A stretch of 64,000 nt of DNA, from positions 124,001 through 188,000 of the forward strand of contig CT868174.1 of assembly GCA_000165425.1 (NCBI GenBank). The letters run 5' to 3'. This document shows positions 1 to 64,000 of this stretch, one piece after another. The stretch's first letter is position 1. Every line of letters starts with the position of its first letter. The notes under the pieces are model-generated. The model did no database searches. It worked only from the letters and a program-made list of their open reading frames with translations, and was not told the origin of the DNA. The position numbers were made by a program, and so were the translations under genes. This DNA is from Paramecium tetraurelia. Taxonomy: Eukaryota.

Positions 1-2643
1 TTGGGTTGGTGTACCATTTTAATTAATAAATTATTATAAATTGTCATTTCTTGAAATGGGTAACTTTAGTGAGAGATATCTTAAGAGTTTGCTTAAATAT
101 CTTACTTATATCCTTTAGTTTTCTTGAATTCTTCGATGAACACGTCTTCACCTCCACATTTGGCTGTTTGCTCATAATTCAGTGCAAATCTCCTAGTAAA
201 ATAAGATCACTCATCAATACCTGTAGTAAGTCTACTGTACGAGTTCTTACAATGTTTTATTACAATGTAAGACACATTTGATATGCACATTTAACTGAGC
301 AAACCTTAGTTCTTTGCAACACTGTTCTAGATCCTCGCTTTCGATGTCGATGGTTAAGCCATGTAGATAAGCACAGATGGGATGGAAGGCATGCTTGCAC
401 GGAATGGTTTCTCCGCCAGAACACATAAAACGAAATCCTGAGATTCAATTGATATTTAACCTTTAGAATCTCCGCAAACTGCACATTGGGGAGTACTGGA
501 TTCGTTATCTTTGCAAAATTGCTTGATATCATTCTTTCTATTTCTAACATCATAGGCACCATCTGAGAGAATGACTTAGTTGGTTAAAAGCAAACAAGAA
601 ACGTGATAAAAGGAGCTTCTTATGTACTTTTGTGGCAATCCTAGTTTTTTACAGATTCTACATTTTGCAGCACCTTATAATTATGTATAATATACCTCTT
701 CTGAATTAATACACCTTAGATGACTCATAATAACATCCATCACAAATAACATCATCTTCGTCAAGGGATCCAGTCAAACCATAACAAATCTTATGGAAGG
801 ATGTGGAGCACTTTCCGCAGTAGATGACAGGATTGAAATCTGTGTAATGGTAATCAAAACAGATTTTGCAGTCTGTATCTAAAGGTTGAGTATTTTCCTT
901 AGAGTGGATTTTCTTCTTCTTTTACTAAGCTTTTTGGGAGGATTGGGATGTCAATGTTAATTGGCAAGGAAAGAAGGAGTTTAAGACATCTGCATTTTTG
1001 TCTTTATATCCATTTATGAAGGCTTTGACGATTTGAGACCACCTCAATAAATCAATCAATAGTTGTTATTCGGTGTTCAATATTTTGAAATTGTAATCAG
1101 TGATTTGGGAATTGATTTATTCTCGGAATTGATTGTTTTATTTAACTACAGAGGTGAGTTCTTTATTCAAGATGTGATAGACAATATCGAATTATTGGAT
1201 TGTGTCACTTTCAATGTCTAATTGAGATTCCAATTTAGAATAGACCTCTTTAATTTGCTGTTCTAATTCGAAGCAATCCTAATATTCCTATTTAGTTAAT
1301 TCGCAACCCTCTAAATAAATTAGATCTTTGCCAACTATTTCCTTATCAGAATATGTAGGAATGTCAACTGTTTCTTATAAATATCTATACAATTGTATAT
1401 TGGTCCTCAACAATCCTTTGGGTGTTGCTTTGCCTACATGCTCGGTAAAACTATATCGAATGAAACTAAAAGATTTTTACAATTAGTGTACTAATACTGA
1501 GTTTTTGAACATCTAATTAAAACATTTATGCTTCCTCTACATTGAAATCTCAACTGTATGATAGGCTCTAATAATGATAATGAGTATGAGAGTGAATACC
1601 AATATTCATCTGATCGGCATAATTAAGCAAATCCTCATCCATTCCTTGATTCGACCATTCGAAAGGATTCTGGAATTCTTCAACTTTGGTAATTGGTAGT
1701 TTCTCTTCCCCTTTGAAGTAGATTTCCTCAATTTTTTCCCACCACTTCAGAATGGATTGATCTCTCTTGTTTTCTCTTTCGGTATAGGGGAACTCAGGAT
1801 CTTCAACAATGGGCCTTTGAATTTGGGGATAAATCTTCTGTTTTTCAACCTCCTTCTGCACAATAATGGGCTAGGGGATAGGCTGAAGAATGGGCAGAGG
1901 TTCAACAATAGACTCCTCTTTTTCCAACAAAGGTCCTTGTGTTAGGATTTTGACTTTTTATATCATGAAATCAGTAATCTTGCTTTCAGGTATAACTAGC
2001 AAACTGTCTTTTTTTGGATGAGAGTGATTTTTGGGTTGCGATTTTGATGATTTCGAACTTTAACTATCACTAAATCTGCATTAGCTACTCGATCGACGTC
2101 CTGATTTCTTGTGAGATCTTGATCTTGATCGAGAACGTTTCTTCTTATGCTTTTTTTTGTGTTTCTTCTTCTAAATCTAACCAGGTTCTTATTCCTAATT
2201 TGATAGATGTTCATTAAAAATGGATTCTACACACTCATCCAAATTACTAGTTTTAATTTAATCGAGAGAATGCTCTTAACAATATGCGTCCAGTCTCGGA
2301 TAATAATCCCTTGTATTTGAATTCGCCTTAATTACAGCATTCCTCAAGCACTCCAAATGAAATCTTTTTCTACATTAACTGCATTTCATAATTAAAGTTT
2401 ATACCTGTGTGCACATCTAACCACCTATTGCTTGCTTCTCCTCCCACACACTGAACACTCTTTCCGGTATTCATTGTAATACAATCGCTCATTCGCAGCA
2501 ACTCGATGATTCCAATCAGAACTAAATAACAGCAGACACATCTTGTGTATGTACTTGCAAGACTGTCTTGATCTGAAATGAGGCAGCAATTCATATAAAC
2601 CATCTTATCTTTTCCCGCAAACTACACAATTTTCTTATGGCAT
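1..2643 (-). CDS. PHD/ePHD (PZP-type, BRPF/JADE/AF10-like) zinc-finger chromatin protein; 3' end runs off the window
   Basis: ATG at 2643 (MPQENCVVCGKR). N-terminal ePHD (CRKRFHLECL) and C-terminal PHD-knuckle-ePHD (CKICFDY..CGKCSTSFHKICYG..CDGC; FHPICAYLHGL). Several 22-28 nt GT..AG introns. Confidence 0.8.
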
Positions 2644-2658
2644 TTTTATTTTATTTTC

Positions 2659-3543
2659 ATGAATAATTACTTCCAACAAAAGAAAAGAACTGTCTCTCTC
2701 TCAAACCCAAAATCAACAAAAAAACACAATCCCATACTCGACAACTCGTTTAATGATCGTCGACAACACTTTCTACAAACTCTCGACCCTGCCTTTGCCA
2801 ATTGTATGATTTCTCCTCTCTATTCAAGGCTTACTCAATGGACTTTACCCCACTCCCAAAATACCCAGAGAAACCACCAAACCCATCACACTCTCCAAGT
2901 TGTACTCCTCATTCTATATAGATTTCTATCCAACAATCACAGAATCCAATATATTGTTGATGATTTCTCACAGTCCCATTTGCCTAGAGAATTGTACACT
3001 GAATGTCCCAAAATTAAATTAAGAGATAGAGACCAATCTTTGGAAGGTCCCTAATGGTCCTATGAGAACAGACCCAAGTTGAGGAAAGATCAAGCCAACC
3101 AAGCAAATTCATATAATAAAAGTGTTATAGACGATACCGCTAAAGATATGATCATGGTCTATTTTCCATCCTGGAAAACTCCTTCCAAAGATAAATGGAA
3201 GACTGACAGAGGATTTCTCACTACCGTTAATCCAAAGTCAGCAGAACCTCAATTTTATAGCGATGTTTACATCGAAGGCTTTGAAGCGTTGGGAGACATA
3301 TCAAGAAAAGTTGATAAGGAGGACCTCAACCCAAAAGAATATAGAACCATCATTAAATCGACTCTTGAACCCTTGGCCTCTAATTCAATCAGAAAAGCCA
3401 TGTAAGATAACATTTACAATAAATTATAACAATCAAACTTAAATCCCTCCGATCTCAGTACCAATACTAAATATCCTAAAATTTATAATAAATCTATAAG
3501 GCAATAAATCATCTCTATTGCAAAAAGGTTTAAAGAAGATTGA
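2659..3543 (+). CDS. hypothetical protein
   Basis: ORF open in code 6 from ATG 2659 to TGA 3541-3543, with coding-like GC content and possible 25 and 20 nt introns. No motif recognised. Confidence 0.65.
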
Positions 3544-3899
3544 TTGCCTTTAATGTTTTTAAATTTATTTTCTATTCAATACCTTCCTATTAATTCTATT
3601 CTAAATTTACAGAAAAATTTTTGCTTAGTTAAAACATATTAATTCTTTATATGTTCATTTTATATATTTTAATTTCTTAATAAACATAATTATACTACAC
3701 ACTTTATGCGTTAAATAAAAATTTAATGTTCTAAATTTAAATTTATAATAAAAAATTGCAAGTTCATTTCTATAAAAATGATAAACTTTGAAAAATTGGA
3801 TTTCTTTTTTAAAAATTTGGCTTGGTTATTTAGAAAAAGGTAGTTGAAAATGATGACTATTGTATTGAGTTTTGATGTGTGACAAATTTTTAAACTTTA

Positions 3900-4144
3900 T
3901 AATGACCTATAGGGAAAAAACTCAATGAAAGAATAAAAACAAGACAAAAATTACAATTGAAGACTTTGTTAAAGCTCAATTTAAAAGTTCATAGCCATAA
4001 TTAAGATTTTTAAATGAATTCAACATCTTTTGATATAAATAGAAATAATCAATTACAGTCAATGAAGATTTGCCATTAATTTAATGAATTGAAACCTTTG
4101 CATATTTTAGCACCTCCTTAATTGATTCAGAAGGAAGGAAGATG
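3900..4144 (+). pseudogene. possible gene remnant
   Basis: Coding-like frame (..KLNERIKTRQKLQLK..MNSTSFDINR..APPQLIQKEGR*) is preceded by an in-frame TGA, inside a 1.3 kb gap that is long for this window. Confidence 0.25.
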
Positions 4145-4832
4145 AATTTATTTAAACTTATTAATTATATTAAATAATAAGATAGATTTTTTAAACTTTA
4201 TTACTTAAACTTTTTAATTTTTGAAAATTTTTGATGCTCACATTCTCAATAAATCCTAAATTTTAAAGGAATGACATAATCAATTATTTTATTTATACTT
4301 AATTGGTATTTCTAGCATAATAAGAAAAAAATTTATATATATATATAATTTTAGTTTTTTATTAATAATAATAAAACAGCAAATTACTATTGATCCTTTA
4401 AACATTATGTAAATTTTATGCATTTTAAATTTTCATCCTTGTAAAATCCCCCCTATTTAAAAACCAAGTTTACGAAACCTACTTTTTGATTTTTTGACCT
4501 TTTTTGATTTAAAATTCAAAAATAATTCGTTAACTTTTCAAAATTTTTAACCCTGTATATTTGGAAAAAAATTCAGTTGCATAGTTTTTTTAGTTCTACA
4601 GAATTACGATCTAACCTAAAAAAGACATCAATCCGCAAAGAGCAATTAGGTTAAAATAAGACTGAATGTGCTAAAATAATTTTAATACAAATTACTATAA
4701 AAAATTCATTATTACAATTTTCTTTATGTTAAGCAAATTTAGCATTATTATTTTGTAATCGTTAAAGATTTGGTAAGGATTTTTCAACCAAGTTAGTTTA
4801 CTTTATTGTTTTAATTATATTTTTAAATCAGA

Positions 4833-6121
4833 ATGAATCGAGATATTATTTACACCTGCGATGTAAATAACACAAAAAATAATTTTTCGCGAACTCTCTA
4901 TTTGTATGATAAAAAGATAGTGATCAGCAGCACAAAATAGGATTAGACAACTAATGATGCTGTTCAGGAATAAAGGGGTAGATCTATTGACCTTAGTTCT
5001 TTTTCAACTACGATTAGTTGGATATTTAAGTATTTCACATAATCTAAATTATAGTAAAACAATAATTTAAGGGTTTTAAGTATCGTATTATTGTCGTTTT
5101 TCGAGTGCTTAAAAGTCTTTAACTTACAGAGGCAAGGCAGAAGATATGAAGCAATTAAAGAAATTACTGGATTGTAAAGTGCTGTACACAGACTTCAATA
5201 ATGATTATCTGTTTGTTAGTTCATTGCATTCAAAAGAGGATTCTGAAGTACTATTTTTAGAAGTATAATGATTAGATATAAAAATATGTTCAAAAAGCCA
5301 CAAGTCAAGAAAAATTGGTAAAAAAGGTGAATTTAAAGATGAATTAATAAGTAAGCTTTTAATAATTATTTAAGTCGAAATTGGAAAAGGAGGTTAATAT
5401 ACTTTTTGAATTAAAATAATAAAAACATAAAAGTATTCTTGAAATAGAGGAAATTTATAAAGAATCAAATGAAATCATATTTATAATGAAGTATTGTGAG
5501 GGGGGAACCCTATATAATTACATACTAAATAGAAAATACTAAATTGAATAATCAGAGATAAAATGTATCATGAAGAGGTTATTGAAAGGGGTGAAACACT
5601 TACATAAGTTAGGAATTATTCACAGGGATCTAAAGCTGGATAATATTGTTTTGGAAAAGGAAAATGATATAAAGTCTGTAAAAATCATCGATTTTGGATT
5701 TGCTGTAGAATTTGGTTATTAAAACATAATGAGATGTGGTACTCCTGGGTACATGGCTCCAGAGATTTTAAATTAATAAGATTACAATGAATTAGTTGAT
5801 ATTTATAGTTTAGGAAGTGTGTTTCATGCTTTATCGTCAGGATAAAAGTTGTACCCAGAATATAGAGATAAAAATCATTTAGTTTTCTTGAACAAATTAA
5901 ATAAATATAAAATATCTTCTAAGATTATAGACACTGAATAAAGATAGCTCCTACTTTTGATGATCGGACACAGGAAACATCGACCTTCAGCTTCTTTTTG
6001 TTTAAAGCATTAGTTTTTCAGATAGAGGTCTGAAATTCCTCATCCAATAGAAACCTAACTAAAACTTTTGAACTTTCCAACTCTAAAAAATCCTTTTAGA
6101 AATTAAACTGGAAAGTATTGA
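4833..6121 (+). CDS. CAMK-type Ser/Thr protein kinase with N-terminal PH-like region and atypical G-loop
   Basis: [28 protein letters not shown] and DIYSLG motifs; three tiny introns; TGA at 6119-6121. Confidence 0.9.
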
Positions 6122-6219
6122 CAATTTGAATCGTTAATAACATAATCAAATGATTCATAAATGATTTTCTTAATAATTATATTTTATAACCATAAATTAT
6201 ATGGAATAATCCTGTATTA

Positions 6220-6830
6220 TTCAACAGTAAATTCTTAATCCAAATGGGATTTTTAATAGACCTACTTCAATACACATCTTATTTTGAAACAATTGATTTA
6301 CAGAAAGAGAAAGTTTTATTAAATCTAAATTTAGATCACCCTTTTAGACTTTTTCTGATGTTCCTTTCTTTAATATGGTTAATAGAGATTTTGTCCATTT
6401 AGATTCGGTTTTCACATAATATATATCGTAATCACATGCAAGTGTGATATTTGAGGAACTATCTAGATTCAATCAATTCTGATTCTTATCAAAAACAATT
6501 TCTATTCTGATTTCATATCATTGTTTAATAACAAATTAAGAAATTAATATAATTATCAATTTTTGTTTTAAACTACAAGTAGAATTTAGATTAAAATTTT
6601 CAATTATAAACAATGAACATTTTACATTATTTTACATATATAATTAAACCTTGTGCACTCATAATTATAGAATGAAATATTATCTTTGTTAATTAAAGAC
6701 CAATATCTATCTTTTATTCTACTTCATCAAATCATCTAGTGATGTTACTAGGAATACATCAAACAGTATAGAATAGTAATCATTTATAAATAAAAATTTA
6801 TTTAGAGAAATGAAATATTTGAATATATTG
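6220..6830 (-). pseudogene. possible decayed gene
   Basis: Coding-like stretches (YEIRIEIVFDKNQN*LNLDSSSNITLACDYDIYYVKTESKWTK..) are interrupted by several TGA codons. Confidence 0.3.
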
Positions 6831-6920
6831 GGACTCTACTGTTAGATTATCTATTTTTAGGTTGAAGGATATTTGAAAATATTATTCTAAAATATTATAT
6901 TAATTATATATATATAATTT

Positions 6921-9657
6921 ATGGGATCTAAATTGAGTATTGATAAACATGTTTCAAATTTGGAGGACATTTTGGAACTTAATACAAAATTATTGGAGAA
7001 GATTAAATTCGATAGTAACATTCCTGAAAGCATAACCTAACACTTAAAAGTATATATATTTTCAAAATTATCAGATTTGGAAATTTTAAGAGGAAAAGCA
7101 CCCATTAAAGAAAGTTAGATCTGAACCCATCAATTTAAGTGCCATCTAAACAAGCGGTTTTAATTTTCTTTCAACCGAATGCTATCTCGTATTGTTGATA
7201 TACAAAAAGGCTTAAGAAGGTATAATATTGAATAATTAATATAGAGTACAATCAATTTACAAACTTTCCCCATCAAATGTGGGGCGTCGTTGAATCCTAT
7301 TCTAATTTAACTCCCAGGGGATTAGAAGAACCAGTGGCAGCATCAGAAAGTCATCTTGAATCATTTTTATTACCCCAAAGATAATAAAACCCATCAACAT
7401 CAAATATTTACGAGTACATGATTTTTGTATGGAATGGAAAAACAGCAAATCCCTTAATTAAAGCATCAGCCTTATCAAATGCTTTTGAATTGGAAAACTT
7501 ATTAAATAGAGGAAAGGATCCATTACTTGAAATCCTCTTTAGTGGTGGCATAATTAAAAATAAAAAGTTGTCCAAAGGATCCATCCTGACATTACAAAGT
7601 AGTGCCTAAACTTCATCAACGACCAACATTGAAACAGAAAATTAAGTTAGAGAAACAGTGTATTTGTTTAACTTCCTGTTTCCAATCCCTGAAAAGAAGA
7701 AAGAATTCCTCCAAATTGGCAGATTTTCTAGCAAAAAAATAAAATACATAGGCATATGCTTAATAATTTATTCATGTTGATTTGAAAGATGAACAAATTT
7801 AAAATTCAAAACACCCAACAAAGTTAATTCAAAAACCTAAATTGAATCTCAGAGAATCATTGACTAGTAGAGATGCCTAACCAAAAGATCCATTCAAGGA
7901 ATTAGCATTTCCTAGAAGAAATTCAAATGAAGTTAACAATAAAATACATGAGATTTCAGATGAAGATTCTCCTTCTATGTCTAAAGAAAGCCCAAAACCA
8001 ATATCCAGCCGTTCCAGAGAAAATAACAGGTATGAAGACATAAGTCCATAACAATAACCAGTCACTAATACTAATAATGCATTCTAATTTAATTTACCTG
8101 CGCAAATAAAAAGCAAAGTTCCTGCACTTAATATTCCTAAACTAGATTTGAATTGCAAAACTCATTCCCAAGAAGTCAGCATTGGAGTACCATTGGTAGA
8201 AGGCGTTGAGTGCAATGAAAATGAAAAAGTCAAACCAATGAAATTACCACTAGCAAGTCTGAAATTATAACGAGATGATACGACTTATTAGGATATTGAA
8301 TAAGAGGATTCAAATGGATTCAATTTTGATATCAGAGATACAGATAGGAAAAAGTTAAAAATTTAACATTTTGCAGAGCAATGCTCATCTGTAATTCCTA
8401 ATTTCCTTTATGTTGGAGGTGAATAAATAGCTTATAATAAGGAGGTCTTAAAATAAATTGGAGTCACTCATGTAGTCAATTGTGCTGGAGATGTATGTAA
8501 AAATAAGTTCCCCGATGATTTCTTTTATTAGACTTATTATCTTAAAGATTCAAAGACAGAAAATATTGAATGTATATTCTATGAAGTTATTGCCATCATT
8601 GAAAATGCCAAAAAGAATAATGGAAAAGTGTTGATTCATTGTGTCTAAGGCGTATCAAGATCTGTGTCACTTTGCATAGCTTATTTAATCATATCTTAAT
8701 AAATTACCTATTCTCAAGCATTTGATATTATTAAGAAAAACAGGGGTGTAGCATCCCCTAATATGGGATTTACAGTCTAATTGTTGTTATTTTAAAAGAG
8801 ATTATAAGCTTCGTATGATAGTATACCTATCGCTCCAAGAGTGTTTGCAGTTGGCAGAGGAGGTGAGTGGACCTTAAAGTATTGTATGTAGAATGCTTAT
8901 GGATTAATTATATTCTGGTAAGGTTTTAAGAACATTTGATAGCAGAGGTGTTTTTCTAGTACTTTCAGAACATGATTTGTATTTATGGATTGGTCCAGAA
9001 TGCAACAAATCAGAGAAGTATTTCATATTTTATAAATAGATTCATTCAATATGCCCTTGATTATACTAAATTTTTGAAGTAATTTGAAAAGGCCCCAAAT
9101 ATATAACCTATATTGATGGATGCTGAAAAATGAATTCAGGAGATGTTTTGGGGTTTATGGGGAATCGTTGGTAAACCTGCGATTATTTGTTAAAAAATAA
9201 GAGAATGGGATTAATGGTATGAAGAAGTTGATGAGAAATGAATTTAATAAGGAGAAAGAATTCCAATGTTTAATTGTATAGTTCAGGACAGAGTTGAGGA
9301 AGCTCATGTTGAGAAAAAAGGCATTTTACATCTATCCGAATTCAGATGATTTCCTATTGATGTTTGATTTAGAGGGATCTTGATCAATCTCAATTGTTCA
9401 TCTTAATAAAAGAAATTAATAAATCAGTCCTACAGGTTTTATGTGTGGAGAGGATTAGATTGGGGTAGGAAATGATGATGTAATATCAATTCATTATATT
9501 AGGATGAGTAATATTTTGTTCATGAAATTATAAGCAAAAACTATCAATATATTAGTGAAAGAAACATTTATGTATTCTAAGAGGTAACTATAGAAATTAT
9601 AATAAATACTAGGAACCCAATGATGAAAGTGATGTATTCCTTGACTGCTTTTCATGA
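6921..9657 (+). CDS. dual-specificity phosphatase with gelsolin-like repeats (plant MKP1-like); 3' third frameshifted
   Basis: MGSKLS N-terminus; gelsolin-like YMIFVWNGK; DSP core THVVNCAG..VLIHCVQGVSRS..ASPNMGF; downstream FDSRGVF..LYLWIG. Several +1 indels between 8860 and 9470. Confidence 0.85.
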
Positions 9658-9853
9658 CTTTAATTCAATATTATGCAATTTTTCATTATTTTTTATTTCT
9701 TCTATATTTTCTATAAAATCAATTTTGTAGCATATTTCATTATAAGGATGTAGAAAAATATAAGTGCTATTATATCTTTGTTACTTAAGTTATATTATAT
9801 TAAATAAAAGTTTATTATTGACATGTTATATATTTTCATTATCATAAATATCA

Positions 9854-11830
9854 TCACCATTAACTTATTTCTGCCTACCATTTTTGTATAAATTCATTTT
9901 AACTGCTTATATCCAAGACATTTTATCTATAGATCTCTAATCCTTTATTTGGCTTTACAGTAAAGTAATTTAAATGTTTTAGATATATATCTGATGATAG
10001 ATATTGCAATATAGGTGTACATTGGAATTCTTAAAATAGTAAGTTGTGAAAATCTGGATTAAAATGAGGACTAATAAACAAAAATAGGATGTTCACATGT
10101 GTTTAATTATAATACGAATCATATTAACATTTTTAGAGTAATTTTTCAAAATAAGAGACATTCTTATTTAGTAGTGCACCTAATTCTTTAATATTTATTT
10201 TATCCAATAAATATTTGTATAGGTTTATTAATCCAGTTGGTAATTCATTATTCGATATTAATAATTTGTATAGTTTTAAGAGCACAAATTCAGATTTTAT
10301 TTCAAAATCAATATCATGAAAGCAATCAATATATTATTAAACAACTTCTAATTGATATTCATGCTAACTCAAAAATTAGGAAAGCCCTGTATATAAACTG
10401 GCCTCAAAGACTAATTCTTTTTCATCTTTTAAGTGAAATTCGATTTTGAGTTGTTGTCTGATCAATTCTAAAAGCTAATACTTTTCATTATTTTCTTTTA
10501 TAGATGTTCTTTTATTCGCTTCATTTTTAAATTGTTCTTAAAAGATATTTCTTAGAATATTCAACAAACTCCATTTATGGACTTTTCTTTACTTTCTTGA
10601 AATAATCTGTTTTGCTAGATATCTTATATCAAAGATCAATGAAACGATCTATTTCAGACAGATTACTATATCCTGACCAGAAAAAATGGCCAAATTAAAT
10701 GAATCGAATAGTGGTGCAAGGACAGATTAAAAAGGGACTATTTCATAAATTTAGATATCTTGATTAATTTCTGGTTTCTTGATATCCAATATTAATGGTT
10801 CGTGTATTAATTTGCAACTAAATCTTGATTAATAGAGATAGAATATGGCTATTTTTAAGTTTGAGTTCTTAACTTTTGATAATTCACTAATGATTATATT
10901 ACATTAAGAATCAAGTAGATAGTTGAAATAATAGAATATAATTGAGAGTAGAAAATCTGAAAACTCTTATGAAATGAAGTTAATTTGTTGTAATTCTTGA
11001 AATTATTAAAGCAAAATGATGGATTTAAGTTTGCAATCAATGTTTACAACTGATTGTTGCTCGATTATGTATTTAGAATTGGATTGGGATAGAATATTCC
11101 TAATTCTTAAGAGGTCTAAGGCTTTTGAATAAGGAATATGATGCTACAATTAATTAACCATCTAAGGCAAGTCAACATAGAGATTTTCAACTTCTTTGGT
11201 TTCCTTTAAATTGTAGATTGGATTCCAGCAATTGGGAACGATCTTAGTCCAATATGAATAAAGCAGATCAAATGAAAATAGGGATACTGAAATGTTAGTT
11301 GATTTTCCAACGGAGATTAGGTAATCGCTGAGATTGATGGATTCCAATTGGAGAACATTTTGGGGTTTGATAACTTTTTCAATTTTTTAGAGTGCTACTT
11401 TGACACTACTCATTTCTGGGGATTTGATTAGTTCTTGAATTTAGGATATTGTGATTTAGTCTTCATCAATAAGTTTGCTAAAAATTTCTGTATTTTTGGT
11501 AATGTTTTAGTTAATTTCTAGTTGCATTTGCTTTTATTGTTTAATTTGGTAGATGTCACCAGATTCAAACATTTTGCATAAATTATCTCCCAAGGATTCT
11601 CTGATTTATTTTTGTAATTCCAAGACTTATTCTTGATTCATTTCTTTGATTGCTTTAAGATTTTCTTCTTCGATTTATTAATATTCTTTTTCACTTAAGC
11701 CATGAAATTGGGCACGATTGGGTTGAGGTGGGAGATCAACTTTGAATGTTTAAGGGAAGGAGAGTTGTTCATCTGATTATGGGATGTCCTTTTTTAACTT
11801 CATACGCTGAGCAAAGAGTGATTATTTCAT
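9854..11830 (-). CDS. RPAP1/Rba50-like RNA polymerase II assembly factor
   Basis: MKQSLFAQRMK start; IEEENLKAIKEMNQEQVLELQKQIRESLG resembles the RPAP1_N motif; C-terminal QYDSYYNQTHVNILFLFISP weakly resembles the RPAP1 tail; TGA at 9854. Confidence 0.6.
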
Positions 11831-11848
11831 TAAATTAATATATTGGAT

Positions 11849-12663
11849 ATGAAAAATCTCATGATAAGATATGCAGCTAGCGTTGCTAAGCCAGGATAAT
11901 AATTCCTTGTTTTGTTCGGTGCACCAGGAGTAATAAAGTGAATTAATATGAAATTAGGTTGGTAAAGGAACATTTGCAAAGTTATTGATCAACGATACTA
12001 AATTTAACCACATATCGACAGGAGATGAAATTCGTAAGATTTTGAAAGGCAATACATCCAAATCATTTGATCCAAAATTAATCGCTACAATTAAAGACAT
12101 CGTAGCAAAGGGTGGTCTTGTGTCAGATGAGATTGTGATGAACATCTTGTAAGAAAAGTTAAAGGAGCCAGAGTCTGCAAAGGGAGTAATATTGGATGGA
12201 TTCCCAAGAACATTAAGATAATTGGACTTGTATGAAAAGATTTTACCAACAAATGTGGTTGTTAATGTGACTTTAAGAGGAGATATTTTGCTTGAAAAAT
12301 TAGCTGCGTATTATTTAATAAAAATATGTAAGTCGTCGTACTTGTGTTGGTTGTGGAACAGCTTTCAATGTGTGTGACATCAATAGAGATGGTTATGTTA
12401 TGGAGCCATTAAATCCAAAGAAGGAAGGAATCTGTGATGCTTGTGGTGGTAAATTAGTGGTTAGAGATGATGATAAGAAAGAAGTACATAAATGAATTAA
12501 CGCATAGGTTATTGAATAAAGAATGAAGGAATATGACGAAAAGACTCATCCCTTATTAGATAGATACAGAGCCATGGGTGTGGTTGTTGATTTTGAAGTC
12601 AAGAAAGGAAAGAAAGATTATCCAAGATTATGGGATTTGGTTAAATAAAAATTAAGAATTTGA
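11849..12663 (+). CDS. adenylate kinase with Zn-binding LID
   Basis: P-loop FGAPG|VGKGT split by an intron; GGLVSDEIV; ILDGFPRT; LID with CVGC..CDACGGKLVVRDDD; three introns. Confidence 0.95.
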
Positions 12664-12693
12664 AATAATTATATTTAGTACATCATAATCTAT

Positions 12694-12864
12694 TCAAAAT
12701 CTTATTAGTGTTCTGGTCTATTCTGATTATGGTTGGCTGTCTTACTGTAATCTCCTTTCACTATTGGGTTCAAATTAGCATCATACAAACTACTATTTGT
12801 TACATTTTTGGAACACACACTTATTCCCCTATTAGCGAGGCTACTTTAGTATTGTACAACCAAT
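12694..12864 (-). pseudogene. decayed MGC-type microprotein gene
   Basis: ATT-GGT-TGT (a lost ATG for MGCTILKQ..). Needs two indels to read ..SLYDANLNPIVK[R]RLQQDSQPQSEQTRTLIRF*. Confidence 0.4.
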
Positions 12865-12940
12865 TCTGTGAAATATGCAAATAAATATTTATTAAAATAA
12901 AATAATAGAAAAAGCAATAAACATCTTAGAATTGGTTACT

Positions 12941-13914
12941 TCAAAAAGAGCTTTTTCTTTCTGGCAAATTCTCTTAACTTTCATATAAAATTGATCTGGT
13001 GCAAATTTACTATTTTTATTGAACAGGCCCTACTCGAATGGCTTTACCTTCTAATTTAATTTTTGTAATAAAGTATTGCAAAGGTTCACTTTAGACTAAC
13101 TCTTTAATGGCGAAAATGTCATTTAGATATTTCTAAAGTTATTCCTATCTTTCTTAGATGAAGAAAGGATTTTCATTCGTTTGAGATATGATCTTTCTTT
13201 TCGGATAAACAGGCAATTCAACCTTCAAATTCTCTTTTTTTAGTAATTTATCATATTCTCTTAAATCACTATATCTTGATGTAAATTAATAATTAGTAGT
13301 CTTTTTTGCGTCTGTTAATGTGATCGTATATAAAACTACATCTTATTGGATTTCATAATCATCAATGCTAAAATGATATCTCTAGACATATCCATTAGTG
13401 TTTAAGCTAGATTTGCATTTAGATTTTAAATTCTTGGGTGTTTTAATTTCTTGTCTCTCCAAAAATGATCGCTTTAATTCATCCATTTATAGCCAACAAA
13501 CTTCTTTATCATATTCATCACTATGAGTTAACTAAATAGTTTCTTAATGTAATTGTTGTTGAGGTAACAATTCTTTAATTGATGAGAATTATTGCAACTA
13601 TTTTATGTTTAATACTTCTTCTAAATAGTTCTATAATTCTTTTCCCTAGATAGAATTTATGTTATTACTCTCTACTTGATTCCTGCGACTGAATTTTTGG
13701 TTCTCCCAAATATCTTTCTACCAGGGAATTGAGGCAAATTTAAATGTAGTTTAAAGTTAGAATTCTTCTCTATGATTTTTTCATTCAATGCTTTCAAGTC
13801 AGAATATCGTTTACAAATCTTCCTGTGTCCATCTGAACAATAAACGTTGATCTAATAATATACTTTATCATCCATTGTTTGATAATCATCTATGTTGACT
13901 GTGTATACTAACAT
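12941..13914 (-). CDS. tandem PX-domain protein
   Basis: KVYYQINV..KRYSDLKALN..LPQFPGRKIFG, and a second PX (YSDLREYDK..LPVYPKRK..LQKYLNDI); one intron; TGA at 12941. Confidence 0.85.
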
Positions 13915-14030
13915 TATAATAATAAATATGATTATCTAGGGAAAAAACTCAAATAATATAAATACAACTCATTATTTATTAAATTGTCTTCATGAAGATT
14001 TATTGTTTAATTTATCTTTAAAAAAACTAA

Positions 14031-14189
14031 ATGGGGTGTGCTGCTAGCAAATAATCCAAAAGCACATTAATTCATTAACTTGAGTCTTAACAAGTCTGTC
14101 ACTCCTAAACTCATTCAAATTCAATCCAATTTAAAACAAACCTCCAACCTGACACTCCTGACTTTCTTCAGAACACCAAAAAGAAATGA
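14031..14189 (+). CDS. 52-aa microprotein with N-terminal dual-acylation motif (MGCAASK)
   Basis: Clean ATG-to-TGA ORF with an A-rich context before the ATG; G2/C3/S6 fit the myristoylation-palmitoylation consensus. Confidence 0.6.
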
Positions 14190-14247
14190 CATAAACTAAT
14201 TGACCAATTGAAAATATCATGAACATATATTTAATAATAATTTACAA

Positions 14248-15521
14248 TCATTTTGAAGTTTTCTCTAACTCACCACTGTTCGTCCTAGATAAGTGGGATG
14301 GCCTAGGATGAGCTTAGTAAACATAAATATTCCCTTTATCTTCTTTTAGATTCTGGGATTCACGGAGGACAGTAAAATAAGTATGATTCAGCGCATCGTG
14401 CGAATTGATTCTCAAGACTGGATCTTTTTGAAGCATTTATTTGAGCAAATGCTTAGAATTCATTTCAAAAATGTACCAGAGCTTGAGGTGAATACCCATT
14501 GATTTGATATTCAATCATGCAACGTCTATTTTTACTCATTATTGATTCGAGTGTATTTGCATCAAAACAACTAACTCCTCTATTCAATAACTTATAAAAA
14601 ACCACTCCCAAACTGAATATGTCTCCTTTAGATGTGTATAGCGATTGCTCTCGAAATGATTCAGGTGGCAAATAACCAGGAGTACCACAGTTGCAAGACA
14701 TTTGACTCTCATTAGAACTTAAACCAAAATCTAATATCTTAATCGTTTTATTTTAACATAAAATCATATGTTAAGGTTTAATATCTCGATGAATTATATT
14801 ATTCTAATGTAAGTAATCAATGATTTATAGAGTTTATTTTAGAATCATTTAAATGTCTCGTTCTTCCAGTTTACTCTTTTTTTGCTAACACGTTATTTAA
14901 AACCTTACTTTCTATTTATTAATAATTGAGTCCAGAGATTGTCCAATGACTAATTCAGTAATTAACCCATAAGTGTCTTCGTTTAATCGATATACATCAT
15001 GTAACTTGATGATGCCTTAATGATTTAACTTATGCAAAATAGCTACCTCAATTTCAATATTCTTTAAATGAGACTCGTTACGCAATTTAATTTTCTTTAA
15101 AGCATACTCTTTGCCATCCCTCAAACTAGTCACCTTCATTACCTGGTCATAGAAGAACTCATACTTCTGAAAATGTGCCTTTTCCCAATAAATCACCAAC
15201 GAAATAGTCCTGTCTAAATGTTCCATATGAAATTTTGCACCCAATCAATATCCTAAAATGGGACAGCTCACTCTCATTTCCATAGTAATAATTGGTAAGA
15301 TCTCCCTACCTCAATCCAAAAGCGATTTCTCGGCCCTCCTCGTATAGCCAATAGATAGTTTAATCTATGCTTAATGGAACTTAAATTTAATCTAGGCTAT
15401 TAATAGATGCTATCTCAATTCGTTTCCTCATCACAGAAATACGAAATTATGTAGTTCGGGTGTGTGTAATAAATGTAAATTACGGCTCGACATCATCCTC
15501 TCCATTAACAATTTCTTCCAT
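14248..15521 (-). CDS. CAMK-type Ser/Thr protein kinase with N-terminal PH-like region
   Basis: LGKGTFSE|V, YALKKI, HRDIKPQH, ILDFGLS, CGTPGYLPPE and DIFSLG motifs. Confidence 0.9.
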
Positions 15522-15554
15522 AATTTTTATATATAATAAATCATTTCAAAAAAC

Positions 15555-16903
15555 TCATAACATTCCTAACTTCCAAAACCTCTTAACCTTTAAAAAACAC
15601 ATTAACTTCTTCCAAACTCAATTCTACCTCTGCCTTCCTCGCCATCAACAAAACATTTGACTAAGAAAACTCCCCGAATTCATTCAACAAGTCCTTGTTC
15701 TATATCAAAGCCTTCTTTGCGTATTATTATTTCAAATATCTACTTAATTGCAACAACAATATCAATTTTATGAATAGCATCTTCAGGACATTCATATTTA
15801 TAGGTTGCTTTCTCTCCAAAATCCTACTGCATTCTAATGAGCGTTTGAATTCTTCATAACTTTGACCACCAAAAAAGATCATCAACTACTCCACATCCGA
15901 ATAATCCAGCTGGAACTCCTATCCCACAATCTCTTATATCTACTTTTGCAAATACTAAAATTCCAATCTCCCATTGATGCTCAACAATTCAAATAGCTTT
16001 ATACTATCAAATTTATTTAGCTTCTCCAATAATTGATCAATCTATTAATAAATCTAACTGTGTTCTTTGATCAAATATAAAAAACTCCGTATTTATTTCC
16101 ATTCATTTTATCTAAACTTAGTTATAATCATACCTCAAAATGGTCTTTTATTTCTCAAATTCCTAAAAGTTTTGAATTCTCTTTCTGAATTATTTCGAAT
16201 ATGAATGATATGGGCATGATTTATTGTTTATCCATCCCAATTTTATATCTTTATTCCTCAGTTATTCCTTCCCCATTTCCTATTCATAATCATCAATGCT
16301 TTGATCATGCTCTCTAAACAATTTCTTCATGTCCTCATAAGTAACAATACCATTTTAATCAAAATCCAATCTTCTCCAGATTGCTTCTATATTTATTTTA
16401 TAGCCAAAATCACCTACTAATTAATTCAAATCCTTCTGTTTAAATGGGTAATCCAATAACCCTTCTACTTCTATTGGGTGTTGTTTAATCTACTATAAAA
16501 AATGAATTTCAGTTGCTAATAGAATAGATAAATGTTCTTTGATTAATTCTTATTCCTCTGGGGAACCAATCGTTTTTTGGAGTTTTTATGTCAATTATGC
16601 TCTTAATTAAGGTTTACTCCTTGGCAAACACAAATTCATAAAGTTAGCAAAAGATAACTTATTGTCTTTAAATTCAGAGTAATAATCAATTAACAACGCA
16701 CATTAATCAGGAGATTTAGAGATTAATTTTGAAATTGCATCTATTGTTATTTAATTTGTATTTTATTCATCAATTATTTAGAAAGCTCTGTAAAGAGTGA
16801 AATATTCATTCGAAGTCATATGAATCTTTGTTTTCTCTATTTGTTCTTCCAAATCAAGTAGATGGATGATCAAATCGATAAAATTTTATCTGTTATTTTT
16901 CAT
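15555..16903 (-). CDS. EF-hand domain protein
   Basis: AFQIIDEQNTNQITIDAI and WRRLDFDQNGIVTYEDM EF loops; a 22 nt intron near 16110-16132 joins the frames; TGA at 15555. Confidence 0.75.
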
Positions 16904-16937
16904 ATTATATTAATTAGTATATAAAACTTTACAATAT

Positions 16938-18167
16938 TCAATTAGAAATGAACACTCTTAGAAGTAACTCTATAAATATTATGATGCTAATTTTAGTACT
17001 TATTTTTAAACATGCATATTTTCTAATAGAATTTATAAAAACAATTACTTTCTGAATAACATGAGAAGAATTGCAACGATGATTCTCATTTTGCTTCTGT
17101 ATTGTTTAACAACAACTCCGTAATTGTGTTCTCTCATAAAAGACATTTTAATATCTTTGCTTAACATTTTTGTGCACCATTAAGTGATGAGAATCTTCAT
17201 TTTAGACCATTCAGAGTCATTGTGCAATTCGTGAAATCCTTGCTCAAATATTTTCAGTGTTTTTTCTTTGGATTGGATGAGTCTATAAAAATCAAGGGAA
17301 TCTAAGTGCGATGCAACTTTGTCCTCTTTTCCCATGCAATAACAAGACAGGGATTTTGAATTTAGTTGCATTTGGCAAAATGAATTGCTGAAATAGAAGT
17401 ACATTGTATGCAAATTAGATGCTCATATAAGGATGCATGAGGTGATCAGTGGCAAGCTTTTTGATATGATGATTATTTTTTGAGGCGTATGATAAATTTT
17501 GGTATGTATTGACTTGGAGATCAGGGCATAACTTAGTCATGAGTTTAAGGGTGAGCATCTTGATTTTCCCATATTTGGCTGGCACTCGTAATTAAGCACT
17601 ACTACAAATAAGTCCTTAAAATTGGAATGAGGGATTCATTAAACAAAAGCTGATAACCATAGAAGCACCGAGAGCGTGACAAAATATAAATAAAGGAACT
17701 GATCTATCAACTAATTATAAAACGATGTCTAAATCCATGTGCATTTATTCAACGGTGGCTTAGCCTCTTATACCTCCAGAATAGCCAAATCCTCTTTGGT
17801 CATAGAGATAAACTTTAAAATTGTTGAGTAGAAAAGAATCAGTCAACTAGAAGAATGAAATTCGAATTTACTTATTGATAATTTCCTGAGTGCTCACCAA
17901 ATCCATGTACGATTATTACTTGAGCATCTACAAATTAAGGAGTAAATTCCTAATAATATAATTAAACTCCATGAGTTTTAGTATCGAGATATCTTCTAGA
18001 CACCTTAAAATAGCATATTTAAATACAGTGACTTTCGATGTTTATTAAATTCCTAAGAATGACGGATTAAGTCCCTTCTTAAATATTTAACCGTCAGATT
18101 AGATATCTGTGCTTTCTGTTCTTTTTGGTGAATCCATCAATCTCTCATCTGTGGTAGAATAGCTCAT
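16938..18167 (-). CDS. alpha/beta hydrolase (monoglyceride lipase/Hydrolase_4 family); nucleophile Ser replaced by Ala; one +1 frameshift
   Basis: IVHGFGEHSG, YDQRGFGYSGG, FCHALGA, LHG/KEDKV and GFHELHND motifs; hydrophobic C-terminal tail. Confidence 0.85.
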
Positions 18168-18864
18168 TATATATTTATTTTTCTGAACCATAGAGTCAAA
18201 TGTTTGTGATTAAGAATGAGGTATTATCTTTCATTATGACGCAAGCATTCATTAGATCAATAAATTTTATAAAAATATTATTTTCAGCTACTCATCCAAT
18301 CTTTTATAAGATTGTTTCCCATCTACTAAAATAATAAGAGCTATCGATCTCACCAACAATAGTAATATTTACAATAAATTTATTGCTTATACTAGAAAAA
18401 ATGAATTTTTAAATATTCAATAATTTTAATCTCAGAATGGATTAACAACACTAGATTTTCAATCCTCTTTTAAAAAGCCACTAAAATTAATTCTTTACAT
18501 TTTATTTCAATCATCATTGGCCAATCTTGACATTATCTAATTATACTTGTTAACCTCACAAAATTATACCAAATTTCGTTCTATTTCTGGTTTCCATATT
18601 ATTGTACTTTAACTAAGATTGTTCAAGGTTCAAAGTGACACTTCTAAGGATAACAATTGAATTTATTAAATTACAGGAAATAATAGAATTTTACATTTCA
18701 TTGAAAAATAAATTTTAATTAAAATGGTGTATGCTCGTCTAGCATCAAGTGTAAGAATACTTAACATCTTAACTGGATTTTATGTTATACATTAAACTTG
18801 AGAAGTTAGAAATGGAAGGGAGTTATTTATACTACTAATTATTGATTATATTGCAATTATCATT

Positions 18865-20437
18865 TCAATAGTAATTCGGTGTTTATTTATTTCTCATTTC
18901 AGTATCCCTCGTCATTTTCAATGCTTATTAAATCTTTCTGTCAATTTCATTCAATCCATCATCTTACTCCTCTTCTTGATAATACATTGTTGATGTCATA
19001 TTTTAAGGTGACTATAATGTATGATATGGGGACTACTCTATTTATTAGGGTACATGGTGAACAGGTTATTATACAAAATAATTGGACTAAGCATTTGCTA
19101 ATTCATTTAAATAAGGTTGTTGTTATTGATATGAATACATATAAGATTGTTATGGAGGAAATTAATTTTAAGGCAATGGTTATTATTATTATGGCTATTA
19201 AGAAGGTAATTAAGATGCTAAAATTGGTTGTTGTGAAGGCACTTACTATTGGTATTAAAAAGGTGGTTATTAAGGCAAAGACTGTATCTGTTAAGGTTAA
19301 ACTATTTGCTATTATTATTATGGCTATTATTATTGTTGTTAGAATTATTAAAATTACATGGGAACTTAAGTTTGGGGTTATTATTATTACAGATGTGGAG
19401 GTGGCAAAGATTATGAATATTATTAATGTTATGGTCGATATGGTGATATTGATTATTATGGTAATTGAGGTTGTTAGTATAAAAGGGAAAAGGGTTGGAG
19501 ATTCAGAATCTGAACTTCGAATTATTTGAGGGCATCCTTAATATATAAAAGTTGAAATTACATAAATATCTTAATATGAAGGTCTTTCATCAGGCTACTC
19601 CTTTAACAACTCTCTGACCATCCTGTACCAAGGATTTGAATACCCAAGTTATTTCACAGTTTCTAATAATTGTTAAAGGAAATGGCCATCAATTCTATTA
19701 GATTTATAGAGATTCTTTCCACTCATTAGAGTTGAGCATTCTAGCATAGTGACACCCAAAGAAAAGACATCAGATTTGGCTGTAATTGAAGGATTGTTGA
19801 TTGAATATAGTTGTTCTGGACTTAAATATGCTATTTCTTGATTATTAATTTGTCTTTAATAACCTGTTTGATCTGGTTTCAATATGCCTAATTCCTATAA
19901 AGAATTAAGGAGGATACTTACAGCCATTTTCAAATCATCTGACAATTAAATGTTGCAAGGTCTGATGTCTCCAAGAACTTTGTTTTGTTCTTCAAGATAA
20001 ATTCCCAATTTAGCAATAGTGAATAACATCTTCCAAAGCTCAGCTTCAGTAAAGTATTGATTGGTTTGTCTTCTTGTTTCAATGGACTTTTCTAAAGTGT
20101 AGTCAAAGAATTCCAAATATACAGTAATTTTTGAAAAATCTCCACACCATTAATTTTATGAATTTGAATGATATCCTAAGAGTTTGACTAAATTTTAATG
20201 TTGGATCTTAGATCTCTTTTCACAATTACCTAAATAAATTAATTTTATATTACTGATGGATGCATCATATTCTGATGAATTGTTGCACCAGATGCTTTTG
20301 ACCATTATGAAAGTATTCTGTTGAGTTCTGTAAATCTGAACATCTCCAAAACGCAAGTCTTTTAGCTCCCTCACCTTTACGCATTGTCTTTGGAACTCTT
20401 GCACAAACTTCTCACTCTAAGAAGAATTAGCACCCAT
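18865..20437 (-). CDS. myristoylated pseudokinase with Gln/Pro-rich tail
   Basis: MGANSS start; kinase fold (VLGDIRPCNI, LKMAELG, YLSPEQ, DVFSLG, RPSY); tail rich in TAA codons at about 19000-19480. Confidence 0.8.
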
Positions 20438-20461
20438 TTTTAAATTTATATAGTTAAAACA

Positions 20462-21445
20462 TCATTAAACAACTTTTAATCCTTCTAATTGCAATATCTT
20501 ATTGTAAGCCTCCATTAAATCATTCACAACATATTTCCCAGGATCTTTTGGATCATTGTCACCATCTCTGAACACACCACTCCTCACCAATAATGATGGC
20601 CATCCAATTAAGTTTGCACCTCTTATATCACTTGTAGGGTTATCACCAATCATATAAAAATTACCAATATTTTCATGTTTTTCATGTATATAAGATTATA
20701 CATATCTAAATGTATTTAGAGATGGTTTTCCGTAATAAATGATATTTGGATTTATATTGTACTGTTTCTTTAAAATAGAAATGAGAGTGTTAGTGAATGT
20801 TCCAAATGCCAGTCTTGGCAATTTAAATTAATCTGCATAAGTCGCATCGTTATTGACTACATAAATAGGTATATCTTTATTCACCTTAACCAAATTGGAA
20901 ATGGTCTAAATACTCTCTTCCCACTTTATTGGATCAAATACTATAAACACTGCTTCGATTTGTCTATTTTTCATCTATTCCATTTGTCTTTATTTGATGT
21001 CAGCCTCATATTATCTAATCATCTCAGGATCATATTATTTAAAAGCAACTTAATCAAACAATGCAGAATATTCATCTATTGTGTAGAAATATTTTAGATC
21101 ACAATCCTTAGCTATTTCTGTTAGTTTGCCAGCTCCACAGATTAAAATTAATCTATTCTAATATTCATTCATTATTGGTCTTAATGGAGTGTAATTCAAA
21201 AAGATATGATTTCTCTTAAAATTTGAACCCATAATCTTATTCAAGGAATTGGCTTTCTCCAACTCTGTGCATCCTCCTCCATTAGTCAATAGATAAAAGG
21301 GAATCCTAATATTGTGTCTGATTCCATTTGTGTAATGGCAATTCAATAATTGCTTAACAACTGTGTCTGAATTTGGAATTATTGACTTCCCCCTCACTAA
21401 TACTCCATCAATATCTGAGACTATGGCTGGGATCAATTTATTCAT
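20462..21445 (-). CDS. HAD-superfamily IIA hydrolase (CECR5/HDHD5-like)
   Basis: DIDGVL, LLTNGGG, YGKP and MIGDNPTSDIRGAN..LVRSGV motifs. Confidence 0.92.
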
Positions 21446-21463
21446 TTTTATATATAAAATAAT

Positions 21464-22517
21464 TCATTTAAGAGAATCATAATAATTTCTCAATTTGATT
21501 AATTCGTCTATGGTTGACAGGTAATCTCCAATTTTATTCAATGGCTTCAAATCACAATCAACTATTGAATACTGATAAAACAGTTTTTAATTGCCCACTT
21601 CAACGAATTTGCCTGAGCCTTCCCTCCTGAAACTTGCGATGATTGACAGATCACTCAAAGCTTAAAAGGAGGAAAAGGTCAACAATTTAAAGGCTAGCTT
21701 TTATATTTCAGGATCTTAACACTTTCCTTCCACAACTTCCTATAATTATTTATTGGTTAGGTTTCTTTGTCTTAATTTCTCATAGGCTTCCTAAGTTTCT
21801 TCAACTGTGAGATTCATTTACTACAACATATGAAAGAATCCCTTGAGTTATTGAATGAGATCCTCTAACAGCAGAGTCTCGCTAATGATTGAGGCTATCT
21901 AAAAATATTGGTATGTATATTACCTCTTCTATATTAAATTCTTCAATGCTTTGAACCTGTTTCTATTATTTATTAAAGAGTCTAAAATTGTTCTCAGGTA
22001 TTTCTGCTAAATCAATGATCGCATCAAATAAATTTTCAACCTTCCCGTTATAAAACTTCCTAGGGTCATATTTAGAGATTAAGGAATCGATTTCCACTTT
22101 TGTGCTTTGATAAATATCTTTGCCAGATTTTTGTAATTTCTTTTAAGCCTTTAAGAGTTGGATCATAAAAAATCTTTGATTCTTAGGATCACATAAGTCC
22201 TTGTTTTCTTATTTGTTTGATAAAATTGGTAAGAATGTTTTGGGTTTGATTTCCACCGCAAATACAACATTAAAAAATAGATTGTCCATAATTTAACATT
22301 ATTGATCCCCTATCTGGTATGGTTGCTTTTTTGCGAAATACTTTTTAAGAGGAGTCCAATCCGTATTGTTGAAAGGCATAATGAGATTCGTGGAAATCTC
22401 ACACATGTCCCTTGGCTTACGAATTCTAATGACCTTATCCTTCAGAGTGGGATCTTCACCAATATATTAATAGACAATGTGCTGAGCACCTTCACCAAGA
22501 ACTGTATATTGATCCAT
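21464..22517 (-). CDS. IPK1: inositol-pentakisphosphate 2-kinase
   Basis: LGEGAQHIV, VIRIRK, AVEIKPK, SKYDP, SDLSIIASF and IVDCDLKPLNKI match IPK1 family motifs. Confidence 0.8.
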
Positions 22518-22536
22518 TTTATAATTTAAATATAAA

Positions 22537-23677
22537 TCAACGAGCCCCTTTTAATCACATTTAAGACAGCATCAACAATTTGTTCTGTTTTTGGAAATGA
22601 TATGGCTTCTAAATTGAAAGCATATGGAGTTGGCACTTCAACTCCAGTGACTCTTTGAATAGGAGCATCCAAATATTTAAAGGCTCCTCCTTCCATAATA
22701 AGAGCAGCGATTTCAGCTCCGATTCCTGATTATGGCCATCCTTCTTCAACACAAACTACTCTTCCTGTCTTCTTTACACTCTAAAGAATGGTTTCTCTAT
22801 CCAAAGGTCTTAAGCTTCTTAAATTGATAACTTCACAACTGATGCCCTCACGAAACAGTTGTTCAGCAGCTCTAAGTGAATACTCAACCATTTTAGAAAA
22901 TGCCACGATTGTAACATGATCACCTTTCCTCATGATCTTAGTCCTTTCCAATTGGAGCAATGTAATTTGGATCTCTGGCCTCAGCAGACAATTCAAATGA
23001 TTCACTGTATAGAATCTCATTCTCCAAAAATACAACAGGATTTGGATTACGAACAGCTGCCTTTAATAATGATTTTGCATCATCACAATCATAGGGGGAT
23101 AGCACTATCAATCCTGGCACATTGCTATACCAAGAGGCAAAACATTGAGAATGTTGTGCAGCCACATATGCAGTTGCTCTGAATCATATTATTTATTTAT
23201 TTACCCATTGATTCCTCTAAAAACTATTGAAGCCTTCTAATCACCAGCACTCATGTAATGAGCTTTGGCTGCTGAATTTATAATGTGATCAATTGCTTGC
23301 ATAGCAAAATTCCAAGTCATAAACTCAACTATTGGCTTTAACCCATAAAGGGCAGCTCCCACTGAGATTCCTGTGAATCCAGCCTCTGTAATTGGGGTAT
23401 CAATAATTCTCTCGCCTCCATACTTTTAGAAAAGTCCCTTTGAAACTTTATACGCTCCTTGATACAGCCCTACTTCCTCGCCTAAAATATTACTTTGAAT
23501 AATTTACCAATTAAAAATACATTTGGATCATGAGCCAGTTCTTCATCCATAGCAAGATTTATTGCTTCTCTCACAGTCATCTTTATTGGAGTTAATTATG
23601 TGGGCTCTAGAATGAAAATGATTTCAATATATACAAGGTTGATATGCGTAGCGCAATTTCAATAAATTTCTATACAT
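22537..23677 (-). CDS. PDHB: pyruvate dehydrogenase E1 beta subunit (one +1 indel near 22942)
   Basis: [80 protein letters not shown] and LDAPIQRV motifs. Confidence 0.97.
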
Positions 23678-23685
23678 TAATTTTA

Positions 23686-25175
23686 ATGATATTTTTATTA
23701 TGCATCTCAGCTGTTTTAGCTAGCTTTAATACTTAATATGTAACTGATTAATTGGAAATCCAACAAACCAATTTGAATAGTTCCAAAAGTTATTAGTTGT
23801 CCCTCATAATTACTCAATTACCATCAAACAATTATTGCTTACCATTGCTCTAAGTCATCATTAATAACCAAACTCATAATGATTCATTGGCTTATTCCAT
23901 TAAAGCTAATATTCAAAAAGTGTATTTCAATTCCACTGATAACATCACTATCAAAGTTAGTTGTATAATGTTAGAGCACTTTTAAAATCAAAAAAACATC
24001 AACAAAACAATGCATTTTAATTTGACTCTAACTGAAGCAGTAAATCTAATTTTAATTTTTTAGAAATAACATATTTCACCACCATGCCAGTTCCCTCATT
24101 ATGGGTAAAATTGCAGTCTTTCGATTCAACAAATCTAAAAAGAATTCTCTGTAACAATTCTAATTCTTAACAATACCTGGTTTTATGCTTACACCATTCT
24201 TGACAATGACGATTATGAGGTAATTACTAATTAATTATATCCAGATTTATGTACAAAATGGAGACTCCTTATTTGGTATTTCAATCATTTCATTTAATAA
24301 AGTGAATGTTACTAGACTTCCATCATTTCTATAAAATTTTATAGTATTGGATTCTTACAGCGATGAAAATCAAATTTTATTACCAAAAACAGAAAATAGT
24401 TAAGAAAGTATTTATATTATTGGCATGTACAATTTCAATTCCACTTAAATTTAGGAAATTACAATCACAATTACGTATATATACTAAATTAATAATAGAG
24501 CTTCTGATAAAAATGAAGAATTTCCATTTTGGGCTACAATACTTTTGATATCTATTGTGATCTTTGGTCTATTGCTATTTCTAATAATACTGTGTCATTA
24601 TAAGCGATAATATAAAAAGCTAACCTAAATCAAACCAGCTTTAGATAGGAAAGTATTAAAGAAATACATGCCACCTTAAAAAGTAGATTCGAAAATGAGT
24701 GCTGATACTTGCTCAGTTTGTTTGGTCTAATTTGAATTAAAAGAGAAGTATTGCAAAACTCCTTGCAATCATTACTTCCATGAACAATGCTTATTAGATT
24801 GGTATATTAATATTCTATTAAAGGACAACCAAATAAGCCAATTGTCCAGTTTGTAGATAAGGATTACTGGAAAATGAAATTAATGAATTAATGGAAGTTA
24901 AGAACAATAGAAATCGATAAGTCTAAGAATTAAACATATAAGAAATATAAGAAGCTATCAAATCAAAGGATGAACCACCGTCACAAACTTACAGGGATTT
25001 GCCATTTCTACAATTATCATCTTCTCCTTTTAGAACTTAGTGCAAAATAGAATTGGATTGCTCTCCTTAAGCAGAACATTCGCCACAAATTATTTAATTT
25101 GATGGATCTCCTCAAAATTTAACAAATAGAAACCTATGTTTTTAATCGGATGGCATTGTGGAGTCTTAAAATTGA
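23686..25175 (+). CDS. signal peptide + transmembrane + RING-H2 E3 ligase
   Basis: MIFLLCISAVLAS signal peptide; TM segment near 24530-24600; CSVCLVQF..PCNHYFHEQCLLDW..CPVCR. Confidence 0.85.
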
Positions 25176-25587
25176 TATAAATTCTCATGCTTAATATTGA
25201 TGTTATATTCATATAATAAGGTTTCAATTCTACTCTTTTCTTGATTCTTAATACATAGATTTGCACAATATTAATATATACCTTTCCATATTTAGACCTA
25301 AGTTAATAGATATGCATTAGAGTCTCAAAAAAGTATGTACTAATAGGTTGAAAATTCTGATTATGGAAAGGTACTTTATTCATTTGTTAATGTAGATATC
25401 TAAAATGATATAATAGTAATAATTTATTATTTTATTATGTATTTTCTAATATTGTTTACTAATTTGATATTATTATTTGAAGTATTTAATAATTGTTATC
25501 TTATTCATTATCCTGAAATTTTGAATTATATTTAAATATAGATATATATATGCCAAATGATGATTTAATATATGTAATTTTATTTTC

Positions 25588-26210
25588 TCAATATCTTCTT
25601 GGAGCGGTAATGATTTCGTAAAACTCATCAAATGAGATTTATTCTGGGCTCTCTGTTTTTCTAAGAATGTGAATGTGATGGATCATTTCATGCAATTCAT
25701 CATCATTGAGAGTTTCACCCAATTCCTTTGCCACACGTTTAAGGTTTGTGAAATCAATGAATCTAAAATATCTTCATATATAAACCCAGTATCTTCAGGA
25801 TCGTAAATTTGGAACAATTTGAATGCACCTTCTTTTGTTTTATTATTTCCCAATCTGTCTGATATAATATTAACAAAAGTATCAAAATCAATTGAGCCTC
25901 CAAAACTAACATTAAAATGTGAATGAATACTTTTCCAAATCCTACACCATTTGATACACAAACTTGTTTCTAGCATCAACGCCTAAATCTTCAAGCACCT
26001 TTTTAATTTCGTGTGCATCAATTGTGCCACTCTTATCATCATCAAACAAATCAAATGTTTCCTTTTTTATGGTTATAACACTCTTACCCTCAAATCATTG
26101 ATTTCCTCTGGAGTCAAATAATTCTCCTTTGGCTTTTAAGGCTTGGCGGGTGCTTAGACCTTCTTGTTTGGTGCTGGCTACTACTCAACCTATTTGTTTG
26201 TTCTAGACAT
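25588..26210 (-). CDS. centrin (infraciliary-lattice-type EF-hand protein)
   Basis: ETFDLFDDDKSGTIDAHEI, IDFDTF and NLKRVAKELGETLNDDELHEMI; three introns. Confidence 0.92.
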
Positions 26211-26399
26211 ATCTATTTAATAATTTTATTTATATATTTTTCATTATTCGTAATAATCCTAATAAATGTTGTCGGATATTTCAGTTTAATTCCCATTATT
26301 TCATCTTCCCCTATTATTTCAATTCTAATTTATTTTAGCATACACTAAATAATAGACAAACTTAATATCTAAAATAAATAATAAATTATTTATAGTAAT

Positions 26400-26622
26400 T
26401 TGATCCAAAGATAAAGTCTAGGATATATTTAAACTACTAAATGGTGTTGGTTAAATAGCTAAAGGATATAATTATCTATATTTATCAACTTGGTTCTCCT
26501 TTACATTAAAGGAGAATCAATAACTGCTCCACTAATTGGACTATTATTCTCTTCCACTTTAGATTCATTTTTTAAGTTGATTCACTATGAATGTGTATTT
26601 TTTTTGGATGAGAACACTCCAT
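26400..26622 (-). pseudogene. decayed small (MGC-type-like) gene
   Basis: MECSHPKK start, then a frameshift into ..EENNSPISGAVIDSPLMQRRTK; 3' end unclear. Confidence 0.3.
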
Positions 26623-27116
26623 ATTTTATAATATATTAAAGATTCCGACTGATTGACTTCTAATTTTCTTTCAATTATTCTAAATACATTTACAATCTAA
26701 TATAAGCTTCTCATTTTATTAGAGTTCTTTTCAAAATATTGAATTCGATGGTATGCTTATCAATTTGTATATTTGATAGTTTGGAATTGATAAATATGAT
26801 TATTCTCATATTATTAAATTTATAATAGGATTTTTAATAAATAATACTAAAAATTAACTTAACTAAAAAGTGGTTTAATATTTGTGAATTATCACATTAT
26901 TAGTATATGTCACAATTTATATTCTAAATAAAATTTATATAAACAAATTTGAATTCTATATCTGATTCTCTGAATTACTTTGAGGTATTTGTTAGAAAAG
27001 AGAGGTCTTTGGTTGATTGAATATATTTTAATAATATATATTATATTAGTTTAACACCTCTTTTTAAAAAGATTAAAAGGATTTTTAAATAATAAAAAAA
27101 ATTTGTTTTATTAGAG

Positions 27117-27627
27117 ATGGTAAGAACATCCATTAATTTTTCTAGGTGCTTGGAAAGTTCGTTGAAGTTGGAAGAGTTGTCAAGATCAACTATGGTCCAT
27201 AAGAAGGCAAATTGGCCACTATTGTTGAAATCCTCAACGACAAGAGAGTCCTCATTGATGGACCCACCACAGGAGTTTAAAGATAGGTCATCCCAATCAG
27301 AAGATTGACCCTTACAAAATTCAATCTTAAAGGTGCCACCAGAGGTGCTAGAACTGGTGTGATTACCAAGGCAATTAAAAAGAGTGACCCATTTGCACAA
27401 TATCAAAATACTAGTTGCTGCCAAGAAAGTTGCCAAGAAAGCTTTAAGAGCTAAATTAACAGATTTTGATAGATTTAGAGTTATGATTCTCAGAAAGAGA
27501 GTAATGCTATTTTCAATTATAAAAATAGAGAAGTGCACTCCTCAGTACCTAACTTAAATCTTTGAGAAAGAATAATGCTGGAGGAAAAGCAGCTGCTCAA
27601 GCTAAAGGAGGAAACAAGAAAAAATGA
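27117..27627 (+). CDS. RPL14: 60S ribosomal protein L14 (eL14); +1 indel near 27413
   Basis: First coding exon is the ATG only; FVEVGRVVKINYGP..IVEILNDKRVLIDGP..LTDFDRFRVM. Confidence 0.97.
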
Positions 27628-27688
27628 AAAAGCTTCATATAAAATAAGTATATTAATCATGTGAAATACAAAATCAAAATCTTTCTCT

Positions 27689-29124
27689 TCATTATATAAC
27701 TGTTTAATTTTCTGTTTGAAAATCCTGACTACTCCTTGAATCCTAACTTTTACTAGTGGCAGATCCTTATTTTTTAATCCTCGAAATTTAGGACTTATAA
27801 ATCTATGGCAAAATTAATCTCTATGTTCCAGTAAAATTTTGCTCGTAAATTTACTCTTTAGTTAATTCCTCAGGTATCTTTTCAATGTTCTTACGATAGA
27901 CTCCAGTGTTATCTGTGCCATCGTTCAACAACATTTGCCTTTCCACTTCATACTAATTCTTTCCTAATATTATTAGTTAATCATATCCATCAGTCTTATC
28001 AATTGATAACATGTGAGATTAATTGAACTAGCTTTTTTGCTTCTCAATCTTTTTCATTAAATATTCTTCACTTCGAAAGCTCTTAAAGGGTAATGAACTC
28101 TAATTCATATCAGAATCTGTATATTTTCTAAATCTACTGGAAATTGTTAATTGACTGCTATCAGGTAGAAAATTGGGTTTTCTGTAATATTCTATCCCTC
28201 CCTTATGACCACACACAGATGATTCTGTAAAAGCATTAGGCAAATCAGATCCCTGAATAACTTTAATATTTATACCACTATAAAATCGTATTTCATTTCA
28301 TTTTCTACAATCATTTATGTGTCCTTCATTTTGACTGTCATTTCATTTGATTAGTCAGGTTTTCTAAGAGTCATTTGCCAAACTCTTGGTCCAAATCTTT
28401 CATAATCAGTTTTAAGAGCATCAAATGCTGCAGCAGCTTCTAATCTTGTTCTATAATTTTCAGCTTATATCAATTGACAATCAGAAGGAAATCTGCCTAA
28501 TTTATTTGCTTGTTTTTAAGTAAAATCATTCCAGTATTATTCAATCCTATTATGCTTTTCCATGACTCTCTCTTATTTTGTAGCATTAGATCTCACGACA
28601 GGTTATAACTCTCTATACTAAATCTTTAATATATACTTCAATTTTCTTTCCTCCATATCGTTATTCATTTCTATTCTCTCTTTAATCCTCTCCAATTCCT
28701 AAAGCAATTGAGTTTTAGTGGTTAGTTGATCTCTTTTTTCCTTTTTGAATTTTCCAGAGCCTCCTCCTTTCTATTAGCTTTTTATATCGCTCTTGGCCAT
28801 GGACCTTTGATCTATATCAATTTTAGTCGATTATTTTTGTGGAAGTTATCGAAGATTAAATTCATCGAATTATGCTTACTTTTTACCATGCTTTGTTTTA
28901 TTGAACCAGTCAGGCTTACCTAAAATTGAGTGTTTGATGATTTCCCCCTTATCATTATACTTTGGACCTTTATCAATATTAAACTCGTCATTGATTTCTT
29001 GGAAAATATTTCTGTCGCTTTGTGTTTATGGCTCATTCATAACCAAATTCCTTGCAATGAATCGCTTTTGAATTGGTTTTAATCTATTTTCTTTTATTAA
29101 TATGTTATCTCTTTAAAAAGACAT
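27689..29124 (-). CDS. MYCBPAP-like (MYCBP-associated) coiled-coil protein, N-terminal part
   Basis: GPKYNDKGEIIKHSILGKPDWF and WQMTLR motifs; ORF closes at TGA 27689. Confidence 0.55.
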
Positions 29125-29383
29125 AATAAATATAAAAATAAAATAAAATAACTCCATAATTATTTGTTACCTTATAAAATTAAAACGATGAATATAAATT
29201 TAAATATAAGATTCCAGTTTAATTAAATTATAATATTCAATTTTTGAATTCTATTGGATGCAATCTGAGCAATTTGAATTGGAAAAATGTAATAAAATTT
29301 ATGTATGGTTGTTTGAATCAAATGGTAAATCAAGAGCATTAAAATAAATGACTCAACATATACATATATTTAATATAATATTT

Positions 29384-31780
29384 TCATTCAATTAAATGAA
29401 CTTATTTAAGAAAATCTTCAACATATTTAGATGCTAAATAAGCTTGATCTTCGATTTCAGATCTGGTATTTAATATAACTGTGCTAAGATTCTTGTTAAT
29501 CTCAAATTCAAAAAAGACTTAGCATTAGTGGGATCCATAGAAATACATTTTCAACACATTCTCCTCTTCTCCTGCTGCAATATTATACAGCCTGTATTAC
29601 TTGAATAATTATTCAATTGTAGTTTCATTGGCAATGTCATTTCGAACTAACATTCTTGTAAAGGTAGCACTAATATAGATGATTTAATTGATACCCGTCA
29701 TTTAAATTAGTCCACATATTCTCAAAATGATCAGCATCAATAGTAAAATTGACTATGAAGCTATCAACACCCAGATAATTCTGCGATTGAGGTTATTCAG
29801 AAATTTCAAGGAGATCATTAGTCTAGCTGTAGGTTTACTATTATGGATTGTCAATAACATCAGAGGTCTACTCTTAAGTAGCACTTGTTTGAGTTTGTTG
29901 TTGTTCTTAATTAAGATCCTACAACTCTTTGTTTCTTAGATTATTGAAGTACTCAATCGGTTTGATGAATTTGTTAACATTTTTCTCATAGATGACAGAC
30001 AAAGAATTAAATTCAAATAGAAGAGCTTCTTTATTTATGATAGTTTCTTCAAGGAATTTATCAACTTTGATGCTATATTGCCAAAGTTACTTGACTTCAG
30101 TTGGATTTGAATTTAAAGCTCTGTAATAAAATGCAGCTCTATCTTTTAGATCTATATCTTCATTCTCATTATCAATAATTACATAGAATAACTTACCCAA
30201 GACTTAGTGCATTTCTGGTGCTCTAACGAAAAACACTTTCAAACAAGATGTAAGGAGAGTATGCTTTAATTCAACTGATTCCTAGGCCCCTATGTATGTT
30301 TCTAGAATATAAGGAGCCAAAGGGATTTGGCTACCAAATTGGCCCAAAATATAAATCAATGCAATTTTTGAATTTGAATCTGTAATGTTATCAGATTGAA
30401 TAATTTCCAAACAATCTTTAACGTGCTTCGGTTCTTTTCTCAAGATGTCTTTGAATACAAGAATGACCTCATTTGTGATATAATCTTAGAGAGTAACAAA
30501 GGAAGATAATTATTTTACAATGGCAGTTGCTAAGTCTGGTAATCTTATGGCAATAGAACCCAAAGCTTAGATTGATTTCTTAGAGATTTCTTGATCAACG
30601 TCGGTAACATACTCTCCTAATTCATTAAGCATGTCTCCTAAATTGAAGTCACATGCAATCAATGATAGAATTTCAAGTTTAATTAATTTGATGTAGGTTG
30701 GTTCATCAACTCTGCAATAGAAGGATTTGTAATCAGATGCAAATACTGAGTTATATCCTTTGGATGCAATATATTTGATGTGACACAGAATTGTATACAT
30801 TATTTCAAAGTTGCCTTCACTAATTGAGGCCAAAGTAACTAATGGTAGTTTGACTCTGGTGATAACTTATTCATATATTTGAGGTTTGTTTTTAGTAAAG
30901 TTCATAAATACCTTGATAACTCCTAAAACAATTGCAGAGCAGGAATGTTTCAATCTCTCCTCTAAGAAATTCATGATGTTGAACATCTCCTTATCATCCT
31001 TTGGGGAGTATTTAGATAGCTCATCTAAAATGGTAGCCTATCCCCATTCATTAAACTCTTTCAATCTCCCTATTAAGTAATCAACCATCTTTTTGGATAA
31101 TGCCATCCCGCCTTCTTGTGCTAATATTTCATTTAGTGCATGGATGGCATTTATAATCACGAGAGGATCATTATCACTTATCATCTTATACAATTAGTCT
31201 TCGATATTATTTAATTGCTCTGGTTGCATGTAGAACACTTTCACACATCCCATAATTGCAGTTTTTCTGACATATGCATCAATATCTGATAATGCCTCCT
31301 TTATTGCAGGCATTAGAAATTCTATTGCACCACTGAATCTAAGCGAGCACAGATTTCTCAATGCAAATCCACGAATTTTTGGATCATTGTGTTTGCAATC
31401 CTTTTGAAATGTACTTATAGCCATGAATGCCATATCCTTGTTCTACTCAGCATAAGTGGTCAGATACAAATAAATCATCTTTTTCTATACCAGATCATTA
31501 GTATAAGAAGCCATGCACATTTCTGGGAATAATTTAGAAACATCGATTCCTAATTTAGTGTCTAATACTACCCAATGTCATGTAAGCAATCACCTTCTTA
31601 ACTACTTCTCTTTTCTTTTTGTCATCCTTTTCATTAATAGTATTCTTGACCAATCTATATTCGATGAATATATTGATACATTTTCAATTCATTCACTTCT
31701 CCTTTTCTATTACCCTCAAAATATTGTTATGGTTTAGTTGCAGACCCATTCTCGGTATTTGTTGCATAATTTGAACGCAT
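29384..31780 (-). CDS. AP4B1: beta-adaptin, AP-4 complex beta subunit
   Basis: KKVIAYMTLG|IDVSKLF, KKMIYLYL, DPKIRGFALRNLCSLR and DLKDRAAFYYR; C-terminal appendage. Confidence 0.88.
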
Positions 31781-32001
31781 ATTTATTTAATAAAACCTTA
31801 GAATTAATCAATAATGATTCAGTCTGCATTTTTCATTCCATTTGTTATTTCCAATAAATGTTGACTTAAATCATAAATAGAATTTACATTTAATTGTAAT
31901 ATTAATACACCACCATCTAATAGTTTTACTATTATATAAATATGATTATAGTATTAAATGAAATTGCTATAAAAATTAAGCATATATACTAATACTATAA
32001 A

Positions 32002-34082
32002 TCATTTTTATTTAAGAATAACATCCAATCTTTTAGTTCTACAAAGTGCACATCCCAAGACATGTTCCTATCCAGTTGGCATATGATCAACACCTAATGG
32101 ACATTATTTTGGCCCAGGACAAGGTTTACTCATGTTCGGATTTCTTCCACTATGGCAAGTTTCACAATAATGGATTTTTCCTCTAAATTTAGATTAAATA
32201 AATACAAACAAAACCAAACAGCAACAGAACAACAGAATCTGCACTTAAATTCAACGTATCTATAACCGTGCTTATTACATTTAGCCTCAAAAGAGATAGG
32301 GCAGCACCCTGGGCATATTAAATCTTCTTTATTGAATTAGATTCTGCCATAGTTCTCTGCACCTGCTAAACTATTTTTGATTCCTCCAAAATAAGGTTTA
32401 ATGCATTTAAAGCATTCATAAAAACAAAATTTATCCATTGCAAATTCCTAAGGTTTTTAATAATACGAACTTTCAGGATCTCTTAATTCTTGTGCTTATT
32501 TCTTTCCTTCTATACCTAATCTTTCAATACACAATTCCTATATCTATTATTTGAATTATATAGCTTCATTTAATTTTAACTAAATCTTCTGATGCTTGAC
32601 ATTCAACCATTTCTTACATGAAGGACATGTACAATATTCAAACGAAATCCTAGGTCCATTCCATTTGGCATCTAATTTCTTCAAAATGCATTCTTCATGA
32701 AAAATATGACCGCATTCTGTTTTAATACAGGGAGCAAACTTTAAGGGTTCAGTAAAACAGATATTGCAATAGTCGTTTGGATCTTAATTAGAGCAAAGTA
32801 AACATAAGCATTCTTCTCCCTAGACTCCATTACAACTATGACCACAATCTAATGTATTTTGACATACTCTTTATATTCTCCTTTAACAATATTCTTTATT
32901 ACAGACTTTTCCTTCACAAGGGAAATCACAAAGAATGCATTTATTTGTATGTTAAATAGTCTTGTATAATTAACAAGTCATACCAATATGATATGGAACT
33001 GCTTTACATTCTCTACATTGTTCAGTCTTACATTATTCACAGATAAATCTATTATTACCATAATTAATCGATGCCTCACCACTGATATTTTTACTCTATT
33101 TACTTTCATCTAATTCTTTGGAACTACCCTTATCAAAGGATGATTGAAATTGGCATTTAATGCATTCAACTATATTTTAATTTTTAAGTGCTAATCTTTT
33201 ATCCAAATCATCAAACATATCAATTCCAAGTACTTCTTTTAGTTCAAATTGCCTCATCTAAGCATTGCATCCAATCTCCTTACACATAATTTTACCATTA
33301 TTTTCAATATAATCTTCTCTTGCCAATCGATGAATGCAAAATTTACACATGACATGTCCGCAATTCTCTAAGAACCATAATTTTCCAAAATCTTAATTAA
33401 AATAAAAGGGTTTTCTGCAAGCTTCACATGCTAGCTTTTGATCTTATTGTTGTAAACTATTAATTTTTGATTGTTCTTAAATTATACTTGTTGGATCACG
33501 AGTTGTCATATTATTTGAACTTTTATCATCTTCTAAAAGGCGAGGTGAGAAAAGTGAAGAAGAAGCTTTATTATTTTAACTCAGATCTCCTAAATCAATT
33601 TTAAATGGCTATTACACATTGGCTTTGTTTTTTGAACGAAATCTTAGCACAATACTATTTTATTTGACTTCAACATTGTTTTATTTGATTTGAGAACTGG
33701 AAGACAATTTATTAGATTGATCAAAAGTTAAGTCTGAAATTATTGGCAATATTTATTTTCTGTAGCCTCCTATAAAGCAATAATATTTTATTTTACTTCT
33801 GTTTAGAACAATTTCTATTCTTTCTACTTGTAATTTTAGATCGCATAAGAAAGTTACTAATTGTTCAATTGGTATTTCTTCAACATTTCCTCTTTTGTAC
33901 ATATTGCAGAGGGGACTGTCACTATTAAATTCTTAACAACAATCAATGTGTCGAATGATTTAACTCTCTTATTCTAATTCCTTTCTAAAAGAGCAAGGAC
34001 ACTCAAAGTACATATTCTGAACTATTAGTTATAAATTTAATACAATACACTTTATTGTTTTTAAATATTAATTTGCATACAT
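32002..34082 (-). CDS. multi-zinc-finger E3 ligase: RING/IBR-like modules + MYCBP2/PHR-type RING-Cys-relay (RCR) domain
   Basis: CNICFTEPLKFAPCIKTECGHIFHEECI..KWNGPRISF..CPSCK; YECFKCIKPYFGG; CNKHG..EFKCRFCCSVAVWFC; CPLGVDHMPTGQEHVLGCALCR. Confidence 0.9.
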
Positions 34083-34267
34083 TATTTATATATAATGCTT
34101 TTCTATATTATTTAGAAATCCAATGGTTCTAATTTACTTGCATGCTAACTAGTTTAGATTGAATAATAGATGGGACTACATGGTAAATGGGTGAAAATCT
34201 ACATATTTGCAATGTAAATATAAAGAATTATGAAAATGTTATATAATAATTTTCCTTAATAAAAATA

Positions 34268-34690
<423 letters not shown>

Positions 34691-34747
34691 TTTTAATATA
34701 AAAAATGTGACTCAAAAATTGGCACACAAAAAACATCGAACCTCTCA

Positions 34748-34760
34748 TTTGATTGGTGGA
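34748..34760 (-). promoter_or_regulatory. CCAAT box upstream of histone H3
   Basis: CCACCAATCAAA lies about 62 nt upstream of the H3 ATG, in the 89 nt divergent spacer. Confidence 0.4.
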
Positions 34761-34779
34761 TTTGGGATATATTATTTTA

Positions 34780-36921
34780 ATGAATTAAAACAAACAATAC
34801 AATCCTTATGCTCTGCCTCCAGATTTCAGTAATTACTCAATCCACAATTATGTTAGGTTTAGCCTAAGCTCATGCCAAGGCAAAATAAGTGGGATATTAG
34901 ACTCAAAATGAATAGGAATATTGTCCATGTTGCAATATGGCAATTAATAAAATACCGATTGGAGTCTGCGAGGACATCATCAGATTGCAGTTTTTAGGTA
35001 GATCCATTGATTGATTTTAGGCGAGGGAATCCCTTTATTCTTTCAATCAATCAAATTATATTCTATTCTATTACTACTAATCTTCGTTCTCGTCGGAATA
35101 TACAATATCATCACTACTTCTGACTTATGTTACAAGGAATATCATTTTAATTTGATGGATAGCCAAGAGAATGAAGAATAAGGATGTTACCATTTTATAG
35201 GAGTGGCATACACTGTAAATAAAACTGAATTGTAATTAACCATTCAGGCCGTCTTAGCATTCCTTGGAACATTCCTTGCGACAGGTGGCTTATTCTTAAT
35301 TAAATGGTTCTAATAAAGAAATCTTCATTACTCTATAAATAGTTCACCAAGTGATTTTACGATCTTATTAAGAAACTATCCTTACATTCATGAGAGACAC
35401 CAGATTGAATAATATTTTATGAAATACTTCAACATTAACCCAGCATCCATAGTTAAAATAATACGTCCTTTGAATATTTAAGATTACATGAATGATTAGA
35501 AGAAAAAGAATGAAAAGTTGAAAGAATAACAGAGAATCTATGCTTTGATGACACGACCATAAGAAGTCAGAGAGAAAAATGATATTTTAAATAAGTTAAT
35601 GCTTGAAATCTAAGTATTAGACAAATAGATTTCTCTATTTGAGTAATAAGTCACTCTCAATAATTTATATCAAAGAACTGATTATGTTTTAGTAACATTA
35701 TAAGAGGAAAATCTAGTTGATTAAATTCTAGACACATGTAACTAAAGTCGATGGTATGAAGTAATGATGGATTATCTTGGGTGTTGTGATAAATTGCTTT
35801 ATTATTTGAATAATGATAAATAGCAATGGAAGTTTATAAATGGATAAAGAATTTATATAAGAAGAGCACCTGAACCTTTAGATATAATTTGGTAAAATTT
35901 CAATACAAGTCATTCATAAAAAAGATGCAAAAGACTGTTGGCTTTAAGTTTAAACTTTCTAGTTGTTCTGGTAGGAGCCTTTGTTGTTTATGGAATTTCA
36001 TATACTCAAAATTAAGCAAAGAGTAGTGATTCATTTTATGTAAAATACGTTTTGTCAGGTTTGTGTGCTTTGGCAATTTTAATTATTAATCAAATTTTGG
36101 AGTTTCTGATTAAGATCACTTCAAAGTACGAGAAGCATACCACCTATACTAATGAAACCAGAAGTGTTATGGTAACATAAACCATAATGCAATTCATAAA
36201 TACAGCTCTTGTGCCTTTTGGATTATTTATATTTACTGATTTTGATTAGAATAATTTAGCTGTCAGTCTATTTTTTATATTTTTAGGCAATCTCATCATA
36301 TTGCCAGTATTAGAAATATTCGACCCATTATATATCATTAAATTAATCAAATAGAACCAAATCCTTAAGGAATAAGATAAAAGATAGATTATTCTTACTT
36401 AACAACAAACACATGAACTATTTGAGGGACCTGATTATAGAATAGCAGACAAATATTCTACTATTTTCAAAAGCATATTGATGAGTATGTTTTATGTATG
36501 CATATTTCCATATGGAATGATGATGTAGATAGTGTCATTGTTTCTATATTATTGGGCATGCAAATATACATTGTTAAGAAGATGTTCTTATCCCCCAACC
36601 ATAAATAGAAATTTAAATGATTCTACTCTCCAATTATTAGGAATATCACCAATTTTGATATCTGCTGGGTCAGCCTGTTATTCATTTCTATTGATTTAAA
36701 CTTACAGTAACCTAATTCTGCATATTATAAATATGATAATATCTTGTATTTGTGTTGGAAGTTATCTATATTTTAGATTTGAATCCAAGGTTACTCATAC
36801 GGAATCAGCTCTTTGTTTGAATTACTTTGAGGAGAGAAAAAAGTTTTCAACAGATTATGAGAAATGTAATCCAATTACAATGAAACAAGCACAATTTTAA
36901 TAACAGTACAAATTAGAATGA
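34780..36921 (+). CDS. OSCA/TMEM63 (CSC1)-like multipass channel
   Basis: PPDFSLAQAH..CPCC; GEGIPLFF; SPSDFTILLRN; RAPEPLDIIWQN; about 10 hydrophobic segments; YWACKYTLLRR. Confidence 0.8.
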
Positions 36922-37066
36922 ATTAATTATTATTCAGACTTTTACTTAATTGCATTGCTTTTATAACTTATTTCAATATCTTCTAACTAATAAATTAATG
37001 TGTATAAATCAAGTGGAGTTAAAATATGAATGAACATGCAATCTATTATATATATTATTGATTTTA

Positions 37067-37456
37067 TCATTTAGCAAAGAGCTCTTTAAGTTTCTCTCTA
37101 ACTGTTCCTTCTATTTCTAGATCCTTCAGATACACCAACTGCCAAAAAGCATTGATCCATGAATCTTCAGCCTAATATCTTTAACATGGATCATTAAATA
37201 ATTCAATGCAGGAGTAGATACACAACACACATGCCACACATTCAAATCCAAAACAACAACACATGAATATACAGAATATGCCCTTCCACATAGCTGAAGC
37301 AGTTGCATCAAAAACTAGAAATATATAATAATCCAATTTACCATCTATACAAATTTAACATCCTCTAACGCAATTATTTAAAAAGCCATAATAATTGAGC
37401 CAGAAACAGCAAGTACAAACAGCGCATAGCCATCTCATTGTAGATTTTTCAACCAT
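37067..37456 (-). CDS. small Cys-rich membrane protein (about 120 aa)
   Basis: MVEKSTMRWLCAVCTCCFW..FCIFMCCCFGFECVACVLCIYSC..; one 27 nt intron; TGA at 37067. Confidence 0.7.
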
Positions 37457-37663
37457 CTTTGTAAATTTAATTTATTTGATGAATTCTGAATTATATTTTA
37501 CAAATTGGCAATAAGCACTCACAATTAACAATTCAACTCAAAAAAATATAACGGATATGAATTTAATCAACCCTATTTCAAATTAATTCTATTATGAAAA
37601 ATATTTGGCATCCAAAACTAAATTAGAACAAATTCAAACTAATTAATTATTGTGATAAATAGA

Positions 37664-38873
37664 ATGTAATCTGAAAATCAAGATTATGTGAGATGTAAAT
37701 ATTGCAAGCAAAAAATACATCAATGCTAGATGTTCGCACATAAACTGGAGTGCAACCTATAAAACCATCCTAATTACTAGTCTGAAATCAAATCTAGAAT
37801 CTCAGAAAATTAGTCTCAATTCTAATCTTAGAACAATCCCCAATAATAATCAAGAGTGCAATAAAGTTCCTCAAGAAATCCTGTTCAGTATGTGGAATCA
37901 CACATTTATTCTTCTGAATAAGATAACACCTTCAATTAAAATTCGATGATGAACAATCGAAGAAGGTCTGATTATCCAGATTAATAAATAAATGCTTCCG
38001 AAGCACAAAGGATGCGTTAATAGAATCGTAATTAATATACCGAGTCATTGTTGAAACAAGCATAGAAGAAATGCGAATACTGTGATCAAGAATACCCTAT
38101 ACAAATTTTAGAAGAACATTATCCTCATTGTGAAGCCAAAATGGTAATTGAATAGATGTCCATTGAAGGTGAACGAAATGAAAACTTTTATGAGTAATAG
38201 AATAATAATCCTTATGATAACACTTATCATTTAAATCAACAGCAAATTAACAATCAAAATGATATTTACTCCGATTAACCATAAAATAGAAATTAGAATA
38301 TAGTCACTGGAACTTAAATTGTAGTCTTACCAAATGGAACTAGAAGAAAAATTATCACTACCACAAATTTAGATACAGGATAAGTTATTGAAAAAAAAAT
38401 CATCATTGAATCTTAATCATAATCATAATCATAAACATAATAATTTTTGTAAATGCCTTCTTTTCCAATCACTTTTGGGAGAAACACGAACTAATAGAAC
38501 TAATATTTCAGCTTCTTGAATGAATTTCTACGTAATCCTTTTATGATGAATTAACGAAGAAGCAGATTTTCACTCATACCAATGATGTAAATTCAATCAA
38601 TATAATAGGACTACTTAGCATCATCGACACAATTAAGGGTTAGATAATTTAGCAATTATCAAATTTGTACCATATGATGGACTTTCTTAAGAGTATAAGT
38701 AATGCTCAATATGTATTAATAATTATGAAGATGGCGAGGAATTGATTCTGCTTCCTTGCATACATAGATTTCATAAGAAATGTATTTCGGAATGGTTTAA
38801 AAATCAAAGCACTTGTCCTATTTGCAAAACTGACATCACTTAATAGGAGATGGGATATGAAGAAGTTGATTGA
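37664..38873 (+). CDS. TRAF-type zinc fingers + C-terminal RING-H2 E3 ligase
   Basis: CKYCK..H..C; KCEYCDQEYP..EEH..C; CSICINNYEDGEELILLPCIHRFHKKCISEWF..CPICK. Confidence 0.85.
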
Positions 38874-38965
38874 CTATGATTACAATAATACAGTTCTAAA
38901 ATTATCCCAACTAAATTAATTGTTATGTTAATATATAAATTCTTAAAATTAATTACTGCGATATA

Positions 38966-39586
38966 TCAATCAATAATAATCTGTTTTCCACATTCGCAGT
39001 TATTAGTCTAGTTAATTATTTAGGAAAAGCAAATATGGTGATAAATTTAAAAGCAACATTTCATAATTAATATTTCTTCATCTAAAATAAAGTTTTTTTT
39101 GCAAGATTGACACATTTTTTTATCAAAGGTTTTGGCAAAAGGTTCAATCGAAAAATTTGATATTTTCACTAATTCCTCTCCTTTTTCTAATACTTCTCCA
39201 TAATTTTCCATTAATTCAAAATATTTTGTGAGTATTTCAAGTTTTTACCTTCCCTCTTCCTCTTATTAATCACTCTCATCTATTGAATTAAAGACTTAAG
39301 ATGGACACACAGATTGCAATAATGATTAATGCTATATTCTTATATCACATTATTAGATGTGCTATTCATATATTTCCAATGGGTAATCATCATCACAATA
39401 TTCACATTTTCTTACATTATGTAAAAATTGTTAATTCTAAATAATTGATTCTAGTTAATTATTATTTGACTACCCATGCTATTTTTAGTTACACACTTTT
39501 TCATGCTCTAAAATTTTCTTACCAACAAAAAAATTTTAACATTTAGGACATTATCGTTGTTATTAATCATCTATCAATTGATTCAT
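38966..39586 (-). CDS. shorter paralog with TRAF-type zinc fingers and a degenerate RING
   Basis: CPKC..HEKVC; KCEYCDDDYP..EQH..C; CQSCKK..KCCFQIYHHICF..CECG. Confidence 0.7.
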
Positions 39587-39656
39587 GTATGAGAATTATA
39601 AATTAAAATAATATAATAAATTAAATTAAATTATTTATTCTAAGTTAATCATTTCT

Positions 39657-41178
39657 TCAAAAAGGTACACAATATATTTTGTTTATTAAAAGAATTAGTT
39701 TTTCTAATTTAACTAAATATTTATCAATATCTGGAAGATTTTTTAATATATAACGAGAATCTTCAGTTTCTTAATCAGAATCCTGCGAATTGTCAGGTTC
39801 ACCTTAACAAAAACTATGCAGAAATTCACAACATAAATGATGAATAGGCCTTATTTCATCATCATACCTATCTTTAAAAAACAGAACATATATCAAACTT
39901 TTTATGATCTTGTAATTGTGTATATGATTTTTGTCATCTATTTATTTCTTTTCTTTTTTTATCTTCCGCATAATAAAAATTGGTCTGGTCCCTAAAACAT
40001 TGCAAAATCTGATCTTCACCAAAACAGACAACTTGCCTTTAAATTTAAGGTTTGCAAGTTGTCTTTGATTTTCAATAATAATAAGCAAAGCTTCTTTTAA
40101 TATTAATAATCTCCTAAGTATTGATATGCTTACATCAGGCAATTACTCTTATAAAACATTTTTATATCTAGGATCAGCTTAGGGGATGTGAATAGAGTCT
40201 TCGAATTCTAATTTTCTTTAAATCTACTAAGTAATAGGTTGTCTCTCAAACTCCTGAAATAATTCCCCACCAAGTATTTCCTAATAGTTTCTAAAATGTC
40301 CTTAATTAAGTAAACCAACTCTAGCTTCAACAGTATACACTTTTACTCTGTAATTTAAGTTTTGAAGAATTTGTGAATTATTATTGCCATTTTTAGCTAT
40401 TTCTTGATCCGTTTCTGATAAAGTATTAATACTCCTTTGTTCTCCACCATCAATCTATATTTGATCTTAAAATATTTCACATTCTCTTGCTATTAAGCTT
40501 TCGTATTTTAAACTTTAATCAATAGGAATCTAAATATTATCGTTTTTGTAGTTGTAATATAAATCAAGCTGTTATGGAAAATATTCTTAGATTTCCTATT
40601 GATCTAAAGCAAGAGCAGAAAGCAATTAATCTTTATAAGACATTATCTGCAACTCCATTAATCTATAACGTTCATCAATAATTTAAATCAAGTGATTTGT
40701 TTCACTATGGTTCATCATTTTTAATGTAATCGCATTTGGTAAATATATATTGTATTTCACATAAATTTAATCTAAATAAGAGTAAAAAGCCAATCCATTT
40801 GATTTTGAATTGACGAAGGAGAGTAGAAAATTTTGAATTATATCTATTCTCTAAGTGTATTATAATAAAGATTATTACTTTGCTAAATGATAACATTTGC
40901 TAATCAGGTTAGAGTAAGGTGACTTCTATATTTACAGCTAAAAACTGATTCCATTAATTTAGTGTTAAAGCTCTTAGGAAATCATCATCGAATTCCGTTT
41001 TATTTCCAAATAGATCCTCCTCTTAAGCAATGAAACGTCCTTATTCATAGGCACTCCCAATCATTTTTTTTAATGCTATCAACTTGTTTAGGAAATTCGG
41101 GATGAAGATTCCAATATTAGTAGGATCTGTCTTTTTACTTTATCCTTAATCGTATAAAGCCTATAACTCATTTTTCAT
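39657..41178 (-). CDS. hypothetical protein
   Basis: Continuous code-6 frame after removal of one 28 nt intron; no motif recognised. Confidence 0.7.
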
Positions 41179-41509
41179 TCTTATGTATTGTTTTCTAAAC
41201 AATCAAATTTAATAATGAATATAAAATATACATTTTTATAGTTTAAAACATGATAAATTCAATCTCATAGAAAGCATTAGGATATAAACTTCTTATAATT
41301 TATTTGTAACAGAAGATTGAAGTTGATTCATATACTATGCAAGATGGGCATAGCATGTCTAATTAAATTGAGTCCTTTTTTTTTTTAAAGTTCAGAAGTG
41401 ATTCTGATTTTTAAATTCAATAATGTTCATCTAAACAAAGAAACTCATGATATTTTTAACGAACCAATCTAAATATTTTGAATTTAATAATAACTTTTAA
41501 AAAAAATAA

Positions 41510-41770
41510 ATGGGAAATTGGTTAAAGATTCTTTCTGAATTAAAAATTAACATAGTTAAATTGTGAATATTTATATCCACCTTCGGATTTAGTTAATTAA
41601 ATCTATCTCATAATAGAACAAATAGCATTAGCTTTTAGTAACAAAAGGATGATTGTAAATCAAGAAGCAATACAAAACAGAATGTTTATGTTATAATTTC
41701 CATTGTTGCTGCTTCTCTTTTAGTGAATTCTACTAACTGTACTGAATTTGAGGAGATACCTTCATGAGAT
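41510..41770 (+). pseudogene. possible decayed small MGN(C)-type gene
   Basis: ATG GGA AAT TG after an A-run; downstream coding-like pieces lie in different frames. Confidence 0.25.
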
Positions 41771-41855
41771 ATCTCGCAATTAAGGAATTGGGAGATTGAA
41801 CTCAAATAAGAATGATTTCAATATAAAAGAATCTCTTCATTTTTATTAATAGTAA

Positions 41856-43393
41856 ATGATTTCTTTAATAAATTTCAATCCAGCTGATTAGAGATGTAGA
41901 ATAACCAGTCCTCGCTCAATTATGGTCTTAAAGTAGAGAGGAATGACATAAGAGGAGCTACTCTTTATTAATAAGGAGAAGTTGGGACTAATGTTAAAAT
42001 AAGAAAAATCATTACAGGATGAGAACTTAGATGACTTCTATAAACATTATGAATATAGAAGACAATAAAAAGTTTATATGTTAATAAAGGATAGAGAAGC
42101 TTTGATTGAAAAAGAAAAAAGAAAAAAAATTGAATCAAATATCCCTAAAGGGAAGGGAGAGAGACCTTTGAGTAGTTCAAATGCATCGAAATTCATGGAT
42201 TAAGTATAGAAGAGGAAGTATATGGAAATGATGAGGTAAAGACATTTACAAGAGTTAATGTTAAAGCGTGAACAATAAAATTAATAACAGTAGGAAAAGA
42301 TGCAGTTATTTGAAGAACAAAGGCAGAAACAACAGGAGTAAAGACAATTAGAATTCCAGGCAAAATAGGAGTCTATAGCTAGACAAAAGAGATTGAAGGA
42401 ACTAGAAGAGTAAAAGAAAAATCGATAATTGCAATAGGAATATTTTCAAAAAGAATAACAAAGACTATAATAATAATAGATTGAAGAATAGTAAAGACAA
42501 GCAGAAGCAGCTGATAGGGAACAATAATAATAGGAATTAAAACAAAAATTAGAGAGAGAAAAAAAAATGAGAGAGAAACAAGCTGAACTAGAGTATAATC
42601 AAAGGAAATAAGAGGAGGAGGAACAAGAGCTTAGAAGATAAGAATTCTTTTAATCGCAACAAGAATAAAAAAGAATTAATGCTTAGAAAAGGGCATAGTC
42701 TGCAAAAATTAGATAGAGAGAAGCTTAAAGAAGTCAAATAGAATTTTAAAAGAAATTAAGAGAGGATTATTTTAAGAAAGAGGAAAGGATTGCAGAACAA
42801 CAACATAAATTTTAAGAACAACTTCAATAAAGATAAATGACCATAGAGGAGAAGAATAAATTGAAAAATGAAAAGATTCGAAATACTGCTAGAATGAAAG
42901 AATAAATGCATGAGGAATTCAGAAGAGAGTATGCTGAGAGGGAATAAGAGATATAATATAGATTGTAATAAAGAAGTGAATCAGGAGCAAAGGATGAGTT
43001 TCTGAAATAGTAGGCAGAGCGAAGAACGAAATACAGAGAAAAAGTTAGGAAAATGAATATCTAATAATTGGAGGAGAAAAGATAACAGTATCTTCGGAAA
43101 TTATAGGATTAAGATGAAAAAGTAATAGCTTGTATATTTTGTAGATATAAAGAGTGAAGAGAGAATAAGAAAGTTTATATCAATAATAAGCTTATGAAAA
43201 ACTGAAGAAACGACTTGATTAATAAGAAGCGATTAAACATCAAAGATAGTTTGAAGAGTTTAGAAGGGAATAAATTAGGGATAAATTGAGGGAAGTGGAT
43301 TTAAGAATGCAACTAAAGAGAGAAGATCAAAGAGAATTGGATAAATTAAGAGAGTAGGCAAACAAACATGAATTGATGGGTAAAGTTTAATGA
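41856..43393 (+). CDS. E/K/Q/R-rich coiled-coil protein
   Basis: RITSPRSIMVLKQRG..EEL start, then long charged heptads; tiny introns; TGA at 43391. Confidence 0.8.
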
Positions 43394-43446
43394 TAATTGA
43401 AAATTTCACTGCATAATATATATTGATTATGGAACATTATTTACAA

Positions 43447-44171
43447 TCAATCCATAAAAGGTCTGTATTATCTAGTGTAGCTATTGAGACTGATAATTTT
43501 GGCTTGCCAACTTTCGTTTTCTTTTAGAAATAATTATAAAGTGAAAAGAGTAGCATTTTATGCAAAATATGGCTATTCTAGTTATAATTGATCAGCCTTT
43601 TTAAGATATTATACAATTTCCTTGATGAATCCATAATGAGTGACTAGAATGATATTATTCTTTTTGCTTTCGATATGTTCTGATTGTTAAAATAATGCTT
43701 TGACGAGTTCATCATCATCTTGTTTTGCCTCCTTTTATTAAAGCAGATAGCGTCTAACAAGAAAATCAAAGGTTTTTGATACTCGTACTTGAACATCTTC
43801 CCAACTCTCTCCATTTTTAGGAGTGAAATTTCTCTTATTTGGATCATCCTACATTATTCAATAATTATTACAGGGAAAGCCTTGAATTCTTGCATAATAA
43901 AGTCGCCTTAGCATTTTTCTCTTATGAGAGGAGTGAATACGCAATTTTCCTCTGACGGCATCTTGCCTGCTAATTTTAGCATTTCAAATGTTTCAATCGT
44001 TCTCTTTGTGTCTGATATGTAGGCAATCTCAAAATCAACATCAGTCCTGGATGCCAGATTGTATGTCTAATATTTGCCAAGTGCACTCAAACCAAATTCG
44101 TGGAGCCCAGAAATAACTCTCAGACATTAATAAATGGACTAACCATGTCTGAAAACATATAAATTAATCAT
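43447..44171 (-). CDS. histidine phosphatase / phosphoglycerate mutase family (TIGAR-like)
   Basis: MINLYVFRHGQS, SDTKRTIET, LIREK, GESWEDV..R and ILVTHYGFI motifs. Confidence 0.88.
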
Positions 44172-44340
44172 TAAAATTTGCACCAATAATAAAATTAAAT
44201 TAAGTGATATTCTATTGATTTGATGATTAGTTCGCTGCTTTTTATAATGTTTTTTTTATTAAACAACGGGGATGTTCCAAGTAAGTCATTGGAAAATATA
44301 CAAATTTTATATTATATTATATGCTGAATCTAAAATGATC

Positions 44341-45083
44341 TCAGAATGGTCTGTATCCTCCATAATAACTTGGGTAGGCAGCCACTGGAGCCACACTTGA
44401 ATAAGCAACTGGAGCAGTATAAGTGGGTGCTGGTCTGACCAAAGAATATGACAATGGTTATTAGACAACAGGTTATTGGACAACAGACTGAAGAATTGGC
44501 TATTGCACAACTTATTACACAACGGGTTATTGAACAACCTATTAGACTACTGGCTATTGGACAACAACGGGTTGAGGCTGAAAGAATATACAAAATTATA
44601 TACTCTTTGCACTTCTCTTTCGACAGCCTCATATTCTACTCTTGGGACTGTTTTAGTCACTGGGACATATTCAGTTTATTGTTCATAGACTGTTCTAGGG
44701 ATGTATTCGGTTTAATATTCGACTGGGTAATAATCTGTGACATATTTCGTTTTTGGCACTTGCACTTGAACAGTCTCAGTTTCCATCTCAACGACTGGTC
44801 TTTAGTACTCTCTGTACTCTACTCTTGATTCTCCTTTGATTGTTGGTTGAACTGGTTGGGCAACAACTGGTTATGCGATCACAGATTATTGTAAAACTGG
44901 TTGAACAGCTACAGGTTGTGTGACGACTGGTTGAACAACGGATTGAGTGACAGGTCTTGCATATTACACAGGTGCAGCGTATGACAATTGAGGAGCATAT
45001 TAGACAGGGGGAGCATATGTCAATGGAGCAGCAACTGAGGTTGTGAGGGGTGCTGCATAGGGATAGCCAGGATAGAAGGACAT
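44341..45083 (-). CDS. epiplasmin (cortical membrane-skeleton protein)
   Basis: Central IKGESRVEY..VTDYYPVEYQTEYIP..EYVPV..VEY.AVEREVQR domain flanked by PVQ-rich and Y-rich arms. Confidence 0.88.
44450..44576 (-). repeat. coding QPVVQ / VVQQ peptide repeats in epiplasmin
   Basis: Imperfect 12-15 nt units (forward strand tattggacaac / tattgcacaac / tattgaacaac). Confidence 0.7.
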
Positions 45084-45355
45084 TTCTTAAATTGGTTAAT
45101 TATTTTATCAAAAATCCTTGCTCAAAGATTTACATTTATATGCCCAATATTGATAGTATGATAGAGAAATAAAATTTAATGAAATCTAATTAAGTTTTAG
45201 AAATTATTCTTAATTTTTTAATAACATCACACATATATAAATATTATATGAGTATATACATATAATAATAAATTCCCTATCGAATTTAATGGAGTATTGT
45301 TGAGAAACAAACAGTGAATATTAAAATTAATAAGAAATGTGCATCTTAATTTAAA

Positions 45356-45704
45356 TCAACCTTCGACCTTTGCCATCATCTCTAGAACCTATTCGATTAA
45401 AACTTAAAATTCATCAATAGACAATTTTCCATCTCCATTTTCATCTAATTCTTTTAATACTTCATCTATTTCCTCGCTTGTAGGTGGCTACAATGTAATA
45501 CTCGTGATACTTACTTCGACTCCTAAATCTGCTGCCACATTATTCATCACCTCTTCGAGTTCTGGTCTTTCAAGATAACCACTACCTGTTTTATATATAT
45601 TCTCATAAATTACCATCCTTATCAACTTGCTTAAAAGCACTCTCAGCAACAAATCTAACCTTCTTTTTATCCTTCAATATGTCTTTCACAGATCCATTAC
45701 TCAT
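45356..45704 (-). CDS. small two-EF-hand calcium-binding protein
   Basis: AFKQVDKDGSGYLERPEL and ELDENGDGKLSIDEF; two introns. Confidence 0.93.
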
Positions 45705-45906
45705 TGTTTTAATATTATTTTTTTAAATTATTTACTTATAATCAATTTAGATTTTTTTCGATTTGTAAACCAATCTAAATTGATTAAATCAATATAATTA
45801 ATAATATCAATCCAATCTTAAATTTGGAAACTGAATAAATTCTCCCCTCTCCTAATATTGGAACTTATATACATTATTTAATATTAATTTATATTTAACT
45901 GTTAAA

Positions 45907-46979
45907 ATGAGTAGATCAATGAGAAAAGGAAACACACCTGCACTCAATAGTTAAATCAGACCATTCTCACCAAATCTTACTTTTAAAACTGACTAATTAG
46001 AAAATCAAGTTCTCCAACCTTGTTAAGAAAAAGCTGAAGTCTAATATTTGCGTTTTGAGATCCAACAAGAAAGATAAAGATCTTCCTAATTGGAAATGTA
46101 GTTATAATGCGAAATCAATTAAAGAGGTAACCGTTGTATACTCATTCGTAGTGCAAAATGAATAACTATTCACTAATGATATCAACATTTTGAGGCAACA
46201 AAATGAAGATTACAAATTGAGAATTCAAGAGCTTGAAATTAAATTTCGGGAAAACAGCATCCAATATCAAAATCTCTTGAAAGAGTCCAACGATAAAGTT
46301 GTAACCATGAGCATCGAAATCGAGAGACTTCATAATTTATAATTAAATAAATACAATGACAATGAACAGATTTTACGATAGAACGATTAAAAATAATTAG
46401 CTCAAGAATTGATTGCAATTTAGAAGTTGGTCGAAGATTTGCGGAATGAATTAATCACTAAACAAAAAACCATCTATTACTTGCAAGAATAATTATAGAT
46501 GACTCAATCAACTTAACGTGACAATATCGGTTCTAATAGTAAACTTAGGGAACAAGAAAAAAACATAGATCAATTAGTCAGCTAAATCAATGTACTTACA
46601 TAGATTTTAGAGTACTATTATGTTAATTTTTAGAGACAAAGAGAACTCCTTACAATAACAAAGCAAACAAGTTGAGAATATTTTTAATGAATTACAATAG
46701 GTCACTTTATTTAATAGACAATTGAATGAGGAAAATAGAAACCAAAAATAAGCACTGGATTAATCATACAAGGAAATCGAGAGATTGAACAGAATCATTA
46801 TTATCAAGAATTAAGAATTGTAAGACTCCTATCATAGTGAAAATTTGGATTGGAGAAGAAATTTCCAAGATTTAAATGAGAAGTACCATAAATGCCAAGA
46901 ATAATTATGTTTCGCTTAGGCTGAACTCGAAGCATGTCGTGCCACTTAAAGAATGGCTTATTTATAATCAGATAAATGA
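45907..46979 (+). CDS. coiled-coil protein (EIERL-repeat type)
   Basis: SIEIERL and KEIERLN heptads; two introns; TGA at 46977. Confidence 0.75.
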
Positions 46980-47219
46980 GTTCTCTAATAAAAACCATAT
47001 TAAAACTATATAGATATTATTATTGCTTAATCTCTTATTAAAAACATTCTAAAATATTATTGAAAATAGAAAACAATGCAAAATCATTAAATTTTTAATT
47101 ATATATTCACATTAATAAATTGAATAAGACAATAGGTAATTAAATTAAGAGATAAAAATTCAATGCTACAAATAGCCAGAAATCTAATCAAACACACTCA
47201 TTTATTTAAAATTAGTAAA

Positions 47220-48363
47220 ATGCCTCCAAAAATAAGTATTTTTTGTGCTTTAAATTCAAAAGCTACTGATTCTAATTCAAATGAGAATGTATAGAAGGAG
47301 AATAAGAGCAAAAGCTAAAATTTAAAGGAAGCATCTAAACTAAAAAATGAGAAAAAAAGCAATCCAAAAATATTGAAATAATAAACTCTCAAATTAGTAG
47401 ATAAGAAAGGATAAATAGTTGATTTAACATAAAAGAAGTTAGACTTGGGTGATGGAATATTTTCATAGGATAAATTGAAAATCTCTAGTTGGAACATTAA
47501 TGGACTTAGAGCTTCATCTAAAAAAGAAAGTGCAGTATCATATTTAAATGATAAGAATGTATACTGAAATTTGAAAAATTAGTTTGACATCATTTGTTTA
47601 AATGAATTAAAGGTTGCTCAAGAAGCATTTGAAAAAGAAAATTTAATTACTAAATTACCTAAAGATTATTTTGCTTACCTAAATTTTTGTAAAATCAAGG
47701 CAGGATACAGCGGTGTCGCTATATTATCTAAGTATTTGATCCTATACATTTCATAGAGTGAAACCCATTTCAATAAAATACGACATGGGAATAGAGAAGC
47801 ATGACTAAGAAGGAAGAATCATTACAGCTGAATTTGAGAAATTCAATCTAGTGGCATGTTATGTTCCTAATTCTGGGGATAAGTTGGATAGACTGAATTA
47901 TAGAACTTAAGAATGGGATGTTGACTTTTAAAACTATCTTGATAAATTAAAGTAGACCAAGAACACTATTATATGTGGAGATCTAAATGTATCTCATACA
48001 GAAATAGATTTAGCCAATCCTGAGGGAAATAAAAGAAGTGCAGGGTAATTGATTATCTACGATTAAAGGTTTACTTAGGAGGAGAGGGATTCATTTTCAA
48101 AGTTTCTGTCGAAAGGGTGGATTGATACATTCAGACACTTACATCCAAAAGAGATTAAATATAGTTATTTTAGTCCACGATTCAATTCAAGGTGAGAAAT
48201 AAATCACATTATTAAAAGGGAGACCAACAAGGGATGGAGAATCGATTATTTTGTAGTTAATCAAGAAGCTGTTGGTTCAGTTATACAATCGGATATTAAA
48301 ACTACAATTCTAGGAAGTGATCATGTTCCTATTGAATGCGACATCGACCTCACCAAATTGTGA
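47220..48363 (+). CDS. APE1: AP endonuclease / exodeoxyribonuclease III
   Basis: [50 protein letters not shown] and GSDHVP motifs. Confidence 0.93.
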
Positions 48364-48462
48364 ACTTTATTGATTAATTATATTTAAATTAAATCAATTA
48401 AGATCATCAATTAAGAAATATTTATTTATACAATCAAAGCATTACATCTATACTTTTTGAAG

Positions 48463-49860
48463 ATGAGAAAAGTTCAGCCAATTCAACAGCAAGATACAGG
48501 GAGATGGAATGCTAAAATATTTAAACTATTAGTTCTTGGGAGTCTGTGCCTAAATTCGTATTCATATTGTTCTAATTAGAATTTCCAATATTATGTTGTC
48601 GACTATTGTTTCCCCTATATGGTACTAAGTAGCTATTTATTATAATACAAATGATTATGATTTAAACTGGCTAGTGGGTTGGTATTTTATTGGCCCAATC
48701 TTATTTTGTTTTCCTTTCAATGCAATAATAATTTATAATTATGGTCTATCGTAGATTTTAAGCAGCATATGTTCATCAATTGGATTGTGGATTTTAGTCT
48801 CTGTCAAAAGAGATTTTTAATTAGGGATGCTAGGATTTATATTTTTAGGAATTGGGGAAGCCTTTTGTTGCTAAACTCCTCTATGTATCAAATTAAATAA
48901 AAAATAGACTTATCAAAAATTTGGTTTGATTCGGACGAACGTATATTTACTACATTTGTGGGATAATATGCAAATAATGTAGGATGTTTAATTGGATATG
49001 TGGTTTCATTTTATTATTTTTTTGGAATTGTAAGTAGATATTTCTAAAATTAGGATGATGAAATTGAATTTAATGCACGATATGAAAATCTTGTATTTAT
49101 TAATGCTATTTTTGCTACTTCTACTATCATTATTAGTTTCATATCGCTCAAGTCCCCACGTAATACCCTAGATAAGATTTAAATTAGAGATTCTATTTGG
49201 AAGTCACTAAAAAAGATTTGTTCTCATAAGGGAACATTTTTGGATATTGTTTCAATATCAACATGTATTTTATTGCATAATCTCTTTAGTTATTGGTGTA
49301 AGTTGGTGCTACATTGTATTATTTGGCAATTAGTAATATTATGTGGATTATACACCTGAAGAAATTTGTTTAACCTATGTTACTTTTTCAGTTGGATAAT
49401 TAATTGCTGCTTTAATATGTTCTTATAAGCTGAACTCTTAATCTCAAAAAGGATTATAATAAACTTATGATACATTTATCAAATTTACTATTAGTTTGGG
49501 TTTTTTGTTTTTGGTTGCTGAAAATCTAACTTTTGAATTTCTACCATTTCAATTAGTTATTATTGTGAATCTTTTCATTGGAGCTGGCCTTGGAGGGGTA
49601 TACTCAATTTTATTAGAATCATTAATGGAAAAGCACTACCCAGTACAAGAATTAGCAATCTCGAGTTTATTGGTTGTAGTGGCTTGTGTAATAATATTAT
49701 TATAACCTAGGCATTGTCATATTTTATTTTGATGATTTCAATAATACCCCAGTTCCTAACATATGGATTTTACATCTCATGTTTTTTTATGATCCCATCA
49801 TTTTGCTACATTCTAGTCTTCTATAAAACTAAATATACTCGTTTTGAATATGAGTCGTGA
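48463..49860 (+). CDS. MFS transporter (FLVCR/SLC49-like), paralog 1
   Basis: SPIW.QVAIYY..DYDLNW; PL|.LSKIWF..ER; LLESLMEKHYPVQE; YKTKYTRFEYE; about 12 hydrophobic segments. Confidence 0.8.
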
Positions 49861-49971
49861 TCTATGATTTTGTACATACTAAACTATTTTAATTTCATTA
49901 AATAATTAAAAATAAGTTAATGTGATGACATTTATATTTTTATTTTTAGCTATAAGTACAAAATTAATATA

Positions 49972-51354
49972 TCAAGCTTCAGCCTCAAATCTTTTGAATT
50001 GAGTTTTATAGAAGACAGCTATGTAACAAAAAGGAATGATCATTAGATAACATGAGATTTAAAATCCATATTCAAGAAATTTAGGAATAACTAAGGTCAT
50101 AGTTATTGTTATTGATACAACCTACTTCTAATTATGATATATTACGGAAGCAACTGCAGCGAAAATAGTTCCTATTGCCAACTCTTACACCGGAAAATGT
50201 TTCTCCATTAAGGCTTCCAATAGGACTGAATATATTCCACCTATACCTGCACCAATGAAAAAGTTTATAAAAACTAAAATTATGAAAGGAATATCCTCAA
50301 ACAATATAATTTCGAAAACAAGTAACCAAAATCCTAAACTAATCATGGTTTTTATGTAACTATCATAATCCTATTGGATTCCTGCTTTTGATTACTTTTA
50401 CAATTTCCAAGTACAATAAGTACCAGCCACTATCTAACCGACTTAGAAGTAGATACTAGTTTAAGTCACTTCTAGAAAGGATTAACCCTAATAATATTAT
50501 TGAGTTCCCAATAGCATTGTGTAACACCAACTCAATCCTATAACTATCAATATTGACTTTTGTTACATGAAGAAATGGATAAAATATCAAACACTGATTC
50601 CTCGGACATTACGAGTTTTGATAAGGATTCCCATATGGTGAGTCTGATTTCAACTATGTCATGGTGTTATGAGGGGGTTTTTAAAGTCGAAAGGTTAAAA
50701 ACCAAAGCTATAGTTGCGAATATTGCATTAAATAATATTAAATTCTCATATCGAGTGTTAAATTCACTTTCATCAACCTTTTTCATATAAATATAAATAC
50801 AATATCCTGGAAATATAATGATGAAATTGTATAACTTATCAACATTCCTACATTACTTGAATATTGTGCTATAAACGTGGATATGATTCGTTGATCATGG
50901 GCGAACCATAGTTTGGATAAATCTATAATTATTTTATATGTTTTACGAAGTGGGACTTAGAAATAGAGGCTTTCCCCTAAAGAAATCAATCCGAGACTTA
51001 CAAGTCCCAATAAATAATCTTATTTCACGTACAATAAAAGCCATAGTCCTAATGAAGTGAAACAACAGCTTAGGAGTTAGGAGATTCCAAAATATTTAAT
51101 TATTAAAGGATTGAAAAGAAATGCAGAGGACATTAAAGTAATGTAGTACATGTTTGTAAACCAATTTAAATCATAGTCAGTAGTACCATAATATATGGCC
51201 ACTTGAGACCAAATTGGTGATAATCCTGTAAACAAAAATATATTCGACATTCTAAAATATGTATTCTTATATACGAATTCAAGCAAAAACTTGCCAGAAC
51301 AATCCATTAATAAAGACCTTCACTTTGTTTCTGTATTTTATGATCCTCTTTCAT
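49972..51354 (-). CDS. MFS transporter (FLVCR/SLC49-like), paralog 2
   Basis: Same motifs and intron positions as the neighbouring paralogs. Confidence 0.8.
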
Positions 51355-51688
51355 AATTAAACTATAATTTAATGATTTCGAAAATTAATTTCCTTAAATA
51401 AGGCTAAATAGGACAAGTACAAATACAGCAGATATTTAATAAATAAAACATAAAGGGATTTTACAGGTTCAAATATTTATGATTTTCAATATAAAATCTA
51501 TCAAAAGTTAAGACTAAAACATCAATTCATTTTGTAAATATATTAACAAATCAAATAACGAAAATTATTTGTAATAATAACAAAAAATGCTTTTTTGAAT
51601 TAATTATTAATATATATATATTCTAATTGGTTTTTTAAACGATTATTCTGTAGACTATATTATATCATCATTTTTAAGAAAGAAATGT

Positions 51689-53076
51689 TCAAGCCTCTTA
51701 TTCAAATCTTTTGAACTGTGTTTTATAAAATACTATAATAAAGCAAAATGGCATAATTAATAAGTAACATGAGATTTAAAATCCATATCTCTAAAATTCT
51801 GGCAACCCTAAGATCATTATCACTAATATTGAAGCCGTCTTGATTATATTAAAAAGCCTTACACATGATGCTGCACTAAGTACACTTCCAATGGCTAATT
51901 CTTATGCAGGAAAATGTTTCTCCTAAAGTGATTCAAGTAATATTGAATAATATCCACCAAAACCGCAACCGACTAAAAAATTAAGAATCTAAAGGATCCA
52001 GAAAGGAACATAGTCAAAAATGATAATCTCTATTGCAAGTGCCCAAAACCCTATTGAGACTATTTATTTCATGTATTTGTCATAGCTTTGCTGCAGACCG
52101 TGTTGTGATTAAGAGTGCAATTTCCAAGTATATAAAGCTGCAATTAAGATTCCACCAATCTAATACCAAAGATTGGTTTCAAATAACTCTAACGCTGTAT
52201 ATCCAATGTTGTACTGTTAGATATTAAACAGAGCTGAGTAACTCCAACCTACTCCAATGACTAATTTGAATTTATAAATTTACAAACTGAAAAAGAGAGG
52301 AGGTCGAAGATAGCTTCTTCAGCAGTGCAAATCTTTTTAATTGATACCCAAAGAGAATCCCTTATTTAAATAGAGTCTTTCTGATTAATTGGTTTTTTTA
52401 GAGTAATTAGATTGCACACCAAAACAATTGAAGCAAATATTGCTGTTGCAAATATTAAATTTTAATACTTAGTTTGAAATTCATTTTCATCTACCTTAAA
52501 TTATTTATAATCATACCACTTCATAAAAATAGTAAAATGAAACGATCGTGCTTAGCAACATACCTATATTACTTGCATACGACCCTATAAATGTCGAAAG
52601 AGCTCGCTCTTCGTGGGGGAACCATATTTTCGATAAATCTACAATAAATTTATTTTCTTGTTTACGTAGTGGCACCTAGTAATAAAGAGATTCTCCCAAT
52701 CCTAAGAGTGCAAAGCAGAGCAATCCCATTGAGAAATCGTTTCCCGATATCAATAATAACCAAAGTGCTGAGGTTGTGAGAATACAACTAAAAATTTGTG
52801 ATTGACCAAAGTATTTTAAAATAAATGGGTTGAAACCAAAAGTGGTTGTAAATAATGATATGAAGTACATGTTAGGAAACCAGTTTAAATCATAATCTGT
52901 TACGTTATAATAGATGGCAACAGATGACCAAATTGGAGTCAATGCACTGTAGATAAAGATATTCGATATTCTAAACTTAAAAATAATGTTTACGAGTTCA
53001 ATGAGAAGCTAGCTAAGACCAGCCATTTATAAATATTGTTTGTTTCACTTACTGAGTCGATTTTCGCTTATGACAT
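51689..53076 (-). CDS. MFS transporter (FLVCR/SLC49-like), paralog 3
   Basis: TPIWSSVAIYY..DYDLNW; LSKIWFPHEER; LLESLQEKHFPAQE; YKTQFKRFE. Confidence 0.8.
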
Positions 53077-53320
53077 TTAATTATATCTATATTAATAAAT
53101 TTAATTGATCAATTTTAGAATGCTGCAAATTTTCCATACTGTTTTGTAGTTTTATTATTTGTTGTACCTTTGGGCATTTAAAAATTTTTGATTAAACAAC
53201 AACAATTCAATTTTACACTATCTCTTTTAAAAAAGAGAATTTGAATTACTCTTTAAAGATATCCTGTGATTATTATCTAAATAAATTAATATTTTATTCA
53301 TTTGTTAATTGCTCAAAATA

Positions 53321-54568
53321 ATGAAAAGGTATATTGTGTATCTGTACCAATACAAGGTCCGACTCAAGTTCATCAGATAGATCCTCCAAGTAATACATCA
53401 TGTTAATGCTTTAGGAAAAAAGCCAAAAGAGAGCATCGAAAGAATTCAAGTTCATCGAGCAGCTCAAGAAGTACATTTAGCAGTTAAATTGTCCTAGGAG
53501 ACAAGAAGAAGAAACAGAAAAAAGAGAAGAAAGAGAAGAAGGAAAAGATTTCATAAAGTAATTCGAACTTTGTGAATTTAGATATTGTGGCATCATAAAA
53601 GTTGTATATAATTGTGATAGTTTAGAACTTAAAGATCAAGATCTAGATCTAAGTCGAAATCAAAGTCTCATTCAAAATCAAAACCAAAGGATGACCCAAA
53701 CATAATAAAAAAAGGAAGGGGTCATATGAATAGTTACCTTTTGTAAGTTTATTCTTGATTTTAATAAGTGGTTGGAAGAATGAAGATTTTAGTTAAGCTA
53801 ATTCCTATTTGAAAAAGTAATCAATCAATCTGTCATTATTTATTAGAATTGATTACAGTATTAGGAAAAAAAACTAACCACCTCCAACAAATAAACCTTA
53901 AGAACAGGGATAAACAACAAATGATGTGAATGTTAATTTAGAGAAAAAAGCAGATGATTAATAAGTATGATTATTAGTTCTTAGATTTAATAAGGTGGAA
54001 AGAAGAAACTATAATTAAGGAAACTATCGTAGATTTAACAATTCTTAAAATAGAAGATTCGATAAAAGAGATAGGCGTGATTATGATAGAAGCCAAAAGA
54101 ATGATAGGAATGATAGAAACGACAGGAATGATAGGAATGATAAAAATGAAAAAAATGACAGAAATGATAGGAATGATAGAAATGATAGGAATGAAAGGAA
54201 TGATAGGAATGAAAGGAATGATAAAAATGATAAATATGAAAGAAATGAAAGAAATGACAGAAATGATAGAAACGAAAGAAATGATAAAGGTGACAGGAAT
54301 GATAGAAACAACAGTTTCAATAGAGATAGATATAGAAATAGATTCAATGATAGAGATAGAAATAATAGAGATAGAGATCAAAAAGGAGATGATAGAAGTA
54401 ATAATTATTAATTTAACATATAAGATTAGAGAAACAATTAATATCATTCTAAATGGATTCACGATTAGTATGAAAAGAATAAAGATTAAAGTCCAAATAA
54501 CAACGTATTAATTCTTTTCTTCTATATTTTAGCAAGTTAAACCTAGAGGATCCCCAATCTACAAATGA
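53321..54568 (+). CDS. SR/RD-rich low-complexity protein
   Basis: S/K/R-rich N-terminus (RSRSRSKSKSKS) and an RND repeat block; several tiny introns; TGA at 54566. Confidence 0.7.
54085..54310 (+). repeat. coding 9-bp minisatellite (AGR AAT GAW; R-N-D/E), about 22 units
   Basis: Tandem units such as aatgatagg / aatgataga / aatgaaagg. Confidence 0.9.
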
Positions 54569-54607
54569 GTAAGATAAATATGCATATATATTTTATAAAT
54601 ATATTAT

Positions 54608-56701
54608 TCAAATAGTCTTCATGTCTATCAATCCTTAACAGAAGTCTTTTGGTTTAACAATATGAGTTGAGCCAACCAACTTTGATAAATATGAATTATC
54701 TTACAGTAATTTAAGAACTAGTAATTTTTTGATTACTTAACAGACTTCTAATTTCTGAATAACTAATTCCCCCAATTACAAATATAATCTATTAAATATA
54801 AATAATTTACTAATTTAGGAGTGTAATTGATAGTGTCATCACTATCATCAGTTTGTATCATTCTGGCCAATTGTCCTCCTTTTCTAATTGATTTTCCTCC
54901 ACCTTTGCTCCCAACACCATCCTCATTTATAATTATAGAATCGAATTTCTAAGGTTTTTTGTAATTAGATTCAATATAGCTTTCCACTAAAGTTTCAATC
55001 AATGGAGTATTTCTAGATAGCTCAGTACAAGCACTGGCCAATTTATGTTTAGCTTATTTTTTTAAATCGTCATTGACTCTATTAGAAGATTTAGACTAAA
55101 GATTAATTTCATATAATCTACCTTTTTCTGCCCCCCTTTTTAAGGATTGACACCTAAATAAATTAAATTTAAGATTGCTTATTGGTGTTCAACTTTAATT
55201 TTATCAGTTAATATCTTTCTGTCTTTTTCTGACATTTCCAAACCGATGGAGGCTACAATTTTATTTATAACTTACTTAATAAGATTAGTCTTAATTTATC
55301 ATAGTCATCCAGTGTTTCACTCATCAATTTAGTTGCAACAGCACTTTAAATCTTAGTGGTTGAAATACTTTTGCCAGACCCATCAATACCAGTGATTAGA
55401 CTTTGCTCAATCTCTCCTATTTCTTTAAGACCCTTATTTTCAAAGATTGACCAACTCTTTTCAATTAGTTTCTTAATTCAATTTTAAATCTTTTACCATA
55501 TGCAAGGTGTATTTTGCTAATAATTCATTATATTAAGGCAATGTCTTAACGATTTCTGACATCTGATTCAAATCTAAATTATTCAATTATCCTTAATGCA
55601 CTTTGGCAGTCGTGTTGTTGTGTACGAATTCTCTAAATTCTGAAGGGATTCCTTCCAACACCTGTATAATGTGTCGATATCTTTAATAAATAAATATTGT
55701 ATTTACTTATATCTATTGAATAAATCATCATTTTCATTAAATATTACTTTCTGTTTAATTTATTTGCCAGCTGCTTCTACTTCAGTTTCATATATGTCAT
55801 TTGTTATATCTAATAAATCATAGATCATGGATTGGTAATAAAAATCATGTAATAATGGAGTAGCTACGTCATATGATCGATCTATTATCATAACGGTTAT
55901 CTTTCCAGCTTCTTTTTCAATGTTATCATACTACTCATTTTTCTACTTTACAAAAGAAGCTAGTAATTCTTGTAACCTTGCTGCTGCTAATTTTGCGACT
56001 TGTTCTGATAACCTATTCTCCGCTTAATTATATAAGAATTCAAAGGAATAAAATTTGTTAAATGATATTAGTAAGGTTGACAATTTATATGAAGCTTCTT
56101 TCAATTATTATTAAATATCTAAAAAATCTTCAAAACTAATTTACTTTATTATGTAAAGGCTTTTGTAAGTATTTCTGGGGTTTCAATTGTAAATACCTAA
56201 TCTGAAGTACATGCAAAATCTAAATTCACTATTTTGAAAGAGGCAATTTTAGTTATTAGCTAGTTACCTATAAAATTTATATATGTATTCCATACATTAA
56301 GCTATTTTTTGCATTAATCCTTGATCTATTTCATTTGATAAAAATATATGAACAACACCATATTGAGGATTCTTTTTATCTTTGAAATCGTCCAATAATC
56401 TTTAGATCGACTCTTATGTTGGAGAAATAAAATATATTGCATGTAATTTTGGAAAAGGCTTTCTCCCCAACTCCAATTTCTCAACAGCACTTACTCCCAA
56501 TTCCATTAATCTAAGCATTCAAAGTATAAAATACTCCGCCAATTTCATATATGCTGAAACAACTTTTACAGTCCTTTGGTCAACAATCAAAAAATAATTA
56601 GTAACATTAGGATTTGTTTAAATCAAAGAAACAAATACTCCTTTGAGTCTCTATTTGCAGATCTTTCTTAGAGAAAATCCATGGCTTACCCCTTAATCCA
56701 T
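54608..56701 (-). CDS. SEC1: Sec1/Munc18 family protein
   Basis: LIVDQRT..GVSAVEKLELGRKPFPKLHAIYFISP; IIDRSYDVATPLLHDFYYQSM; ELSRNTP; IIFVIGGISYSEIR. Confidence 0.92.
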
Positions 56702-56753
56702 AATAATAAAGAAGAATTTAATTTATTATAAAATAAATTTACAGAGTAAGTAT

Positions 56754-57617
56754 TCAAAAATTTTAAGTCTTCCTTGAATTATGACTATAAGATCTAGGTT
56801 AGTTATTGTTAATCTTTTTATCAGAATTTAGAGCATATGATTTCTATGCACTTGAATTGGTTCCATATTTCTGTGAAATTAATGTCTAGATCATTAGATT
56901 TTAATTTTTTAAGGTACTTATTTCTTATTTTATGCATTGTCTTTCATTCTCAAATTTTCTATCAAATTCTGTAGTTTATTATTTAAGTTTATCTATTTCT
57001 TATTTATATAATTAAAGCAATTGATCTTAATTACGTTCTGGCTAATTCCAATCATTTAATTTTGAATTTTAATTATTTTAGGTAGAAAAGCAATTTTGAT
57101 TTTTATTTCTTTCTAATTCACTTACTTATTTGATCCTTAGGGTTGCCGATTAGTGTAATTACTCTTAGAATTAAAATATTTGTTATTTCAGATTTGTATT
57201 TTCTATTAGTGATAATGATATTTATGATTATTGTTCTTCTATAATGATTTGATATTTGGTTTTCATTAATGAAATCATTTTGTCATGCTTTTATTATAAA
57301 GTTAACAGCTTTTATTAAAGGGATAATTCTTTTTCAGAAAAATCCTATTACTATTTTTATAAGAGCTACCTTAAATGAGAAACTAATTTTAAAAGTTGGA
57401 TTTCCTTACAATCTACTGAACTTGGTAAATATGCTTGATGTTGTTCTTGAATTAGATAAGTATTGCGATTTTCTACTTGAGACTACTAGTTTTATCTTTT
57501 TATCCTTTATTGTAAAGATTCTTAAAATTTGAATTAGGATTCTTCAGAAAATTAAGATACCAACAAGTCCTCAGTGTTGTTATTGCAATTAAAACAGAAT
57601 TAAGAGAGATCACTCAT
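56754..57617 (-). CDS. hypothetical coiled-coil protein
   Basis: Uninterrupted Q-rich code-6 ORF from ATG 57617 to TGA 56754. Confidence 0.65.
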
Positions 57618-57764
57618 TGAAAGTAGTAATACTTAAATAATTAAACTAAAATAATTCAAATAATAAATATTAAATATAAGAAACTTATCACTCAAAGAAT
57701 AGTAATTATAATATGTGTACTTAATGCATAAAATTGTAAATTTAAATAATTAACATTAAATAAA

Positions 57765-59400
57765 TCAATGACCTGCTGCCATAGTTCCACATACAACACA
57801 AGTAACCAAGAATACCCAACTCATACAAAATAATACTTTTATGCCATAATAAAAATATTATTTCTATTTACTTTTGAATCGGTATTTCTTGACCTTCTCT
57901 ACTAATTTGATATAGAATAAACTTGGCAACACAAACTAAATTGAATTACAAAAAACAGCTCCTTTGATATTGAAGACCAATGTGAGATTATCTAAAAATA
58001 TAGCTCCACACATTAACAATACGAAAAGAAGAAGTGTTAACAAATAAAATCGAATTTTTTAGGATCTCTTTTTCAACTTAATTTCTATGAGTTTCTCTTA
58101 TCTTTTTGAATTTGTTTCATCCAAGAATTCTTTATAATTCTTAACATCTTAAACAGTTTTTTTCTCTGAAGTTAGTTGCTTATAAATTTATATGAAGTTG
58201 TTTCTTCCACCAAAGAATAATACAGGCAATGTTAGCGTCGTCGAAATAACAAAAGTGATATTCAAAATAACATAAAGTATTGATCCAACCTCTTAAGATT
58301 TTATACTCTTTAAATAATTCGTTTAGATCTATTAACATATTGAGATATAAGTATACATTATTTCCATATGTAGCATAACCTAAGATGCCAACACAAAGAT
58401 ATAGAAATGAAGCCATAGAATATCCAGTAAACATCGCATAAGTCATTTTTTGGTCAGTTGGATCCTCCATACCTTTAAAAATGGGGAATAAATTGAATTG
58501 CCAATTATAAGCTAAAAGCAATGTTGGAAGTGCAGTCATAGCGTTTTTGAAATTGAATGTAGATGGAATCAACAAAGAAAAACCTAAATAAGTAATTTGA
58601 TCTACCCTCTGGTGTTCCTTCTCTTGTGAAGAAATTGTAAAAGGCCAAGGCAGTAAAGGTGCTAATCGATAGAATTGCAGTTAGACTGACAAATCTGAGT
58701 TTCTCTATGGATTTTACAATTAAGAGAGGTGTAAGAACGAGTCCAAGCATGCAAAGTAAGAAGGGTCTTGATAAATAAAATGGAACCTCGTAGTCATCTC
58801 CTTTATAAAACTTAATTAGCAATTAAGATGCATCTCCAAAAATACTAGTTTATTTGATATAGAATACATCAATTCACTTAAACATGTTGTTATATTGGAG
58901 AGTGTAATAATTAAATTAACTGTGTATATGATCCAACTGTGACGAAATATAAAATATCCAATTGTTGAATAATTACTTTTTTTGCTTAAATTCTTACATT
59001 TAAGTAATACTCTAGAAGCTGTCATACCTAATGAATAGACAATCATCATTATAACAATAGTTAAAATTACACCAAAATTTTTCATCACATTTGGCTAATA
59101 TAGCTATTAAAAGTACAATTCCTAAAATTCCAACTCCAACCATGCTCTTCATAATGGTTATGGATGTCAACAAAAAGGATGCCTTCGATCCCCTTTTTGC
59201 CCATACGGATGATTAACAGTTTGATTCCATGAAACTCTTCTCTATTGCTTCATCACCACTAATTATTTCAACCATAGAAAAAACCTTAATTGTTTAAAAG
59301 GGACTTCATTTTCAGAGCATGGTAAATCAGTTGATAAAGGATATGGATCATAGACATCTTGATAGACAACACTATAGAACGCACTATCATCACTTTTCAT
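57765..59400 (-). CDS. amino acid transporter (AAAP/SLC38 family)
   Basis: ASFLLTSITIMKSMVGVGIL; LRFVS; LLLAYNWQFNLFPI; GILGYATYG; multiple TM segments. Confidence 0.92.
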
Positions 59401-59814
59401 CGTATTATTTTTAAATTACTTAAATTTCTATATGGAGTAATAAAAATTTTAATCAATTACGTCTTTTAATCAAATACTATTAATCTGAGAAATAGATATC
59501 ATTAAAGTCTAGTGTAACAACTGTTGATTTTAATTGATGAGATTATTTTTAGTTTGAGAAATAAAAATCAATATAATCTATTTCCTTTTATTTTTATCGA
59601 AAACTTTGTAATCACCAACACATTTTAAGACTTAAAAGCAATAATTATTTGTTATAAATTTATTTTTTCAATTTAATAAGATAATTCTAGTTAAACTTTT
59701 AGATCATTGAATTGATTATCACTATATACTCTTCATATATTATGAATTAGGTAACTTGTTATGAATTTTTTTTAGTTTATTAGGTTCTTTAAAAATAATT
59801 ATATTTATTTTAGA

Positions 59815-60851
59815 ATGAAATAAAATAACTATATTCGACATGGTTGCACATAAACACCAACTCTCTATCAATTACTTACTTACTTGCTTTACTTTCCAAA
59901 TATGTTAACCTGTTTCTTATTAATATCTTTACTTGATGAATCTGTAAGTGTGTATTTACTATATAGGCTACACATTTTATACTACTAGGACTTTTAACTT
60001 TACTATCTTTGTTCTCTAGTATTAAAACCACTCTTAGTTGTCCAACCGATGATTTTTTAATATAGCAAGTACAACATCGTAGAATGGGGTATGGTTATGC
60101 AATTATATAGAAAACCTTTCAATTATGAAAGTTAAAAGCTAGATTCATATTGTGACATTTGTGATGCGTATGTGAAAGAAAATACAAAGCATTGCAAACA
60201 TTGTAATAGGTTGTTCCAATTTATTATTTTAGATGTTCTCAAGAGTTTGATCATCATTGTAAATGGGTCAATAATTGTGTTGGGAATAAAAATTATAAAA
60301 TTTTTATAATGATGATAACGACAACCATGCTTCAACTCTTTTACACAGCTATTGTTTATATTAGAATTATAAAATTATATAATACTGAGCATGAAAAACT
60401 ATTAATAAACAATGAAATTCAAAAGTTTGTAACAAATTTCATTTAAGTTTAAGCATTTTTATGATGAAAACGATTTAGATATCAAATACACACTCTCAAT
60501 AATTATGCTTGTGGATTCCTCTATTTTTTCTATATTGCTCTTCTAATTATTCATTTTCCATATTTATCTTATGATCAAAGGAATCACCACTTATGAATTC
60601 ATAGTGAAATCTGATATCAAAAGAATAAATCCATAAATTAATGTTCTCAATGTTAAACCTGAAGTATTGCCAAATGGAACTACATAAACAAATTTAAATT
60701 TACAGGTGAACAATAAAAATACGATGTACTTGTTGAAGGGTAACTTTTTAGAATCGAGTTAAATTGTAGTGAATAGTAATTGGCCTAAGAACCTTAAGAA
60801 AAATAGGGCAACTCAACAGATATAGTTTTCAATAATTAGGTCTTAGCATGA
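59815..60851 (+). CDS. DHHC palmitoyltransferase (ZDHHC1/11-like)
   Basis: [54 protein letters not shown]. Confidence 0.93.
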
Positions 60852-60911
60852 AAATATATATATAATTAATAAATTGATGCAAAATTTATTAAGTGAAAAT
60901 CATATCATGGT

Positions 60912-62015
60912 TCAAAATCTCTGTTCTTTAATTGCCTATTGTCTCCAGCTTTCACTAAATTCGTTTAGATTAGCCATAAATTCCTCTTGATATCCTATTG
61001 GAGCTGTTTATGGATTTTTTAAGGAGTTCAAATTTAGAGTCAAACCCAATGCTCCCTTTTTTTATGGATCCTATTACTTTTTAATATAGTAATTATAAAA
61101 TTTTCCGAATGGGGCTGATTCTTCTGACATAATGGATATATTTTCTTCAAAGTTCTTGATATCTGATTGATGTTTTTAGGTTTCAGCTTAATCACCGTGT
61201 TGTTCCATTATTTAGGGATTATTTAGATTCGTGTATCGAAGTGTAAAGAGAAGAGAGTTTAGGGTCTCTTCGGTTTTGATAGTAATTTGCTTCTATTCTT
61301 AGATTCGATCCTAGAGGATTTTTTGCTATTGTTGCAATTCAGAGTTACAGTTTTGCAATTTGACAATTTCATTCATCTAAGAGGTTAGTTTCTATTAAAT
61401 TTATTTAGCCAATATTAAAAACAAGGCTTTGAGATTAGAAAACACATTGACTTTCAATTCTGCTTCCTTTAATTCAAGTTATTCCAAGAGTTCTTAAAAT
61501 TTAGTGAGTGTAATCGAGTCCTATTGCTTCTTGCATTCTTCGGCAGTAAAGATGTCAATTTAGAGAAAGGGTGCTTTAATATTAAATTCTTTGTCCGGTA
61601 ATGTAAAACTTGATGTATCATCAGAGGTATGATATTTTTAGGGTTTGTTAACAATTTTATCTTGGATGATACTTGTTAGATAGCTTTGCGAGAATTATGA
61701 ATGAGATCCTCTAAGAACTATTATTTTAAGATAATAATAGGATATTTACTTTCATCTAATAATTTCTATTTGATGTCAGAGGTTGCTTTAGACTACAATT
61801 TGGAGTGGGCTTTTTAGTTGCTATTGTAGGATCTGTTCAGGTTTTGTTTTGTTGAAGAATTCAATAAATATTTATTTGAACAACATTTAACTTTCGGAGT
61901 ATGATTCCTTTCTTTCGATTTATCAAGAGATGTATGCTAATATAAAATAATTTAAATGATTTACATGTTTTGTCAGTTGATCTAATTCTGATTTAATATT
62001 ACTTTATCTGTTCAT
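60912..62015 (-). CDS. hypothetical coiled-coil protein with C-terminal GYQEEFMANLNEFSESWRQQ motif
   Basis: Code-6 ORF with one intron; TGA at 60912. Confidence 0.7.
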
Positions 62016-62965
62016 TTATTTATTAAATTAATGTTAAATAGCTCGTTATATTTAACAAGATGGAGAAAAAAATAGATTAGAGTTATCAATTTAAATTATC
62101 AAACCAAACGAAATGGAGATATAATCAAGGGCAAACAAGTCATCGATATGCTTTTAAAACTCAATTTATTAATGACTTTATTAAATTATAGAAACATTAT
62201 AAATGTAGACAGAAAGACAGATTATTGTTATTTTATTTTAAACTCTGAATTGATTGGAGTTGTGTAATGTCCTAAATCTATCAATGTTCTCCTCTAAATA
62301 CTAGTGATATTCAATATTTGCAAAGAAATTTTATTCACTAATTAATGTGACTATTTGGTTATTTAATTTTAATTCAGACTTTACTTTTAAGTCATTCACA
62401 AACTTATAAATATGTCTATTATTAAACATCTTTGAATGAAAATTATGAATTTCATTAAATGGTGAAATATGTAGGATAAGTATGATCAAACTGAATGTTG
62501 CAATACTTAGAGAGATAAAAGTGACACAGATTCTCTATCGATGAGATTTCAATATTCTACTCTCAATATTATAGATGAGTTTGTTCGATTAAATGCTAAT
62601 TTCTGACAGAGTTAAAATCTCACTTTTGAATATTTGCCTTATGAAATTTAAATATTTATAAAGATATTAATTAATTAAATTTTATTTCAATATTATCATC
62701 TAATCTATACCCATAATCCTAATTCTAAACTCTATTATTAAAGGATGCAGTTATTCATTAGTCATATGTTGTCATATTATAAATGACTTTACAGGAAAAT
62801 ACATATTAAGTATTTTTTCGATATTTTTCCAATAATCTGAATACTTCTTGAAGACCTTGAGATTGCATCAATATAGATAAGTTTTTTGTATTCATATCGA
62901 TATCGAAGGTTTGATTGATTAACATTGTAAAAGTAATTTCGTTGTAAAATAATTCATAATTAAAA

Positions 62966-64000
62966 ATGAGCAGAGTAAATCTCATTGAAAAGAACTCTGA
63001 TTCTGAGTTAGTTCGCTAAGGGGAGGACGGAGACTTCAAAAATCTGTTTAAACTTGACAATATTCGAGAAGGGGCTTCTTTAGGACTCGTATAATAATTG
63101 GGAGGAGAACAAGGATTGGCAAAAATATTTCAAGTAGATTTGAAGGTACTATTTATTTTTGCAAGTCTAGCGTGGTGTACAAGACGAAGAATAAGCAAGC
63201 ACGCTGAGAAATAGATACGGAGCTAATTTACCTATTGTAAAAGAGTTAACACCTTTATGGAAATTAATTGTAGAGTGTTTGGGTGATACAATGTTGTAGA
63301 TTTTAATTGTAGCAGCAATTGTATCGACAATTTTGGGGATAATCGAAGGTGAAGGTGGATGGTATGAAGGGTAAATTTAGAATTTGATTAGTTAGCTTAA
63401 CTATATTTTTGGCAATCTTCTTGATCATCGGAATTACAGCAGGCAACAACTATGCAAAGGAGAGACAATTTGCTAAATTATAATCAAAGCTGGATGAGGG
63501 AAACGTGTAAGTAAAGAGAGGTGGAAGTGTAATAACAATTAGCAATAAGGATATTGTGGTTGGTGACGTCTTATTATTTTAACTTGGAGATATTTTCAAT
63601 GTAGATGGTGAGTATAACATTTGATTTTAGGACTGTATTTGAGTGGCAGCGAAGTGAAGATAGATGAATCCGCAATGACAGGGGAGTCTGATGAAATGCT
63701 GAAGGCATCACTTGATGTATGTTTGAAGGACTAAAAAGGAAAATCACCATTTTTGATGTCAGGAACCAAGGTTAATGAAGGAACAGGAGTAATGTTGGTG
63801 TTGTAAGGTAATGCGATCAAAAATTGAATTATTTTTAGTGGGTGAGAAGACAGTGCAGAATGAAATGAAGAGATTAGGTGAAAGTGACAGTACACCGACT
63901 CCTTTGCAAGTAAAATTAGAAGCAGTGGCAGAAACTATAGGTAAGGTAGGTGTAATTGTGGCAATATTAACATTCGTTATTCTGTTGGTTCGACTATTCA
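62966..64000 (+). CDS. plasma-membrane Ca2+-ATPase (P2B/PMCA), 5' part
   Basis: LGGEQGLA; ITAGNNYAKERQF; DIVVGD; IDESAMTGESD; SGTKVNEG; TPLQVKLE. Runs off the window. Confidence 0.95.

Follow-up and report, generated by a model that had tools for sequence, protein, structure and literature searches.

The window, a stretch of 64,000 nucleotides of Paramecium tetraurelia contig CT868174.1 (positions 124,001 to 188,000, forward strand), is AT-rich (25-34% GC) and is translated with the ciliate code (table 6). A minus-strand gene at 34013-32002 was identified, the product of which matches P. tetraurelia GSPATT00010277001 (the NCBI name for P0009; also CAK74043). The whole gene (32002..34013, minus strand) encodes 653 amino acids after removal of two introns, and the spliced frame is open to a TGA codon and agrees with P0009. 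The gene is flanked by a histone H3 gene on its upstream side and by an adaptin gene on its downstream side; the region of 32040..32780 treated in the preliminary description is the 3' end of this gene. The database model of GSPATT00010277001 starts 14 codons earlier and retains intron 1 as coding sequence; here, the start codon was set from the orthologues, whose N-terminus is MYFEC. Both introns are of the GT..AG type, beginning with GTA and ending with TAG. Intron 1 (33770..33796, minus strand; 27 nt) has no counterpart in the orthologues, while intron 2 (32183..32205, minus strand; 23 nt) splits the codon of Leu594, and its removal gives a form identical to P0009. Contigs from two RNA-type runs are 50 letters short, which equals the combined length of both predicted introns (27 + 23) and points to a spliced transcript; the identity of these letters with the introns is deduced from that sum and not from their positions.

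The protein begins with a zinc-finger-like CxC...HxxxC motif followed by a helix (residues 1-74; 33765..34013, minus strand), with invariant Cys and His residues and only two differences in 74 positions to the P. octaurelia orthologue. No usable family match for this finger was found in Pfam or Atlas; presumably it resembles the UBZ-type ubiquitin-binding fingers. An RBR-type RING1-like domain follows (residues 184-245; 33252..33437, minus strand), recognised by Pfam zf-RING_UBOX (26.2 bits, cut-off 25.2), and its model aligns to RING1 of HOIP (Z 8.5, rmsd 3.3, 81 residues). Linker helices then lead into an IBR-like domain (residues 246-346; 32949..33251, minus strand), for which the Pfam IBR score (E 5.9e-5, 23.5 bits) is slightly under the cut-off of 24.3; of the 20 best relatives that were scanned, 7 have an IBR that exceeds it. 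In structural comparison, HOIL-1 and RNF216 match model residues 205-369 through their RING1-IBR (both at Z 10.4, with rmsd 9.4 and 7.8), as do HOIP, ARIH2 and Parkin, with RBR chains occupying ranks 3-34, and the RING1-then-IBR order of RBR ligases is found both by Pfam and by structural match. These alignments stop near model residue 370, and no RBR catalytic Cys was identified after the IBR. The Cys/His-rich region ahead of the next RING (residues 347-403; 32778..32948, minus strand) has no Pfam family and is shared with very long MYCBP2-like proteins, as hits of 2434-4673 amino acids align from profile position ~300. The preliminary description had seen neither the RING1-IBR upstream of 32040..32780 nor the Cys-bearing twin of the gene that is described below.

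The C-terminal half is made up of a RING-Cys-relay (RCR) module. Its RING (residues 404-461; 32604..32777, minus strand) was delimited by alignment to 5o6c/6t7f and by Pfam zf-RING, its helical linker (residues 462-519; 32430..32603, minus strand) by alignment to the human protein and the model, and its tandem-cysteine (TC) domain (residues 520-644; 32032..32429, minus strand), which is split by intron 2, by the structure model. The MYCBP2-type RCR assignment made in the preliminary description is borne out by both alignment (E 1.8e-54) and structure, model residues 427-666 in P0009 numbering aligning to 6t7f with Z 19.0 (rmsd 3.7, 234 residues). The structure used is an AlphaFold model from a 123-row alignment with a mean pLDDT of 79; in an earlier model, built on 23 rows, the TC domain was of poor quality. 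The layout of RING, helical linker and zinc-binding TC domain is present, and every invariant Cys and His except the relay Cys is kept.

At the site of the upstream relay Cys (C4520 of MYCBP2) the gene carries AGT, encoding Ser539 (32370..32372, minus strand; PYFGG-IKN-S), as is supported by alignment, contigs and family comparison. The gap-free alignment to the human chain (PDB 5o6c, E 1.8e-54) sets YFGG-IKN-S against YFGG-EAR-C of human MYCBP2. In that chain the upstream Cys, the downstream Cys and the His are found at positions 143, 195 and 206, a spacing which fits C4520, C4572 and H4583, C4572 being the downstream catalytic Cys of human MYCBP2. The numbering of C4520 is named in the available text of PMC12664034 and that of H4583 in the available text of PMC7615817. 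The downstream catalytic Cys (Cys593; 32208..32210, minus strand) is kept, as judged from the alignment to human and the spliced frame. The eleven residues L-G-K-I-H-Y-C-E-T-C-H that follow it (32152..32182, minus strand) end at His604, which aligns with H4583 and is also kept. That the Cys of AVWFC and the His of CETCH are retained had been stated before and holds, the two motifs coming into one frame once the 23-nt intron at 32205-32183 is removed. Asp555 (32322..32324, minus strand) aligns with the acid of the triad, a Glu in human (E4534), and is Asp in the twin too; the acid position is Glu in 87 and Asp in 41 of 148 relatives. A downstream Cys-His-acid triad (Cys593, His604, Asp555) is thus predicted by alignment.

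A sequencing error at the serine codon was ruled out. All 299 of the 299 sampled 31-mers of 31900-34800 are present in 15 of the 24 listed sequencing runs, eight of which (from seven studies) are not flagged as a possible source of the assembly. In each of the four runs examined a contig spans the codon with zero other letters (assembled contigs, not raw reads), so the TGT by which the preliminary description proposed to refute the serine was not seen. Two of these contigs are unspliced (X7, flagged as a possible source of the assembly, and X16) and two are spliced (X17 and X18); X18 is RNA-seq on record, while the RNA type of X17 is a guess. In P. octaurelia, the orthologue (P0002) shares both the Ser and the LGKIHYCETCH stretch. 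An intron that hides or removes the codon was likewise dismissed, as the spliced contigs cross it with zero other letters and lack only the 50 letters noted above. Another Cys in the mediator loop, the second refuting observation proposed earlier, was also sought, and none was found between Cys528 and Cys558; all 17 Cys from residue 500 onward are also invariant in the 21 Cys-bearing homologues. The loop itself (approximately residues 536-552; 32331..32381, minus strand) contains no Cys; the model gives it as a helix of low confidence (P0009 residues 560-568, pLDDT of the block 55) that includes the Ser.

Comparison at this codon among ciliate paralogues and orthologues, as had been proposed, gave Ser in the P. 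octaurelia orthologue; the other Paramecium homologues, all 21 of them, have Cys. Further afield, each of the 148 other representatives of the family has Cys (these come from the top 150 among 3072 profile hits and leave out P0002 with Ser and P0008 with Cys). Of 38 additional sequences examined, 30 cover the motif and all 30 have Cys. This uniformity rules out a chance alignment at Ser539. Among the 60 Cys and His residues invariant in the 21 other Paramecium homologues, the relay Cys is the sole one changed in the serine copy. The substitutions specific to this copy are G594L, T596K, T597I and P602T: the twin has G-G-T-T-H-Y-C-E-P-C-H in place of LGKIHYCETCH, all four changes are common to the P. 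octaurelia orthologue, and position 597, Ile here, is Thr in 131 of 148 relatives. Because of Ser539 and the lack of any other loop Cys, the protein is filed by its sequence as having an RCR fold and is not classed as an active RCR ligase.

The three-Phe pocket for the Thr methyl group of MYCBP2 reads Leu, Tyr and Arg in the serine copy. The preliminary description had listed these differences, and they do exist with respect to the human protein. The pocket of the Cys-bearing twin is Gly, Tyr and Arg, however, and the third Phe is present in just 9 of 142 relatives, so that Tyr and Arg were rejected as marks of a special variant. The Leu position is Trp or Phe in 133 of 148 relatives.

RING1, IBR and RCR occur together in 95 of the 148 representatives and IBR with RCR in 131 of 148, as scored with profiles built from the same proteins; the query favoured this layout, and the counts are not family-wide frequencies. 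The longest, PHR-sized hits (2434-4673 amino acids) lack RING1-IBR. Ten carriers or close matches of the RING1-IBR-RCR layout were looked up, and the named ones include Protostelium nocturnum and Moneuplotes crassus. In an unrooted family-wide tree, IBR-bearing and IBR-lacking proteins fall into several interleaved groups from which no order of events can be read. The RING1-IBR-RCR architecture is real, and it is somewhat likelier than not that it has gone undescribed so far: a literature search, with subscription journals largely outside its scope, found no description of a RING1-IBR-RCR protein or of a natural relay-dead RCR, and MYCBP2 is unmentioned in PMC8586995 and PMC11354881.

The serine copy has a Cys-bearing twin in P. 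tetraurelia, GSPATT00033454001 (P0011), of the same architecture and approximately 71% identical (189 of 644 sites differ). Contig depths in two RNA-type runs were 35.6 for the twin and 16.4 for the serine copy, and 45.2 and 28.6, although depth cannot rank genes. In the tree, the serine proteins of P. tetraurelia and P. octaurelia form a clade (100/100, stem 0.2) whose sister (93/99) is a P. pentaurelia protein with Cys. The twin clade comprises proteins of P. tetraurelia, P. octaurelia, P. primaurelia and P. pentaurelia, all with Cys; the placement of two P. sonneborni copies is unsettled. AU tests reject a duplication inside P. tetraurelia (p-AU 6e-46) and one after the P. pentaurelia split (p-AU 2e-7). 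Tree and AU tests therefore indicate an old duplicate pair that predates the species splits. It probably stems from the recent whole-genome duplication; beyond the gene, the contig of the twin (the contig, not the genome) shows a match of 21 letters only. The relay Cys appears to have been lost before P. tetraurelia and P. octaurelia separated, Ser being fixed in both. A P. primaurelia orthologue of the serine copy was not found in the cluster of the P. pentaurelia protein or among 30 shorter hits of one collection, which does not imply loss; given this missing orthologue, the serine copy may be dispensable.

Between P. tetraurelia and P. octaurelia the serine copies differ at 77 of 643 sites and the twins at 22 of 644, the serine copy thus evolving 3.5 times faster; within the RCR module the counts are 30 and 3 of 241. 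The genome-median dS between these species is 0.214 (PMC8354472, S6 Table). In neutral simulation at this dS, each of 300 runs acquired a stop codon, on average 24 of 59 Cys and His residues changed (the least being 14), and the amino-acid difference reached 38%; in the observed pair there is no stop, none of the 59 is changed and the difference is 12%. When the simulation was scaled to a 12% difference, seven to nine ligand changes were still expected, with a stop in ~95% of runs. Rough dN/dS values off the simulation grid are 0.27 for the serine copy and 0.07 for the twin, calculated, like the other rates, with the genome-wide dS and the annotated P. octaurelia protein (which has a gap of one residue and ends nine residues early, and in which a hidden stop is possible). 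With an open frame, spliced contigs and ligand conservation far above neutral expectation, the serine copy does not qualify as a pseudogene, and on these comparisons it appears to have been under purifying selection since the two species split.

This selection is unevenly distributed. In the N-terminal finger and RING1 the serine pair differs at 4 of 136 sites and the twins at 5 of 136 (RING1 alone, 2 and 0 of 62), whereas from the IBR through the TC domain the counts are 55 of 398 and 6 of 399, approximately nine times faster. By domain, the serine pair and the twins differ at 18 of 100 and 2 of 101 sites in the IBR, 6 and 0 of 58 in the RCR RING, and 14 and 2 of 125 in the TC domain. The N-terminal part is the faster one in three control pairs, and its reversal in the serine pair has an interaction p of 1e-5; this domain grouping was picked after the data had been seen, and a scan over all split points, the only correction applied, gave p 0.006 with the best split at residue 281 (6/172 against 53/362). 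Even so, of 39 conserved RING1 sites, 6 set the serine copies apart from the Cys-bearing ones. A similar regional tilt is seen in the Cys-bearing P. pentaurelia orthologue, whose own changes number 0 of 39 in RING1, 12 of 84 in the IBR, 7 of 52 in the RING and 8 of 108 in the TC domain; for this reason, relaxation of the catalytic half may have preceded the loss of the Cys. In relative-rate tests the serine copies were significantly faster than the twins in three of four whole-length and four of four RCR comparisons; their Cys-bearing counterparts in P. pentaurelia and P. sonneborni were so in none of eight, though tree and pairwise distances show them to be faster. Among conserved sites other than Cys and His, 64 of 349 have changed, and the P. 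octaurelia serine protein has additional changes at conserved RING sites.

In MYCBP2, ubiquitin passes from the RING-bound E2 to the mediator-loop Cys and is relayed over ~24 A to the downstream Cys, as described in the available text of PMC9120709, and a Cys-His-Glu triad then esterifies Thr or Ser (excerpts of PMC9120709, PMC9527308 and PMC6769291). Mutation of the upstream Cys abolishes both relay and esterification (same excerpt of PMC9120709), and human C4520S serves as a catalytically inactive mutant in cells and in vitro in the part of PMC12664034 available. Because loss of this Cys ablates the relay in MYCBP2, the serine copy is expected to be unable to run its own; being transcribed and kept intact by selection, it is probably a dead partner protein and not a broken gene. 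Of the three readings offered in the preliminary description (relay-dead pseudo-ligase, oxyester trap, ligase loaded by another route), the inactivity of human C4520S (PMC12664034, available text) best supports the first. We consider it somewhat likelier than otherwise that the serine copy is a relay-dead pseudo-ligase retained for a non-catalytic role of its N-terminal part, a binding role being favoured because selection persists and does so mostly on the finger and RING1. One duplicate of a RING1-IBR-RCR ligase would have lost the upstream relay Cys while the twin GSPATT00033454001 would retain the full machinery. The serine copy would make no ubiquitin esters via its own relay; its finger and RING1 could bind E2, E2~Ub, ubiquitin, substrate or the twin, so that it might act as an adaptor or competitor, and the C-terminal half would persist only as a folded scaffold. 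An inactive paralogue that regulates an active one has a precedent in TRIM51, which represses TRIM49 (PMC11992055, in part). The changes in RING1 (6/39) and the missing P. primaurelia orthologue temper this reading, and population data on Paramecium duplicates caution against taking long retention for a sign of new function (excerpt of PMC9206413).

The serine copy may alternatively be a redundant duplicate in slow decay, in which the Cys was lost when its share of the activity was negligible and selection only removes misfolded or truncated products until silencing. Such a course is the usual one in Paramecium, where asymmetric amino-acid rates precede null alleles (available text of PMC9206413 and PMC10195154), and it agrees with the 3.5-fold faster rate (77/643 against 22/644), the further changes at conserved RING sites in P. 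octaurelia, the erosion of the catalytic half in the P. pentaurelia orthologue and the P. primaurelia copy not found in the one collection. A copy with zero relay, however, contributes nothing to summed activity, yet its frame and 59 ligands have been kept over a dS of 0.214, and decay does not predict a finger and RING1 as slow as in the twin beside a remainder nine times faster; we regard it as an unlikely explanation, though the main rival to the pseudo-ligase. Less probable still is an active ester ligase in which Cys593 bypasses its own mediator loop and takes ubiquitin either straight from an E2 bound to RING1-IBR or, in trans, from the twin's relay Cys, the acceptor pocket having been remodelled. 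Cys593, His604 and Asp555 are all kept, RING1-IBR is the part that delivers E2~Ub in RBR ligases, for LUBAC a ligase-to-ligase relay has been put forward (excerpt of PMC9527308), and the four changes after Cys593 became fixed on the stem, the two species having the same residues there (p 0.016 when that window is taken alone). Three kept residues say little, though, as their chance survival is ~0.55 given 64 of 349 conserved sites changed, and a four-change cluster anywhere in the protein is common (p 0.56). The other loading route suggested in the preliminary description is made less probable by the fast divergence of the IBR (18/100 against 2/101), the TC domain (14/125 against 2/125) and the residues after the downstream Cys, where the Thr of 131 of 148 relatives has become Ile; moreover, a bypass via RING1-IBR should free other hybrids of the Cys, and none of the 148 has lost it. 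A broader version, in which microbial eukaryotes widely possess an RBR/RCR hybrid with two E2 entry points and the serine copy is a relay-independent ubiquitin ester ligase whose Leu-Gly-Lys-Ile pocket serves a different acceptor, is improbable to the same degree; a real, undescribed RING1-IBR-RCR architecture is much likelier than such a ligase.

Activity as an ordinary RING-type ligase, with RING1 or the RCR RING activating E2~Ub for transfer to lysine and no covalent intermediate, would suit the retention of ligands in both RING folds and the slow RING1 (2/62 against 0/62). RBR RING1 domains, though, hold E2~Ub open and are not known to activate lysine transfer, and the RCR RING is relaxed (6/58 against 0/58). 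MYCBP2 itself is described as lacking lysine activity in the available text of PMC9527308 and PMC12664034, and this reading is very improbable. An oxyester trap, in which ubiquitin taken from E2 would stay on Ser539 as a stable ester and be sequestered or stored there, is the most doubtful of all and finds no support. Ser539 does lie exactly where the acceptor residue belongs, in a loop that the model renders as a helix. In the available text of PMC7615817, however, UBCH5-type E2s modify hydroxyls only with an activating base such as His, and the only known base here is that of the downstream site, ~24 A off (PMC9120709, excerpt). In addition, TGT to AGT is a single base change, so that Ser requires no special cause, and the RING meant to position the E2 is relaxed.

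That one member of a duplicate pair loses a catalytic residue is nothing unusual in Paramecium; it is the regionally split, continued selection and the hybrid architecture that stand out. The relay Cys is invariant in all other relatives examined except the P. octaurelia orthologue. A natural, expressed and selected Cys-to-Ser copy together with its intact twin offers a pair for probing an RCR without its relay, and could show whether the downstream site loads by another route. The loss can also be dated within the duplicate history and compared with dosage models of duplicate loss. Of greater importance than the single substitution may be the RING1-IBR-RCR architecture: it joins two ligase classes in one chain of 600-700 amino acids, which should prove more tractable than the human enzyme of 510 kDa.

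Compared with the RCR of human MYCBP2 (5O6C, 6T7F), the serine copy shares RING, helical linker and TC domain end to end, as well as the downstream Cys, the His and the acid. It differs in having Ser for the upstream Cys and Leu-Gly-Lys-Ile for Phe-Gly-Thr-Thr after the catalytic Cys, and in its length of 653 amino acids, with a zinc finger and RING1-IBR instead of the giant PHR N-terminus. The domains of the latter (RLD, PHR, FBD1 and others) gave no Pfam hits in this gene, which is bounded upstream by the histone H3 gene. MYCBP2 is called the sole RCR member in reviews (PMC11503651 and the available text of PMC9120709). With RBR ligases (HOIL-1, HOIP, RNF216, ARIH1/2 and Parkin) the protein has RING1-IBR in common (best Z 10.4), but an RCR module follows the IBR, and no RING2/Rcat was identified there. 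Unlike the serine copy, the twin GSPATT00033454001 possesses the relay Cys and GGTTHY, and its RCR module is far more conserved (3/241 against 30/241). The pair resembles TRIM51 and TRIM49 (PMC11992055, in the part available) in that an inactive paralogue stands beside an active one; there, inactivity arises through the RING fold or the E2 interface, whereas in the serine copy it would arise through the catalytic Cys.

An RBR-type RING1-IBR (33437-32949, minus strand) is joined to the RCR module in the ligase gene, and this fusion is common to all aligned Paramecium homologues. It was also identified in 95 of the 148 family representatives (P0029-P0176, from the best 150 of 3072 profile hits), a count obtained with a query that favoured this architecture and thus not a family-wide frequency. 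No prior description of the fusion was found in the literature searched. One relative with this architecture, P0039, possesses an N-terminal C2 domain (Pfam), hinting that some members may be targeted to membranes.

The most conserved portion of the Ser copy is an N-terminal zinc-finger-like motif, CxC...HIDxC (34013-33765, minus strand), which gave no family match in Pfam or Atlas and presumably resembles UBZ-type fingers. Intron 1 (27 nt; 33796-33770, minus strand), whose splicing is backed by RNA contigs, is retained in the database model of this ligase (P0009) and read as nine residues; the model also starts 14 codons before the start of its orthologues, upstream of 34013. A histone H3 gene (34690-34268, minus strand) lies directly upstream, ending about 250 bases from the ligase start, followed by a gene for an anoctamin/PHM7-like membrane protein (35011-36921, plus strand). 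An adaptin gene (Adaptin_N; about 31800-29500, minus strand) is located downstream.

The P. pentaurelia orthologue (P0004) possesses the relay Cys, with conserved RING sites altered separately (e.g. Pro to Tyr in WNGPRI); these changes of its own suggest that its catalytic half has eroded independently. Two TC-domain cysteines of the ligase, residues 521 (32426-32424, minus strand) and 562 (32303-32301, minus strand), are invariant across all aligned Paramecium homologues, whereas human MYCBP2 lacks Cys at both counterparts.
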